This document shows, piece after piece, positions 1-55,571 of a DNA stretch of 55,571 bases. The notes under the pieces were generated by a model. The model worked only from the letters and a program-made list of their open reading frames with translations. It searched no databases and had not been told where the DNA came from. Numbering within the stretch: position 1 is the stretch's first letter; each line of letters opens with the position of its first letter. This DNA comes from Alphaproteobacteria bacterium (GTDB lineage Bacteria > Pseudomonadota > Alphaproteobacteria > RF32 > CAG-239), in NCBI GenBank assembly GCA_045630985.1, contig JAZQTW010000066.1:1-55571 (forward strand). The letters run 5' to 3'. Both the position numbers and the translations under genes were made by a program.

Positions 1-130
1 AAATGGATAAATTTTAGTTTCTATCTCTCAGATGGAAGCCTGTTAGCAAAAATTCATGTACCTTTTTTGTACACTAGAATTTTTGCTACAGGACATCTGA
101 GGCTATAAACGTAAAATTTATCCCATTTAA
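1..130. repeat. Long-hairpin palindromic element, copy A (RPE-like)
   Basis: Nested inverted repeats: aaatggataaatttta/taaaatttatcccattt, ctcagatg/catctgag, cctg/cagg, tagcaaaaattc/gaatttttgcta, tgtac-N7-gtaca; same motifs recur at 9887-10243. Confidence 0.85.
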
Positions 131-147
131 CCACATGTTTATATAAT

Positions 148-177
148 AAAAAACGCTTCCGTGGTGGAGGCGTTTTT
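148..177. terminator. Bidirectional intrinsic terminator after the dnaB-ycgN-ycgN-ygjP unit
   Basis: aaaaacgcttcc-gtggt-ggaggcgttttt hairpin with A and T tracts. Confidence 0.8.
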
Positions 178-196
178 GTTTGAGCTGTTTTGTTTT

Positions 197-910
197 TTAT
201 TTATAAGTATAAAGTAGGTGGCCGTTATGAGTTAGCCAATCACGTCCTTTATGGGCGTCTTCTTCTAAAAATTCTACTAAAGCCCAGAAGTATGCAGAGT
301 GGTCTTGGTGTTTTAAGTGTGATACTTCATGTGCTACAATATAACGGATTACGTATTCTGGGGCTAGAGCTAAGCGCCAACTGTAATTTATGTTGTTCAA
401 GCTTGAGCAACTTGCCCAACGTGATTTTGTATCTTTAATGCAAACATTATGTACAGTTTTGCCAATTTTATCGGCTACATCAATTGAGCGAGCTGTAAAT
501 TCTTCTAATGCTAATTTTTTGATGAAATCTTTTACTCTTCTATGTAGGAATTCAATACCGCCAGATACATATAAGATTTTGTTTTTCTTATCTAATCTTG
601 TGTTGCCACGTATATCTGTGTGTTCTATACGATAATCTTTGCCAAAGATAGAGATTGTATCATTGTTTTGGAATTGCTTTAATTCTGGGATTTTGCTTAA
701 ATTATCTAAAACCCAGTCTTGATGGCTTTCTACAAATGATACTGCTTTTTTGCGTGAGCAGTACTTTGGAATTGTTAAAACCGCAACTCTGTCTTTTTTA
801 TCTATACGTAAAGTTAATCTTCTAGAGCGACCAGAATATATAACTTTCATATCAAAGCCTAGGTCTGCGTTTATATCAAATGTCTTCCCACTCAACAATG
901 TGATTTTCAT
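197..910 (-). CDS. YgjP/SprT-like (DUF45, M48-related) zinc metallopeptidase-domain protein
   Basis: KSRWASCS, NYSWRL, YIVAHEVSHLKHQDHS (HExxH) motifs; start uncertain, overlaps upstream gene by 35 nt. Confidence 0.88.
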   Translation of the reverse strand: MKITLLSGKTFDINADLGFDMKVIYSGRSRRLTLRIDKKDRVAVLTIPKYCSRKKAVSFVESHQDWVLDNLSKIPELKQFQNNDTISIFGKDYRIEHTDIRGNTRLDKKNKILYVSGGIEFLHRRVKDFIKKLALEEFTARSIDVADKIGKTVHNVCIKDTKSRWASCSSLNNINYSWRLALAPEYVIRYIVAHEVSHLKHQDHSAYFWALVEFLEEDAHKGRDWLTHNGHLLYTYK

Positions 911-1382
911 AATCTACTACCTCTGATTCATTTATTAGTGTTCTTGATTGTAGAGAAACGCCAGCTTCGTGCACAGAATTAGCTCGCTTGGTTATTAGCG
1001 GATGCCAATCTGGTAGTGGTTTACCTTCATCTAGCAAGATATAGGCGCAAGTTTTAGGTAACCATTTGGGCTTTTCCCGAATCGCAGAGATATCTATATC
1101 ACGGCAATCGTTAACTTTTTGGAAACGATGCGAATAAATTTTACATAAACAGCTTTTTGTATCTAAAAATCTACAGTAAGTATTTGTATAACATACTTTT
1201 CCTTTGATTTCTAATTTATTTAAGCAACATTTACCACAACCGTCACACAAGAGTTCCCATTCACGTTTGGTCATTTGTTCTAATGATTTTTTCTTCCAAA
1301 ATTCTGGCTCTACGTCATCTAGATTGTCGTATCTTGATTGTGGGTCGTATTGTTCTTCTAAGTTATATTCTTGATTTTCCAT
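876..1382 (-). CDS. ycgN: YcgN (UPF0260) cysteine-cluster protein
   Basis: FWKKKSLEQMTKREWELLCDGCGKCCLNKL, WLPKTCAY, PLPDWHPL. Confidence 0.88.
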   Translation of the reverse strand: MENQEYNLEEQYDPQSRYDNLDDVEPEFWKKKSLEQMTKREWELLCDGCGKCCLNKLEIKGKVCYTNTYCRFLDTKSCLCKIYSHRFQKVNDCRDIDISAIREKPKWLPKTCAYILLDEGKPLPDWHPLITKRANSVHEAGVSLQSRTLINESEVVDYENHIVEWEDI

Positions 1383-1750
1383 TATAAATCATCCCAATCT
1401 ACAATATGGTCTTCTAATTCTTCTTCGTTAACTTCTGTTTCGCTAACAACTCTGCCTTTGATGGTGGTTTTTATTGATGATGGATTTTTTTCAAACAATT
1501 CACGATAAGCGCAAGTTTTTGGCATCCAAGATATTTTATCTACATTTTCTGGTGAGAGTTTAATGCATGTTGGTACTAATTCGCAACGTTTGTCATATAC
1601 TGAACAGCGCATTTTTTCTTCGTCATAATATTGGCATACTATATTTGTATAGTATAAATCACCAGTATCTTCATCTTCTAATTTGATAAGACAGCATTTG
1701 CCACAGTGACGGCAGATATTTTCCCATTCATCTTTTGTATATTTTTTCAT
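1382..1750 (-). CDS. Second, shorter YcgN-family CxxCxxCC protein
   Basis: EWENICRHCGKCCLIKLEDED, WMPKTCAYR; lacks the LPxWHPL segment. Confidence 0.85.
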   Translation of the reverse strand: MKKYTKDEWENICRHCGKCCLIKLEDEDTGDLYYTNIVCQYYDEEKMRCSVYDKRCELVPTCIKLSPENVDKISWMPKTCAYRELFEKNPSSIKTTIKGRVVSETEVNEEELEDHIVDWDDL

Positions 1751-1751
1751 T

Positions 1752-3227
1752 TTATCCTCTTTGTTCAGGTAGGTAGTCTTCTCTTGTTAGGTTGCCGAAG
1801 CGAGCAAATTCACCATTCCAGAATAGTTTTACTGTACCAGTTGAACCGTGACGGTGTTTACCTAAGATTACTTCACCGATATTTGCGGTGTCTCTATCTC
1901 GTTTTATCCATTCTTCAACGCGAGTGTTAAAGTGTTCATCAGTTTCACCAGTATTGCGTTTTGGTTCAGCGTTATGGATGTAATAGTTTTCACGGAATAC
2001 GAACATTACGATGTCGGCGTCTTGCTCGATAGATCCTGATTCACGTAAGTCTGACATTAATGGGCGTTTGTCATCACGACTTTCTAGACCACGGTTTAAC
2101 TGAGATAAAGCTATAACTGGTACTTTAAGTTCTTTAGCTAAGATTTTGAGACCACGTGAAATTTCTGACACTTCTTGCACGCGGTTGCCTTGGTTCTTTT
2201 GATCGCCAGAACCGGAAATTAGTTGGATATAGTCAATAATGATTAAGCCCAAGCCATTGGTTCTTTTTAATCTTCTTGCACGTGTGCGGATGGTATTTAT
2301 GTTTACACCAGGAGTGTCATCTATATATAAAGGTAATTTTTGGTATTCTCTAACAGCTGTGGCAATGCGATTAAATTCGCCGAGTTCCATATCACCAGTT
2401 CTTAGTTTGTGACCAGGAGTATCTGTGATTGATGATAGAATACGTGAAGCTAATTGTTCTGCTGACATCTCAAGTGAGAATATTGCTACACCTTTATCAT
2501 GAGGGTCCATTTGTACCTCAGGTTTTGCCATATGTTCTGCTACGGCATAAGCTATGTTAATAGCTAACGCTGTTTTACCCATCGCAGGACGACCAGCTAA
2601 GATGATTAAGTCTGATTCATTTAATCCACCCATTTTAAGGTCTAAATCTGTAAAGCCTGTTGGAAGACCGGATACTTTTCCTTCTTTTTGGTAAGCTTTT
2701 TCAATCATTTGTAGGGTAGAGTTTAATGTTGTTCCAAAATCTTGGAAGCCTTTTTGACCGTCTCCGTGCATTGCAAGGTTAAATAAACGTTTTTCTGCTT
2801 TTTCTATTTGTGAAGCGGTATTCATTTCTAGGTTTTCAGTCATTGCTTCACTAGCAATATCATAACCTGTGGCTATTAGTTCTCGACGTAAAAATTTATC
2901 ATATATGAATTGTCCGTAATATTCTACATTTGTAAGTGGAGATGAGGACTCTGATAATTTTACTAAGTAGTTTATACCACCGACATCGTTTAATGTACCT
3001 TCTTGTTCAAAGTAGTTTTTTAGAGTTATAACATCAGCGGTGTGTCCTTTTTGAATAATTCTGCTTATTACATCGAATACTTTTACGTGAATTGGGTCAG
3101 AAAAATGCTCAGCTTTTAGAAATTCTGAAACTTTTTCGAATGCCTTATTATTTGCAAGTAATGCTCCGATGAGTGATTGTTCGGCATCAATGTTGCGAGG
3201 TAGGCGTGTTACATCCAATTCTTCCAT
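1752..3227 (-). CDS. dnaB: Replicative DNA helicase DnaB
   Basis: AEQSLIGALL, Walker A GRPAMGKT, IIDYIQL, ALSQLNR, DLRESGSIEQDAD. Confidence 0.98.
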   Translation of the reverse strand: MEELDVTRLPRNIDAEQSLIGALLANNKAFEKVSEFLKAEHFSDPIHVKVFDVISRIIQKGHTADVITLKNYFEQEGTLNDVGGINYLVKLSESSSPLTNVEYYGQFIYDKFLRRELIATGYDIASEAMTENLEMNTASQIEKAEKRLFNLAMHGDGQKGFQDFGTTLNSTLQMIEKAYQKEGKVSGLPTGFTDLDLKMGGLNESDLIILAGRPAMGKTALAINIAYAVAEHMAKPEVQMDPHDKGVAIFSLEMSAEQLASRILSSITDTPGHKLRTGDMELGEFNRIATAVREYQKLPLYIDDTPGVNINTIRTRARRLKRTNGLGLIIIDYIQLISGSGDQKNQGNRVQEVSEISRGLKILAKELKVPVIALSQLNRGLESRDDKRPLMSDLRESGSIEQDADIVMFVFRENYYIHNAEPKRNTGETDEHFNTRVEEWIKRDRDTANIGEVILGKHRHGSTGTVKLFWNGEFARFGNLTREDYLPEQRG

Positions 3228-3308
3228 GGTTTAAAATCCTTTTAATGTAGTCCGTTTATCATGTTATGGAGCAAAAGTTTAATAAATTCACGTTTTTTTA
3301 ATAAAGCT

Positions 3309-3326
3309 TGTGGATTATGTGGATAA
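3309..3326 (-). promoter_or_regulatory. Two tandem DnaA boxes in the divergent dnaB/galE promoter region
   Basis: tgtggatta (3309-3317, one mismatch) and tgtggataa (3318-3326, perfect TTATCCACA on minus strand). Confidence 0.65.
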
Positions 3327-3398
3327 GCTTGTTAAGTCATTTTAATTTAAGGGATTATATGATAGCAAAAAGCATATTTGTTTATATTGGAGCAAAAT

Positions 3399-4364
3399 AT
3401 GAGTAAGAAAATTTTAGTTATTGGCGGAGCTGGTTATATTGGTAGTCATGTTCAGAAGCAACTTATTGAAGATGGTTTTGAAGTTGTTGTTTTTGATAAT
3501 CTTTCTAGCGGTGATAAAAGCAATATATTGAGCGGTGCTAAGTTTATTGAAGGTGATATTTTAGATAAAGAAGCTCTTGTTAAGGCTATGAATGGGGTTG
3601 ATGGAGTTGTACACTTGGCAGCGAAGAAAGCTGTGGGCGAATCTATGATAAAACCTGAGGATTATGCAGAAAATAATTTAAGAGGTTCTCTTAATATATT
3701 GAATGCGATGGTGGAAAATGGGGTTAAGTATATTGTATTTTCTTCATCGGCTGCGGTTTATGGGATGCCTTTATATGTGCCAATTGATGAAAATCATCCA
3801 ATTAATCCAATTAATTATTATGGATATACTAAGCGTTGTATTGAAGAAAATATGGAGTGGTTTTCTAAATTGGGTAAAATTAACTATGCATCTTTGAGAT
3901 ATTTTAATGCGGTTGGTTATGCAAAAGATGGTAGTATAAGAGCAAAAGAAAGAAATCCGCAAAATTTAATGCCTATAATTATGGATGTGGCAAGTGGAAG
4001 AAGAGAGAGTTTTTCTATTTTTGGTAATGATTATGATACTTATGATGGAACATGTGTTAGAGATTATATTCATGTTACAGATTTAGGTGTGGCTCATAGT
4101 TTGGCTCTTAATAAATTGATGAGTGATAATCAGTCTTTTACAGTTAACCTTGGAACTGGAAAAGGTACTAGCGTTAAAGAAATTGTTGATGCTGTAGAAA
4201 AAGTTATTGGTAAAAAACTTAATTATGATTATGCTTCAAGACGAGCAGGGGATCCTGCTATGCTTACGGCAAAAGCTCTTAAAGCAAAAGAAATATTGGG
4301 TTGGGAGCCAAAATATACTGATGTTGAAGAGATTATTCGCACAGTATGGAATATTGAAGACTAA
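3399..4364 (+). CDS. galE: UDP-glucose 4-epimerase GalE
   Basis: GGAGYIGSH, KAVGES, FSSSAAVYG, YGYTK, LRYFN, DGTCVRDYIHV; ATG 3399 follows GGAG. Confidence 0.95.
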   Translation: MSKKILVIGGAGYIGSHVQKQLIEDGFEVVVFDNLSSGDKSNILSGAKFIEGDILDKEALVKAMNGVDGVVHLAAKKAVGESMIKPEDYAENNLRGSLNILNAMVENGVKYIVFSSSAAVYGMPLYVPIDENHPINPINYYGYTKRCIEENMEWFSKLGKINYASLRYFNAVGYAKDGSIRAKERNPQNLMPIIMDVASGRRESFSIFGNDYDTYDGTCVRDYIHVTDLGVAHSLALNKLMSDNQSFTVNLGTGKGTSVKEIVDAVEKVIGKKLNYDYASRRAGDPAMLTAKALKAKEILGWEPKYTDVEEIIRTVWNIED

Positions 4365-4384
4365 TTTATCTTAAGGAAAGGAAT

Positions 4385-5359
4385 ATGTTGGAAAAATTAC
4401 AATATATGTTTACACATCATGCTGTTTTATCTCAAGAAATGATGTGGGTTTGTTTTGGTGTTGCAGTTATTGTATTATTAGCACTAGATTTATTTTGCTT
4501 TAATCGTAAAAATGAAGTACCTAGCTTTTCTCATACTTTATGGGTGTGCGTAGCATATGTGGGAGCAGGTCTTTTGTTTGGGCTTTTTGTTTGGTACGAA
4601 AAAGGTGCTAATTTAGCAATGGATTACTATACAGGCTTTTTGATTGAGAAAAGTTTGTCTATGGATAATATTTTTGTTATGTCTATCATCTTTACTTGTA
4701 TTGGTGTGCCAAGACAATATCAGCACAGAGTACTCTTTTGGGGTATTTTAGGTGCGGTTGTTATGCGTGCTATTATGATTAGTATTGGTGCTGCTATTAT
4801 TCATCAATTCCATTGGGTATTATATATCTTTTCTGCCTTTCTTATCTATACTGGTATTAAGATGGTTGGCCATAAAGCTGAAGAAAATAAGGACGGAGAG
4901 GCTAATATTAAAGATAGCAAGATGTATAAGTTTATTGAAAAACACTTTCCTGTTACTCACAAGATAGATGGTGCTCATTTTGTTACAGTTAAAAAAGGTA
5001 AGAGATATATGACACCATTATTGTTTGCTCTTATACTTATTGAGTTAATGGATGTGATTTTTGCACTTGATAGTATTCCTGCTATTTTTGCTATTACTCA
5101 AGATGTATTTGTAGTGTATACAAGTAATATTTTTGCTATTTTGGGCTTGAGAGCGTTGTATTTCTTGCTTGAAGCAGCTGTTCATCGCTTTGTATACCTA
5201 AAACAAGCTTTGGCTATTGTTTTGATATTCATTGGTATTAAGATATTCTTGCCAATGTTTGGGTTGCATTTGGAATCTCTTCATTCATTAGTAATTACAT
5301 TCTCTATGTTAGCAGGTGGTGTAATTGTCTCTTTGGTAAAAGATAAGAAAAATGCTTAA
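4385..5359 (+). CDS. TerC/Alx family metal homeostasis membrane protein
   Basis: GFLIEKSLSMDNIFV, QHRVLFWGILGA, DVIFALDSIPAIFAITQD, SNIFAILGLRALYF. Confidence 0.93.
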   Translation: MLEKLQYMFTHHAVLSQEMMWVCFGVAVIVLLALDLFCFNRKNEVPSFSHTLWVCVAYVGAGLLFGLFVWYEKGANLAMDYYTGFLIEKSLSMDNIFVMSIIFTCIGVPRQYQHRVLFWGILGAVVMRAIMISIGAAIIHQFHWVLYIFSAFLIYTGIKMVGHKAEENKDGEANIKDSKMYKFIEKHFPVTHKIDGAHFVTVKKGKRYMTPLLFALILIELMDVIFALDSIPAIFAITQDVFVVYTSNIFAILGLRALYFLLEAAVHRFVYLKQALAIVLIFIGIKIFLPMFGLHLESLHSLVITFSMLAGGVIVSLVKDKKNA

Positions 5360-5369
5360 GTGAAAATTT

Positions 5370-5395
5370 AAGGGGCTGAAATATGCCCCTTTTTT
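5370..5395 (+). terminator. Intrinsic terminator
   Basis: aaggggc-tgaaatat-gcccctt plus T tract. Confidence 0.7.
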
Positions 5396-5409
5396 ATCTG
5401 GGTTAGTAA

Positions 5410-6888
5410 ATGAAAACATCGTCTCTTTATAAGTTTACATATATTTATTTGGCTATTCCATTGTTGCTTTTTTTGTTAAATTGGCTAGATTATGGATGGG
5501 CTATTGTTTTTGGTGGTGCATTTTGTTTTGCATTTTATAAAGTTTATAGCTCTATAAAGAGTGATGATGTTGAGATATTGAGTTATAATTCGTTGTTGGT
5601 TGTGATTGGTATTGCTACTGTTTGGAGCTTTTTAGCTGGTATTGGATATTTTTATCATCAGCCATTTGATTATCATTTTAGAAATGCGGTTTTTCGTGAT
5701 TTAATTAATTATGAATGGCCTGTTTTTTATGATAGAGCTAATACACCTATGGTTTATTATATGGGGTATTGGTTGTTTCCGGCTTTGTTTGGTAAATTTG
5801 CTCTATTGATTGGTTTATCTTCATATAATGCATTTATTTTTGCGAATATAATTTTGTTTATGTATGCGGTTTGTGGAGTGACTTTAGTTTTAGTTCATTT
5901 GTTGAAAGCGGTTAAGGCTAATGATAATAAGCAAATTTGGTTAGCTATTGTTATGTTTATACTTTTTTCAGGTATGGATGTTGTAGGGGATAATATTATT
6001 AAGTATCAAGCTCCTTTTGAATTTCATTTAGAGTGGTGGGCTAGTTTTATACAGTATTCATCTATTACTACAATGTTGTTTTGGATTTTTAATCAGTTTA
6101 TTCCCGTTGCCTTGATTACATTTTTAGTTTTTAATGAGAGAAGGGTTAAGAACTTTGGATTTTTGATTGCAATTAGTTTATTTATGTCACCATATCCAAC
6201 GGCAGGAATTGGTGTTTTTATGTTAATGTATTGCGTTAATTTATTGTTACAACAATATGATAAAAAAAGTTTTATTTGTGGTGAAGTGTTTAGTGCGCAA
6301 AATCTTATTGGGGTATTTTGGTTGTTGCCAGTTGAGGTTATATTTTATATTACTAATTCTGAAGGAATGAGTGGATATTATCCATTATTTGAATATACTA
6401 CATTACGTAATTTTTTGATATTTATTACTTTAGAGTTTATGTCTTACTCTTTGATTATTTGTAAAAAATTTTACAAAGATGTGTTTTTTGTATCGCTTGT
6501 AGTGATGTTATTGTTTATTCCTTTTTTAAGGGTTGATGAACAAAATAACTTTTGTATGCGATCATCTATTCCTGCAATTATTTTATTAGCTGTTTATTGT
6601 ATTAGATTTTTATTTGAGAATAGAAATAAGTATTTAACAGTTATTTTAGCCAGTATGATGTTAATTGGTGCGGTTACGCCATTAACAGAATTTTATCGTG
6701 GATTTTATTATACATCAAAAGCTGGTAGAATTAATTTGGTGGCTGATGAGATTTATACACTTAATAAATCGTTTGTGCGTATGCCTATTTTTGGGTGGGA
6801 TGCAAATCATCAATATACGGCAAAAGAATATGAAACAGATATATTTTGGCAGTTTTTTGCGAAAAAACATAGGCCTGACGGTAAGTAA
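5410..6888 (+). CDS. Polytopic membrane protein, possibly a GT-C-type glycosyltransferase
   Basis: About 12-13 hydrophobic segments; loop DYHFRNAVFRDLINYEWPV after the first helices; function is inference. Confidence 0.55.
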   Translation: MKTSSLYKFTYIYLAIPLLLFLLNWLDYGWAIVFGGAFCFAFYKVYSSIKSDDVEILSYNSLLVVIGIATVWSFLAGIGYFYHQPFDYHFRNAVFRDLINYEWPVFYDRANTPMVYYMGYWLFPALFGKFALLIGLSSYNAFIFANIILFMYAVCGVTLVLVHLLKAVKANDNKQIWLAIVMFILFSGMDVVGDNIIKYQAPFEFHLEWWASFIQYSSITTMLFWIFNQFIPVALITFLVFNERRVKNFGFLIAISLFMSPYPTAGIGVFMLMYCVNLLLQQYDKKSFICGEVFSAQNLIGVFWLLPVEVIFYITNSEGMSGYYPLFEYTTLRNFLIFITLEFMSYSLIICKKFYKDVFFVSLVVMLLFIPFLRVDEQNNFCMRSSIPAIILLAVYCIRFLFENRNKYLTVILASMMLIGAVTPLTEFYRGFYYTSKAGRINLVADEIYTLNKSFVRMPIFGWDANHQYTAKEYETDIFWQFFAKKHRPDGK

Positions 6889-6975
6889 ATAGGTGGATAC
6901 ATTTTAATTTTATTTGATAAATCAGGTTTTGTTATATATTTTTTATTCTGTTAAGTAATTTATAGGAGATTAGTT

Positions 6976-7332
6976 ATGAAAAAGTTAGGTTTGGTTTTGT
7001 TTGCAGTTTTATTTAGTTTTAATGCAAATGCGTTTGATTTGGCAGGAGCTACAAATAAACTTGCTAATGATGTAAATGCTACATCTGAAGCAGTTGAAGC
7101 TAAAAAAGCTGAAGCAAAAGCTAAGAAAGAAGAGATGAAAGCAAAAGCTGAGGCAAAGAAGGCTGAAGCAAAGGCTGAAAAAGAAGCAAGAAAAGCAAAA
7201 TATGAAGCTAAAAAGGCTGAGCTTAAAGCAGAGAAAGAAGCTAAAAAAGCTGAGTATGAAGCTGAAAAAGCAAAGAGAAAAAAAGCATTAGATGATGCTA
7301 AAAATAATTTGAAAAATGCTTTTGGTAAATAA
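6976..7332 (+). CDS. Secreted Ala/Lys/Glu-rich helical protein
   Basis: Signal peptide ending ANA, ~18-aa EAKKAExKAEKEAxKAxY repeats, AGGAG RBS. Confidence 0.8.
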   Translation: MKKLGLVLFAVLFSFNANAFDLAGATNKLANDVNATSEAVEAKKAEAKAKKEEMKAKAEAKKAEAKAEKEARKAKYEAKKAELKAEKEAKKAEYEAEKAKRKKALDDAKNNLKNAFGK

Positions 7333-7353
7333 TTTTAGCTAAATTTATTTTAT

Positions 7354-7380
7354 GAGGGTGTACTTTGGTACACCTTTTTT
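7354..7380 (+). terminator. Intrinsic terminator
   Basis: gagggtgtac-tttg-gtacacctttttt. Confidence 0.75.
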
Positions 7381-7484
7381 GTTGTAAATATATGGGTATA
7401 AGGCTTATTTATAGGTTGCTATATTATTGATATAGTATATATTTATATCGATTTTTTTAAAGGTACTTTTGAGGCGTTTAGTTT

Positions 7485-9890
7485 ATGCATAAACTTATTA
7501 TAAATCTTATCAGTTTTGGTATGTTGATGGTGGCACTTTTGTTTGCCGGTGTTTTTGTATGGTTAAGTGTAAATGGTTTTGATTTACCGGATTATAAGAG
7601 TTTATCAAAATATGAGCCTCCTGTTACTACAAGACTTTATGCTGGAGACGGACAGGTTTTGATGGAGTATGCCGTTGAAAAACGTATCTTTGTGCCTGAA
7701 AATAAAATTCCTGAAAGAATAAAACATGCTTTTATTGCGGCAGAAGATAAGCACTTTTATTCTCATTCTGGTATTGATTTTCTCGGAATAGCTCGTGCTA
7801 TTATTACGAATTTTAAAAATTATGCTCAAGGACGTCGTTTGGTTGGTGCTTCTACAATTACTCAGCAAGTGGCTAAAAACTTTTTATTGTCTTCTGAGCG
7901 TTCGCTAACTCGTAAAATTAAAGAGGCTATTTTGGCATATCGCATTAGTCGAGCATTTTCTAAAGAGCATGTGTTAGAGCTTTATCTAAATGAGATTTAT
8001 TTGGGTAACCGTGCTTATGGTGTGGCGGCAGCTGCTTTGAATTATTTCAATAAAGCGCTTGATGAGTTGACTTTAGAAGAGGCGGCATATTTGGCAGCTC
8101 TTCCTAAAGGTCCAAATAACTATAATCCTAAAAAACGTTATGAACAAGCGGTTGGTCGTCGTAACTGGGTTATTGAGCGTATGATTGAAGATGGATATGC
8201 AACTCGTGAAGAGGGTGATGTTGCCAAAGCTAGGCCATTGGTTACTGTTGATAGGCGTTTTGGATATTTAGAAGATGGTGAGTACTTTAGTGATGAAGTG
8301 CGTCGTGTATTGGCTAAGAGTTTAGGCGATGATGCTATTTTTGAAGGTGGTTTGATGGTGCGTACTACTGTTGATCCAGAACTTCAAAAGTTGGCTACTA
8401 AGACTTTCCGTCAGGGGTTGATTAATTATGATAGACGCCATGGGTATCGTCCTACAGGTATTGCTATTGACTTAAATGGTAACTATAAAGAGGATTTGCT
8501 TGCGGCAGAACTTCCTAAAGGAGCGGAAGATAGCTGGGTTAAAGCTGTTGTTGTGGCAGTTGATAGTAATAAAGCTACAGTTGAGACTATTGATGGTAAA
8601 AAAGGTGAAATTAGCTTAAAGAGTTTAGCTTGGGCTAGAAAAACATTGGAAGATCAACGTGTTAGTTTATCCCCTAAAAAGGCGTCTGATGTGTTAACTA
8701 AAGGCGATGTGATTTATGTTGAAGAAATAAAAGCTGGTGCTTTTGAGCTTCGTCAAGTGCCTAATGTTGAGGGGGCAATGGTTGTTATGAGCCCTCATAA
8801 TGGTAAGATTTTAGCTATGGTTGGTGGTTTCTCTTTTGATAAATCGCAATTTAATCGAGCTACACAAGCTTATCGTCAGACCGGTTCTACATTTAAGCCT
8901 TTTGTTTATGTTACAGCGTTAGAGCTTGGTTATTCGCCAACAGATTTAATTCTTGATGCTCCTTTTGTGCTTAATCAAGGTGTGGGGCTTCCTTTGTGGA
9001 AACCTTCTAACTACTCAAAAGGATTTTCTGGTCTTACAACTCTTCGTCAAGGTATTGAAAAGTCTAAAAACTTGATGACTGTTCGTCTTGCTCAAGATAT
9101 TGGTATGGATAAAGTGGTAGAAATGTCTAAGCGCTTAGGTGTTATGGATAATTTGCCTCATCTTTTATCTATGTCTCTTGGTTCTGGTGATACTCGCCTT
9201 ATTGATATGGTTACAGCTTATTCTTCATTTGTAAATGGTGGTATGAAGGTTCAACCTTATCTTATTGAGCAAATTCAAGACCGCTACGGTAAGAGCCTTT
9301 ATAGAAACAATGATAGCGAGTGTATTGGTTGTAAAGTTGCGCATTTTGATGAAAAAGCTGAAGTGCCTGAAATTATGGACAATCGTCAGCGCGTGCTTGA
9401 TGAGTTGACTGCTTATCAGATGGTTTCTATCTTACAAGGTGTGGCTATTCGTGGTACAGGTGCAAGGCTGGCCTCTCTAAATAAAAATCTTGCAGGTAAG
9501 ACTGGTACTACCAATGAAAATAAAGATGCTTGGTTTATTGGTTTTTCTCCTGACCTTGTGGTAGGTGTGTATGTTGGTTTTGATGAGCCTCGCACTCTTG
9601 GTAAAATTGAAACAGGTGCAGCAGCGGCTCTTCCTATCTTTTATGATTTTATGAAAGATGCGCTAAAAGATAAGCCAAATTATGATTTTCGTGTGCCTAA
9701 AGGTATTCGTTTTATTCGTGTTAACCCTCAAACAGGTAAGCCTGCAACGCTTGATGACAAGGTTGTTATTGTAGAAGCGCTTAAGCCTGATTTTGACTTT
9801 AACAACAATCAGCGCGTGATTGGTGATGGCGGTGTGCCGATGTTGGAGGATGAGAGGGATAGTGAGTTTGGTTTCGGCATAGAATATTAA
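7485..9890 (+). CDS. mrcA: Penicillin-binding protein 1A (transglycosylase/transpeptidase)
   Basis: AEDKHFYSH, GASTITQQVAKN, RKIKE, STFK, SKN, KTGT. Confidence 0.95.
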   Translation: MHKLIINLISFGMLMVALLFAGVFVWLSVNGFDLPDYKSLSKYEPPVTTRLYAGDGQVLMEYAVEKRIFVPENKIPERIKHAFIAAEDKHFYSHSGIDFLGIARAIITNFKNYAQGRRLVGASTITQQVAKNFLLSSERSLTRKIKEAILAYRISRAFSKEHVLELYLNEIYLGNRAYGVAAAALNYFNKALDELTLEEAAYLAALPKGPNNYNPKKRYEQAVGRRNWVIERMIEDGYATREEGDVAKARPLVTVDRRFGYLEDGEYFSDEVRRVLAKSLGDDAIFEGGLMVRTTVDPELQKLATKTFRQGLINYDRRHGYRPTGIAIDLNGNYKEDLLAAELPKGAEDSWVKAVVVAVDSNKATVETIDGKKGEISLKSLAWARKTLEDQRVSLSPKKASDVLTKGDVIYVEEIKAGAFELRQVPNVEGAMVVMSPHNGKILAMVGGFSFDKSQFNRATQAYRQTGSTFKPFVYVTALELGYSPTDLILDAPFVLNQGVGLPLWKPSNYSKGFSGLTTLRQGIEKSKNLMTVRLAQDIGMDKVVEMSKRLGVMDNLPHLLSMSLGSGDTRLIDMVTAYSSFVNGGMKVQPYLIEQIQDRYGKSLYRNNDSECIGCKVAHFDEKAEVPEIMDNRQRVLDELTAYQMVSILQGVAIRGTGARLASLNKNLAGKTGTTNENKDAWFIGFSPDLVVGVYVGFDEPRTLGKIETGAAAALPIFYDFMKDALKDKPNYDFRVPKGIRFIRVNPQTGKPATLDDKVVIVEALKPDFDFNNNQRVIGDGGVPMLEDERDSEFGFGIEY

Positions 9891-10243
9891 AGGGAAAAAT
9901 TTTGCAAACTAATCTTTGAATGGAGGCCTTACTCTAAATGCTCACGTACCTTTTTGTACGCTCCGCTTTAGAGAAGGACATTCAAAGTTATTTCACAAAA
10001 TTTTCCTCCTTTAATCCTGTAACGATGAACGTGAGGATGTAAAATGAAAATTCACGTACCACTTTGTACGCTAAAATTTTCATTTCCCTCAAGCCCATCT
10101 CTATCTATCTAAAATTTTCCTCCTTTAATGTGGGGCGAGAGTTAGCAAATGGAAGCCACTCTTCGTCGCGTCGTGTACTTCTATGTACACTCGTGCTCCT
10201 CGGTGGACATTCGCTACTCACTACCAAAATTTCTTCTATTTAA
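9887..10243. repeat. Tandem array of three ~115-bp long-hairpin elements (copies B, C, D; RPE-like)
   Basis: Each has apical TCRYGTAC-N6-GTACRCT and ends AAAATTT..TTTAA (10014, 10128, 10243); B and D carry ATG-GA(A/G)G-CC...GG-A-CAT. Confidence 0.85.
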
Positions 10244-10281
10244 TTTTAAGGGAAAAATTTTAGGTTTGATTGTTTAATTAT

Positions 10282-10310
10282 AAATGTCGGCTGGATGGTC
10301 GGCATTTTTT
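10282..10310 (+). terminator. Intrinsic terminator downstream of mrcA and the hairpin array
   Basis: aaatgtcggct-ggat-ggtcggcatttttt (G-U rich stem). Confidence 0.65.
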
Positions 10311-10340
10311 GTGGTATTTGGCAAGTTTTGTCGATAAAGT

Positions 10341-10371
10341 GCTTTACAAATAATTTTTTATAGTTTAGTTT
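10341..10371 (+). promoter_or_regulatory. Sigma70-type promoter of the LRR-like gene pair
   Basis: gcTTTACA-N17-TAGTTT; same GCTTTACA at 18687 and 45729. Confidence 0.55.
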
Positions 10372-10406
10372 ATAGGCAAATAATAATAAAAATGGTTTTT
10401 TAGAGC

Positions 10407-11885
10407 ATGTTCGTTTATATTGAAAACTATACTAAATCAGCAATTGAGCTTGATTATGAGTTAAAGCAGATGAGAAGGGAACATGGAACGATTCCGCCTA
10501 TAGATGCTCTAAATTATTTGAAACAGACTAATCATATTGCAAACATTAAATTTATTCTTAAAGAGCTTAATAAGCTAGATAAAGATGATAGATGGTATTA
10601 CAAAGCTTTTGTTTTATCTGCTGTTAATAGAAGGGCGCATACTAAAAGAGTGTATGAAAATTTGAGAAATCTAGCGCTTGAGGGTGGGTACTTGGAAGAA
10701 TTTGAAAAAGCTGATAGCTATAAAAAGGTGTATCAACCTTATGATTGTAAGTTTGTTTTTGTTTATAATAGTACTGTAGATTTGGAAAAGTGCATTGAAG
10801 ATAATAAGAGGTGTGTTGCTAAGTTTGATTCATATAGGAGTTTTGTTGATTTTTGTTCATTAGATTTGAAGAGTGTTTCACGTCTTTATTTGGGGAGTAT
10901 TCAGAAAGTTAATTTTAGGGGAGCTAAAAATATTCCACCTTATACAGATTTATCTAATTGTTTTCATGTTGAATTTGGTGGTTGTGATTTAAGTCAATTT
11001 GAGGGGGTTAATTTTGTTTATGGTGCTACGGTTAAATTTAATGGAGATTATAATTTTCCGGATAATTTTGATGTTTCTCGCTGTAAAAAAATTAATTTTG
11101 AGAATTGTGATATTAGTAATTTAAATGATGTTAGAGTTTTGGAGAAAGGTATATTTTATAAAACGGTTCTGCCTAAGGCTGTTTATGTATATCCTAAAGC
11201 AAGTGTGGTGTTTGATGAGTGTGATTTTAGTACTGTGAATGAGTTAGGATATACTTCGGGTATTATTGATGCTAATACTATAAAGTTTATAAGCTGTCGT
11301 AATTTACCTAAAGTTTTAGATTTGAGCAAATGTGAACACTTTAGTTTTAAAGATACAGATTTAGCTGGAGTTGAGAAGATTAAATTTAAACCTGGTCGTA
11401 GGATTGACTTAAGTGGGGCATATAATTTTCCTGAAGTGATGAGTTTTCCTCCTTTAGATTATTTGCAAGATGTTTGCTTGAGTAGTTGTGATTTGAAAGG
11501 AGTTAAAGAATTACACTTTAGTGAAAAAACTTCTGTTGAGATAAGAAATTCAAAGAATTTGCCTGAAAACTTAGATCTCACTAATTGTTATAGAGTTGAT
11601 TTGACTGGTTCTGATATGACAGGTGTTCAGAATATTGTGTTCGGAAAAGATTCTACTGTTTTATTGAGAGAAGCTATAAATGTACCTACTTGTTTAGATT
11701 TTTCTATGTGTGATGAGGTTTATGTTGATGAAGTATCTCTTCTTAATGTTAAGAGTATTAAATTTGCTAGTAGAGAACAAAGAGATAAAGTTTTGAAGGA
11801 GATTAAGTTTAATAGGCGAGTGGTTTTTAATAATAAGATATCTAATATTTTTAATGGTTTAGGTTTTGGTGTAAAGGGGGATTAG
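10407..11885 (+). CDS. LRR-like solenoid protein with conserved N-terminal domain, paralog 1
   Basis: N-domain TNHIANIKFILKE...VYENLRNLALEGGYLEEF; ~42-aa repeats LPxxLDLSxCxxxxFxxxDLxGVxxIKF. Confidence 0.85.
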   Translation: MFVYIENYTKSAIELDYELKQMRREHGTIPPIDALNYLKQTNHIANIKFILKELNKLDKDDRWYYKAFVLSAVNRRAHTKRVYENLRNLALEGGYLEEFEKADSYKKVYQPYDCKFVFVYNSTVDLEKCIEDNKRCVAKFDSYRSFVDFCSLDLKSVSRLYLGSIQKVNFRGAKNIPPYTDLSNCFHVEFGGCDLSQFEGVNFVYGATVKFNGDYNFPDNFDVSRCKKINFENCDISNLNDVRVLEKGIFYKTVLPKAVYVYPKASVVFDECDFSTVNELGYTSGIIDANTIKFISCRNLPKVLDLSKCEHFSFKDTDLAGVEKIKFKPGRRIDLSGAYNFPEVMSFPPLDYLQDVCLSSCDLKGVKELHFSEKTSVEIRNSKNLPENLDLTNCYRVDLTGSDMTGVQNIVFGKDSTVLLREAINVPTCLDFSMCDEVYVDEVSLLNVKSIKFASREQRDKVLKEIKFNRRVVFNNKISNIFNGLGFGVKGD

Positions 11886-13202
11886 ATGATATATTATAAA
11901 ACAAAAGAAAATCCCATTGTTGTAGATTACTTTATTAAACATGCAAGATATAATAATGGAGATACTATATCGCCAGAGATTGCTCTTAAAGTACTAGAGA
12001 AAACTAATCATTATGTTAATATAAAGTTTATTTTAAAGGAGATTAATAAATTAGATAAAGAAAAAAGGCTTGAATTTAGAAGTTTTGTGCTTGAAGCTAT
12101 TACTGCAAGAAAACACAGAAATAGTGTGTATGAGGGATTAAGAAAATTAGCTGAAGAAGGCGATTATTTGGATAAATTTCATTTTTTTGATAGTGTAGTT
12201 GCTAAAGATTATGATGATGAGGGTAATCATGTATTTTTTGCTAAACAAAATAGAAAACCTAAGGGTGATTTGAGTGACTATGATTGTTTAGTTTGTGATG
12301 AGAATATTAGAAAGTTAGGAAGTGATGATATATCTTCAACGGATAAATTATATTTACCTAAGGTATGTGATTTTTCTTTAGTTGATGATTTGGATTTGAC
12401 TGATAAAATCAAAGAAAAAGATGGTAGATATAAAGAGTTAAAGTTTAAGAGTGGGGGAAAGATTTCTCTTAAGCTTTTTAAAGCATCTCCTGAAAAAATG
12501 GAATTTGATAAGGCCGAAGTTTCTTTTGTTAACACAGATCTTAGGATTGTTAATGAGTTGGTATTAAATGAATGTAAAAAAGTTTATTTTCATTGTTGTG
12601 ATCTTAATGATAATTTAGATATTACAAGTTGTAAAGAAGTAGAATTTTCTTACTGTTATGATTTGGATAAGATTAAAAATTTAGATTTTTCTCGTTGTAA
12701 AATTGCAAAGTTTAGGGAATGCGGTAAACTTCCGGATGGTTGTGATTTTTCTAATTGTGATAGTGTGCGCTTTAGTAGTATTAATTTGAGTAATTGGGAT
12801 ACATTTAAGTTTAAAGATGGTTGTTTTGTTCATTTTATAGATTGTGATAATATACCTTATGATTTTAATTTAACTCCTTTTGCTAGTGTATATTTTGATA
12901 CGTTAAAGGATTATACATTGTATGATACTATGATTAAATTTAGAGAGGGAGTATCTTTAAGATGTGAGCGTACGACTATGCCTGAAAAGGTTGATTTTTC
13001 TAAGTGTGGAGAAATTAAACTTTGCAATATGTGGCATGATTCTTTTGCGTATACTAAAGAATTTAAGTTTAAGAATAAAGCACAATATGAACAAGTTTAT
13101 AATGTAATTGATAAAGTAAAAGGATTTATTGGAGCTAGTGTTATTTTTGCAGATGAAGAAAAAGCGACTTATCCTTATTTGAATGCACAAAAAACTTTAT
13201 AA
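11886..13202 (+). CDS. LRR-like solenoid protein, paralog 2
   Basis: TNHYVNIKFILKEI...VYEGLRKLAEEGDYL; DFSxC repeats; FKFKNKAQ end motif. Confidence 0.85.
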   Translation: MIYYKTKENPIVVDYFIKHARYNNGDTISPEIALKVLEKTNHYVNIKFILKEINKLDKEKRLEFRSFVLEAITARKHRNSVYEGLRKLAEEGDYLDKFHFFDSVVAKDYDDEGNHVFFAKQNRKPKGDLSDYDCLVCDENIRKLGSDDISSTDKLYLPKVCDFSLVDDLDLTDKIKEKDGRYKELKFKSGGKISLKLFKASPEKMEFDKAEVSFVNTDLRIVNELVLNECKKVYFHCCDLNDNLDITSCKEVEFSYCYDLDKIKNLDFSRCKIAKFRECGKLPDGCDFSNCDSVRFSSINLSNWDTFKFKDGCFVHFIDCDNIPYDFNLTPFASVYFDTLKDYTLYDTMIKFREGVSLRCERTTMPEKVDFSKCGEIKLCNMWHDSFAYTKEFKFKNKAQYEQVYNVIDKVKGFIGASVIFADEEKATYPYLNAQKTL

Positions 13203-13210
13203 TATCTTTT

Positions 13211-14306
13211 TTATGCCTTATGAGATAGGTATGATGATAAGAAGTCATCTATATCGCCATCTAGTACACCTCTATCATCTGAAGTTTCATAGCCTGTGCG
13301 AAGGTCTTTTATCATTTTATATGGTTGTAAAACATAAGAGCGGATTTGATATCCCCAACCATTATCACCTTGTTCTTCCCATTTTTGTTCGGCAATAGCA
13401 TCTTTTTTACGTTGTTCGATTTCGTATAATTTTGCGTATAACATTTTCATCGCCTGTTCACGGTTAGCAAATTGTGAACGTTCTGTTTGGCAAGCTACAA
13501 CAACACCTGTTGGAATGTGTGTTAATCGAACAGCTGATTCTGTTTTGTTTACGTGTTGACCACCGGCTCCTGATGAACGAAATGTATCCATTTTTATATC
13601 TGCTGGGTTGATATCGATGTTGATTGTATCGTCAATGTTGGGATACACGGTTATTGAAGCAAAGCTTGTGTGTCTTCTTGCGTTACTATCAAAAGGAGAG
13701 ATGCGAACTAGGCGGTGAACACCTGTTTCTCCTCTTAACCAACCATAGGCGTTTAAGCCAGAGATTTTTATGGTAGCAGATTTTAAGCCAGCAACGTCTC
13801 CTTCGGTTTCTTCGACATAGCTTACTTTATATTGATGTTTTTCTGCCCAGCGTGAGTACATGCGTAATAGCATTTCTGCCCAGTCTTGTGCTTCTGTTCC
13901 ACCTGAGCCTGCGTGAACTTCTAGGTATGCGTCATTTTTATCGTATTGGCCGGAAAGAAGTGATAGTAGTTCTTGCTTTTTGGCATCTTCTTTTAGGGTT
14001 GTTAGATGAGCATATAAGTCTTTTAGCATATTTTCATCTTCTTCAAGTTCGGCAAGTTCTACCATTTCTTCTGAATTTTGAAGAGATGATATGAGTTCTT
14101 CATAGAAATTTAGCTCATAATCTAGATTGTTTTTTTCTGCGGTTAATTTAAGAGCAGTTTCTTGATTATCCCATAGATTTGGGTCTGCAGTAAGAGATGC
14201 TAGTTCTTCTTGGCGAATTTTGGCATTATCGTAGTCAAAGAAACCTCCTTAAGATTTCTGCACTTTCTTTGATTTCATTGATTAATGTATAAAATTCTGC
14301 ACGCAT
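13211..14306 (-). CDS. prfB: Peptide chain release factor 2 with programmed +1 frameshift (364 aa)
   Basis: ORF0 MRAEFYTLINEIKESAEILRRFL, then CTT TGA C; the +1 frame from 14236 is in frame with the 13211-14065 ORF; SPF and GGQ motifs. Confidence 0.97.
14234..14249 (-). promoter_or_regulatory. prfB frameshift cassette
   Basis: AGGAGG-TTT-CTT-TGA-C on minus strand. Confidence 0.95.
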
Positions 14307-14422
14307 AACTTTTTTCCTTTTTCAAATTTTTTATATTGATAATAAAAAAATATTTTCTTGTAAAGCCTTTTTTAATCCTATAATGATATTTATCTTATAT
14401 GTTTTTAACTTAGAGGGTGGAT

Positions 14423-15187
14423 ATGCCAAAGTTTCCTAAAATAAAGAAAATAAGATTGTCAAAGAACTTTAGAGAACGTAAAGGGCAGGTTAAGTTTATT
14501 GTGTTTCATTGCTCTAGTGTTAATGATGAAGATGAATTGTTTGATACTCTTGAGGGATTGGGACTAAGCACGCATTATATTATTAATCAACAAGGAGAGA
14601 TTATGCTTTGTGTTGAGCCGAGTAGGGTGGCTTATCATGCGGGCAAGAGTAAATGGCGTGATAGTATAGGTGAATCTCTTAATGAAGAGTCTATCGGAAT
14701 TGAGTGTATTGTGCCTAATTTAGGGCAAAATAAAGAAGATTATAGCTATAAGATGTTTTTGGCGATTAATTCTTTATTGGATATGCTTAGAGTACAATAT
14801 AAGATTAGAAAAGAAAATATTGTAGGGCATTCTGATATAGCTCCAGATAGAAAAGCAGACCCGGGTATTGGTTTTCCGTGGTATAGAATGTATAGAAGCG
14901 ATAATGTGCTATGGTATAGGACAAAGCAGATTATGAAAGATAAGTCAGAAAAGGAAATGCTTGAGATTATTGGTTATGATACTTCTGATATGATGCTTGC
15001 TCGTTGTGCTTTTTGTAGACATTTTATGCCTGAAGAATTTGAAGTTGTAGCGGATATTCAGTGTTTATTGGATAATCCGTATCCTAAAGATTTTGCGCCT
15101 AAAGATTTTGATGAGTATATGCATGTTTTGAGTGCAGTTTGTTGTGCTTATGATAAAGAAGGGCGAAAAAAATATTGGTTTATGTGA
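14423..15187 (+). CDS. N-acetylmuramoyl-L-alanine amidase (Amidase_2, AmiD/AmpD-like)
   Basis: FIVFHCS, STHYII, AYHAGKS, SIGIE, IVGHSDIAPDRKADPG. Confidence 0.92.
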   Translation: MPKFPKIKKIRLSKNFRERKGQVKFIVFHCSSVNDEDELFDTLEGLGLSTHYIINQQGEIMLCVEPSRVAYHAGKSKWRDSIGESLNEESIGIECIVPNLGQNKEDYSYKMFLAINSLLDMLRVQYKIRKENIVGHSDIAPDRKADPGIGFPWYRMYRSDNVLWYRTKQIMKDKSEKEMLEIIGYDTSDMMLARCAFCRHFMPEEFEVVADIQCLLDNPYPKDFAPKDFDEYMHVLSAVCCAYDKEGRKKYWFM

Positions 15188-15300
15188 AAATTTATTGACA
15201 AAAAGTTTATTTTAGGCTATTTTACTTTTCAAGTTAATTGATTATTTTAGTAGTAACTATTTAGATATAATAACTTAATAAAGTCCACTGAGTAAAGTAG

Positions 15301-16473
15301 GTGGCACATGTATCAATGACAAGTAAAGAAAATGAACAATGTGAATTTGTAAGTAAGACTTCAAATCACAAGCTGTACAGGTATATCCAAAATGGATATC
15401 TTCAACCAGATGCAGAAGTTGCAATGCTTAAGAGAGGAAATGATAATATTTCTCTTTTCTATGTTAATCTGTATGGGTTGAGTGAGCCAGCTCTTGACTA
15501 TGTGTTTACAACTGGTAATAAAAAACTTATTTTTACAGTGATTGAAAAGTTCAAATGTAGCTTTAATCTTGTGAAAAAGCTTATCTCTTCTAGCAAGTAT
15601 GAGATAGTTAAAGAGTTTTTTAACACTCACAATGTTGTCGACTATCCGGAAGTTTTTGAGTTTAATCAAAACTTTGGCGATGTTGATGCTGTTATTGCCA
15701 AAATAAGGAACGATGAACTTTCTTCTGTGGCGGTTATGATGGCAATTATGTCAAAGCAAGAGCGTGTGATTGGTTATCTTTGCGGAAATGCAGCCTTATG
15801 TCCTTTTGGGCAAACTGGCTATGTTCGTGATGGAAAAGCATATTTATCACGAGCTCAAATTGAGGCATTGGCAAGGTTGGCTAAGAAAGAAGACATGGAG
15901 AAATTGATGAGGACTTATAATTCATCTACATATAAATTTTTGCGTGAGATTTATATGTTTCGCTTCGGTGAAGGTGATGATGTGAAAACTTATCTATCTA
16001 ATCACTTTTCTTTTACCAAAGAGGGAAAGTCAGCTTTCTTTGATTGTGCATCTGTAGAGCTTATTGCATTTTATTGTCAGCGGCATAACGTTGAAGACTG
16101 GGATGCTGAAGTGCTTAAAAATTCTGAAGTTAATGATTGTCTTTTCCTTTTGGATAACAATTGGATTAGTGCAAAAGCAGAGCAGGTGTTGATTGATAGA
16201 AATAATGATGATGAAATTTCTTGTTATATCGAAAAACACTATTTGGCGAGTGAAGAAGTTATGTTTATTCAAAAGTGTAGTCATTCTTTGGTGATGAAGT
16301 ATATTGAAAAGCATAGCTTGAGCGATAGAGCTCAGATGGCATTGTTGAAACGCGGAAATATTATCGAGATTTTTGCTTACGTGTTTAGGCATAATCTTTG
16401 TAATGAAGCGGAGTGCGTTATTTCTAATGTTGAAAATGAGCTTTTGTATGAAGCTTGGCTTAGCAGATGGTAA
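15301..16473 (+). CDS. Hypothetical protein with ~25-aa helical repeats
   Basis: AEVAMLKRGN, AEQVLIDRNN, AQMALLKRGN repeats; upstream TTGACA-N17-TATTTT; start may be ATG 15316. Confidence 0.75.
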   Translation: MAHVSMTSKENEQCEFVSKTSNHKLYRYIQNGYLQPDAEVAMLKRGNDNISLFYVNLYGLSEPALDYVFTTGNKKLIFTVIEKFKCSFNLVKKLISSSKYEIVKEFFNTHNVVDYPEVFEFNQNFGDVDAVIAKIRNDELSSVAVMMAIMSKQERVIGYLCGNAALCPFGQTGYVRDGKAYLSRAQIEALARLAKKEDMEKLMRTYNSSTYKFLREIYMFRFGEGDDVKTYLSNHFSFTKEGKSAFFDCASVELIAFYCQRHNVEDWDAEVLKNSEVNDCLFLLDNNWISAKAEQVLIDRNNDDEISCYIEKHYLASEEVMFIQKCSHSLVMKYIEKHSLSDRAQMALLKRGNIIEIFAYVFRHNLCNEAECVISNVENELLYEAWLSRW

Positions 16474-16482
16474 ACATTGATT

Positions 16483-16520
16483 AAAAAAAACAGGTATTCG
16501 AGAGAATGCCTGTTTTTTTT
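16483..16520. terminator. Intrinsic terminator
   Basis: aaaaaaaacaggtattc-gaga-gaatgcctgtttttttt. Confidence 0.85.
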
Positions 16521-16579
16521 ACTTTTTAGTAACCTTAATATGTTAATCGTTTTTCTATATTTTTTAGAAGGAATGAATT

Positions 16580-17419
16580 ATGAAACAAAAATTTACTCTA
16601 CATACACATAATAATGAATTAAGATTTGATGGTATTTCTACTGCAAAAGAAATGCTTGATAAAGCGCAAAGTTTGGGGTTTGAAACAATTGGTGTAACTA
16701 ACCATTTGGTTGTAAATAAAGGTTTGTCAAAATGGGCAGAAGTTGAGCCTATGTATTTTGATAATTTTGATGAGATGTGTGATGTTTGTAAGCGTCATAT
16801 CGAGATTGTTAATGAATTAAAATCTAATTATAAGATGAATGTTTTGGTGGGATTTGAGGCAGATTTCTTTTGTGATAAAGAATGGAGAATTAATTTTGAG
16901 AAGATGATTGGCAAACTTGATGTTGATTATTTGATTGGTACGACGCATTTTCTTAAAAATAAAGATGAGAGCTTTTTGTGTAATATTTATCATTATAAGC
17001 ATTTAGATAATGTAAGCGAAGAAGACTTGGATAATTATGTTAGAAACCACTTTGAGAATATTATAGAATCTATTAAGTGTGGGTATTATAGTTTTATTGC
17101 GCATTTGGACTATTGTTCTATTTTTAATTTGGGTATTGATAAGAAGTACGATGAATATAAGTATAGAATGCTTGAAGCACTAAAAGAGTATAAGAAACCT
17201 TATGAGATTAATACTAGTGGTTATGATAGACTTGGTAGACCACATCCTGATATTTGGATGATTGAGGAGGCAAAGAGGTTGGATATTCCAGTGGTGTTGA
17301 GTGATGATGCGCATAGTGTTGATCAATTAGGTAGACATTTTGATAAGGCTGAAGCTTTATTAGATAAAATTGGTTATACTAATCGTTTTAGTTTGGATAT
17401 GTTGAAGAAGCCTTTGTAA
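16580..17419 (+). CDS. PHP-domain protein, histidinol-phosphatase HisJ-like
   Basis: LHTHN, GVTNH, GFEAD, AHLD, EINTSG, SDDAH. Confidence 0.85.
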   Translation: MKQKFTLHTHNNELRFDGISTAKEMLDKAQSLGFETIGVTNHLVVNKGLSKWAEVEPMYFDNFDEMCDVCKRHIEIVNELKSNYKMNVLVGFEADFFCDKEWRINFEKMIGKLDVDYLIGTTHFLKNKDESFLCNIYHYKHLDNVSEEDLDNYVRNHFENIIESIKCGYYSFIAHLDYCSIFNLGIDKKYDEYKYRMLEALKEYKKPYEINTSGYDRLGRPHPDIWMIEEAKRLDIPVVLSDDAHSVDQLGRHFDKAEALLDKIGYTNRFSLDMLKKPL

Positions 17420-17469
17420 TAATAAAAATATATTTTTTTGATTAATTTGTTCAAATTGTGGTTAAAAAG

Positions 17470-17498
17470 CTTGCATTAGGAAATAAAAAATCCTAAAT
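17470..17498 (+). promoter_or_regulatory. Putative RpoH (sigma32) promoter of dnaJ
   Basis: CTTG-N18-CCTAAAT resembles alphaproteobacterial CTTG-N17/18-CYTATNT; similar TTG-N18-ACTATAT before lon (20636-20663). Confidence 0.55.
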
Positions 17499-17540
17499 AA
17501 CCATAAGATTTGATATAATAATATTTAGTAATGGAAAATT

Positions 17541-18662
17541 ATGAGTACTCAAGACTACTATGAAACACTAGGTGTAGGAAGAACTGCATCTGCTGATGAA
17601 CTTAAAAAAGCTTATAGAAAATTAGCGATGCAATATCATCCTGATAGAAATCCTGATAATAAAGAAGCTGAAGCTAAATTTAAGGAAATTAATGAAGCTT
17701 ATGAAGTTTTGAAAGATGAGCAAAAAAGAGCTGCTTATGATAGATATGGTCATCAGGCGTTTACTAGTGGTATGGGTGGAGCTGGTGCTGGCGGTAATCC
17801 ATTTAATGGATTTGATTTTACAGGTTCAGGTTTTGCTGATGTGTTCTCTGATATATTTAGTGAATTTACTGGTCAAGGTAGAGGGCGTCAGAGAAATTAT
17901 GCGCAAAAGGGAGATGATGTTAGATATGATGTAACATTGTCTTTGGAAGAAGCTTTTGTAGGAGTGGAAAAGGAAATTAGTATTACAACTTCTAAACATT
18001 GTGAAGAGTGTAATGGATTTGGTACAGCAAATGGTAAAGAGCCTCCGGTTTGTCCTACTTGTGGTGGTAGTGGTAAAGTTCGTACACAACAAGGTGGTTT
18101 CTTTGTTTTTGAGACAACTTGTCCACAATGTCGTGGTACAGGTAAAGTTGTAGTTGATAAGTGTAAGAAGTGCCGTGGTACGGGTAAAGAAAAAGTTGAG
18201 AAATCTCTAAAGATTAAAATTCCTGCAGGTATTGAAAACGGTACACGTATGCGTGTGGCAGGTGAGGGTGAAGTTGGTAAAAACGGCGGACCTAAAGGAG
18301 ATTTATATGTATTTATCTCTGTTGCTGAGCATAATACTTTTGAGCGTGATGGTGGAGATTTGTTTATGGCTTATCCAATATCTATGGCTAAAGCTGCTTT
18401 GGGTGGCAAGTTTACTATCAAAGGTATTGATGGCGAAGATATTGATATTGAAGTAAAAGCTGGTACTCAACCTGGTGATAGAATTAGGTTAAAGAACAAA
18501 GGTATGCGTTATATGAGTTCTGAAAGACGCGGGGACTTGTATGTTCAATTTAATGTGGTGATACCTACAAAGCTTACTGATACGCAGAAAGAGTGCTTGA
18601 AGAAGTTTGAAGAAGAAGCTAGCGAAGAAGAAAAGAGCTTTTGGTCTAAAATTTTCTCTTAA
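17541..18662 (+). CDS. dnaJ: Chaperone DnaJ
   Basis: J domain with HPD, G/F region, four CxxCxGxG. Confidence 0.98.
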
Positions 18663-18737
18663 GTTTGATTTTCATGGCACGTTTTTGCTTTACATATGGC
18701 TAATATTGTGGTAGTATTAGCATATGTGAGGTAGAGT

Positions 18738-20381
18738 ATGTTTATTGATGTCAGAAATACTAAAAGAAAGGTGGTTGAGCTAGATGGTATATTAAAAAAG
18801 GCTCGTAATCAAGCAGGTAAAATTACTCCTGAAATAGCGGAAGCATTTTTGCATCTTTCGAATCATTTTGTGCATATGAAGTTAATTGCTAAAGGCATTT
18901 GTAATATTGATAATAAAGAAGAACGATTAGCTTTTAAGGATGTTGTAATCTCTATGGTAGAGAGACGTGTTCAGGTAGATTCAGTTATGGAAAAGTTGCG
19001 TGCTTTGGCTGTTGAAGGTGGGTATGAGAAGGAATTTGATGAAGCTAATAATAAAACCAAGTGGTTTGGAAAAGAAGTTTGTCGGAGAACTGTAGTTGAA
19101 AGTTATGGTTTGTTTGAAAAGGGTAAAAAAGAATTACAACCTCCGATATTATCTGGAGGTAGAAAACATCTTCACTATAACAATATTGATTATATTAGTT
19201 TTGGTGGACATAAATTTGACGTGCTGAGTTGCGGTTTTACCCCAGATGCTGAAATAAACCTTTTGGGAACGGAAGAAGTTTGTTTACAGGGGGTTAAAGC
19301 AATGCCTTTTAAATTTCCATTTAGTGATTGTGGTGTTATTGGGTTACACTATGTAGATCTTGATGGGGTGGAGAATGTTGAGTTTAAAGATAAAGCGGAA
19401 GTGAAGTTTGATAATGTTGAAAATATAAAGGATATTGATTTTAGTAAATGTTATACGCTTACTTTGAGTAATTGTGATTTGTGTAATGTAAAAGAGTTGA
19501 AGTTTGATAATGCTTGGAAGGTTGAGATAAATGGTTGTAATAACTTGCCTGAAGTGTTGGACTTTTCTAATGTTGATAATGTTGATTTAAGTAATACTGA
19601 TTTAAGCGGAGTTAAAGAGATTAAGTTTAAGGATGGGGCAAAAGTTGTTTTGGATAGTGCAACTAATTTCCCTGAATATTTAGATGTTTCTAAGTGTGCA
19701 AGTGCTACTTTTAATTTAGCTGATATGAGTGGAGTTAAAAATCTTAAGATAAAAGATGAGCAAAAGCTTGAGAGATTAAAAGCATTTCCGCAAAATATTG
19801 ACTGCGCTGAATGTGAAACTTTTTTTAGTATTGGGTTTGCGGATTTAAATAAAGTTAGAGAAATTAGTAATGTTGAGGGGATAAATTTGTATTTGTCTGA
19901 TAGTTATAATACGCCTGAAGTTGCAGATTTTTCTGATTTTGAAAAAGTGCATATGCAATATACCTGCCTTAATAAAGGAACTCAAGATTCATCTGAAAGT
20001 GATTATGTAAAAATTAAAGCTAAAGAATTGGTGATTAATGAATGTTATAAGTTTCCTAAAGTGTTAGATTTGAGCGAATGTGATAGTGTTACTATTGATA
20101 AAAGTCATTTAGGTGATATTGAGAATATTATCTTTAAGGAAGGGGCAGATATATTTATTTGGGTTTGTTATGGAATGCCAAAGAATATAGATGTTTCTAT
20201 GTGTGGTAATGTTAATTTTAGCTCATGCAGAATGAGTAATGTTGAAGAGATTAAATTTAAAGATGATGATCAATGTGGAGAGGCCTTTGAACATATTGAT
20301 GATTTTAAAGGTAAAAAAGTTATAGTAAATACTGGTAATTCGCAAAAAGTGGTTGCTTTGAATTCTTCTTTAGAATTCTAA
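18738..20381 (+). CDS. LRR-like solenoid protein, paralog 3
   Basis: GKITPEIA..SNHFVHMKLI..LRALAVEGGYEKEF; LPEVLDFSNVDNVDLSNTDLSGVKEIKFKDG repeats. Confidence 0.85.
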   Translation: MFIDVRNTKRKVVELDGILKKARNQAGKITPEIAEAFLHLSNHFVHMKLIAKGICNIDNKEERLAFKDVVISMVERRVQVDSVMEKLRALAVEGGYEKEFDEANNKTKWFGKEVCRRTVVESYGLFEKGKKELQPPILSGGRKHLHYNNIDYISFGGHKFDVLSCGFTPDAEINLLGTEEVCLQGVKAMPFKFPFSDCGVIGLHYVDLDGVENVEFKDKAEVKFDNVENIKDIDFSKCYTLTLSNCDLCNVKELKFDNAWKVEINGCNNLPEVLDFSNVDNVDLSNTDLSGVKEIKFKDGAKVVLDSATNFPEYLDVSKCASATFNLADMSGVKNLKIKDEQKLERLKAFPQNIDCAECETFFSIGFADLNKVREISNVEGINLYLSDSYNTPEVADFSDFEKVHMQYTCLNKGTQDSSESDYVKIKAKELVINECYKFPKVLDLSECDSVTIDKSHLGDIENIIFKEGADIFIWVCYGMPKNIDVSMCGNVNFSSCRMSNVEEIKFKDDDQCGEAFEHIDDFKGKKVIVNTGNSQKVVALNSSLEF

Positions 20382-20492
20382 GGTGAAAATATTAGCAAAA
20401 AAGTTAGCGCTAGTGCCTCGTGATGTTGCTGTGCCAGATGCTTGGCAGGCAGAAAGCATTAATGTTATTAAGAATATTGCAAGTAATCGCAT
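20370..20492 (-). CDS. Small lipoprotein (40 aa), not in the ORF track
   Basis: MRLLAIFLITLMLSACQASGTATSRGTSANFFANIFTLEF; GGAGG RBS 5 nt upstream; LSAC lipobox. Confidence 0.75.
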   Translation of the reverse strand: MRLLAIFLITLMLSACQASGTATSRGTSANFFANIFTLEF

Positions 20493-20706
20493 TAGAACCT
20501 CCGTTTGCTTTTGATTATAGTTTTTAAGTGTAAAAAAATGCTTAATTATATAATGAGGTATGTTGTTTTTTGTGGATGAAGTGGGGGTGGGGGTTGTAAA
20601 GTTGGTTGGAAATTGGCAAAATTGTTTTTCAGGTATTGCAGAAAAGAAATCATAACACTATATAAAATTAATCTAATGTAAGACTGTTGTTTGAATTGTA
20701 TTAATT

Positions 20707-23166
20707 ATGAAGGATGTTTGTAAGATGAGTTGTGCTAAAAGCCATGATGAGTTTGAAAATGATGTTTTAGATAATGAAAACAAAGGGGTTGAAAATACTG
20801 AGTATCCTGTGCTTGCACTTAGGGATATGGTGGTGTTTCCTGGTAATACTGCATCATTGTTTATTGGTCGTAGCATTTCTTTGAAGGCGGCGAATGCTGC
20901 GTATCAATTTAATACTCCTTTGCTTTTGTTAACTCAAAAAGAGGCAGATAAAGAGAATCCTAAAGAAGGTGATTTGTATGACGTGGGAACATTGGCTGTT
21001 ATTAAACGTTATGTTGTTATGCCAGATGGAACTCTTAATTTAGCAGTTGAAGGTACAAAGCGTGTTAAGATTAATAAGCTTAATATGTTTAAGGAATATT
21101 ATACTGCAACAGTTAATGATTTTGATATTAAAGATGATGGAGCCAGCGCAGAAGAAATTAATGCAATGATGGCTATTGTGATTGAGCAATTGAGAAATCA
21201 ATCACTTAATATGTCTAAGATGCCTAAGGAAGATTGGTTTGCATTAAATGCACCAACAGATGTTAAGCAGGTTTTGGTTGTTGTTAACGGTATGGTTGAG
21301 ATGAGCACTGCAGAGAAACAAGCATTGCTTAACTGTGAGACCGGTAAAGAGATTTTGGAAAAGTTGATTTCTAGCCTTAATATGCAAAAGGTTAAAGTTG
21401 AGCTTGAAACAACTATTAAAGATAATGTTCGTAAGCAAATGGAAAAGAACCAAAAAGAATATTATCTTAATGAGCAAATGAAGGCTATTCAAAAAGAGCT
21501 TAATACTATTGAAACTGGTGAAGCTGATGAGTTTGAGACTTATAATAAGAAAATTAAGGCTGCTAAAATGTCTAAAGAGGCTCAAGCTAAGGCCTTGCAT
21601 GAATTGAAGAAGCTTAAGTCTACAAGTTCTATGAGTCCTGAGTCTACAATTATTCGTAGCTATTTGGATTGGTTGGTTGATTTGCCATGGCATAAGAAAA
21701 CTCCAGCTATGACAGATTTGCAAAAAGCTATAGATATTTTGGATGAAGATCATTTTGGTTTGACTAAGGTTAAAGAGCGTATTGTTGAGTATTTGGCAGT
21801 GCAAGCTAGAGCTAAGAAGATGAGATCTCCAATTCTTTGTTTGGTTGGTGCTCCTGGTGTTGGTAAAACATCTTTAGGTCGTTCTATTGCCAGAGCTACT
21901 GGTCGTAAGTTTGTGAGAGCATCTTTGGGTGGTATGCGTGATGAAGCAGAAATTAGAGGTCATCGTAGAACTTATGTGGGTGCTATGCCGGGTAAAATTA
22001 TTCAAAGTATTAAAAAAGTTGGCGTTACTAACCCATTGTTTTTATTGGATGAGATTGATAAGCTTGGTTCTGATTGGAGAGGTGATCCTAGTTCTGCATT
22101 GTTAGAAGTTTTGGACCCAGAGCAAAACTCTACATTTAATGATCATTATTTAGATGTTGATTATGATTTGTCTAATGTGATGTTTGTTACTACCTCTAAC
22201 TCTTTGAATATGCCACGTCCATTATTGGATAGAATGGAGATTATTCATATTGATGGATATACTGAGCAAGAAAAGATTGAGATTTCTAAAAGACATTTAA
22301 TGCCAAAGGTTTTTGCTGAAAATTCTATTGAACCTCATGAGTTACAAATTACTGATGAAGCGATTAGAGATGTTATTCGTTATTATACTTCAGAATCTGG
22401 TGTGCGTAATTTAGAAAGAGAATTGGCTACTATTGCTCGTAAATCTGCAAAAGATATTTTGTTGAGTAAAAAGAAAACATCTCATATTGTGGTTGATGAG
22501 AAGAACCTAGAGAAATATTTAGGGGTTAAAAAATATCACTATGGTATTAAAGAAGAGAAGAATTTAGTTGGGGTTACAACTGGTCTTGCTTGGACTGAAG
22601 TTGGTGGTGATATGCTATTTATTGAGGCAGTTGATATGCCTGGTAAAGGTATTGTTAAACAAACTGGTAAGCTTGGTGATGTGATGAAGGAATCTATTGA
22701 TACTGCGTATTCTGTAGTTCGTTCACATGCGATAAGTTTGGGTATTAACCCTGAAGTGTTTGATAAAGTAGATATCCATGTGCATGTGCCAGAGGGTGCT
22801 ACTCCAAAGGATGGTCCTTCTGCTGGTATTACTATGTACACCACTTTGGTTTCTGTGCTTACAAAAATTCCTGTAAGAAACGATGTGGCTATGACTGGTG
22901 AAATTACATTACAGGGTAGGGTATTACCTATTGGCGGTTTGAAAGAAAAATTGTTATCTGCTTTAAGAGGTGGAATTAAGACAGTTGTTATCCCTAAGGG
23001 TAATGAAAAAGATTTGAGAGATTTGCCTCAAAATGTGCTAGAGAACTTAAAGATTGTTTTGGCTGATAATGTGACAGAAGTTTTAGAAGTGGCTTTAGAA
23101 TGTCCGATTAAACCATTGATTGAACATAAGACTTGTGAAACTACAGGTAAAAGAGCTGACGCTTAG
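20707..23166 (+). CDS. lon: ATP-dependent protease Lon
   Basis: GAPGVGKT, RRTYVGAMPG, LLDEIDK, PKDGPSAG catalytic Ser. Confidence 0.98.
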   Translation: MKDVCKMSCAKSHDEFENDVLDNENKGVENTEYPVLALRDMVVFPGNTASLFIGRSISLKAANAAYQFNTPLLLLTQKEADKENPKEGDLYDVGTLAVIKRYVVMPDGTLNLAVEGTKRVKINKLNMFKEYYTATVNDFDIKDDGASAEEINAMMAIVIEQLRNQSLNMSKMPKEDWFALNAPTDVKQVLVVVNGMVEMSTAEKQALLNCETGKEILEKLISSLNMQKVKVELETTIKDNVRKQMEKNQKEYYLNEQMKAIQKELNTIETGEADEFETYNKKIKAAKMSKEAQAKALHELKKLKSTSSMSPESTIIRSYLDWLVDLPWHKKTPAMTDLQKAIDILDEDHFGLTKVKERIVEYLAVQARAKKMRSPILCLVGAPGVGKTSLGRSIARATGRKFVRASLGGMRDEAEIRGHRRTYVGAMPGKIIQSIKKVGVTNPLFLLDEIDKLGSDWRGDPSSALLEVLDPEQNSTFNDHYLDVDYDLSNVMFVTTSNSLNMPRPLLDRMEIIHIDGYTEQEKIEISKRHLMPKVFAENSIEPHELQITDEAIRDVIRYYTSESGVRNLERELATIARKSAKDILLSKKKTSHIVVDEKNLEKYLGVKKYHYGIKEEKNLVGVTTGLAWTEVGGDMLFIEAVDMPGKGIVKQTGKLGDVMKESIDTAYSVVRSHAISLGINPEVFDKVDIHVHVPEGATPKDGPSAGITMYTTLVSVLTKIPVRNDVAMTGEITLQGRVLPIGGLKEKLLSALRGGIKTVVIPKGNEKDLRDLPQNVLENLKIVLADNVTEVLEVALECPIKPLIEHKTCETTGKRADA

Positions 23167-23188
23167 TTTAAGCCTATAAAAAAAAGAG

Positions 23189-23218
23189 AAAACCTCCCTT
23201 GATTTTAGGGAGGTTTTT
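23189..23218. terminator. Bidirectional terminator between lon and a convergent small ORF
   Basis: aaaacctccct-tgatttt-agggaggttttt. Confidence 0.85.
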
Positions 23219-23391
23219 CATTTTAGCTGATTGTATAATATCTCTAGTAAACAAATTATAGCGTAGAATATGCTTAGAATAATGAAAGCTATTACAACGA
23301 TGATTATAGAGATAATGCTAAAAGGTACGGTAATACATACAACAATAGCGATGAGTATTACCCAGACTAAGTTTATAATGAAATCTTTCAT
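23218..23391 (-). CDS. Small very hydrophobic membrane protein (57 aa), not in the ORF track
   Basis: MKDFIINLVWVILIAIVVCITVPFSIISIIIVVIAFIILSIFYAIICLLEILYNQLK; stop abuts the terminator; TTGACA upstream. Confidence 0.6.
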   Translation of the reverse strand: MKDFIINLVWVILIAIVVCITVPFSIISIIIVVIAFIILSIFYAIICLLEILYNQLK

Positions 23392-23545
23392 AATAATTTT
23401 AGAATAAGTGTAAATAATTTATTTTTATACATGATTTTTAATTACTAAAAGTTTGATTGTCAATAATTAAAGGGAAGGTTTAAGGATTTTATGCTTGACA
23501 GAGTAGTAGTGTTTGGGTATATTTTGCTTCTGAAAGGTATTTGAT

Positions 23546-24016
23546 ATGGCTAAAAAAGTTAAAAAATCAGATTTTATTGCTACTGGACAGATTGCTGTTA
23601 ATCGTCGAGCTACTTTTGACTATGCAATTGAAGAGACTTTTGTTGCAGGTATTGAACTGAAAGGAACAGAAGTTAAATCGTTGCGTCTTGGTAAGGCTAG
23701 CCTAACAGATACTTATGGTTCTATTGATAATGGTGAGCTGTTTATAGAGAACTTAAAAATTGAAGAATATGCTAATAAAGGGTATGAAAAGCACGACGCT
23801 AATCGTAAAAAGAAACTTCTTTTGACAAGACATGAAATTAATAAAATTATTGGTGCCATGTCTAAGAAGGGGTATTCTTTAATTGCTAAGCGTTTGTTTT
23901 TTGATAATAGAGGTAGAGCTAAATTAGAAGTTGGCATTGGTAAAGGTAAGAAACTCTATGATAAACGTGAAAGCATTAAAGAAAGAGAAGTAAGTCGCAA
24001 GATGCGCGAGTGGTAA
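23546..24016 (+). CDS. smpB: SsrA-binding protein SmpB
   Basis: NRRATFDY, AGIELKGTEVKSLR, KGKKLYDKRE. Confidence 0.97.
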   Translation: MAKKVKKSDFIATGQIAVNRRATFDYAIEETFVAGIELKGTEVKSLRLGKASLTDTYGSIDNGELFIENLKIEEYANKGYEKHDANRKKKLLLTRHEINKIIGAMSKKGYSLIAKRLFFDNRGRAKLEVGIGKGKKLYDKRESIKEREVSRKMREW

Positions 24017-24276
24017 TTTTATTTGTTTTTTCTAGCTTAAATTTTTTTATTTTTTGTACAAAAAATACTTGATTTTGTATAAGTATTGTGTTATTCTCGG
24101 CACGCAAAAATGAATTATTGTACCCTTTTTAGTATATTTATGCTTATTATCATGGGGCACAACTCAGTTACTTTTTATTCCAAACTATGCAAATATCTAC
24201 ATAATTGGTAGGTTTTGCAATGGTTTTTTATATATTAAAAATAAGTGAAATTTAATAACATAATTCAAAATTAATT

Positions 24277-27200
24277 ATGAAGAATCTAGTAAAAAGAGTG
24301 GGGAGTGCGTTAGGACGTACTTACTCGATGGTGATTATGGTGCTAGGTATTATGCTTGGTACTATGCTACACACTAGTTGTGTTGAGGAGGTTTATGTTC
24401 CACCTGTAGATGTTCCTGCAGATACGGTAGAGGTTATTATTGACCGCTTCCAGAAGATGGAAAAAATTCTCAATGTCACAACAAGTGTGAAAGATACGTT
24501 GGTAAAGAGCGAGGCAGTGTTTATTCAGGACTCTTATCTTAAAGATGAACCTTCTGAGATTAATCTCAATTTTAACCCTGAAGCTTATGTTAATATCAGT
24601 TTGGCTGAAAAGCGTATTGATGTTGCAACATTAGAAGAGATTCCGGTTGAAGTTACTAAGTCTTATATCAAGTCGCAGACACCTTTTGCTGAAGGTAATA
24701 TGCTTGGTAAAGATGTAGTTAAGGTTTTTGAGTTTTCTGATGGACAGGTGGCTACGGTTTCTTATGGTGAGAGGTATTATGCTATTATCAACGATGGTGA
24801 TACTTTAGCTGTTCCTCATACAGTAATTAACGATGTTGTTTTTATTGACCATGAGCTAGAGCTTTATGGTGAGCACACAGAGTTAGAAAAGCCGTATAAG
24901 TTGCCTCTTATTTTTAATGTGTTGTCTTGTAATAAAGGTACAACAAATGAAGATAAGTGCTATTCGCTTGAGGTGAAGCCTTGGTATCTTAAGGTTATTA
25001 CAATTGAGCCAACAGTAGTTGAAGATGTTGATTACAAAGGAGCTTATGTTGGTTGTCCGTATGAAGAGTATCGCTTGACTGAAACTATTACTACAAACAA
25101 GGGTGTTGAGGTAAACGAGTATAGTGTACCTGTTTCTTTTGTGTTGAAGTATCCAAGTGAGCGTGAACAACCGTCTAGAGATAGCTTGTTTAAGGCTAAA
25201 TCTGTAGGTAAACTCAATATTGAACAGATTTCTGAAACGAAAAATAAGGATGGTTTTGTGTTAACAACACATACCGGAACTTATGTTTCTACAAATACTG
25301 GAACAGAAAATAGAACTTCTGTATCTAGCTCTGTTGTGGTTACGGCTCAGTATCCTGTAAGATTTGAGAACGAGTATGGTAAGTTTGATATACCAGAACC
25401 AGTGATTTCTTTTGAAGAGCTTGGCTTTGATGTGGTACGAGTATCAGATGATGAAACTAGTATTAAGTTTAAGTCAGTTAATTCAATTGTTGGAAAAATC
25501 GATAAGTGTACTTTAACTCCTGTTGATGAGGTGGTTAATCTGATTTTACCAAAGGAGAAAGACCCTGATGTTGTTAGGATTGATTCTACTTACACAAAGA
25601 CAGGTGGTGGTGATGAGTACATTATTCGAAAGAGTGTCATTTGGAATGATGGTAGTAAAGATAACTTTACTTATACCTACAAGGGAAGGCATTCATTTAA
25701 GGCAGTTGATTTTGGTGAAAAGATTACTTCTTCTCTTGCTTGGAATGATGAAGAGTTAAAGAGTGTATCTGCTACAAAAACTGCTGATAAGGAGGCTTTT
25801 TCTGATGAGACTTGGTTTGAGGCTGTTTATACGACTACGACTTTAGAGGCAAAAGCTAGCAATGGTACAGATACTGGAACTTTTGGATTTATAAAAGAGG
25901 TTCCTGTTGTAACTTTTGTTGATGGTGATGTAACGCTTGTTTTTGATGAGCGTCAATTTGCTATTGAAGATAAAGGTGCTGATGTTTCTAGTGCTGCAAG
26001 AACCGTCATTAGAGATGCTATTACTTACAATGCATATGAATATGATTATGTTTTGAAGGTTGGCTTTGATGGTGGCGAGAAAGTTGATGTTGTATCTGAT
26101 GGTTTGCTTCTTGTTGATGCTGATGAAGTTGGAGATGTTGTCTATGACTATTCAAAGTATTGGGATGGTAATACAGTAACGGTTAAAGTTACTAAGAGAA
26201 TTCCGCATACACACAAGGATGACGAATACTTTGAGTGGTCTAAGGACTTTACTGTTAGTATGAGTAAAATGACAGATGGTGTTGTTTATGCTGATAATAC
26301 TAATTTCAAGGCAAAGGAGACTAAGTCAGAAGATAGCTCGGTAAGTTATGATAATCATTGGACAGTTACTACTTATGAGCGTGATTTTACATATGAGGTT
26401 TCTAATGGCGTTGTAAAACGTGAAGACGACCTTAAGACAACAATTAAAGATGCTGAAATTGCCTTTGATAATGGTGAATTTAGTCATACTTTTGATGTTC
26501 GTTTTGATGTAAGTTATGCTGAGAAGTTTGGTAATACGTACAGAAATGGTTATTATGATGTTACACCTCATACACTAACAGTTACAGGTACTACAGATGA
26601 TGGAAAGAGCTTATCTGTTTCTGGTAAAACAGAGATTTATGTAAGACGAGCTCCAGAAGTTACTGGTCATACAGAAAAGACTGTTGTTTATGAAGATGGT
26701 ACTGTTGATGCTTTTGTTACTATAACTAAGGATGATGGTAGTTCAACAACCTTTAAGGCTAGTGATACATTTGGTTCAAGGTTTGCATTTAACTTTACTA
26801 ATACCACCGCTAAGGAAAAGGTTGTAAGTAATGTAAATCATACGGCAACAAGTTCTGTAGGTAATGCGACAACTTCTATACACACTATGGGTGATTGGGT
26901 GGTTACGGAATATCGTTATCCATACAATCATAAACTTAGTAATGGTGTAACTAGCGAGGAGGTTAACTCTGAGTATGGTTATAGCAATTTTGAATTTGTT
27001 TATAACGGTAATGGTTTGAGCAATGTAAAAATTCCTATGCCAACTGTTCAGATGAGTAATAAATCGCTTAATATCACTGATAAGGGATTGTCGAATGATT
27101 ACTATAACTATGATGCAAAGGTTGTAGTTAATGGTTATGCTAAAGGTACTGAAGGTTCTTGTTCTAAGGACTTGAGTGTTACTCATATCTTAAAGATTGA

Positions 27201-27681
27201 GAATAATGAACCTGATGGGCCACACTTTGGTAAGCCACTCAACTTTATTGTTACAGCATCGTTTGACCCAACATCTAAGGTGACACGACGTGCGTTTGTG
27301 TTTAACTGGGAAGAAGGTGTAACGTATGCAATCTGTGATTATGAGACAATGTTGCCTACAAGAAAAGACTTCTATTATAAGGAGGATACATATAAAGAGT
27401 ATAACTCTGTATCTTATGTTAAGAAGTCAGGTTCTTGGACGCCAGTACCGGCTAGAGCTGTTGAGGAGACTGATATGATTGGTTATTACGACAGTGCAAA
27501 CAATTTGTTACCTAGTATCACATATGGAGAGTGTATGTATTATGGCTGGAAGAATATGGTGAATGGCAAGTATGCATTAGTTATTGATGGATACAGCTAT
27601 ACCATTAACGGTTATGAGATTACGGTTACAGCTCCAAATGGTGAGACAGTTACATTTGATAGCCAATACGAAGTGAAGTAA
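24277..27681 (+). CDS. Large beta-rich lipoprotein with degenerate ~180-aa modules
   Basis: Signal peptide ending LHTS-C; repeated WxVTxYxxxxxxxxSNG-type segments; Thr/Val/Tyr-rich. Confidence 0.8.
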   Translation: MKNLVKRVGSALGRTYSMVIMVLGIMLGTMLHTSCVEEVYVPPVDVPADTVEVIIDRFQKMEKILNVTTSVKDTLVKSEAVFIQDSYLKDEPSEINLNFNPEAYVNISLAEKRIDVATLEEIPVEVTKSYIKSQTPFAEGNMLGKDVVKVFEFSDGQVATVSYGERYYAIINDGDTLAVPHTVINDVVFIDHELELYGEHTELEKPYKLPLIFNVLSCNKGTTNEDKCYSLEVKPWYLKVITIEPTVVEDVDYKGAYVGCPYEEYRLTETITTNKGVEVNEYSVPVSFVLKYPSEREQPSRDSLFKAKSVGKLNIEQISETKNKDGFVLTTHTGTYVSTNTGTENRTSVSSSVVVTAQYPVRFENEYGKFDIPEPVISFEELGFDVVRVSDDETSIKFKSVNSIVGKIDKCTLTPVDEVVNLILPKEKDPDVVRIDSTYTKTGGGDEYIIRKSVIWNDGSKDNFTYTYKGRHSFKAVDFGEKITSSLAWNDEELKSVSATKTADKEAFSDETWFEAVYTTTTLEAKASNGTDTGTFGFIKEVPVVTFVDGDVTLVFDERQFAIEDKGADVSSAARTVIRDAITYNAYEYDYVLKVGFDGGEKVDVVSDGLLLVDADEVGDVVYDYSKYWDGNTVTVKVTKRIPHTHKDDEYFEWSKDFTVSMSKMTDGVVYADNTNFKAKETKSEDSSVSYDNHWTVTTYERDFTYEVSNGVVKREDDLKTTIKDAEIAFDNGEFSHTFDVRFDVSYAEKFGNTYRNGYYDVTPHTLTVTGTTDDGKSLSVSGKTEIYVRRAPEVTGHTEKTVVYEDGTVDAFVTITKDDGSSTTFKASDTFGSRFAFNFTNTTAKEKVVSNVNHTATSSVGNATTSIHTMGDWVVTEYRYPYNHKLSNGVTSEEVNSEYGYSNFEFVYNGNGLSNVKIPMPTVQMSNKSLNITDKGLSNDYYNYDAKVVVNGYAKGTEGSCSKDLSVTHILKIENNEPDGPHFGKPLNFIVTASFDPTSKVTRRAFVFNWEEGVTYAICDYETMLPTRKDFYYKEDTYKEYNSVSYVKKSGSWTPVPARAVEETDMIGYYDSANNLLPSITYGECMYYGWKNMVNGKYALVIDGYSYTINGYEITVTAPNGETVTFDSQYEVK

Positions 27682-27697
27682 CGTTCTAGTTCTAATT

Positions 27698-27723
27698 AAG
27701 CCCCCGATTTTGGGGGCTTTTTT
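27698..27723. terminator. Terminator between the lipoprotein gene and uvrB
   Basis: aagcccccga-tt-ttgggggctttttt. Confidence 0.8.
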
Positions 27724-27728
27724 ATGTT

Positions 27729-29714
27729 CTATTCTATGGTTAAGCGTATTTTTTCTAGTTCTTTTATTTTGTCTCGGCAAATCATTGCTTTTTCAAATTC
27801 TAAATCGCCGGCGTATTCTTTCATTTCTTTAGTTAATCGTTTTATTTCTTTGTCTATGTCTTTGTAATTTGTATCAAGTTTTGTAGATGATGGTTTAGCG
27901 TCATCAGTTTCGGTCATGGTGAGTAGGGTGTTTGATATACTTTTTTTGATAGTTTGAGGGGTTATATTGTGTGCTAGGTTGTATTCAAATTGTTTTTGGC
28001 GACGACGATTTGTTTCATCTAAAGCGTATTTGATAGAATCTGTTAATTTATCAGCATATAATACTACACGACCTTCAGCATTACGGGCGGCGCGTCCGAT
28101 GGTTTGGATTAGAGAACGTGTTGAACGTAAGAAACCTTCTTTATCGGCATCTAAGATGGCAACAAGTGAGCATTCAGGAATATCTAGACCTTCACGTAGT
28201 AAGTTGATACCGACTAAAACATCAAATAGGCCTTGTCTTAGGTCTCGTATAATTTCTATACGCTCAAGGGTATCTATATCTGAGTGTAGATAACGTACTT
28301 TTATGCCATTTTCGTGTAGGTATTCAGTTAATTGTTCTGCCATTTTTTTAGTTAGGGTGGTTACGAGAGCTCGCTCTCCTTTGGCTATTACTTTGCGACA
28401 TTCTTCCATTAGGTCATCAACTTGGTTTTCTACTGGTTTTACAACACATATAGGATCCATTAGTCCAGTTGGGCGAATGATTTGTTCTGCAAATACGCCT
28501 TGGCTTTGTTCTAGTTCCCAATCTCCTGGAGTTGCTGAAACAAATATTGTTGGGGCTCTAAATTTATCCCATTCTTCAAACTTTAGTGGACGGTTATCTA
28601 CACAAGATGGTAGGCGAAAACCATAATCTGCTAATGTAGATTTACGATTACGGTCACCACGATACATCCCCCCAATTTGAGGAACTGAAATGTGGCTTTC
28701 ATCTATGAATAATAATGCATCTTTAGGGAAGTATTCAAATAGTGTTGGCGGTGGTTCTCCGGGGGCACGTCCTGTTAGATAACGTGAGTAATTTTCTATA
28801 CCTTTACAATGGCCAGTTGTTTCCATCATTTCTAAGTCAAAGCGTGTGCGTTGCTCTAATCTTTGGGCTTCAACAAGCTTGTTTTGAGATTTTAGTTCAT
28901 CTAAGCGGATATCTAAATCTTCTTTGATATGTGTCATCGCTTGAGAGAGAGCTGGGCGTGGAGTTACATAGTGATTGGCTGGGTATACTGTAACGGCTTC
29001 TAAGTCTGCTGTTTTTTTGCCAGTTAGGACATCGAATTCGGTTATTTTTTCTACTTCATCACCAAAGAATGAAATACGCCATCCTCTATCTTCATAGTGG
29101 GCGGGAAAGATATCCAGTGTATCACCTTTAACTCTAAAAGTAGAGCGGACAAAGTTTGCTTGATTGCGTTCATACTGTAGTGAGGCTAGGTTTTTATGTA
29201 ATTCTTTTTGTTCTATACAGTCGCCTTTTTGAATATGGAAAGCCATTGATGAGTATGATTCCATACTTCCTAGACCGTATATGCAAGAAACTGATGCAAC
29301 GATTATTACATCTTTTTCTTCTAATACATTACGGGTTGCACCATGGCGCATGCGGTCTATTTGTTCGTTTATTGAGGAATCTTTTTCTATATAAGTATCT
29401 GTTTTGGGGATGTAAGCTTCAGGTTGGTAGTAATCGTAATAAGAAACAAAGTATTCTACGTGATTGTTTGGGAAAAATTCTTTCATCTCAGCATAGAGTT
29501 GGGCGGCAAGTATTTTGTTGGGAGCCATGATTAGGGTTGGCTTTTTCATTTCTTCAATGATTTTTGCCATAGTAAAGGTTTTACCACTTCCGGTAACGCC
29601 GAGTAATACTTGGTTTTTTAGTCCTTGTCTAAGTCCATTGCATAATTGCTTTATGGCTTCTGGCTGATCGCCAGATGGCTCAAATGGGCTTACTACCTGA
29701 AATTCTCTTTTCAT
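27729..29714 (-). CDS. uvrB: Excinuclease ABC subunit B
   Basis: [36 protein letters not shown]-terminal UVR domain. Confidence 0.98.
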
Positions 29715-29873
29715 GTGAGTGAATATAATTCTTTTTATAGTGTAAAGTCAATATGAAAACACAAAAAAAGAGGGGTGAATATAAGAAGATAGTACTTTAC
29801 TTTTATTTTGTATTGGTTTAGTTTTAGATAAATTGTGTATGTTTATGATGTTTTATGGAGATAGATTAAGAAA

Positions 29874-31292
29874 ATGAAAGCAAGAACACGTTTTGCACCA
29901 AGTCCTACTGGTTATATGCATATTGGTAATTTGAGAACAGCTTTGTATGAGTATTTGATTGCTAAAGCTAATGGTGGTAGTTTTATCTTGAGAATTGAAG
30001 ATACAGACCAAAAAAGATATGTAGAAGGGGCTACAGATATTATCTATAATACTCTTAAAACAGTTGGCATGAATTGGGATGAAGGTCCTGATATTGGTGG
30101 TAATTTCGGTCCATATATTCAATCAGAACGTTTGAGCTTATATCAAGATTATGCACATAAATTGGTTGAACTTGGTGGTGCACATTATTGTTTTTGCTCA
30201 AAAGATGAAGCAGATGAACAAAAGGATGAAGAGGCTAATATCAAATTTGAAGACCCTTGTAAGCTTATCTCTTTAGAAGAAGCAAAGAAGAGAGTTGCTA
30301 ATGGTGAACCTTTTGTTATTCGTCAAACAATTAATAAAAAAGGTAAATCTACTTTTAATGATGTTGTGTATGGTGAAATTGAGATTGACTATGATGAGTT
30401 AGATGAGGGTGTATTGCTTAAATCTGACGGTTTCCCAACATATAACTTTGCTAATGTTGTTGATGATCATTTGATGGAAATTACTCATGTGGTGAGAGGA
30501 AATGAGTATATTTCTTCTACTCCTAAGTATAATTTGATTTATGAGGCATTTGGTTGGGAACCACCAATTTATGTACATGTGGCTCAAGTGATGAAAGATG
30601 CTCATCATAAATTATCAAAGAGAAATGGTGATGCTTCTTTCCAAGATTTGGTTGCAAAGGGATATTTGCCTGAGGCTATTTTGAACTATATTGCGCTTTT
30701 AGGTTGGAACCCAGGTACTGAGCAAGAAATCTTTTCTTTGAAAGAATTGGAGCAAGTATTTGATGCTAACAGATTGAATAAGTCTCCAGCAATATTTGAT
30801 ATTACTAAGCTTAAATGGATGAATGGTTGTTATATTAGAGCTTTGAGTGTTGAAGATTTCCATAAACTTGCTAGTGTTGAGTATGATACATTCTTAACTC
30901 GTGAAGTTAATCGTATGGAGCTTTCAAAAGTATTGCAACCTCGAATCGAAACATTAAAAGATATTAAAGAAGTGGCTATGTTTGTTGAGGAAATGCCAGA
31001 ATATAGTGAAGAGCTTTTTGTTAATAAAAAGATGAAAACAGATGTTGAAGTTGCTAAAAAGGCTTTGGCTTTGGCTTATCCTGTTTTGGAAAAATTAGAT
31101 GTTTGGACTAATGAAAACTTGTTTGAAGCATTGAAGAGTGTTGCGGTTGAGAATGAAATGAAGAATGGACAAGTTTTATATCCAGTTCGTATTGCATTGA
31201 CAGGTTTGGAGACAACTCCTGGCGGTGCAAGTGAGATTGCATCTGTTTTAGGAAAAGAAGAAACATTAAGAAGACTTAAACTTGCTATGTAG
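29874..31292 (+). CDS. gltX: Glutamate-tRNA ligase
   Basis: RFAPSPTGYMHIGN, RIEDTD, KLSKR. Confidence 0.97.
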   Translation: MKARTRFAPSPTGYMHIGNLRTALYEYLIAKANGGSFILRIEDTDQKRYVEGATDIIYNTLKTVGMNWDEGPDIGGNFGPYIQSERLSLYQDYAHKLVELGGAHYCFCSKDEADEQKDEEANIKFEDPCKLISLEEAKKRVANGEPFVIRQTINKKGKSTFNDVVYGEIEIDYDELDEGVLLKSDGFPTYNFANVVDDHLMEITHVVRGNEYISSTPKYNLIYEAFGWEPPIYVHVAQVMKDAHHKLSKRNGDASFQDLVAKGYLPEAILNYIALLGWNPGTEQEIFSLKELEQVFDANRLNKSPAIFDITKLKWMNGCYIRALSVEDFHKLASVEYDTFLTREVNRMELSKVLQPRIETLKDIKEVAMFVEEMPEYSEELFVNKKMKTDVEVAKKALALAYPVLEKLDVWTNENLFEALKSVAVENEMKNGQVLYPVRIALTGLETTPGGASEIASVLGKEETLRRLKLAM

Positions 31293-31303
31293 GGTTATTA
31301 TTT

Positions 31304-32053
31304 ATGGATTTTAAGAAGAAAATTCGTCATGCCATTAAAGAATTAGGTAAGAAGCCTTTTGTTTATGAGTTGGCTGGTAGTCTTGCGTATATTTATGCAT
31401 GGATTATTGGTAAGACATCTTCTTTTGAGCTTGAAGGTCAGGAAGAGTTTGAAAAGCTTATAGAAGAAAATGATGGCGGTATCTTTGTTGCATGGCATGG
31501 TAGGTTGTTGATTTTGCCTTTCTTTTGGCGTAATACTCGTTTGATGAAGGCTCTAGTTTCTCCTCATCAAGATGGTCGTATTATTGCAAAAGTTTTGCGT
31601 AAGTTTAATATTGGGACTATTGATGGCAGTTCTGACAGGCAGGCCTTAGGGGCAGCGTTGGAAATTAGGCATGAGTTGGATAGAGGTACTGTTGTTGCTC
31701 TTATTCCTGATGGTCCTAAAGGTCCTAGTATGAGATTGAAGAAAAGCGTGATTTATTTTGCGCAGAAGTCTGGTAAACCAATTATGGGATTTACTTATAG
31801 CGTTAATAATTCTTATGTCGCTGGTAGTTGGGATTCTATGATGGTGCCTTATCCTTTCTGTAAAGGTAAAATTAGAGGAACTAAACCTATGTTTGTTCCT
31901 AAAGATATTACAAGTGAAGAAGCTGAAGCTTTGCGTCAGAAATTGGAAGATGAGTTAAATGCTCTTACTTTGGGATTGGATAAAGAGTTTGATGTGCCTG
32001 AGATAGTTCCTGGTAAATCAAAGCGTATTAGGGTAAAAAAGAAAGTTAAGTAG
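31304..32053 (+). CDS. DUF374 lysophospholipid acyltransferase family protein (LpxJ-like)
   Basis: AWHGRLL, SPHQDG, PDGPKGP, SWDSMMVPYPF; directly upstream of waaA-lpxK. Confidence 0.88.
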   Translation: MDFKKKIRHAIKELGKKPFVYELAGSLAYIYAWIIGKTSSFELEGQEEFEKLIEENDGGIFVAWHGRLLILPFFWRNTRLMKALVSPHQDGRIIAKVLRKFNIGTIDGSSDRQALGAALEIRHELDRGTVVALIPDGPKGPSMRLKKSVIYFAQKSGKPIMGFTYSVNNSYVAGSWDSMMVPYPFCKGKIRGTKPMFVPKDITSEEAEALRQKLEDELNALTLGLDKEFDVPEIVPGKSKRIRVKKKVK

Positions 32054-32054
32054 T

Positions 32055-33320
32055 ATGATTATTAATATTTATAAAATTCTTATGACATTATTGTTTCCAA
32101 TATTTAAGGCTACGTATATTAAAAAAAGACAACGTATTGGTAAGGAACATCCTATTCGTTTTAATGAGAGAGTGGGTATTTATAAGAAAAAAAGACCTGA
32201 AGGAAAGCTTTATTGGTTTCATGGGGCGTCTGTAGGTGAATCTGTTTCTATGTTGCCTTTAATTGATAGACTTCTTAAAGAAGATGAGAATTTATCTATT
32301 ATGGTGACAACTGGGACTATTACTTCAGCTGAAATTATGGAGAAAAGATTACCTGAGAGAGCTTTTCATCAATTTATTCCTTTTGATGTGCCTAGTTATG
32401 TTAAGAATTTGATTAATCATTTTAATCCTGATGCGGTATTATGGTTTGAGTCTGAATTATGGCCATCATTCTTATCTGAGATTAAAAAGAAGAATATTCC
32501 TTTTATTTTAGTAAATGGTAGAATTTCTGATAAGTCTTATAGTAATTGGAAAAAGTTTAAGTTTATTTCTAAAGAATTATTGTCTTGTTTTAGTTTGTGT
32601 TTGGGACAGTCTGAGCAAGATAAAAATAGATTGAAGTTTTTAGGTGCACAGAAGGTTGATTGTGTAGGTAATCTTAAATATGCTGGTATGCCTTTGGATG
32701 TTGATAAAGAAAAACTTTCTGAATTAAAAGAGAAGATTAACGGTAGACGAGTTTTTGTTATAAGCTCTACACATAATAATGAAGAAGAGCAGTTTGCTGA
32801 TCATATTAAGCATTTACAAGAGTTTGTTCCTAATGTGTTTATTATTGTTGCTCCTCGCCACCCAGAGCGTGGTATTGAAGTAACTAATATGTTTAGACGT
32901 AAAGGTTATACTGTTGCGCAACGCTCTAAAGATGAGCCTATTACAGATGATGTTGAGATATATGTAGCTGATACTATTGGCGAAATGGGCTTGTGGTATG
33001 GTGTTGGTGAAGTTAGCTTTATTGGTGGGTCTTTGATTAATCGTGGTGGTCAGAACTTTAATGAGCCAGCTAGATGTAAAAATGCTGTTATTGTTGGTAA
33101 TTTTATGACTAACTTTAGTGATATGATTAATCGTGCTAAGGTTAATAATGCTGTATGGCAATTAGCTTCGGCTAGTGATGTTATTGAATATGTGATAAAT
33201 CTATTTACAGAGCCTGAGTTATTAAAAGAACGTCAAGAAAATGCATATGCTTGGACTGTATTGGAAAATAAAGTTCTTGATGGAATTATTAGAATTTTGA
33301 ATGGGGAACTTAAAAAATGA
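32055..33320 (+). CDS. waaA: Kdo transferase WaaA (KdtA)
   Basis: WFHGASVGE, ESELWP, NGRISDKS, APRHPER, DTIGEMG, GGSL..GGQN. Confidence 0.96.
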   Translation: MIINIYKILMTLLFPIFKATYIKKRQRIGKEHPIRFNERVGIYKKKRPEGKLYWFHGASVGESVSMLPLIDRLLKEDENLSIMVTTGTITSAEIMEKRLPERAFHQFIPFDVPSYVKNLINHFNPDAVLWFESELWPSFLSEIKKKNIPFILVNGRISDKSYSNWKKFKFISKELLSCFSLCLGQSEQDKNRLKFLGAQKVDCVGNLKYAGMPLDVDKEKLSELKEKINGRRVFVISSTHNNEEEQFADHIKHLQEFVPNVFIIVAPRHPERGIEVTNMFRRKGYTVAQRSKDEPITDDVEIYVADTIGEMGLWYGVGEVSFIGGSLINRGGQNFNEPARCKNAVIVGNFMTNFSDMINRAKVNNAVWQLASASDVIEYVINLFTEPELLKERQENAYAWTVLENKVLDGIIRILNGELKK

Positions 33321-34222
33321 TAGCGCCAAAGTTTTGGAATAACAGAGGAGTTGTTTCAACAATTTTACTTCCATTTTCATGGGTGTATGGAGCTATTGTG
33401 CAGTTTAGATTAAGAAAATCTGGATATAAATCTAAGGCAAAAGTTATTTGTGTGGGTAATGTTACTGCAGGTGGGGTTGGTAAAACACCTGTGTGTATGG
33501 CTTTGGCGGAAAAGTATATTAGTGAAGGTAAAAGGGTTTGTTTTGTTACTCGTGGTTATATGGGTAAATTGAAGAATATTGTTGTTGATTTAGATAAACA
33601 TTCAGCAATTGAGACTGGTGATGAAGCAAGGCTTTTAGCTAATGTTGCTACAACGATAATTTCGCCAGACAGAGCAAATGGGGCAAGAGTTGCTGAGGAG
33701 TTGGGGATGGATGTTATCATTATGGATGATGGTTTTCAAAACCCCAGTCTTTGCAAAGATGAATGTGTGATTGTTTTTGATGGTAAAGTAGGTATTGGTA
33801 ATGGTAGAGTTTTACCTGCTGGTCCATTAAGAGAAACCCTAAAGAATGGTGAAAAACGTGCAACTTGTGCCATTATTATGGGGGAAGATAAGACAGGATT
33901 GACTGAAAAGATTTCTATTCCTTGTTATTTTGGTAAGGTTGTGCCAGAGCATTTGGATATTGAAGGAGCTAAGGTGTTAGCTTTTGCGGGAATTGGTAGA
34001 CCTTCTAAGTTTTATGATACTCTTTGTGAACTAGGGTATGATGTTGTAGAAACTAGAGATTTTGCGGATCATTATAGCTATACTAAAGCAGATATTGATG
34101 AGCTTAAAGAAAAGGCTAAAGCAAGAGGTTTGTTGCTTATTACAACAGAAAAAGATTTTGTTAAGCTTGATGAAGAGATGAAAAAAGATATCCATTGCTT
34201 AAAAATTAAAGCAGTTTGGTAG
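33317..34222 (+). CDS. lpxK: Tetraacyldisaccharide 4'-kinase
   Basis: VGNVTAGGVGKTP, GDEA, MDDGFQ, LPAGPLRE, TTEKD. Confidence 0.96.
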   Translation: MIAPKFWNNRGVVSTILLPFSWVYGAIVQFRLRKSGYKSKAKVICVGNVTAGGVGKTPVCMALAEKYISEGKRVCFVTRGYMGKLKNIVVDLDKHSAIETGDEARLLANVATTIISPDRANGARVAEELGMDVIIMDDGFQNPSLCKDECVIVFDGKVGIGNGRVLPAGPLRETLKNGEKRATCAIIMGEDKTGLTEKISIPCYFGKVVPEHLDIEGAKVLAFAGIGRPSKFYDTLCELGYDVVETRDFADHYSYTKADIDELKEKAKARGLLLITTEKDFVKLDEEMKKDIHCLKIKAVW

Positions 34223-34224
34223 TT

Positions 34225-35613
34225 TTATTCTAAGAATGATTTAATGCGTTTGGAGAAGATGATATCATCTTCTGTTATGGTGCGTTTGATATACATATCT
34301 GATTTTTTACGAGTGCGAGAGAGGGCTACATATAATTGTCCGTGTGCAAAAGCTCCTCTGTCTATATCTATAATTACTCTATCTAGAGTTTTTCCTTGTG
34401 CTTTATGGATTGTTAGTGCGTAGCCTAATTGGAGTGGGTATTGGATAAATGACCCTGTTTCTCTTTCTGTAATATCTCCGCTTATAGCGTCTACATCATA
34501 AGCATAAGATTTCCATTCTTCACGGTATACTGTTATGAATTTGTTGTCTTGTAGGCAACGGACAACAATGTATCTATCGGCTAATTTTTCTACAATTCCT
34601 GATGTGCCATTTATGTAATCAGGGTAATTGTTTTTGTTAAATACAACAAGTGCGCCTTCTTTTAGGGTTAAAGTTTTAGGAGAGGGGGTGTCTTGCATTT
34701 TTTCAAATGTACCATTGAATTGTGCTTCGTAGCTTTGAGAATTTGAAGTTAGTTCGTTTAGTCTCCTATGATTTATACCTTCTGCTACTTGGCGATATGG
34801 AGTTATTGTTATAGCTGTTTTTAGAAAATCTTCAGGATATACTTCAGGATTGTTGAAGTAAGATATTGTTTCTGGGATATTTTCGTTCTTTCTGATGTTT
34901 TGTAGATATTGTAGCAAATCTTTATCATTTTGGCGGTAAACTTCGGTTAATTCTATTTTTTCAAAAGCGCCTTTTAGGTATGATTTGGCATCAAAAAAGT
35001 ATGGTTCTGCTGTTCCGTATTCTTGTTTGAATATTTGTGCAACATCTTGTTTTATGATAGGTGGGAGTTGGCATAAGTCTCCGATTAATATGATTTGTAA
35101 TCCACCAAAAGTTGCGAGATTTCCCTTTGCTTGGCAACATAGAGCTTCTATTGCATCTAGAATATCCGGTCTTAGCATTGAGACTTCATCAATGATAAGG
35201 ATGTCTGTTTTTTTGAGAATCGATTTTAGTTTTCGTCTTTTAGTGGCAAGGATATCATTAGGAACGATGTAATCTGATATGGGAAGGGTGAACATGGAGT
35301 GAATGGTTGCGCCTTCTATGTTTAGGGCGGCGATAGCTGTTGGGGCTACTAGGCGAATCCTTTTTTTAGAATGTTTTTTTAGGTATTTTATAAAAGTGGA
35401 TTTTCCGGTGCCGGCTTGTCCTTGTATGAAGAAGTTTTGGTGTGTGTGTTCTATTCTATCAAATAATTTTCTTTGTATTAGATTTAGAGTATCTATGTCT
35501 TTGACTGCCTTGGAGATTGATTTTAAGGCATTTATTTCTGTAGATTCAGTTATGATTTCAGCATTTGCTGAGCCTATACCATAATCTGCAGTAGTTTTAA
35601 TCAATCCTGACAT
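34225..35613 (-). CDS. Pif1/RecD-like superfamily 1B helicase
   Basis: GQAGTGKST, APTAIAA, TIHSMF, IDEVSM, GDLCQLPP, ALTIHKAQG, GQLYVALSR. Confidence 0.92.
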   Translation of the reverse strand: MSGLIKTTADYGIGSANAEIITESTEINALKSISKAVKDIDTLNLIQRKLFDRIEHTHQNFFIQGQAGTGKSTFIKYLKKHSKKRIRLVAPTAIAALNIEGATIHSMFTLPISDYIVPNDILATKRRKLKSILKKTDILIIDEVSMLRPDILDAIEALCCQAKGNLATFGGLQIILIGDLCQLPPIIKQDVAQIFKQEYGTAEPYFFDAKSYLKGAFEKIELTEVYRQNDKDLLQYLQNIRKNENIPETISYFNNPEVYPEDFLKTAITITPYRQVAEGINHRRLNELTSNSQSYEAQFNGTFEKMQDTPSPKTLTLKEGALVVFNKNNYPDYINGTSGIVEKLADRYIVVRCLQDNKFITVYREEWKSYAYDVDAISGDITERETGSFIQYPLQLGYALTIHKAQGKTLDRVIIDIDRGAFAHGQLYVALSRTRKKSDMYIKRTITEDDIIFSKRIKSFLE

Positions 35614-35627
35614 AGTTTATCTCTCAA

Positions 35628-35642
35628 GTTCTTCTTTTGTTC
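35628..35642 (-). promoter_or_regulatory. Alphaproteobacterial LexA (SOS) box
   Basis: GTTC-ttctttt-GTTC, directly downstream of a minus-strand TTGACA-N16-TAAAAT promoter. Confidence 0.7.
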
Positions 35643-35686
35643 TATTTTATATTGGTTTTAAGAATTGTCAAGGGTGTTAATTTTTT

Positions 35687-36442
35687 TTAGATGATTTTAT
35701 TGAATAATCTTTTCCATCTGATTGATGTTAACCAACTAATTGGATTGTACCATTTTGAAGAATCGTCAAGAGAGAAAAATAAGAATCGAGCTTTACCTTC
35801 TATGTTTTCAAAAGGAACTAGACCAACATCTTTTCTAGAATCGTTAGAGTTGTCACGATTATCTCCCATCATGAAGTAGTAACCCTCTGGAATTGAGAAT
35901 TTTGGGGTATTATCTACGACAGGTGTATTATCGTTATTTTCTAAGATTTGGTGTTTGTGACCATTTGGAAAAGTTTCAGTATATTCGGTAAGAGTTGCTG
36001 GTAAAATAACATATTCGTCTATAACATATTTACCTACATTTTCTCTTTCTACGGCTTTGTCATTAATATGCAAAATACCATTTTTTACTTGAACAGTATC
36101 GCCAGGTATGCCAATTACACGTTTGATATAGTCTGTTTTGTTATCTCCTGGGTATTTGAATACAACAACGTCACCGTGTTGAGGTGCATCAGCCCAAAAT
36201 CTTCCTTTAAATGTTGGGAAGCTTAGGGGGAATGAGTGTTTTGAATAACCATATGTATATTTGGATACAAATAGAAAGTCTCCAACTTCTAATGTTGGGT
36301 ACATTGATCCAGATGGAATCTTAAATGGTTCAAACCAAAAAGTGCGAATTGTAAGAGCAATTAATATTGCGTATATTACAGTTTTGATTGTTTCTGATAA
36401 TGATTCCTCTTTTTTATTGTCTATCTTTTCCATTTTATCCAC
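35687..36442 (-). CDS. lepB: Signal peptidase I
   Basis: IPSGSMYPTL, DYIKRVIGIPGD, GDNRDNSNDSR; start may be ATG 36433. Confidence 0.96.
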   Translation of the reverse strand: MDKMEKIDNKKEESLSETIKTVIYAILIALTIRTFWFEPFKIPSGSMYPTLEVGDFLFVSKYTYGYSKHSFPLSFPTFKGRFWADAPQHGDVVVFKYPGDNKTDYIKRVIGIPGDTVQVKNGILHINDKAVERENVGKYVIDEYVILPATLTEYTETFPNGHKHQILENNDNTPVVDNTPKFSIPEGYYFMMGDNRDNSNDSRKDVGLVPFENIEGKARFLFFSLDDSSKWYNPISWLTSIRWKRLFNKII

Positions 36443-36628
36443 TCATAATTTAATTTACTAAACGCTTGAGAGAATAGGGGATTTGCGTTTGTTTGCAAGT
36501 AAATAGTGCAATATATTCGCTATTTTTTTAACAGATAAAAATAAATTGTATTTTTTTTGAAAAAAGTGCTTGACGTTTGAAAAAAACTATTTTATGTTAC
36601 GTTTCGTTGCTGATGCAACAGAGGTGAT

Positions 36629-36719
36629 GGAAGCGTGGCAGAGCTGGTTTAATGCACCTGACTTGAAATCAGACGTAGGCGCGAGTCTACCCGGGGTTCG
36701 AATCCCTGCGCTTCCGCCA
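36629..36719 (+). tRNA. tRNA-Ser (anticodon TGA)
   Basis: ggaagcg/cgcttcc acceptor stem, cttgaaa loop, long variable arm, GGTTCGAATCC, encoded CCA. Confidence 0.96.
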
Positions 36720-36927
36720 GTTAGATGGGCTGTTCTTAGAGATAGGAACAGCTCTTTTTCTATGGAAAGAACCCCGGGGAAGGGGTTCGACTACAAGCGT
36801 AAGGCAGACGTGAGTATGCCGTTTGCCAAAGGCAATACGCGCAGTGCGACCGAATGAAAATGAGGTCAATCCCTGCGCTTCCGCCAGTTAGAGGGGCTGT
36901 TCTTAGAGATAAAACAGCTCTTTTTTT
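36701..36927 (+). repeat. Direct repeat of tRNA-Ser 3' end plus terminator (36701-36759 and 36868-36926) around a structured insert
   Basis: aatccctgcgcttccgccagttaga(t/g)gggctgttcttagagata(gg/aa)aacagctcttttt twice, 167 bp apart. Confidence 0.9.
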
Positions 36928-36971
36928 TGTTTAAATGGGTAAATTTTGTGTGCTAATTCGTAGATAAAAAT

Positions 36972-37002
36972 AAAAAAAACGACAGCACAAGGCTGTCGGC
37001 GT
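36972..37002 (-). terminator. Terminator, 23 bp identical to 37533-37555
   Basis: cgacagc-acaag-gctgtcg preceded by an A tract. Confidence 0.8.
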
Positions 37003-37011
37003 GAGAGTGAA

Positions 37012-37440
37012 CTAGATGTCAAAGTTATGGATATCTAGCTTTTCTATTTCTCTGAATCTTCCTGATTTAACAGGGAATGTTACTGTTACAACGTCGCCGG
37101 TTTGCAGATATGTTGCTTCTGGGCAACGTTTGTATAATACTTTGAGTTCTATTCCAGGATATTCATTGAGAACGAAAATGTGTTCATCTAATATAATAGA
37201 GACTCTTTTTACGGTTCCTGTAATAGTTTTCTTTTCTATAGTAACTTCCTTTGTGGTAGTTTCTGCGGTTGTGTTTACTACTTTGGTTTCGGTAACTTCC
37301 TTTGTGGTAGTTTCTGCGGTTGTGTTGACTACTTTAGTTTCAGTAACTTCTTCAGATTGTTTTGGGGTGTTGCTGTTGTTGCATCCCATCATCATCATTG
37401 CAGCCAAGATAAGGCTGAGGTAGAAAAATTTCTTCTCCAT
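37012..37440 (-). CDS. Lipoprotein (142 aa) with Thr-rich linker and a domain homologous to the C-terminus of the neighbouring 579-aa protein
   Basis: MEKKFFYLSLILAAMMMMG-C signal; ends LDIHNFDI; ATG 37440 preferred over 37488. Confidence 0.8.
   Translation of the reverse strand: MEKKFFYLSLILAAMMMMGCNNSNTPKQSEEVTETKVVNTTAETTTKEVTETKVVNTTAETTTKEVTIEKKTITGTVKRVSIILDEHIFVLNEYPGIELKVLYKRCPEATYLQTGDVVTVTFPVKSGRFREIEKLDIHNFDI
37241..37350 (-). repeat. 51-bp tandem repeat (EVTETKVVNTTAETTTK twice)
   Basis: gtaacttcctttgtggtagtttctgcggttgtg starts at 37241 and 37292, partial copy at 37343. Confidence 0.9.
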
Positions 37441-37574
37441 AATTGTATTGTTTTTAGAATAGTTAATCGTTTGGACATAAAATATCATATTGTAAAAGTT
37501 TTGTCAATATGATTTTGTAAATAAAAAAATACCGACAGCACAAGGCTGTCGGCGTAAAGGTACGATGAAGGGAA

Positions 37575-39314
37575 TTAGATATCAAAGTTATTGATATCAA
37601 AGTTATCGATAGGGATAACTGTTTCTTCTCCTTCAAAGAATGTGATGTTCACTTTAGAACCAACCTTAGAGTACTTAAGCTCATTGAAACTCATTACATT
37701 TGCAGTGAACTCAAAGCCAGGCTTTTCGTTAAGCAGGATGTAATAAGTATCTCCAACGAGAACTATGTCTCTAATTGTCGCGGCTATGGTTTGTGAAGAA
37801 ACATTGCTTTCAAGTATGTTATCTGCTACCTTGTTATTAGCAAGAGCGGCAAAATAGTTCTTTACGGCGATGTTTTTAGACTTATCATAACCAACAACAG
37901 ATCGCTGGTTTGAAGCAACAAAGCAATATCCCTGGATGTTTCCGTATCCGTCTTTATATGTCATAAAGTAGGTAGGAATTCCTCTAACATTGTAGAGGAC
38001 AGGGAATGTTGCTGTGTAGCCTGCTGCAGCTGGAGCGCTCTGTCCGTTAGCAATTCTCATGGCTTCTGTTTCGTTGAAACCACCGTCTTCTACTTTGTAG
38101 TAAGTAGCTTTCTTGGTGCGTGTATCAACTAACATGAAACCACAAGTGGCCTCGCTAGTTATTTTAGCGGACTGCATGCCGGTGTACCAATAGCAGTTAC
38201 CCTGACTATAGACCAAAGTCATTCCAGGGGTTGGCTTGATTACACCAGTTCTCTTGCCGAAGAGAGTGTTGTTCCAGTATCCGAGTTGAAGCTTTCCCCA
38301 ATCGCTAACCATCTCAGTAATGAAGAGTTCTGGTTGAATTCTATCAATCCACTTTGGAGTATCTTCTACACTATAGGTATTGATTTCTCCAGTCTGTGCA
38401 TCAACAGTGATAACCTCATCAACTTCTTCACCGCCAAAACCGATTTTCTGATCGTAGGCAGAAAGTACCCAGTAAGGGCGACCGTTGCTGTCAATTTCAA
38501 AACTATGGTCGTTCAATCCACGATTGACATAACCGTTAATTCTGATGTGACGCTCAATGTCGAACTCAAATGGTGCACTTTCAAGGTACGTCAGAGCGAT
38601 GTCTTCGCCATTTATCTTGGTTACAATGTAACGTTTTTCGCTATTTGTAGCGTCTACGATTACATAACCAGGAGTGGTTTTGTTGGCAGCCCAACGATAG
38701 AAACTATCGTGCTCAAGAGGAGCAACCCAAATTGGGTGATTATCAAACTCGAGTACTTTGCCATCGTTGATAGTGAACTTTCCAGTGAAGTTCTGGATAG
38801 TCATGTTGCCAATGTCAACCTTTGAGGCGATGTCACCAAGAACGTCGTTTGCCACCTTAGTAGCAAGCTCCTTATCGACGGTAATCATCTTTTCAACGTC
38901 AATTGCTACAATGTCGTTTCTGAAAGATGATACATCTACCGTATCAACCTCGATGCGGATTGCATACTCCTCTGCATTAGCCATGCGAGTTGTCTGACAA
39001 AACGCAACGATTGGTGCGATGAGAGTGATGACTACAGGTGTCAACCTGAACCAGTCGTATAGTTCAGGGAGTTCTTCGTCATTGTTGGTTATGAAGGCTA
39101 TAAAGCCAAGAACAGAGACGAGGAATGTCTCAATCCAGACGCCTTCAAACCCCCACCACTGGAGAGTAGGCATGCCGAGGTAGTTGATTGAACCGATGAA
39201 AATGAACATCAAAATTGTTCTGATAATCCATTTTACGGAGCTACCCTTAAGTGAGAAGCTCAAAACTGCGAATAGTACAGCCTGCGCAAGGCTGAGGACA
39301 AAATAATGTGCCAT
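37575..39314 (-). CDS. Membrane-anchored hypothetical protein (4 N-terminal TM helices, large extracytoplasmic part)
   Basis: 579-aa ORF; WVAPLEH, FEIDSNGRPYWV, PKWIDRIQP motifs; base composition differs from flanks. Confidence 0.8.
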   Translation of the reverse strand: MAHYFVLSLAQAVLFAVLSFSLKGSSVKWIIRTILMFIFIGSINYLGMPTLQWWGFEGVWIETFLVSVLGFIAFITNNDEELPELYDWFRLTPVVITLIAPIVAFCQTTRMANAEEYAIRIEVDTVDVSSFRNDIVAIDVEKMITVDKELATKVANDVLGDIASKVDIGNMTIQNFTGKFTINDGKVLEFDNHPIWVAPLEHDSFYRWAANKTTPGYVIVDATNSEKRYIVTKINGEDIALTYLESAPFEFDIERHIRINGYVNRGLNDHSFEIDSNGRPYWVLSAYDQKIGFGGEEVDEVITVDAQTGEINTYSVEDTPKWIDRIQPELFITEMVSDWGKLQLGYWNNTLFGKRTGVIKPTPGMTLVYSQGNCYWYTGMQSAKITSEATCGFMLVDTRTKKATYYKVEDGGFNETEAMRIANGQSAPAAAGYTATFPVLYNVRGIPTYFMTYKDGYGNIQGYCFVASNQRSVVGYDKSKNIAVKNYFAALANNKVADNILESNVSSQTIAATIRDIVLVGDTYYILLNEKPGFEFTANVMSFNELKYSKVGSKVNITFFEGEETVIPIDNFDINNFDI

Positions 39315-39478
39315 AATTTGTATGTTTAAATTGTTAGTAATATCTTATTTAGGATTTTAGAATATCAAATTTTGGGTGTTTTGTCAATAATATTCGGTGC
39401 GATTTTTTTTGTTTTGGCTTGCAAAAGGAGGATTTGTTTGGTTTAATAGCTCTATAATATGAATTTTTGGAGGCTTAG

Positions 39479-40666
39479 ATGTCTAAAGTTGTTATTTTGA
39501 TGATGGACTCATTTGGAGTTGGTGGGGCAAAAGATGCCTATAAATTTGATGATGATGGGGCAAATACATTTTTGCATATTGCTGAGAATTATGAGGGATT
39601 TAGTGTGCCAAACTTGGAAAAACTTGGTTTGAATAAAATTGAAGAAATGGCTAGTGGAGTTAAAGCACCGCTTAGCATTGGTAATTCAAAGCTTAGCGTT
39701 GGTTCTAAATATGGTTGTATGGAAGAAAAATCTGCCGGTAAAGATACTATTTCAGGGCATTGGGAAATGGCAGGTGTTCCTGTTTTAGAAGATTTTGGAC
39801 ACTTTAAATTAGATTATCCGTCTTTTCCTCAAGATTTAGTTGAGAGAATTTGTAAAAGAGCGGGGATTGATGGTATTTTAGGTAATAAAGCTGCTTCTGG
39901 TACGGTTATTATTCAAGAGCTTGGCGAAGAGCACATTAAGACAGGTAAACCTATTTGGTATACTTCGGCAGATAGTAATTTGCAGATTGCTTGCCATGAA
40001 GAGTATTTTGGTTTGGATAAGCTATATAAATTGTGTGAAATAGCATTTGAAGAAGTTAAACCTTATAATATTGGTAGAGTAATTGCTCGTCCATTTGTGG
40101 GAGAGAAAGCAGGGGAGTTTGTTAGAACCAAAAATAGACATGATTATGCAGTTTCTCCTTTTGCACCTACAGTTTTGGATAAGGCAAAAAAGGCAGGGCT
40201 TGAAGTTGTGGCTATTGGTAAGATTAGTGATATTTATGCAGGTTCTGGAATTACTAAAAAAGTTAAAGCTAGTGGTTTGGAAGAGCTTTGGGATAAGACT
40301 TTAGAAGAAACTAAAAACTTTGAAGGCAATGGTATTGTTTTTACTAACTTTGTTGATTTTGATATGAGTTGGGGACATAGACGTGATGTTAAAGGTTATG
40401 CCGAAGGTTTGATGTATTTTGATAAACGTTTACCTGAGATTGTAGAATATTTGGATGATGATGATATTGTTATTATTACTGCAGACCATGGATGTGACCC
40501 TACATATAAAGGAACAGACCATACGAGAGAGCTTGTACCGGTGATTATGTTTGGTAAAAAGGTTGAAGATGAAAATATTGGTAAACGTAAAACATTTGCT
40601 GATATTGCAGAGACGGTGGCTAAACATCTTGGTATTGAAGGGTTTGGTATAGGAGAAGCTTTTTAA
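39479..40666 (+). CDS. deoB: Phosphopentomutase
   Basis: MDSFGVG, GKDTISGHWE, YTSADS, NFVDFD..WGHRRD, TADHGCDPT, DHTRE. Confidence 0.96.
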   Translation: MSKVVILMMDSFGVGGAKDAYKFDDDGANTFLHIAENYEGFSVPNLEKLGLNKIEEMASGVKAPLSIGNSKLSVGSKYGCMEEKSAGKDTISGHWEMAGVPVLEDFGHFKLDYPSFPQDLVERICKRAGIDGILGNKAASGTVIIQELGEEHIKTGKPIWYTSADSNLQIACHEEYFGLDKLYKLCEIAFEEVKPYNIGRVIARPFVGEKAGEFVRTKNRHDYAVSPFAPTVLDKAKKAGLEVVAIGKISDIYAGSGITKKVKASGLEELWDKTLEETKNFEGNGIVFTNFVDFDMSWGHRRDVKGYAEGLMYFDKRLPEIVEYLDDDDIVIITADHGCDPTYKGTDHTRELVPVIMFGKKVEDENIGKRKTFADIAETVAKHLGIEGFGIGEAF

Positions 40667-40684
40667 TTACTATTTAGTTAAAAA

Positions 40685-40717
40685 GAAAACCGCCTGAATA
40701 TTCAAGCGGTTTCTTTT
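40685..40717. terminator. Bidirectional terminator
   Basis: gaaaaccgcctgaa-ta-ttcaagcggtttcttttt. Confidence 0.75.
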
Positions 40718-40732
40718 TGTGGTAGCTTTTTA

Positions 40733-41527
40733 TTAGATTTTACTTCTGTATTTAGTGTGTTTTTTAACTAAATCACGAATTTTTTCTACATCTTCAGCTG
40801 TCATTGCGTATAATGGTATAGAAAATGCTGTGTATAGATTTTTCTTACATAATACTTGCATGAATGTAAGGTTATATTTTGCATCTTCTCTTACGATTAA
40901 GCGAATGATTGAGCGAGGAGAATAAGAGTTTGTTCTTAGTTCTTCTGCATATTCTACATCTTGCCATAATAAAGGTTCGTTATGGTCTATTTTGATAGAT
41001 TTATTAGTTACTACTGCTAATTTTTGTGGTAATATAAATACAAAAATAGAAGAGATTAGTGCTAGTAAACTTAGGGTTAATGTGATGCTTAAGCCCCATT
41101 GTATGCAGTTGTATTCTAAAAGGCCTTTTTGTGCAAGAAAATCACCAAGGGCTGCGATTAGTAATGTTAGAATTGAGTATATCAAAGATAGTAATGCTAA
41201 TTTGTTCTTATCATAGTAGAACTCAATAGGTTTATTTGGGTGTAGAGCTTCTTTTATGCTATCTTTAATGCGAGAAACAGCTCTTTTTGCTTTGGTTCTT
41301 GCTGTAGTTGATTTTGATATTTTTGTTGTTTTTGCAACTTTTTCAGCAATTTTTGTAACTTTTTTAGAGGTTTGTTTTTTTGATTTAGCTTTTTCTTTAT
41401 TCTTTTCTTTTTCTACAGTTTGAATGGCTGTTGAAAGTGTATGCTCAACTATTTTTTTAGGAGCTTCTTTTACTTTTTTAACCGCATTTTTAGCTTTTGA
41501 GGTTTTGGTGCTTTCTGTTTTAGTCAT
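40733..41527 (-). CDS. Membrane protein with Lys/Ala/Thr-rich basic N-terminus, two TM helices and a soluble C-domain
   Basis: ~100-aa basic low-complexity N-terminus, two hydrophobic helices. Confidence 0.75.
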   Translation of the reverse strand: MTKTESTKTSKAKNAVKKVKEAPKKIVEHTLSTAIQTVEKEKNKEKAKSKKQTSKKVTKIAEKVAKTTKISKSTTARTKAKRAVSRIKDSIKEALHPNKPIEFYYDKNKLALLSLIYSILTLLIAALGDFLAQKGLLEYNCIQWGLSITLTLSLLALISSIFVFILPQKLAVVTNKSIKIDHNEPLLWQDVEYAEELRTNSYSPRSIIRLIVREDAKYNLTFMQVLCKKNLYTAFSIPLYAMTAEDVEKIRDLVKKHTKYRSKI

Positions 41528-41576
41528 ATCTAGTCCTTTGATAAATTAACTTCTTGAACATTATATATCATAAATA

Positions 41577-41592
41577 GTTAAGGGTAGGTTAA
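41577..41592 (-). promoter_or_regulatory. Possible CtrA box
   Basis: TTAA-CCTACCC-TTAAC on minus strand, ~50 bp upstream of 41527. Confidence 0.4.
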
Positions 41593-41683
41593 GGATATTT
41601 TTTTGTTGACAACTTTGTCTAAATATGGTATTTTGTGCTTCAAATTTGTATAGATGTGTAATTAAAAATTAAATATAATTATT

Positions 41684-42145
41684 ATGGACAGATTGAAATT
41701 AGCTTTTTTTCTTAAGCCTTTGATGCTTTTTGTGTTGACTGTAGCGCTCTATGCTATCGGCTTTTGCATTGAGAATGCGTTCTTTAGAGTTGTGATGTAC
41801 TGTGTAGCTACATTTAGCTTTAATCACTGGTACAAAATAACAGAAGTGCGTCGAGCACTTTATGCATACGAGCATAATGAAGAGTATCAGATTGGTTTTA
41901 CAATTAGACACGGATTTGGAAGGCTATGTTTTCACTTATTTGTGGTTATACTGGTCTTTGTTTTAGTTGCAGTGTTTTTTGAAACCGTTAGAATGCAATC
42001 TATTTGCTTTGCTTTGTTAGCTCTTTTGGCGTTAAGTTTGATTCTTGGTATTCGAGATATTGATATTCGACTACAAAAAGGATTTGAGGCGTTTGTTAAA
42101 GAGCAAGATGAATTAAGAAAAAAGTTTGAAGAGCTCCAGAAATAG
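41684..42145 (+). CDS. Four-TM hypothetical protein
   Basis: 153 aa; own TTGACA-N17-TATTTT promoter and terminator at 42129-42158. Confidence 0.75.
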   Translation: MDRLKLAFFLKPLMLFVLTVALYAIGFCIENAFFRVVMYCVATFSFNHWYKITEVRRALYAYEHNEEYQIGFTIRHGFGRLCFHLFVVILVFVLVAVFFETVRMQSICFALLALLALSLILGIRDIDIRLQKGFEAFVKEQDELRKKFEELQK

Positions 42146-42234
42146 GAGCTCTTTTTTTGTGTTGACATAATGGGTTTTGTATTGTATTTAGTGGGCCTGA
42201 TATTTTAAGTTTATGTCTAATACCTATAATTATT

Positions 42235-42666
42235 ATGAAGAAACAGATTGAAAGCGAAAAAGTATGGTTTGTTGTTGGTATGATATTTTTTATCGCAACA
42301 TTCCCATTGAGTGAAATCTTTAGTATCGCCTCCCTTCTTTTAGGTTTTATTTGCACTGTTGTTGCATATTACATTGCGCAGAAGAAGAATTATGAGACCT
42401 TTTATGAACTCTATATTGAGTTGGGAGTACCGTGGAAAGCTGGCTTTACAAGTAGGTGGAACATTAAACGCATAGTCATTGTTTGTGCAAGTGTGTTTTT
42501 TGTAGCTATCATTTTGGCGTTGATTGTTAATAGATTCTCCTTGATAGGATTGTTTTTAACAATTGCTATGGTTGATGTTTGGTTGTTTATTTGTATATTT
42601 TCTTACCGATGTGTTGATATGTATTTGGAGAGAAAATATAGCAAAAAATTTAACCAGAATGAATAG
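42235..42666 (+). CDS. Four-TM hypothetical protein, likely distant paralog of the previous gene
   Basis: 143 aa; shared GFTxRxxxxR and RxxDxxL; terminator at 42675-42700. Confidence 0.72.
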   Translation: MKKQIESEKVWFVVGMIFFIATFPLSEIFSIASLLLGFICTVVAYYIAQKKNYETFYELYIELGVPWKAGFTSRWNIKRIVIVCASVFFVAIILALIVNRFSLIGLFLTIAMVDVWLFICIFSYRCVDMYLERKYSKKFNQNE

Positions 42667-42803
42667 TTTAGATTGGGGTTTCTGAGGAAATCCCTTTTTT
42701 TGTGGAATATTGTGGAAAATGAGGCGTGGACTTGTTGACAGTTGAGTGCAAAAGACGTAAAAGAGGGGCATAAATGTAACTTTTTATTTATAGGAGATTG
42801 TAA

Positions 42804-44441
42804 ATGGCTGTTTCTAAAGCAGTAAGCGTACTTTTAGACGAATATAAACGTTTTTCTGATGTTAAGATGAATGATTTATTTGCAAATGATGATAAGCGTG
42901 CAGAAAAATATACTATTGAATTTGAAAATTTGGTTTTTGACTACTCTAAGAATAGATTTGACGATAAAGTTATGGAAGCTTTGCTTGAATTAGCTAAAGA
43001 ACATAACTTAAAAGATCGTATTGAAGATATGTTTAATGGTAAAAAAATTAACGTAACAGAAAATCGTGCGGTGTTGCATACTGCTTTGCGTAATTTTTCA
43101 GGAAAGCCTGTTTATGTTGATGGACAAGATGTTATGCCTGAAATTTTACGTGTTCAAGATAAGATGAAGGAATTTTCTGATGCTGTTAGAAATGGTAGTT
43201 TTAGAGGATTTACTGGTAAGAAATTAAAGAATATTGTAAATATTGGTATTGGTGGTTCTGACTTAGGGCCTTATATGGTGGCTCAAGCTCTTAGAAAATA
43301 TTGGGCAGAAGGTATTGAATGTTATTTTATTTCTAACATTGATGGTACTGGTTGTGCTGAAGTATTAAATAAGGTTAACCCTGAAGAGACTTTGTTTATT
43401 GTTGCTTCTAAAACATTTACTACAATTGAAACATTAACAAATGCTCGTACTTGTCGTGAATGGTTGGTTAAAGCATTGGGTGAAAGTGCTGTGGCTAATC
43501 ACTTTGTAGCATTGTCTACTAATGCTAAGGCTGTGGCTGAGTTTGGTATTGATACAAACAATATGTTTGAATTTTGGGACTTTGTAGGTGGTAGATATTC
43601 TTTATGGTCTGCTATTGGTTTGTCTGTAGCTATTGCTGTTGGTTTTGATAACTTTAAGGAACTTCTTAAAGGTGCTGAAGCTATGGATAATCATTTCCGT
43701 AATACACCATTAGAGAAGAATATTCCTGTTATTATGGCTTTATTGGGTATTTGGTATAATGATTATTATAATATCCACCGCTATTGTGTAATTCCTTACG
43801 ACCAATATATGAAGTATTTGCCATCTTATTTGCAACAACTTGATATGGAAAGTAATGGTAAATCTGTTCGTTTAGATAATAAGAAAATTACAGATTATGC
43901 AACTGGTCCTGCTATTTTTGGTGGTGCTGGAACTGATGTTCAACACTCTTTCTTCCAACTATTACACCAAGGAACAGAGCCTGTGCCAGTTGACTTTATT
44001 ATTCCTGCTGTTTCTCATAACGAATGTGGTCAACATCATAAGATTTTACTAGCTAACGTATTAGCTCAGGCTGAAGCATTGATGCGTGGTAAATCTGTTG
44101 ATGAAGTTGTTGAAGAATTAAAGGCACAAGGTAAAGACGAGGCTACTATTGAAAAATTGAAACTTAATAAGAGTTTTGATGGTAATAGACCTTCTAATAT
44201 GTTTGTTATTGATAAGATGACACCTTATACTTTGGGTATGTTGATTGCTATGTATGAGCATAAGGTTTATACTCAAGGTGTAATTTGGGAAATTGATTCT
44301 TTTGACCAATGGGGTGTTGAGCTTGGTAAACAATTGGCATTGAAGATTTTGCCAGAGCTAGAAAATGGCATTAGTGCTAAGCATGATAGCTCAACAAATG
44401 CATTGATTGAAAAAATTAGAGCATTAAGAGCTAATATTTAG
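42804..44441 (+). CDS. pgi: Glucose-6-phosphate isomerase
   Basis: ENRAVLHTALR, IGIGGSDLGP, SKTFTT, GGRYSLWS, QQLDMESNGK, FDQWGVELGK. Confidence 0.98.
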   Translation: MAVSKAVSVLLDEYKRFSDVKMNDLFANDDKRAEKYTIEFENLVFDYSKNRFDDKVMEALLELAKEHNLKDRIEDMFNGKKINVTENRAVLHTALRNFSGKPVYVDGQDVMPEILRVQDKMKEFSDAVRNGSFRGFTGKKLKNIVNIGIGGSDLGPYMVAQALRKYWAEGIECYFISNIDGTGCAEVLNKVNPEETLFIVASKTFTTIETLTNARTCREWLVKALGESAVANHFVALSTNAKAVAEFGIDTNNMFEFWDFVGGRYSLWSAIGLSVAIAVGFDNFKELLKGAEAMDNHFRNTPLEKNIPVIMALLGIWYNDYYNIHRYCVIPYDQYMKYLPSYLQQLDMESNGKSVRLDNKKITDYATGPAIFGGAGTDVQHSFFQLLHQGTEPVPVDFIIPAVSHNECGQHHKILLANVLAQAEALMRGKSVDEVVEELKAQGKDEATIEKLKLNKSFDGNRPSNMFVIDKMTPYTLGMLIAMYEHKVYTQGVIWEIDSFDQWGVELGKQLALKILPELENGISAKHDSSTNALIEKIRALRANI

Positions 44442-44463
44442 TTATAAGGAGGAGGAGAAAATT

Positions 44464-45687
44464 ATGTTTGATAAGATGATTTATGCACCTTTTAAGGGAA
44501 TTAAACCTATTGAAGAATTTGCTGGGCGTGTTGTTGCACCTCCTTATGATGTGTTAAGTTCTGAAGAAGCTAAGGTTAAGGCAAAGGGTAATCCTTATAG
44601 TTTTTTACATATTTCTAAAGCAGAAATTGACCTTGATGAGGGGATTTCTTGTTATGATGATAAAGTGTATGAAAAAGCTAGAGATAATTTTAATGTATTA
44701 CTTGAAGATGGTGTTTTAACTTATTCTGATAAGCCTTGTTTTTATGTTTATCAGATGATTATGGGTGAGCATAAGCAGACTGGTTTTGCAGTTGGTGCTT
44801 CTATTAAAGCTTATGATGAGGGAAGGATTAAACGTCATGAGCTTACTCGTGTTGCTAAAGAAAATGATAGAGTTAGGCAGATTAGAACAGTTGGAGCGCA
44901 GACTGGACCTGTTTTGTTAATTAATAAGGTTATTCCTGAAGTTAAAGAGTTTTTGAAGAAGGTTGAAACAGAAAGAAAACCTTTATTCTCTGTGGTTGGG
45001 GATTATGATGTGCGTCATAGTGTTTGGGAAATTAGTGATGATAAAGAGATAGAATTTATTGCTAATGCATTTAATGCGCAGAATGAAGCTTATATTGCTG
45101 ATGGACATCATAGATCGGCGGCGGCTACTAGATTGGCTAAAGAAGATGGTAATGTTGAGAATGGTCGCTTTTTAGCTATGGCATTCTTTGAAGATGAGAT
45201 GAAGATTTGGGATTATAATAGGGTGGTTTTTGACCTAAATGGTAATTCTAAAGAGGAATTTATGGATAAGGTAGTTGCTTCTGGTTTTGAGGTTAGAGAG
45301 GTTTCTTATCATAAGCCAAGTAGAAAAGGGCAGTTTATGATGTATTTGGCTCATAAGTGGTATGAGATGAATTATGTTGGTGAGCCAATTGCAGATGACC
45401 CAGTATCTAAGCTTGATGTTAGTGTTTTAAGCCAAAGGGTTTTGGATGGCATATTAGGAATTGCTGATTTGCGTAACTCTGAACGTATTGACTTTGTTGG
45501 TGGTATTAGAGGTGAAAAAGAAATAGAGCGTATGGTTGATGCTGAAGATGGCAGAGTAGGGTTTATGCTTTATCCTACTGGGGTTGATGAGCTATTATCC
45601 GTGGCTGATATGAAGATGTTGATGCCTCCAAAGAGTACGTGGTTTGAGCCTAAGCTTGCTGATGGGTTGTTAAGCTTGAAGATATAA
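44464..45687 (+). CDS. DUF1015 family protein
   Basis: APPYDV, IKRHELT, YIADGHHRSA, MPPKSTWFEPK. Confidence 0.9.
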   Translation: MFDKMIYAPFKGIKPIEEFAGRVVAPPYDVLSSEEAKVKAKGNPYSFLHISKAEIDLDEGISCYDDKVYEKARDNFNVLLEDGVLTYSDKPCFYVYQMIMGEHKQTGFAVGASIKAYDEGRIKRHELTRVAKENDRVRQIRTVGAQTGPVLLINKVIPEVKEFLKKVETERKPLFSVVGDYDVRHSVWEISDDKEIEFIANAFNAQNEAYIADGHHRSAAATRLAKEDGNVENGRFLAMAFFEDEMKIWDYNRVVFDLNGNSKEEFMDKVVASGFEVREVSYHKPSRKGQFMMYLAHKWYEMNYVGEPIADDPVSKLDVSVLSQRVLDGILGIADLRNSERIDFVGGIRGEKEIERMVDAEDGRVGFMLYPTGVDELLSVADMKMLMPPKSTWFEPKLADGLLSLKI

Positions 45688-45788
45688 TTAGAAGGGCGCC
45701 GGAAGGTGCTCTTTTTTATGATGAAAAAGCTTTACACAAGTAGTTTTATATGGTATATTTGCGGTATTGATACTGTGGAGATATATGA

Positions 45789-47021
45789 ATGGTTGTTTAT
45801 ATAGAAAATATTGCAGAATCTGCTGTAGCTATTGATGGTGAAATGAAGCAATTTCGTAATCAATATAAAAAGATTACTCCTGAATTTGCAATGCAAATGC
45901 TGGCAAAAACAAATTTTCGTGCAAATATTAAGTTTCTTCTTAAAGAGATTAAAAATTTAGAGACTAACGAGCGTAAATATTTTTCTGAATTTGTTATTCA
46001 GGCAATACATAAGCGTCAACATGATGAGAGTGTGTATAAGGAGTTAAGGGATTTAGCGATTGAATTTGGTTTAGAAAAAGAGTTTGAACTTTATGATAAA
46101 GAGAAAAAGATATATTCTCCAAGTGATTATAAAGGAATGGTTGCAAGGACAACAAAAGAGATTGAATTTTTTAGTGGTAAAAATTGTAAGTGTATTATTG
46201 ATATAAAAGAACAGGCGGATCGTGTGCGTTATCATGGTTTGAATATGGATAATGTTAAGGTTGTTCAATTTAATTATCAACCTAATACTACTGCTATATA
46301 TTATGAGCATTGTTATAACTTTGATATGAAGGTTCTTCCTAGAAAGATTTCTCTTTTGGAATTTTATTTTTGTGATTTTAATGTTGGTGATAATTTTTAT
46401 CTTAATAATGACAATATGAGAATTGTGAAATGTAAAAATCTACCCAAATTATGTAGGTTAAGAGGTGAAAAATCATATTTTCAAAATAATCATTGTTATT
46501 TTATAGAGGATGATTTTGAGGGAGTAGAATCTATTGTAGCAGATTCATTTAATGAATTTCGCTGTCATAAAGCTAAAAAATTATCTGCTAATATTGCTTT
46601 TAATAATGTTAAATTTATTTTTTTTACTGACTGCAATTTATCTAATGTAGATGAGTTGAAATTATGTGAAGATTGTAGGTTTAGTTGTGCAGGTACTGTG
46701 TTGCCTAAAAAGATGTATATTCCTAGAGGGTGTGAGGTTGATTTTGCTAATGCAGATGTTGACGGAGTGGAAGAGCTTGTATTTGATAATGCTGAAAAGG
46801 TTAGTTTTAAGGATGCAAGAAAATTGCCAAAGAAAATTGATGTATCTAAAGTTAATAATGTTGATTTTGGTGAAGATTTAGATATTTATGGGGTGGAAGA
46901 GCTTGTGTTTAGCAATGTTATACAGAAAAATAAGTTTTTAAAAGGTGTTAAATATAATAGAGGTATATCTTATACTTCTTTTTGGGGTATGGGTGTTATG
47001 GGGGTTACGAGAAGAGATTAA
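45789..47021 (+). CDS. LRR-like solenoid protein, paralog 4
   Basis: MVVYIEN..KITPEFA..TNFRANIKFLLKEI..VYKELRDLA; LPKKIDVSKVNNVDF repeats. Confidence 0.85.
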   Translation: MVVYIENIAESAVAIDGEMKQFRNQYKKITPEFAMQMLAKTNFRANIKFLLKEIKNLETNERKYFSEFVIQAIHKRQHDESVYKELRDLAIEFGLEKEFELYDKEKKIYSPSDYKGMVARTTKEIEFFSGKNCKCIIDIKEQADRVRYHGLNMDNVKVVQFNYQPNTTAIYYEHCYNFDMKVLPRKISLLEFYFCDFNVGDNFYLNNDNMRIVKCKNLPKLCRLRGEKSYFQNNHCYFIEDDFEGVESIVADSFNEFRCHKAKKLSANIAFNNVKFIFFTDCNLSNVDELKLCEDCRFSCAGTVLPKKMYIPRGCEVDFANADVDGVEELVFDNAEKVSFKDARKLPKKIDVSKVNNVDFGEDLDIYGVEELVFSNVIQKNKFLKGVKYNRGISYTSFWGMGVMGVTRRD

Positions 47022-47092
47022 GCCTTTTTTCTTTACTTTAAAAAGTTTTTGTGTTAGCTAGATTATAATTAATAAAAATAAGAAAGCTAAGT

Positions 47093-48679
47093 TTGATGAC
47101 TTCGTATTTTGTAAAAATAGAAAATTTAACGAAAAATCCTATAGAAATTGATGGATGGGTGAAAAAAGAGAGAAATAGTAATGGTATTTCTCCGCTATTT
47201 GCATATGAGGTTTTGAAGAAAACGAACCATTATGCTAATTTGAAGTTTATTATAAAAGAAATATTAAAAAAGCCCAAAGAAGAGTGGTATTTGTATAAGT
47301 CTTTTGTGCTTAGTGCTATTGAGGGGAGACTTCATTCTGAGAATGTGTATGAAAGTTTGAGAAAACTTGCTGAAGAAGGTGGTTATTTGAGAGAATTTAA
47401 TCGTCTTAATTCAAGAAGAAAAGTTTATTGGCCACAAAGCTGTATGGTAGCGTATGCATATTATGATAAAGAGAATGGTTTGATAGCTACAAATTGGGGA
47501 AAATTTGATACATTATGTATTAGAAATAAAGGAGATGATGAGGATACAGAAAGAGACGATTGGGCGCTTTATAATGCGCGTGGCGCTGTTGCTTTAGATA
47601 AGTATGCAGTATTACCGAGGTATTGTGATATCAAAAACATTCCAAGAGTAGTTTGGGGTGGATGTGATTTAAGTAGAGTAAAAGATATTAGAGCAGGTTA
47701 TAGCACCGGGATGCATTTCGAATCTGTAGTATTGAATGAATATGTTTTAAAAATAGCAAAGAAAAATCCGAATATTTACTTTTATGATTGTGATTTTGGG
47801 AAGATGCGTGATAAAAGGCTTGAGTTTGCTAAAGATGCTGAAGTTACCTTGTATAGATCTAGAAATCTTCCGGAAATTATAGATTGCTCTCATGCATATT
47901 CGTTTAAGACTGATTTAGAGTCTTATGAGGGTGTGAAAGAGATTATTTTTGGTAAAGATTGTGGGGTTAATTTTAGAGAAGTAGGTGTTTTACCTGAAAC
48001 TTTTAGATTTAATAAATGTTCAGAGATTGAGCTTAATGCTTGCAATTTTGAAAATGTTAGAGAATTTAATTTAAATGGGGTTTGGAGATTAAGTATTTCT
48101 TTTGCGAGAAATGTTAATTGTGAGATAGATTTTTCTCAGTGCAAAGAAGTTAGTTTGACAAATTTTGAGTATGATAAAAAAGTTGAATTTGCTGAAGATT
48201 CTGAAGTTAATTTATATAAAACAAAATTGTTAGGTGGTGCTGATTTTTCTAAATGTAAAAGTATTACTTTGAGCTATTTTGATTTTAATACATTAAAAGG
48301 GCAAAAACTAGAGAATTGTAAGAGTTTAAGAGTTACTCATTGTGTAAATATACCTGAAGAATTAGATGTGTCTGATATTGAAAGTGTGGGTTTTTATGGG
48401 CAAAATTTTAGAGCTGTGAATAAAATTACGTTTAAGGATAATGTAAAGGTGTTTTTTGATGTGTGTTGTTTGCCTAAAGAACTTGATTTATCTTCTGTTG
48501 GAGAGGCATTTTTTAAGAAGTGTGATTGTACTAATATTAAGAGAATTATCTTTAAGGATAGAAATCAGTTAAGGGCGTGTATTAAAAATGGTATGGAATA
48601 TGATGATCTTAAAGATAAGATAGAGATTTTGGAAAAGAAGACTTTTGATAGATTTTTAGATTTTGTTCAAGGGATGTAA
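47093..48679 (+). CDS. LRR-like solenoid protein, paralog 5
   Basis: KIENLTKNPIEID..TNHYANLKFIIKEI..LRKLAEEGGYLREF; IIFKDRNQ end motif; start may be ATG 47096. Confidence 0.85.
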   Translation: MMTSYFVKIENLTKNPIEIDGWVKKERNSNGISPLFAYEVLKKTNHYANLKFIIKEILKKPKEEWYLYKSFVLSAIEGRLHSENVYESLRKLAEEGGYLREFNRLNSRRKVYWPQSCMVAYAYYDKENGLIATNWGKFDTLCIRNKGDDEDTERDDWALYNARGAVALDKYAVLPRYCDIKNIPRVVWGGCDLSRVKDIRAGYSTGMHFESVVLNEYVLKIAKKNPNIYFYDCDFGKMRDKRLEFAKDAEVTLYRSRNLPEIIDCSHAYSFKTDLESYEGVKEIIFGKDCGVNFREVGVLPETFRFNKCSEIELNACNFENVREFNLNGVWRLSISFARNVNCEIDFSQCKEVSLTNFEYDKKVEFAEDSEVNLYKTKLLGGADFSKCKSITLSYFDFNTLKGQKLENCKSLRVTHCVNIPEELDVSDIESVGFYGQNFRAVNKITFKDNVKVFFDVCCLPKELDLSSVGEAFFKKCDCTNIKRIIFKDRNQLRACIKNGMEYDDLKDKIEILEKKTFDRFLDFVQGM

Positions 48680-48759
48680 AATATACGTTCTTATTAATAT
48701 TATATTTAGGATTGAAGTATATACTTTTTTGTAAATTTAATCTTGGAGTATATAATAAG

Positions 48760-49197
48760 ATGGAAAAAAGATATATTTCTTGGGAAGAAATTCAAGAATT
48801 AAGCAATAAAATGGCTGATATGATTAAGCAACATTGTGCTAATATTGAACAAGTTACATTGGTTGCTGTGGCTCGTGGAGGGCTTATTCCTGCACAACTT
48901 ATAGCTTATAAATTGGGTATTAGAGATGTTAGAGTGATGAAGTTGGCCTCTTATTTTAATGTTGGTGAAAGAAGTCAGATTAATGATATTTCAACGGATA
49001 GACTATTTGATGGAAAGAATGTTTATTTTATTGATGATTTAGCAGATAGTGGCGAGACAGTTAAATATATTAGAAATAAATTTCCTAATTCTTATTTGTG
49101 TACTTTGTTAATGAAGGATTGCTGTTTGTCTTATCCTGATTTTTGTGTGGAAGATGGACTTGATGGAAAACAGTGGGTGGTATTTCCATGGGATTAA
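48760..49197 (+). CDS. Type I phosphoribosyltransferase, xanthine-guanine PRT (Gpt)-like
   Basis: ISWEEI, AVARGGLIPA, FIDDLADSGET, WVVFPWD. Confidence 0.88.
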   Translation: MEKRYISWEEIQELSNKMADMIKQHCANIEQVTLVAVARGGLIPAQLIAYKLGIRDVRVMKLASYFNVGERSQINDISTDRLFDGKNVYFIDDLADSGETVKYIRNKFPNSYLCTLLMKDCCLSYPDFCVEDGLDGKQWVVFPWD

Positions 49198-49259
49198 TTT
49201 TATTGATTTTAGATTAAAAATGTGATATGATTGTGATTATTCGCTAAGGAGAAAAAATA

Positions 49260-51086
49260 ATGATTTATGAAGATATATATAGCGAAAATGATAAATATTT
49301 GATTGAAGAGTACATAAAGCATGGTACTAATGATTTTTATTTGGCCGATTTGGGGAATGGTGAAGCTTTTTTTGTAGTGCCTTATAAATATATTGAAACA
49401 TATAAAGATAGTAATGAGGCTATTAGTGTATTTAAAGATGATTTATTAAGTTTTCAAGATGAAGAAAGAAAAAAATATATCAATGCAGGTAAGCCTGTTA
49501 AAGGATATAAATTAGATGATGAATTTTATGTTATTCCATTTTCTCATGAAGAAAAAATTGCGCCTAAGGTTGTAAGAAATAAAGTTTTAAATAAGGCTAG
49601 GGCTAGATATGATGAAGTTATTAATATGCATAGAGAAATATCTCTAACTTCTGGAGAGGAGTACGATGTTAGCTTTGCTTATAAAGATGAAAAAAACGCT
49701 AAGTGTAGGTTACAGCAGTTAAGAGATGATAAGAAAAAACAAGCTGCTGTTATTGATGAAGGTAAATGGAATGCTTTGATGGATAAGGTATCCAATTTTA
49801 AGGACTTGAGTTCTGAAAAAATTGCAGATTTTACTGAGCGGGTGGTTGATAATGTTAAATATGATAAAGAAAAGAGGGCGGAATTTTTATCAAAGCTTGT
49901 GGATGTTGTGGGAGATTCAAAGAGTAAATGTAAGGAGATTAAAGAGAATTTATCTGAAAAGCTTGCAGAAGATTTTGAGAAAGTTGTTGAATTTAAAGAT
50001 AAGTTTCAAGTTTCTTTGGCAAAAGGGAAAAGAGCTTTACTTTTAACTGGAGCTTTGTGTTCAATGATTGCTGGTGGCGTTATTTTAGGAAACAGGGAAA
50101 CGCCTGAAGCTGAAAATGTTGTAACAGAAAATGTAGAGAATACATATGATCCCAACAAATATATTTTAGGACATACTAATGAAAATGGTGATTATGTTGA
50201 TTTTCGAGGTGTTGTTCACAAAGATACGTATGGTAATATTAAAAGAATTAATGAATTAAGACCTGAATTATCTGCGTTACTTATAGCTGTTGAAGGATTG
50301 GCTGAAGATGCTTATAGAGATGGAAAGGGGATACCGACAATTGGTTCTGGGTCAACTACTCACATTAATAATGATGGAAGTGAAATAGATGTTAAGATGG
50401 GGGATGAAATGTCTCCTGAAGAGGCTATGATTAATAAATGGAAATTTGTAGAAATGTACTTATTGGATTTGTGTGGTGATGATGTTGGAAGATCTCTTTC
50501 TGATAAGGACATATATTGTGGAATAGGAGGGGGATTTTGTTGGGGGCCTAATGGTCTTAAAATGTCAGAAATGTATGGTGCTATTGTGAATAATGAAGGT
50601 GAAGAAGCTATAATGGTTAAATCTACACTTATGAGAAAGCAAAGAGGGTTATTGAAGCGCACATTCTTCTTTATGAATTGTGATAAGGCATTTGAGCAAA
50701 GCTGTGATGATTTTTTAAACCTTCCTGTTTATTTGAATAGTTCTGGGGAATATATCCATAGTGCGGTATATGATTTAAGGTTACGAGATATTATGCCATG
50801 TGAACAAGATGAAAATGGGAAATATTTGAAAAATGGGAAAAATGATGTTCCAGTGGAAATACCGGGGCATGACCCACAATATTGTGTTGGTTATTATAAT
50901 GACCAATTTTGCAATATATTAAGTAACTTAGTTCAGAAAGGAGAGAAAAGTTTACTACCTTCTGCAAAATTAAAAGATTTAATGCCTGAAGATATGGTTT
51001 CTTACTTACAATATAAATACAAAAATTCTCATGTAAATTTTAAAACTATAGATTTTTATAATGCAGAACAAGGTTTTAGTCGTTAG
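49260..51086 (+). CDS. Multidomain membrane-anchored protein with GH24 (T4-lysozyme-type) catalytic motif
   Basis: EGLAEDAYRDGKGIPTIGSG = E-x8-D-x5-T; preceded by a charged helical region and one TM (ALLLTGALCSMIAGGVILG). Confidence 0.78.
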   Translation: MIYEDIYSENDKYLIEEYIKHGTNDFYLADLGNGEAFFVVPYKYIETYKDSNEAISVFKDDLLSFQDEERKKYINAGKPVKGYKLDDEFYVIPFSHEEKIAPKVVRNKVLNKARARYDEVINMHREISLTSGEEYDVSFAYKDEKNAKCRLQQLRDDKKKQAAVIDEGKWNALMDKVSNFKDLSSEKIADFTERVVDNVKYDKEKRAEFLSKLVDVVGDSKSKCKEIKENLSEKLAEDFEKVVEFKDKFQVSLAKGKRALLLTGALCSMIAGGVILGNRETPEAENVVTENVENTYDPNKYILGHTNENGDYVDFRGVVHKDTYGNIKRINELRPELSALLIAVEGLAEDAYRDGKGIPTIGSGSTTHINNDGSEIDVKMGDEMSPEEAMINKWKFVEMYLLDLCGDDVGRSLSDKDIYCGIGGGFCWGPNGLKMSEMYGAIVNNEGEEAIMVKSTLMRKQRGLLKRTFFFMNCDKAFEQSCDDFLNLPVYLNSSGEYIHSAVYDLRLRDIMPCEQDENGKYLKNGKNDVPVEIPGHDPQYCVGYYNDQFCNILSNLVQKGEKSLLPSAKLKDLMPEDMVSYLQYKYKNSHVNFKTIDFYNAEQGFSR

Positions 51087-51194
51087 TTTGGTTTATTGTT
51101 GTGTAAAACTTTAATTCTGTGTTGCGAATGATTTTATTATATATGATATTTAAAGTTAGATTTTATAGGCGAGTTTAAGAAAGGGAAAGACTTT

Positions 51195-51854
51195 ATGATT
51201 ACAAGAATAATTATTGCGCGCCATGGTAATACGTTTACAAAAGATCAAACGCCTTTAAGGGTTGGGGCTAGGACTGATTTACCTCTAGTTGAAACAGAAC
51301 GAGGAACTAATATTGGTAAATATTTAAAAATGCGTAGTTTGATTCCTAGTGTTGTTTTTGCGGCACCTTTGAAACGTACTACAGAAACTGCTCGTTTGGC
51401 AGTAGCTGCGTTGGATAGAGATATTCCTTTGAAGGCTGATGATAGATTTGTTGAAGTAGATTATGGTCCTGATGAAGCTAAGACAGAAGAAGAGGTGATT
51501 GCTCGTATTGGGCAAGAAGCTATTGAGGCATGGGATAAGAACGCTATTGTTCCTGATGGATGGAATGTTTCTGTTGATGGAATTATCAAAGCATGGCAGG
51601 ATTTTGCTAAAGAAGTAGAAGAAAATTATAAGGGCAAAACTGTTATGGTTGTTAGTTCTAATGGTATTATTAGATTTGCACCTCATTTGACAGGGGATTT
51701 TAAGCAATTTGCTGAAGATTTCAATATTAAGGTTAGTACAGGTGGCGTTTGTATTCTTGAGAAAGAAGAGGGTGATAAAAACTGGAATGTAACAGAATGG
51801 GGGACAAAACCTAAAGATAAGTTAGCTAATAGCTCTTTACTTTCAGTTATTTAG
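51195..51854 (+). CDS. Histidine phosphatase (phosphoglycerate mutase-like) family protein
   Basis: IIARHGNT, DLPL, PLKRTTETA, EVDYG. Confidence 0.88.
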   Translation: MITRIIIARHGNTFTKDQTPLRVGARTDLPLVETERGTNIGKYLKMRSLIPSVVFAAPLKRTTETARLAVAALDRDIPLKADDRFVEVDYGPDEAKTEEEVIARIGQEAIEAWDKNAIVPDGWNVSVDGIIKAWQDFAKEVEENYKGKTVMVVSSNGIIRFAPHLTGDFKQFAEDFNIKVSTGGVCILEKEEGDKNWNVTEWGTKPKDKLANSSLLSVI

Positions 51855-51857
51855 TTG

Positions 51858-51890
51858 GATACCCCTCAGTATTTGAGGGGTATATCTTTT
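51858..51890 (+). terminator. Intrinsic terminator
   Basis: atacccctca-gtatt-tgaggggtat. Confidence 0.65.
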
Positions 51891-52034
51891 TGGTAATGTG
51901 CAAAATTGACGAAAAGGTGTTGACAAAAAAATAATTAGGGTGTAGAGGTTGGCTAACGGTTATATTTTTACCCTATTTTAAAGTATTTTGGAGTAGGGTG
52001 TTAATAGCTTAATTAATAAAGGAGAATATAAAAA

Positions 52035-52841
52035 ATGGTAAAAACATTAGTGGTTATTCCTGCAAGATATGGATCTTCAAGATTTCCAGGTAAGCCTTTG
52101 GCTAAAATTGCTGGAAAAGAAATGTTGTTACGCGTTGTTGAAATTGCTAAAAAAGGTACGCAAAATAAAGATGCAAGAATCGTTGTAGCAACTGAAGATC
52201 AAAGAATTGTTGATTTTTGTAAAAATCATAATGTTGAATGTTTGATGACTAGTAATGAATGCAAAACTGGCTCAGATAGAGTTTGTGAAGCAGTTAGAAA
52301 GTTGGATGTAAATCCTGAGTTTGTTATTAATCTTCAAGGTGATAATCCTGTTTGTCCTCCAAGTTTTATTTCTGAACTTATTTCTGAGTTTGAGAAAGAT
52401 AAGAGTGCTGATGTGGTAACTCCTTGTACTGAACTTAGTTGGGAAGCATTGGATAAACTTAGAGAAAGTAAGAAAACAACTCCATTCTCTGGTACTACTT
52501 GTGTAGCTGACAAAGATGGTTATGCTATGTGGTTTTCTAAGAACATTATTACAGCAATTAGAAAAGAAGATGAAATGCGCAAAAGTACAAAAAATAGTCC
52601 TGTATTGCGCCATGTAGGCTTGTATGGTTATAAAACAGATTCATTGATGAAGTTTAAGTCTTTAGATGAAGGTGTTTATGAAAAACTAGAAGGCTTGGAG
52701 CAATTGCGCTTTTTAGAGAATAAGATGAAGGTTAAATTGGCTAAAGTTGATTATGGTGCGTTTGAAGGTATGAGTGGTGTTGATTCACCAGAAGATGTTC
52801 AACGTGCTGAAGAACTTTTCAAAAAGTATGGCGAATTTTAA
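52035..52841 (+). CDS. kdsB: 3-deoxy-manno-octulosonate cytidylyltransferase
   Basis: IPARYGSSRFPGKPLA, TGSDR, NLQGD, HVGLYGY, EGLEQLRFLE. Confidence 0.96.
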   Translation: MVKTLVVIPARYGSSRFPGKPLAKIAGKEMLLRVVEIAKKGTQNKDARIVVATEDQRIVDFCKNHNVECLMTSNECKTGSDRVCEAVRKLDVNPEFVINLQGDNPVCPPSFISELISEFEKDKSADVVTPCTELSWEALDKLRESKKTTPFSGTTCVADKDGYAMWFSKNIITAIRKEDEMRKSTKNSPVLRHVGLYGYKTDSLMKFKSLDEGVYEKLEGLEQLRFLENKMKVKLAKVDYGAFEGMSGVDSPEDVQRAEELFKKYGEF

Positions 52842-52862
52842 TTTTATCTAATTTGATATTAT

Positions 52863-52898
52863 GAGCTCCGTTAGAGAATAATCTGGCGGAGTTTTTTT
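52863..52898 (+). terminator. Intrinsic terminator
   Basis: gagctccgttaga-gaataa-tctggcggagttttttt. Confidence 0.75.
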
Positions 52899-53007
52899 AT
52901 GCGTGATTTGAGCGAGCTTGCGTATAAAATATCAATTTTTTATGCTGAGCTCGATTATAGAGCGTTTTTATAGTTTTTGTTGTTTTAGTGTTAGAATATT
53001 ATACGTT

Positions 53008-53052
53008 ACTATACATAACATAAATTATGCGACAAGATGTATTATGTTAGGT
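53008..53052. other. dif-like XerCD recombination site with three arms
   Basis: Minus strand TTGTCGCATAA-TTTATG-TTATGTATAGT versus E. coli dif GGTGCGCATAA-TGTATA-TTATGTTAAAT; second XerD-like arm TTATGTTAGGT 6 bp on the other side. Confidence 0.75.
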
Positions 53053-53261
53053 ATAGGGGAATTTGCGCCCTCTTTTAAATAAAAGCAGTAAATTTTGGGG
53101 ATTTTATATTTTATTAAACTAGCGGAGTTTTTTAGAATTTATATTTATAAAAAACTAATTGAATTTAATTGGCTTAAAATATTTATGAAAATGCGTGTGT
53201 GAAGTTTTGCTTGATTTTTTATTCTTTATATGCTTGTATGTGGTTCTAAAATTTATTTATT

Positions 53262-53693
53262 ATGAAGACTAATTATTATTTATCAAAAATTTTTTTAATG
53301 AAGGTGCTGGTGCTTCTTGCATGTGTGGCATTTTCTGTGGCTGTTACTTATGCTTTTGTTTTTCCAGACTATGCATATGTAATGAGTGTTATCTCCCCTG
53401 TTGGATTGGCGGTATTTCTTGTGATTTTAACTTTTCTAGAGGTGCGTGTTACTTGTAAATCTAGAGAGAGTTTTTGGTTGGGTTTTATCTATCATACTCT
53501 TTGTGCTATTGCAGTTTTTGTTTTGGCATGTGTAAAAGATGTTTTGGGTGGATATACAATCGAAAGCGGTTCTGTTTTGTTTTCAAGTAAAAGTGTTGAA
53601 ACTTGGCAGTGGTTATTCCCTTACTCGGTTTATTGTTTGAGATTGGGTGTACAGTCTATCCCATTGGAGATAATTCGTTCCGCGATGAAGTGA
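53262..53693 (+). CDS. Hypothetical membrane protein
   Basis: 143 aa, 3-4 TM segments, terminator at 53699-53739. Confidence 0.7.
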   Translation: MKTNYYLSKIFLMKVLVLLACVAFSVAVTYAFVFPDYAYVMSVISPVGLAVFLVILTFLEVRVTCKSRESFWLGFIYHTLCAIAVFVLACVKDVLGGYTIESGSVLFSSKSVETWQWLFPYSVYCLRLGVQSIPLEIIRSAMK

Positions 53694-53829
53694 TTTTAGG
53701 GCTAAAAATAGGATTTTATTCTGTTTTTGGCCTTTTTTTGTGTTAAAATCCCTACTCTTTTATAAAAATATCTTGTTTTGTTTGTAAAAATGGATTATAA
53801 TGTAACGTATATTGTGGTTTTAACCATAT

Positions 53830-54111
53830 ATGAGGATGAGAAAAATGGGAGTTTTTTTATTAAATGACTTTGGGGAAGTACTTTTAGAAATAGCTTCTGG
53901 ATTTAATTTCCAGCATGATATTTTGTTGGAAGTTGATGAGAGCGCGCAATCTGCTGTGCTTAAGAGTGAAAATAGTACATTTAATATTGACTTTGTGCAT
54001 CGCGAATTGATGTTACCATTAAAAAGGAATAGATATTTGTTTGTAGTGGAAAGAAATAATCAGTTTTATGCGATGAAAAGCAAGTTAGCTAAAGTTGTTT
54101 TTGTTGAATAG
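53830..54111 (+). CDS. Small hypothetical protein
   Basis: 93-aa ORF 9 bp upstream of the next gene; start may be ATG 53845. Confidence 0.6.
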   Translation: MRMRKMGVFLLNDFGEVLLEIASGFNFQHDILLEVDESAQSAVLKSENSTFNIDFVHRELMLPLKRNRYLFVVERNNQFYAMKSKLAKVVFVE

Positions 54112-54120
54112 GATATTGAG

Positions 54121-55419
54121 ATGAGTAAAAATGTATACGACCATTTTGCGGAAGGTGAAGTTAAGGCTTTTGCTACAAGACAAGGTGTTAAGCCTCGTAA
54201 GTTTGCTGGTCGTTTATTAAGAAAAACGTTCCCTCTTTTAGCATCTTCTGTGATGATGTTTTCTTCTAGTTGTGCAGGAAATAAAGAAAATATTGATAAA
54301 GATGGTTTTATAGATTGTACAGAATTAACAAGTGATCAAATTACTGATTTAATATTAAATCCTAATCCTGAAAATCTTATTTGGGATCTAGATTATAATC
54401 ATGCACCGGAAAATCAAAAGAATTATGTAAATATGATAAATCAAGGGTTGGCTGTTATAAAAGATTTATCAACTAATGAAAATTTGTCTGAAAAAGAGAT
54501 TTTAGATTATAAGAAAATGGCTATTAATATGTTGGTTGGTGTAAAAGTTGTAGACGGTAAATTATCTAATGCTGACTTATCGGATCCAAATACCTTAAAA
54601 AGCTTTCTCTTTTTTGAAAAAGTTGTAAAATATAAAGATAATTATGATAAGGTGTTTAGTGAAGAAGAAGGTATATATAACGAACAAAGCAAACTTTTAG
54701 GAAAAGATTATAAAGATTGTTATAATTTAATAGAAAAAGCTAAGAATAATCGAGGTATATTGTTTTTTTCTGAGGCTTTATATATGGATGGAGATAGGTT
54801 TTTAGTACCCCAAGAAGATAAGGAAATGGCTAATAAAATTAGTTGTTTTATTCTTGATGATTGGCTAAAGCGAAATGGTATAAATGAAGAAAATTTATTT
54901 AAGTATTTAGATGCTTCTGGTGATAATAAATCAAACACTGTATCTTTTTATTTAAAAAAGGGAAAAGATTTTAGAGTAGAAGTAAGTATTGATCCAGAAG
55001 GAGATTTGGGTAATGGTTATTATTCTCCTGTTGGAGTTAATATTATACATGAGTTGATGCATGTTGCTCAAAAAAAACCATCTTCAGAGCAAAATCTTAG
55101 TGAGAAAGAGCATTTGATTGAAGAATTAGGCCCTACTCTAAATTCTTTGATGTTGGATGATATGATTTATAAAACAATTCATAAAATTCCTATGGATAAT
55201 ATTGTTAATTATGGAGATTTAGATATTGGTCGAAATAAAACATCTTTGGGGGAATTGGCTGTTTGGTTTAGAAAAATGACTGAAAAATATGCTAATAGAT
55301 CTATTGATGGTGTTTTATGTGAAAATGAAGTATTTGATAAGCTTGAGAAGATTGGGAAAGGTGAAAAAGTTAATTTATTGCCACAAGTAAGAGCTGTAAC
55401 TAAGAGTATGGAACGCTAA
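54121..55419 (+). CDS. Hypothetical protein with HExxH zinc-binding motif
   Basis: NIIHELMHVAQ with downstream LIEELG; hydrophobic segment ending SSSC near the N-terminus. Confidence 0.7.
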   Translation: MSKNVYDHFAEGEVKAFATRQGVKPRKFAGRLLRKTFPLLASSVMMFSSSCAGNKENIDKDGFIDCTELTSDQITDLILNPNPENLIWDLDYNHAPENQKNYVNMINQGLAVIKDLSTNENLSEKEILDYKKMAINMLVGVKVVDGKLSNADLSDPNTLKSFLFFEKVVKYKDNYDKVFSEEEGIYNEQSKLLGKDYKDCYNLIEKAKNNRGILFFSEALYMDGDRFLVPQEDKEMANKISCFILDDWLKRNGINEENLFKYLDASGDNKSNTVSFYLKKGKDFRVEVSIDPEGDLGNGYYSPVGVNIIHELMHVAQKKPSSEQNLSEKEHLIEELGPTLNSLMLDDMIYKTIHKIPMDNIVNYGDLDIGRNKTSLGELAVWFRKMTEKYANRSIDGVLCENEVFDKLEKIGKGEKVNLLPQVRAVTKSMER

Positions 55420-55492
55420 TAATATATTACCTAGTTTAAAAGTAGTATTTAAACTTGATTTTTCTTTGTGCGAGTTTATAAAAGTGATAAGT

Positions 55493-55571
55493 GGAGAGAT
55501 GGCAGAGTGGTCGAATGCGGTTGACTCGAAATCAATTGTACTCTTTTAAGGGTACCCAGGGTTCAAATCCC
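55493..55571 (+). tRNA. tRNA-Ser (anticodon CGA), truncated by the window end
   Basis: ggagaga..tggcagagtggtcgaatgc, gttga-ctcgaaa-tcaat, long variable arm, GGTTCAAATCCC. Confidence 0.93.

Follow-up and report, generated by a model that had tools for sequence, protein, structure and literature searches.

The long hairpin units of the window (the whole stretch of DNA that was analysed, 55,571 nt) are very probably non-autonomous palindromic repeats related to the Rickettsia palindromic element RPE-1. Taken together with a replication-coupled, single-strand hairpin mechanism, this identity forms a joint account with, in our judgement, a little better than an even chance of being right. The kinship with RPE-1 makes the kind of element an already known one and its novelty less than first thought; new here are an orientation that follows GC skew, left ends placed at stop codons, swapped stem modules and head-to-tail arrays. 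The window belongs to a draft genome (G000; 1.33 Mb, 72 contigs, 88% complete), whose contigs carry C-numbers, while other G-numbers denote the genomes of relatives and R1 denotes our covariance model of the element.

Hairpin units at the mrcA locus

Table 1. Elements and neighbouring features of the window
Feature	Position	Strand	Description
Unit A	1..130	+	Full element, first bases cut by the contig start; outer stem variant v1, inner stem variant i2
mrcA, PBP1A-family penicillin-binding protein	7485..9890	+	TIGR02074, E 8e-180
mrcA stop codon TAA	9888..9890	+	Inside the element's terminal TTAA
Unit B	9887..10014	+	Full element with both terminal inverted repeats; mrcA stop codon within its left TTAA
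Unit C	10015..10128	+	Left-truncated, short 'C type'; apex and right end as in the other units
Unit D	10129..10243	+	Core and right end complete; junction motif in place of the left terminal repeat
Solo left-end fragment TTTTAAGGGAAAAATTTT	10243..10262	+	3′ of the array
Terminator-like hairpin, then T run	10282..10307	+	Downstream of the array
Second solo left end, TTTAAATGGGTAAATTTT and beginning of outer stem	36930..36965	+	Stops just short of the ATGGAAGCC position

A preliminary description of the window had claimed four hairpin units with an additional left end, three of the units forming an array between the mrcA stop codon and its terminator, and we found all of these at the places claimed (Table 1), together with the stem pairs that it quoted. 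Its sequence details held as well. The apex reads TCAT, TCAC, TCAC and TCGT in units A to D, followed by GTAC-N6 or N7-GTAC and then ACT or GCT; ATGGA(A/G)GCC lies exactly 13 nt 5′ of the apex in units A, B and D, whose opposite arm has GGACAT; and the right ends have the form AAAATTT..TTTAA, with distances of 114 and 115 bp between unit ends. Units A, B and D score 107, 132 and 91 bits with R1, respectively. Unit C is without the ATGGAAGCC/GGACAT loop, and full-length copies of its type occur at C5:26953-27082 and at locus L062. The mrcA orthologues that have no element share the same ending, ...GAATATTAA.

Tandem Repeats Finder returned no row for the array because its units are too dissimilar to each other, and a search of a plasmid collection with the array gave no match. 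The one RNA run examined (X19) covers mrcA 9304-9454 only, outside the array, and is silent on array transcription; contigs break in the repeats.

Architecture, folding and covariation

A full copy measures ~130 bp. Its 5′ part runs from (T)TTAA through the left terminal repeat and a variable outer stem to the fixed ATGGAAGCC; a second variable stem, the inner one, then leads to the fixed apex CAYGTAC-N6-8-GTACRC, which is followed by the complementary arms, with GGACAT, and by a right terminal repeat ending in TTTAA. Each end of the element carries TTAA, the terminal inverted repeats are ~18 nt long, a single hairpin takes in the whole element, and units are arranged head to tail where they form arrays. 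TTAA is palindromic and therefore a target duplication is indistinguishable from a part of the repeat; in a single case, copy C2, the ends are TTAG...CTAA, which is inverted and not direct, so that the tetranucleotide behaves there as part of the repeat. Most frames carry stops because of the TTTAA ends, and there is no open frame on the plus strand of 68/87 copies or on the minus strand of 78/87.

As single strands, the plus strands of units A, B and C fold with -49.3, -40.9 and -21.4 kcal/mol (z-scores of -9.0, -7.1 and -4.4). The fold of unit D (-30.2 kcal/mol, z -1.65, with 7 of 200 shuffles equally good) is within chance when this unit is taken alone. In 64 of 87 copies, folding is slightly better, by a mean of 3 kcal/mol, for the strand opposite that of the usual transcript.

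The data supports the earlier claim that the stems co-vary around fixed unpaired motifs. Across 73 aligned matches, in an alignment fitted to the model's structure, 94.1% of the cells are paired, compared with 74.3% after shuffling, and none of 500 shuffles reached as high a value. Changes on both sides were present in 30 of the 33 stem pairs, and sliding the partners lowered pairing to 35-47%.

Copies in the genome, genus and class

Iterating nhmmer from the four units yielded 33 matches at 21 places on 12 of the 72 contigs of G000, and a regular expression for the core recovered 14 full copies. Scanning the genome and its relatives with a covariance model, which the preliminary description had proposed, gave matches both in G000 and in each of the 12 other genus genomes sampled; the best E-value is at most 2e-13 in 11 of these 12 and 5.4e-5 in G011. 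Over 36 genus genomes, copy number varies from 0 to 31 among the matches listed. Behind six arrays stands a gene that belongs to a single paralogous family.

The host is not Rickettsia: the nearest PBP1A loci come from animal-gut metagenome-assembled genomes titled Alphaproteobacteria, Rhodospirillales or Acetobacter sp., and it is an uncultured alphaproteobacterial lineage of the animal gut or rumen, outside Rickettsiaceae. Our first search of relatives found one genome of the same order, and every other genome outside the family is related at class level only. Six genomes examined, which represent five further families of Alphaproteobacteria, also have long hairpins bearing the apex. For the RF32 or CAG-239 lineage, our literature search, whose coverage left out most subscription journals, listed no paper about repeats.

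Probable kinship with RPE-1

The preliminary description had noted a resemblance to Rickettsia palindromic elements, and this link is borne out by an enrichment of the apex pattern in our Rickettsiaceae-family sample, inside the stretches that TIGR01045 annotates as 'RPE1'. The pattern, as taken from the window, occurs in 54 of 121 genomes of the sample, which is the family of a metagenome-assembled genome titled Rickettsiaceae, with up to 183 copies per genome compared with 0-1 for a reversed control. RPE-1 (NCBIfam TIGR01045) was reportedly described by Ogata et al. in 2000 and 2002. In one genome of the sample, G288, 9 of 24 pattern sites lie within ORFs, all nine antisense to the ORF; a TIGR01045 match contains the pattern in 7 of these 9 ORFs, including alr, ddl and gpsA, and TIGR01045 is not among the matches listed for the other two. 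At the level of the whole element the similarity is weak (R1 scores of 33-43 bits, E 6e-5 to 1e-2, on Rickettsiaceae-family genomes). An extended core is common to the genus elements and the RPE-1 copies, and their terminal repeats are alike (GGTAATTTGT.. / ..ACAAATTCCTC compared with GGGTAAATTTTGT.. / ..CAAAATTTCCCTC).

Insertion into genes is found in the gut genus as well. The argS gene of G020 holds a full copy in frame, antisense to the plus strand, and a shorter remnant is present in G024 and G133; in 22 other genus genomes the argS match is broken at the insert position, where its two pieces adjoin, while 3 further genomes gave partial matches only. The in-frame copies have a fixed sense strand, the same in argS of G020, G024 and G133 and in the nine of nine cases of G288. 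None of the units of the window itself is an in-frame gene insertion. When TIGR01045 was compared with the argS insert proteins and the four translated window units, there was no match at E up to 10, and only a short AY-x-x-VRE...TG stretch is shared.

Orientation and insertion position

We found that the strand bearing ATGGAAGCC is the G-rich strand in all 33 matches of G000 (contig skew size 0.10-0.28), in a genome where 651 of 948 ORFs (69%) are co-oriented with the skew. In three relatives (G020, G024 and G008), 68 of 68 copies agree with the local skew, calculated with the element masked, including 7 whose upstream ORF has the opposite orientation; these copies are partly orthologous, and probabilities calculated from them overstate the case. 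Other ORFs at the same loci agree with the skew in 74 of 129 cases (57%), and the upstream ORF is co-oriented with the copy in 59 of 66, by crude ORF calls that keep the longest frames from 100 aa upwards. The array at C67:4192-4477 in G000 is antisense to both of its neighbours, yet follows the skew. Replication direction is throughout that indicated by GC skew, not by a mapped origin.

The left end lies between -13 and +8 nt from the stop codon of a co-oriented ORF in 47 of the 68 copies, TAA or TTAA precedes nearly all left ends, and terminator-like hairpins stand 3′ of the arrays that we examined behind genes.

The Rickettsiaceae-family sample is mixed, and we do not claim strict polarity as a general property. 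In G288, 15 of 24 sites agree with the 20-kb local skew, which is weak there; in G272, a stretch at 490-780 kb has 23 of 24 sites in one orientation, but along most of the chromosome the two orientations intermingle. No paper that ties RPEs to strand or replication orientation was found in the literature covered, from which most subscription journals were missing.

Site occupancy and module exchange

Near-identical copies occupy different loci; unit A and the copy at C42:18538-18667, for example, are 98.5% identical over 130 nt. Three orthologous sites of G000 and G013 (~80-85% nucleotide identity) are filled in both genomes with different stem modules, and the C42 site also aligns into an element in G013. 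Inserts of 157 bp that are 90-92% identical to the C67 copy were present in four different host units. A metagenome contig variant (run X3) is without units B and C; a normal left end follows its mrcA stop and leads directly into unit D.

Empty sites had been proposed as a check, and a clean one did not turn up at mrcA, at the three G000/G013 sites, at C42 or in argS, where decayed remnants remain; in other genera, the sequence at the 3′ end of mrcA has diverged too far to be aligned.

Search for a mobilising enzyme

The suggestion that an HUH enzyme mobilises the units fared badly. Neither Y1_Tnp nor OrfB_IS605 was detected in G000 (88% complete), and Y1_Tnp, although 15 of the 36 genomes of the genus have it, is absent from the high-copy genomes G013, G020, G008 and G133. 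Six Y1 loci scanned with R1 had no element beside any of them, and an IS200 copy inspected in a relative has GC-rich ends unrelated to the element. We rejected an HUH/TnpB mobiliser on two grounds: its genes and the elements fail to occur together, and the IS200 ends are unrelated.

Of the DDE or IS110-type Pfam families, the three that we searched for (DDE_Tnp_1, rve and Transposase_20) gave no match in G000, G013, G020, G008 or G072; the recombinases present are Xer-like ones and a few integrases only. No pair of element ends in G000 encloses a transposase gene. A parent insertion sequence on C59 was considered and rejected, since the sole distant end-like pair encloses a thioredoxin-like ORF (by translation) and is a chance match. 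We also dropped mimicry of a Xer/dif site by the apex, its arms being unlike what we take to be the dif sequence, and a KOPS-like motif, which presumably only one stem variant resembles.

Discussion

A replication-coupled mechanism acting on a single-strand hairpin is, by itself, a reading to which we give slightly less than an even chance. According to our own reasoning, the G-rich strand would be the lagging-strand template, and the strand that carries 5′-TTAA-left end would be the strand used. New copies would insert at T-TAA, for which stop codons of genes on the leading strand are the most visible sites; the right end would regenerate the target, and further units would therefore join and accumulate head to tail. 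Stem modules would be exchanged, with the arms still complementary, by recombination between the fixed segments. The enzyme would be something other than a recognisable Y1 HUH, TnpB or common DDE transposase in the genomes searched. The preliminary description had already suggested an ssDNA substrate; the agreement of orientation with GC skew in 33/33 and 68/68 copies fits this idea, which itself stands only in part. The polarity could also reflect selection instead of the insertion mechanism.

Several other explanations would account for part of these observations. If the units were classical MITEs, they would be internally deleted derivatives of a DDE-type insertion sequence, moved in trans by double-stranded cut-and-paste with duplication of a TTAA or TA target. 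Terminal inverted repeats of ~18 nt with TTAA at both ends are in favour of such an origin, as is the variation from 0 to 31 copies among the matches listed within the genus, and a target regenerated at each insertion would likewise yield tandem arrays. We consider this origin improbable, because DDE_Tnp_1, rve and Transposase_20 are absent from all five genomes searched for them, G000 has no end pair around a transposase gene (the C59 pair holds a thioredoxin-like ORF), and double-strand cut-and-paste does not predict a skew agreement of 33/33 and 68/68; with the inverted ends of C2, the tetranucleotide also behaves as part of the repeat in that single case. A still smaller probability goes to the proposal that the copies are immobile relics, with arrays and module swaps produced by local duplication, hairpin slippage and gene conversion among old copies. 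The filled state of all three compared G000/G013 sites, and of the C42 site as a fourth, is consistent with immobility, and so are the negative transposase searches and the decay of the argS insert to shorter remnants. Against it, different loci hold 98.5% identical copies, copy number varies widely among genus genomes, the same site is occupied by whole elements with both arms changed together, and four different host units carry the 157-bp inserts, whose identity to the C67 copy is 90-92%.

The units could also be, as the preliminary description had offered as a second possibility, a structured 3′-UTR RNA under selection, with a function in mRNA stabilisation, processing or attenuation of the kind proposed for REP and ERIC; the transcript would then set their orientation. 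The position of the elements fits, with 59 of 66 copies co-oriented with the upstream ORF, 47 of 68 beginning at its stop codon and the arrays examined behind genes preceding terminator-like hairpins, and the covariation is strong. The orientation, however, obeys the skew over the gene: all 7 copies with an opposite upstream ORF follow the skew, and the C67:4192-4477 array is antisense to both neighbours. Because skew, not the gene, sets orientation wherever the two disagree, the RNA reading is weakened, and it is the non-transcribed strand that folds slightly better (64/87 copies, mean 3 kcal/mol). Relatives of the element lie in frame within genes. The comparison with Rfam that had been proposed was run and the elements match no curated RNA family: at gathering score the window contains 2 tRNAs only, and with E up to 1 there was no match for the array locus (L001) or for L026. 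Altogether, we hold a selected 3′-UTR RNA to be as improbable as a classical MITE.

A broader form of the replication-coupled, single-strand hairpin mechanism would make RPE-type hairpins a superfamily across small-genome Alphaproteobacteria, marked by the apex and moved by a host function at the fork without a transposase of their own; we regard this extension as doubtful. The folded template of the lagging strand would then be the substrate of a conserved host function, with recognition at the apex and landing at T-TAA. Two papers describe RPEs as specific to Rickettsia, apart from one family that Wolbachia has as well (PMC3767692, PMC1779305), and there and in a third they are treated as a Rickettsia peculiarity, whose spread has been open since their description and whose transposase is not known (PMC3767692, PMC1779305, PMC10969869). 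If the superfamily reading were true, RPE-type elements would not be Rickettsia-specific, and strict polarity with stop-codon placement in this gut lineage would be a fresh trace, not yet scrambled, of the RPE mechanism sought since 2000. The present findings provide a clear RPE relative in an unrelated, uncultured gut lineage, with three sharp, testable marks: an orientation that follows replication throughout, left ends on TAA stop codons, and arrays that grow head to tail and exchange modules. They recast a descriptive puzzle about RPEs as a mechanistic hypothesis, that of a single-strand hairpin at the fork.

Comparison with known systems

Among known systems, the 'peel and paste' transposition of IS200/IS605 by the Y1 HUH enzyme TnpA resembles the proposed mechanism in three respects. 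Its active strand is reported with the polarity of the lagging-strand template, which the orientation of our elements fits, and recognition would likewise be of hairpins with unpaired bases (PMC5027513). A fixed short sequence stands 5′ of the left end in both; the IS200/IS605 target is a fixed 4-5 nt, with insertion 3′ of it and no duplication, and here TAA or TTAA precedes nearly all left ends. Unlike IS200/IS605, which has two different subterminal hairpins and no terminal inverted repeats, the element is a single hairpin with terminal inverted repeats, the high-copy genomes have no Y1 gene, and the ends of a relative's IS200 are unrelated.

REPs, which form BIMEs and are associated with RAYT (TnpA-REP), whose gene they flank, are 20-40 nt long with a GTAG head and have a proposed role at mRNA 3′ ends. 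Our elements share with them an extragenic position at gene 3′ ends and mosaic arrays built from few unit types, but are ~130 nt long and have no RAYT-like Y1 gene adjoining, and we know of no report of strict replication polarity for REPs. The ERIC/IRU repeats of enterobacteria are imperfect palindromes of ~127 bp in transcribed intergenic regions, with size variants produced by internal insertions at fixed points and compensatory changes that have been read as constraint at the RNA level. The similar size, imperfect palindrome and compensatory stem changes are not accompanied by sequence kinship; in addition, polarity here tracks replication over the transcript, and members of the wider family lie in frame in genes. 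The attC sites of integrons are hairpins of conserved structure and variable sequence, in which fixed unpaired bases mark one strand, and they work as folded single strands oriented relative to replication. In structure, sequence and unpaired bases, our elements show the same combination, and their orientation likewise follows replication, but an IntI-type integrase and attI were not identified, the tyrosine recombinases being Xer-like ones and a few integrases, and relatives of the element are found inside ORFs.

RPE-1 remains the closest system. Both are interspersed repeats of 100-150 bp that form one long hairpin, share the apex CAYGTAC-N6-8-GTACRC with its extended core and insert in frame into housekeeping genes with a constant sense strand, and a transposase is known for neither. 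In contrast to RPE-1, the elements described here reside in a gut lineage that is kin to the Rickettsiaceae-family sample at class level only, their argS and window peptides have no TIGR01045 match, and the genus copies are nearly all extragenic, placed at stop codons and with stops in most frames. Their distinguishing properties are an assembly into head-to-tail arrays, the shuffling of stem modules and an orientation that tracks replication without exception.

Anatomy of the repeat family

The preliminary description had proposed that four hairpin units (A to D) belong to one repeat family, and the remainder of the draft genome G000 (1,326,735 bases in 72 contigs, 32.5% G+C, 88% complete; the window is the whole of contig C66) bears this out. 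We found 33 family matches on 12 contigs by an nhmmer search iterated from the four units, at 21 places when arrays are collapsed, and 14 full copies with a regular expression for the core. Many matches lie at contig ends and the true copy number is therefore higher. Over 130 nt, copy A and a copy on contig C42 share 98.5% identity, and their flanks differ.

The window agrees with that description in detail, including the quoted stem pairs, the apex TC(A/G)(T/C)GTAC-N6/7-GTAC(A/G)CT, the ATGGA(A/G)GCC motif that units A, B and D have exactly 13 nt 5′ of the apex (opposite arm, GGACAT), the AAAATTT..TTTAA right ends, the spacings of 114 and 115 bp between unit ends and the further left end beyond unit D. 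The array was also correctly placed, as the mrcA stop TAA lies inside the terminal TTAA of the element and a terminator-like hairpin follows downstream. The array has no row in the Tandem Repeats Finder output for the window, because its units have only fixed parts in common.

Features of the window (contig C66) and, where another contig is named, of the rest of G000
Feature	Position	Remark
Unit A	1-130	
Unit B	9887-10014	
Unit C	10015-10128	
Unit D	10129-10243	
Additional left-end piece	10243-10262	past unit D
mrcA frame	7485-9890	PBP1A-family protein (TIGR02074, E 8e-180)
Terminator-like hairpin	10282-10307	downstream of array
118-aa ORF	6976-7332	54-bp tandem repeat at 7095-7270
Region with tRNA duplication	36629-36965	tRNA at 36629-36716
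Solo left end	36930-36965	after duplicated tRNA 3′ part
~490-aa protein family	10407-11885, 11886-13202, near 18738, 45789 and 47108; C5:25121-26584	others elsewhere in G000
Type II units	C67:4192-4315, C5:3950-4260, C54, C62, C65	
157-bp inserts	C67:9263-9419, C3:5466-5619, C17:8813-8968, C48:8808-8962	

Judging from the loci read in G000, a full copy is about 130 bp long. In order along its plus strand, the one with 5′-TTAA-left end and ATGGAAGCC, come (T)TTAA, the left terminal repeat (either ATGGGTAAATTTT or AGGGAAAAATTTT), the outer stem, ATGGAAGCC and the inner stem, followed by the apex CAYGTAC-N6-8-GTACRC, complementary arms with GGACAT, and AAAATTTCCCTCATTTAA. At least four outer-stem variants (v1 onwards) and at least five inner-stem variants (i1 onwards) are combined differently among copies. 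A shorter 'C type' unit lacks the ATGGAAGCC/GGACAT loop, while 'type II' units keep the apex (here GTAC-N8-GTAC), and often the right end, with other arms that begin ..ACGGTCAT.. or ..CCATCATATGAGCG... Array units invariably run head to tail; only the first retains the left terminal repeat, and the others start with a junction motif (..CATGRCGAGAG..) following the previous TTTAA.

Several further features were observed. Directly 3′ of the apex GTACRC, four different host units of both types carry a 157-bp insert with one hairpin near either end, always co-oriented with the host unit and with the skew; the other three are 90–92% identical to the C67 copy, and a further one lies downstream of mrcA in a locus (L062) of the relative G013. 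The locus holding the C67 copy (L026) has no Rfam match. The insert looks like a second small element targeting the apex. A paralogous family of ~490-aa proteins has weak pentapeptide-repeat matches, with window and C5 copies 33% identical; some copies are 85–97% identical to one another over their first ~110 codons and ~70 bp of upstream sequence. Its N-terminus has 37 tblastn matches in G000, of which 6 have an element array at most 600 bp upstream and several others start at contig ends. Tandem repeats rich in Lys, Ala and Glu (3.2 copies of a 54-bp period) make up most of the 118-aa ORF, which has no family match. The 3′ part of a tRNA is duplicated ~200 bp further on, each with a terminator-like tail, and is followed by a solo left end, an arrangement that an element once integrated at the tRNA may have left as a scar.

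Maintenance of the palindrome

In an alignment of the 14 full copies, 17 of the 33 consensus pairs are changed on both sides. Searching 49 loci fetched from three relatives with a covariance model of the element (R1) gave 73 matches; in their alignment, which is fitted to R1 and holds sequences related to one another, 94.1% of paired cells pair, compared to 74.3% when shuffled, and 30 of the 33 pairs have compensatory changes, as expected from the co-varying stems first described. None of 500 shuffles attains any of five pairing measures, and pairing is 35–47% when partner columns are slid by 1–3. The changes are chiefly whole-module swaps, with few point changes. The data show that the palindrome is maintained, and covariation does not distinguish the DNA from the RNA level.

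Compared to shuffled sequences, single-strand folding is far better for units A, B and C (z = -9.0, -7.1 and -4.4), and not far better for the plus strand of unit D (z = -1.65). As RNA, 64 of 87 copies fold slightly better on the minus strand (by a mean of 3 kcal/mol), and with DNA parameters 69 of 87 do; the plus strand is the one that the usual transcript would carry. A comparison with Rfam gave no match to the element, and reads of the single RNA run compared with the window fall outside the array.

Insertion sites and turnover

In relatives, 47 of 68 copies start -13 to +8 nt from the stop codon of a co-oriented ORF, whose frame ends at a TAA, either that of the terminal (T)TTAA or one within the left repeat. 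Element-free mrcA orthologues end with the identical ...GAATATTAA, and the mrcA insertion is therefore at or just after the native stop. Related hairpins occupy the mrcA site in several other genomes (L062, L064, L089); in other genera, the 3′ end of mrcA carries type II units instead (L078, L080, L139). A clean empty site was looked for among close relatives and not found. One copy has inverted ends, TTAG...CTAA.

At three orthologous sites in G000 and its nearest genome, G013 (~80–85% nucleotide identity in synteny), the element lies in exactly the same place with different modules, both arms changed together (v2+i1 versus v3 with another inner stem; C type versus v3+i4; v1+i1 versus v2+i1). 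On a pig-gut contig (run X3), the mrcA stop is followed by a normal left end and then by unit D, skipping B and C. Therefore, replacement or addition affects whole units, at sites that stay fixed. We regard as shown the placement at stop codons, the head-to-tail order of arrays and the exchange of modules at such sites.

Orientation and GC skew

Our main new result is that element orientation agrees with GC skew. Element-bearing G000 contigs have skews of 0.10–0.28 in size, strong even when gene strands are balanced (C17, 16 plus and 15 minus ORFs, +0.22). The ATGGAAGCC strand is on the G-rich strand in all 33 G000 matches; ORFs are co-oriented with the local skew in 651 of 948 cases (69%). 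In a wider set of oriented GTAC-N6-8-GTAC hairpins including type II, 31 of 32 agree, the sole exception being copy A, which lies at the contig start in a local skew of -0.01; every listed type II unit agrees. As separate observations, most listed G000 contigs have an unusually strong skew (0.19–0.28 in size), and GTAC is under-represented in G000 (2195 observed versus 3994 expected from base composition).

In three genus relatives (G020, G024 and G008), all 68 copies follow the skew of the surrounding 3–8 kb locus, measured with the element masked, as do 74 of the 129 other ORFs in these loci (57%). The upstream ORF is co-oriented in 59 of 66 copies; the other 7, four of them in the lagging-strand argS region, still agree with the skew. 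Likewise, the G000 array C67:4192-4477 is antisense to both neighbors and agrees with the skew. The face-value probabilities (68/68 at p = 0.57, ~4e-17; 59/66, ~1e-8) are overstated because copies are partly orthologous and ORF calls are crude, and the direction of the agreement is not in doubt. These counts show that the agreement is absolute in this genus. By our own reasoning, the G-rich strand would serve as the lagging-strand template, which would therefore carry the 5′-TTAA-left end strand.

The polarity is not general, being partial in two genomes of the Rickettsiaceae-family sample. Local skew agrees with the orientation of 15 of 24 sites in G288, and among extragenic copies there read by replichore, 11 of 15 agree, 2 are against and 2 are unclear. 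In G272, 23 of 24 apex sites within 290 kb (C1, 490–780 kb) have one orientation, the next 220 kb has 21 to 8 in the opposite orientation, and the rest of the chromosome is mixed. In-ORF copies of this sample are tied to the strand of the gene.

Host range and relation to RPE-1

The nearest PBP1A loci (79–95% amino-acid identity) come from animal-gut and rumen MAGs titled 'Alphaproteobacteria bacterium', 'uncultured Rhodospirillales' and 'Acetobacter sp.', titles that presumably fit GTDB order RF32; the host is not Rickettsia. Three metagenome runs from animal guts (pig gut, unspecified gut) contain contigs 88–100% like the mrcA end and array pieces. The array as a DNA query matches 20 of 24 other genus genomes, and the suggested covariance-model scan found R1 matches in 83 of 151 genomes: in G000 and all 12 sampled genus genomes (best E 2e-13 or better in 11, 5.4e-5 in G011), and in other genera of the family with E values no better than 1.5e-7.

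We tested the link to the Rickettsia palindromic element RPE-1 with the apex pattern CAYGTACN{6,8}GTACRC, using the pattern read backwards as a control. It is present in 54 of 121 genomes from the family of a MAG titled Rickettsiaceae, with top counts of 183, 77, 49 and 47 copies (control 0–1). In G288 (single contig, 1.44 Mb), 9 of 24 sites lie within ORFs, all antisense to the ORF, and in 7 of these ORFs the stretch holding the site is matched by TIGR01045, 'palindromic element RPE1 domain' (alr 227–269, motif at 245; ddl 144–189, 162; gpsA 242–284, 260); for the remaining 2, TIGR01045 is not among the matches listed. Therefore, the apex is the core of RPE-1, and the term 'RPE-like' was right.

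The likeness exceeds GTAC. R1 finds full-length matches of 33–43 bits in Rickettsiaceae-family genomes, which have ..CCTCACGTAC-N6-GTACGCTGCGG.. versus ..GCTCACGTAC-N6-GTACGCTCCGC.. in the G000 element, and terminal repeats GGTAATTTGT / ACAAATTCCTC versus GGGTAAATTTTGT / CAAAATTTCCCTC. In a class-wide sample, the pattern occurs in 83 of 401 genomes, with counts of 17–105 in several other small-genome families (G632, 105; G494, 36; G581, 34; G359, 32; G628, 27; controls at most 6). Among six genomes inspected, drawn from five families, the sites form long hairpins of the same inner architecture. One additional enriched genome is unpublished and supports none of the claims made here. We are confident that the G000 elements belong to a large palindromic family, maintained in structure and related to RPE-1, whose host lineage is new.

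Mobilization and comparison with known systems

An HUH nuclease had been suggested as the mobilizing enzyme, and its Y1_Tnp domain does occur in 15 of 36 genus genomes. The suggestion is not supported by its distribution: neither Y1_Tnp nor OrfB_IS605 was found in G000 (88% complete), and Y1_Tnp was not found in the genomes with the most copies (G013, G020, G008, G133); in G011, there are 17 Y1 matches and no more than 3 elements. R1 identified no element beside six Y1 loci, and an inspected IS200 copy has GC-rich ends, unlike the element. DDE_Tnp_1, rve and Transposase_20 were not found in G000, G013, G020, G008 or G072, and the tyrosine recombinases comprise a few integrases and, in each genome, two Xer-like proteins. 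These searches reveal no recognizable transposase, which repeats the old RPE puzzle. The element may move or be replaced via a folded single strand on the lagging-strand template, and regeneration of the target at its right end would give rise to arrays.

The gut-lineage element shares with RPE-1 the hallmark of in-frame gene insertion. In G020, argS contains a complete element, in frame and antisense to the plus strand, at a point separating the catalytic from the DALR domain; G024 and G133 retain a shorter remnant in argS. For 22 other genus genomes, the match to argS splits into two adjoining pieces at the insert point, and three further genomes gave partial matches only. However, TIGR01045 matches neither the argS proteins nor translated units of the gut-lineage element, and the peptides share only a short stretch (..AAYKNVREDASTG.. 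in RPE1 versus ..GAYIEVREHLGTG.. here). The strand polarity of the gut-lineage element, which by our reasoning is on the lagging-strand template, is that described for the active strand of IS200/IS605 elements (PMC5027513). Together, this polarity and the target signature open a long-standing question, how RPEs spread, to direct testing.
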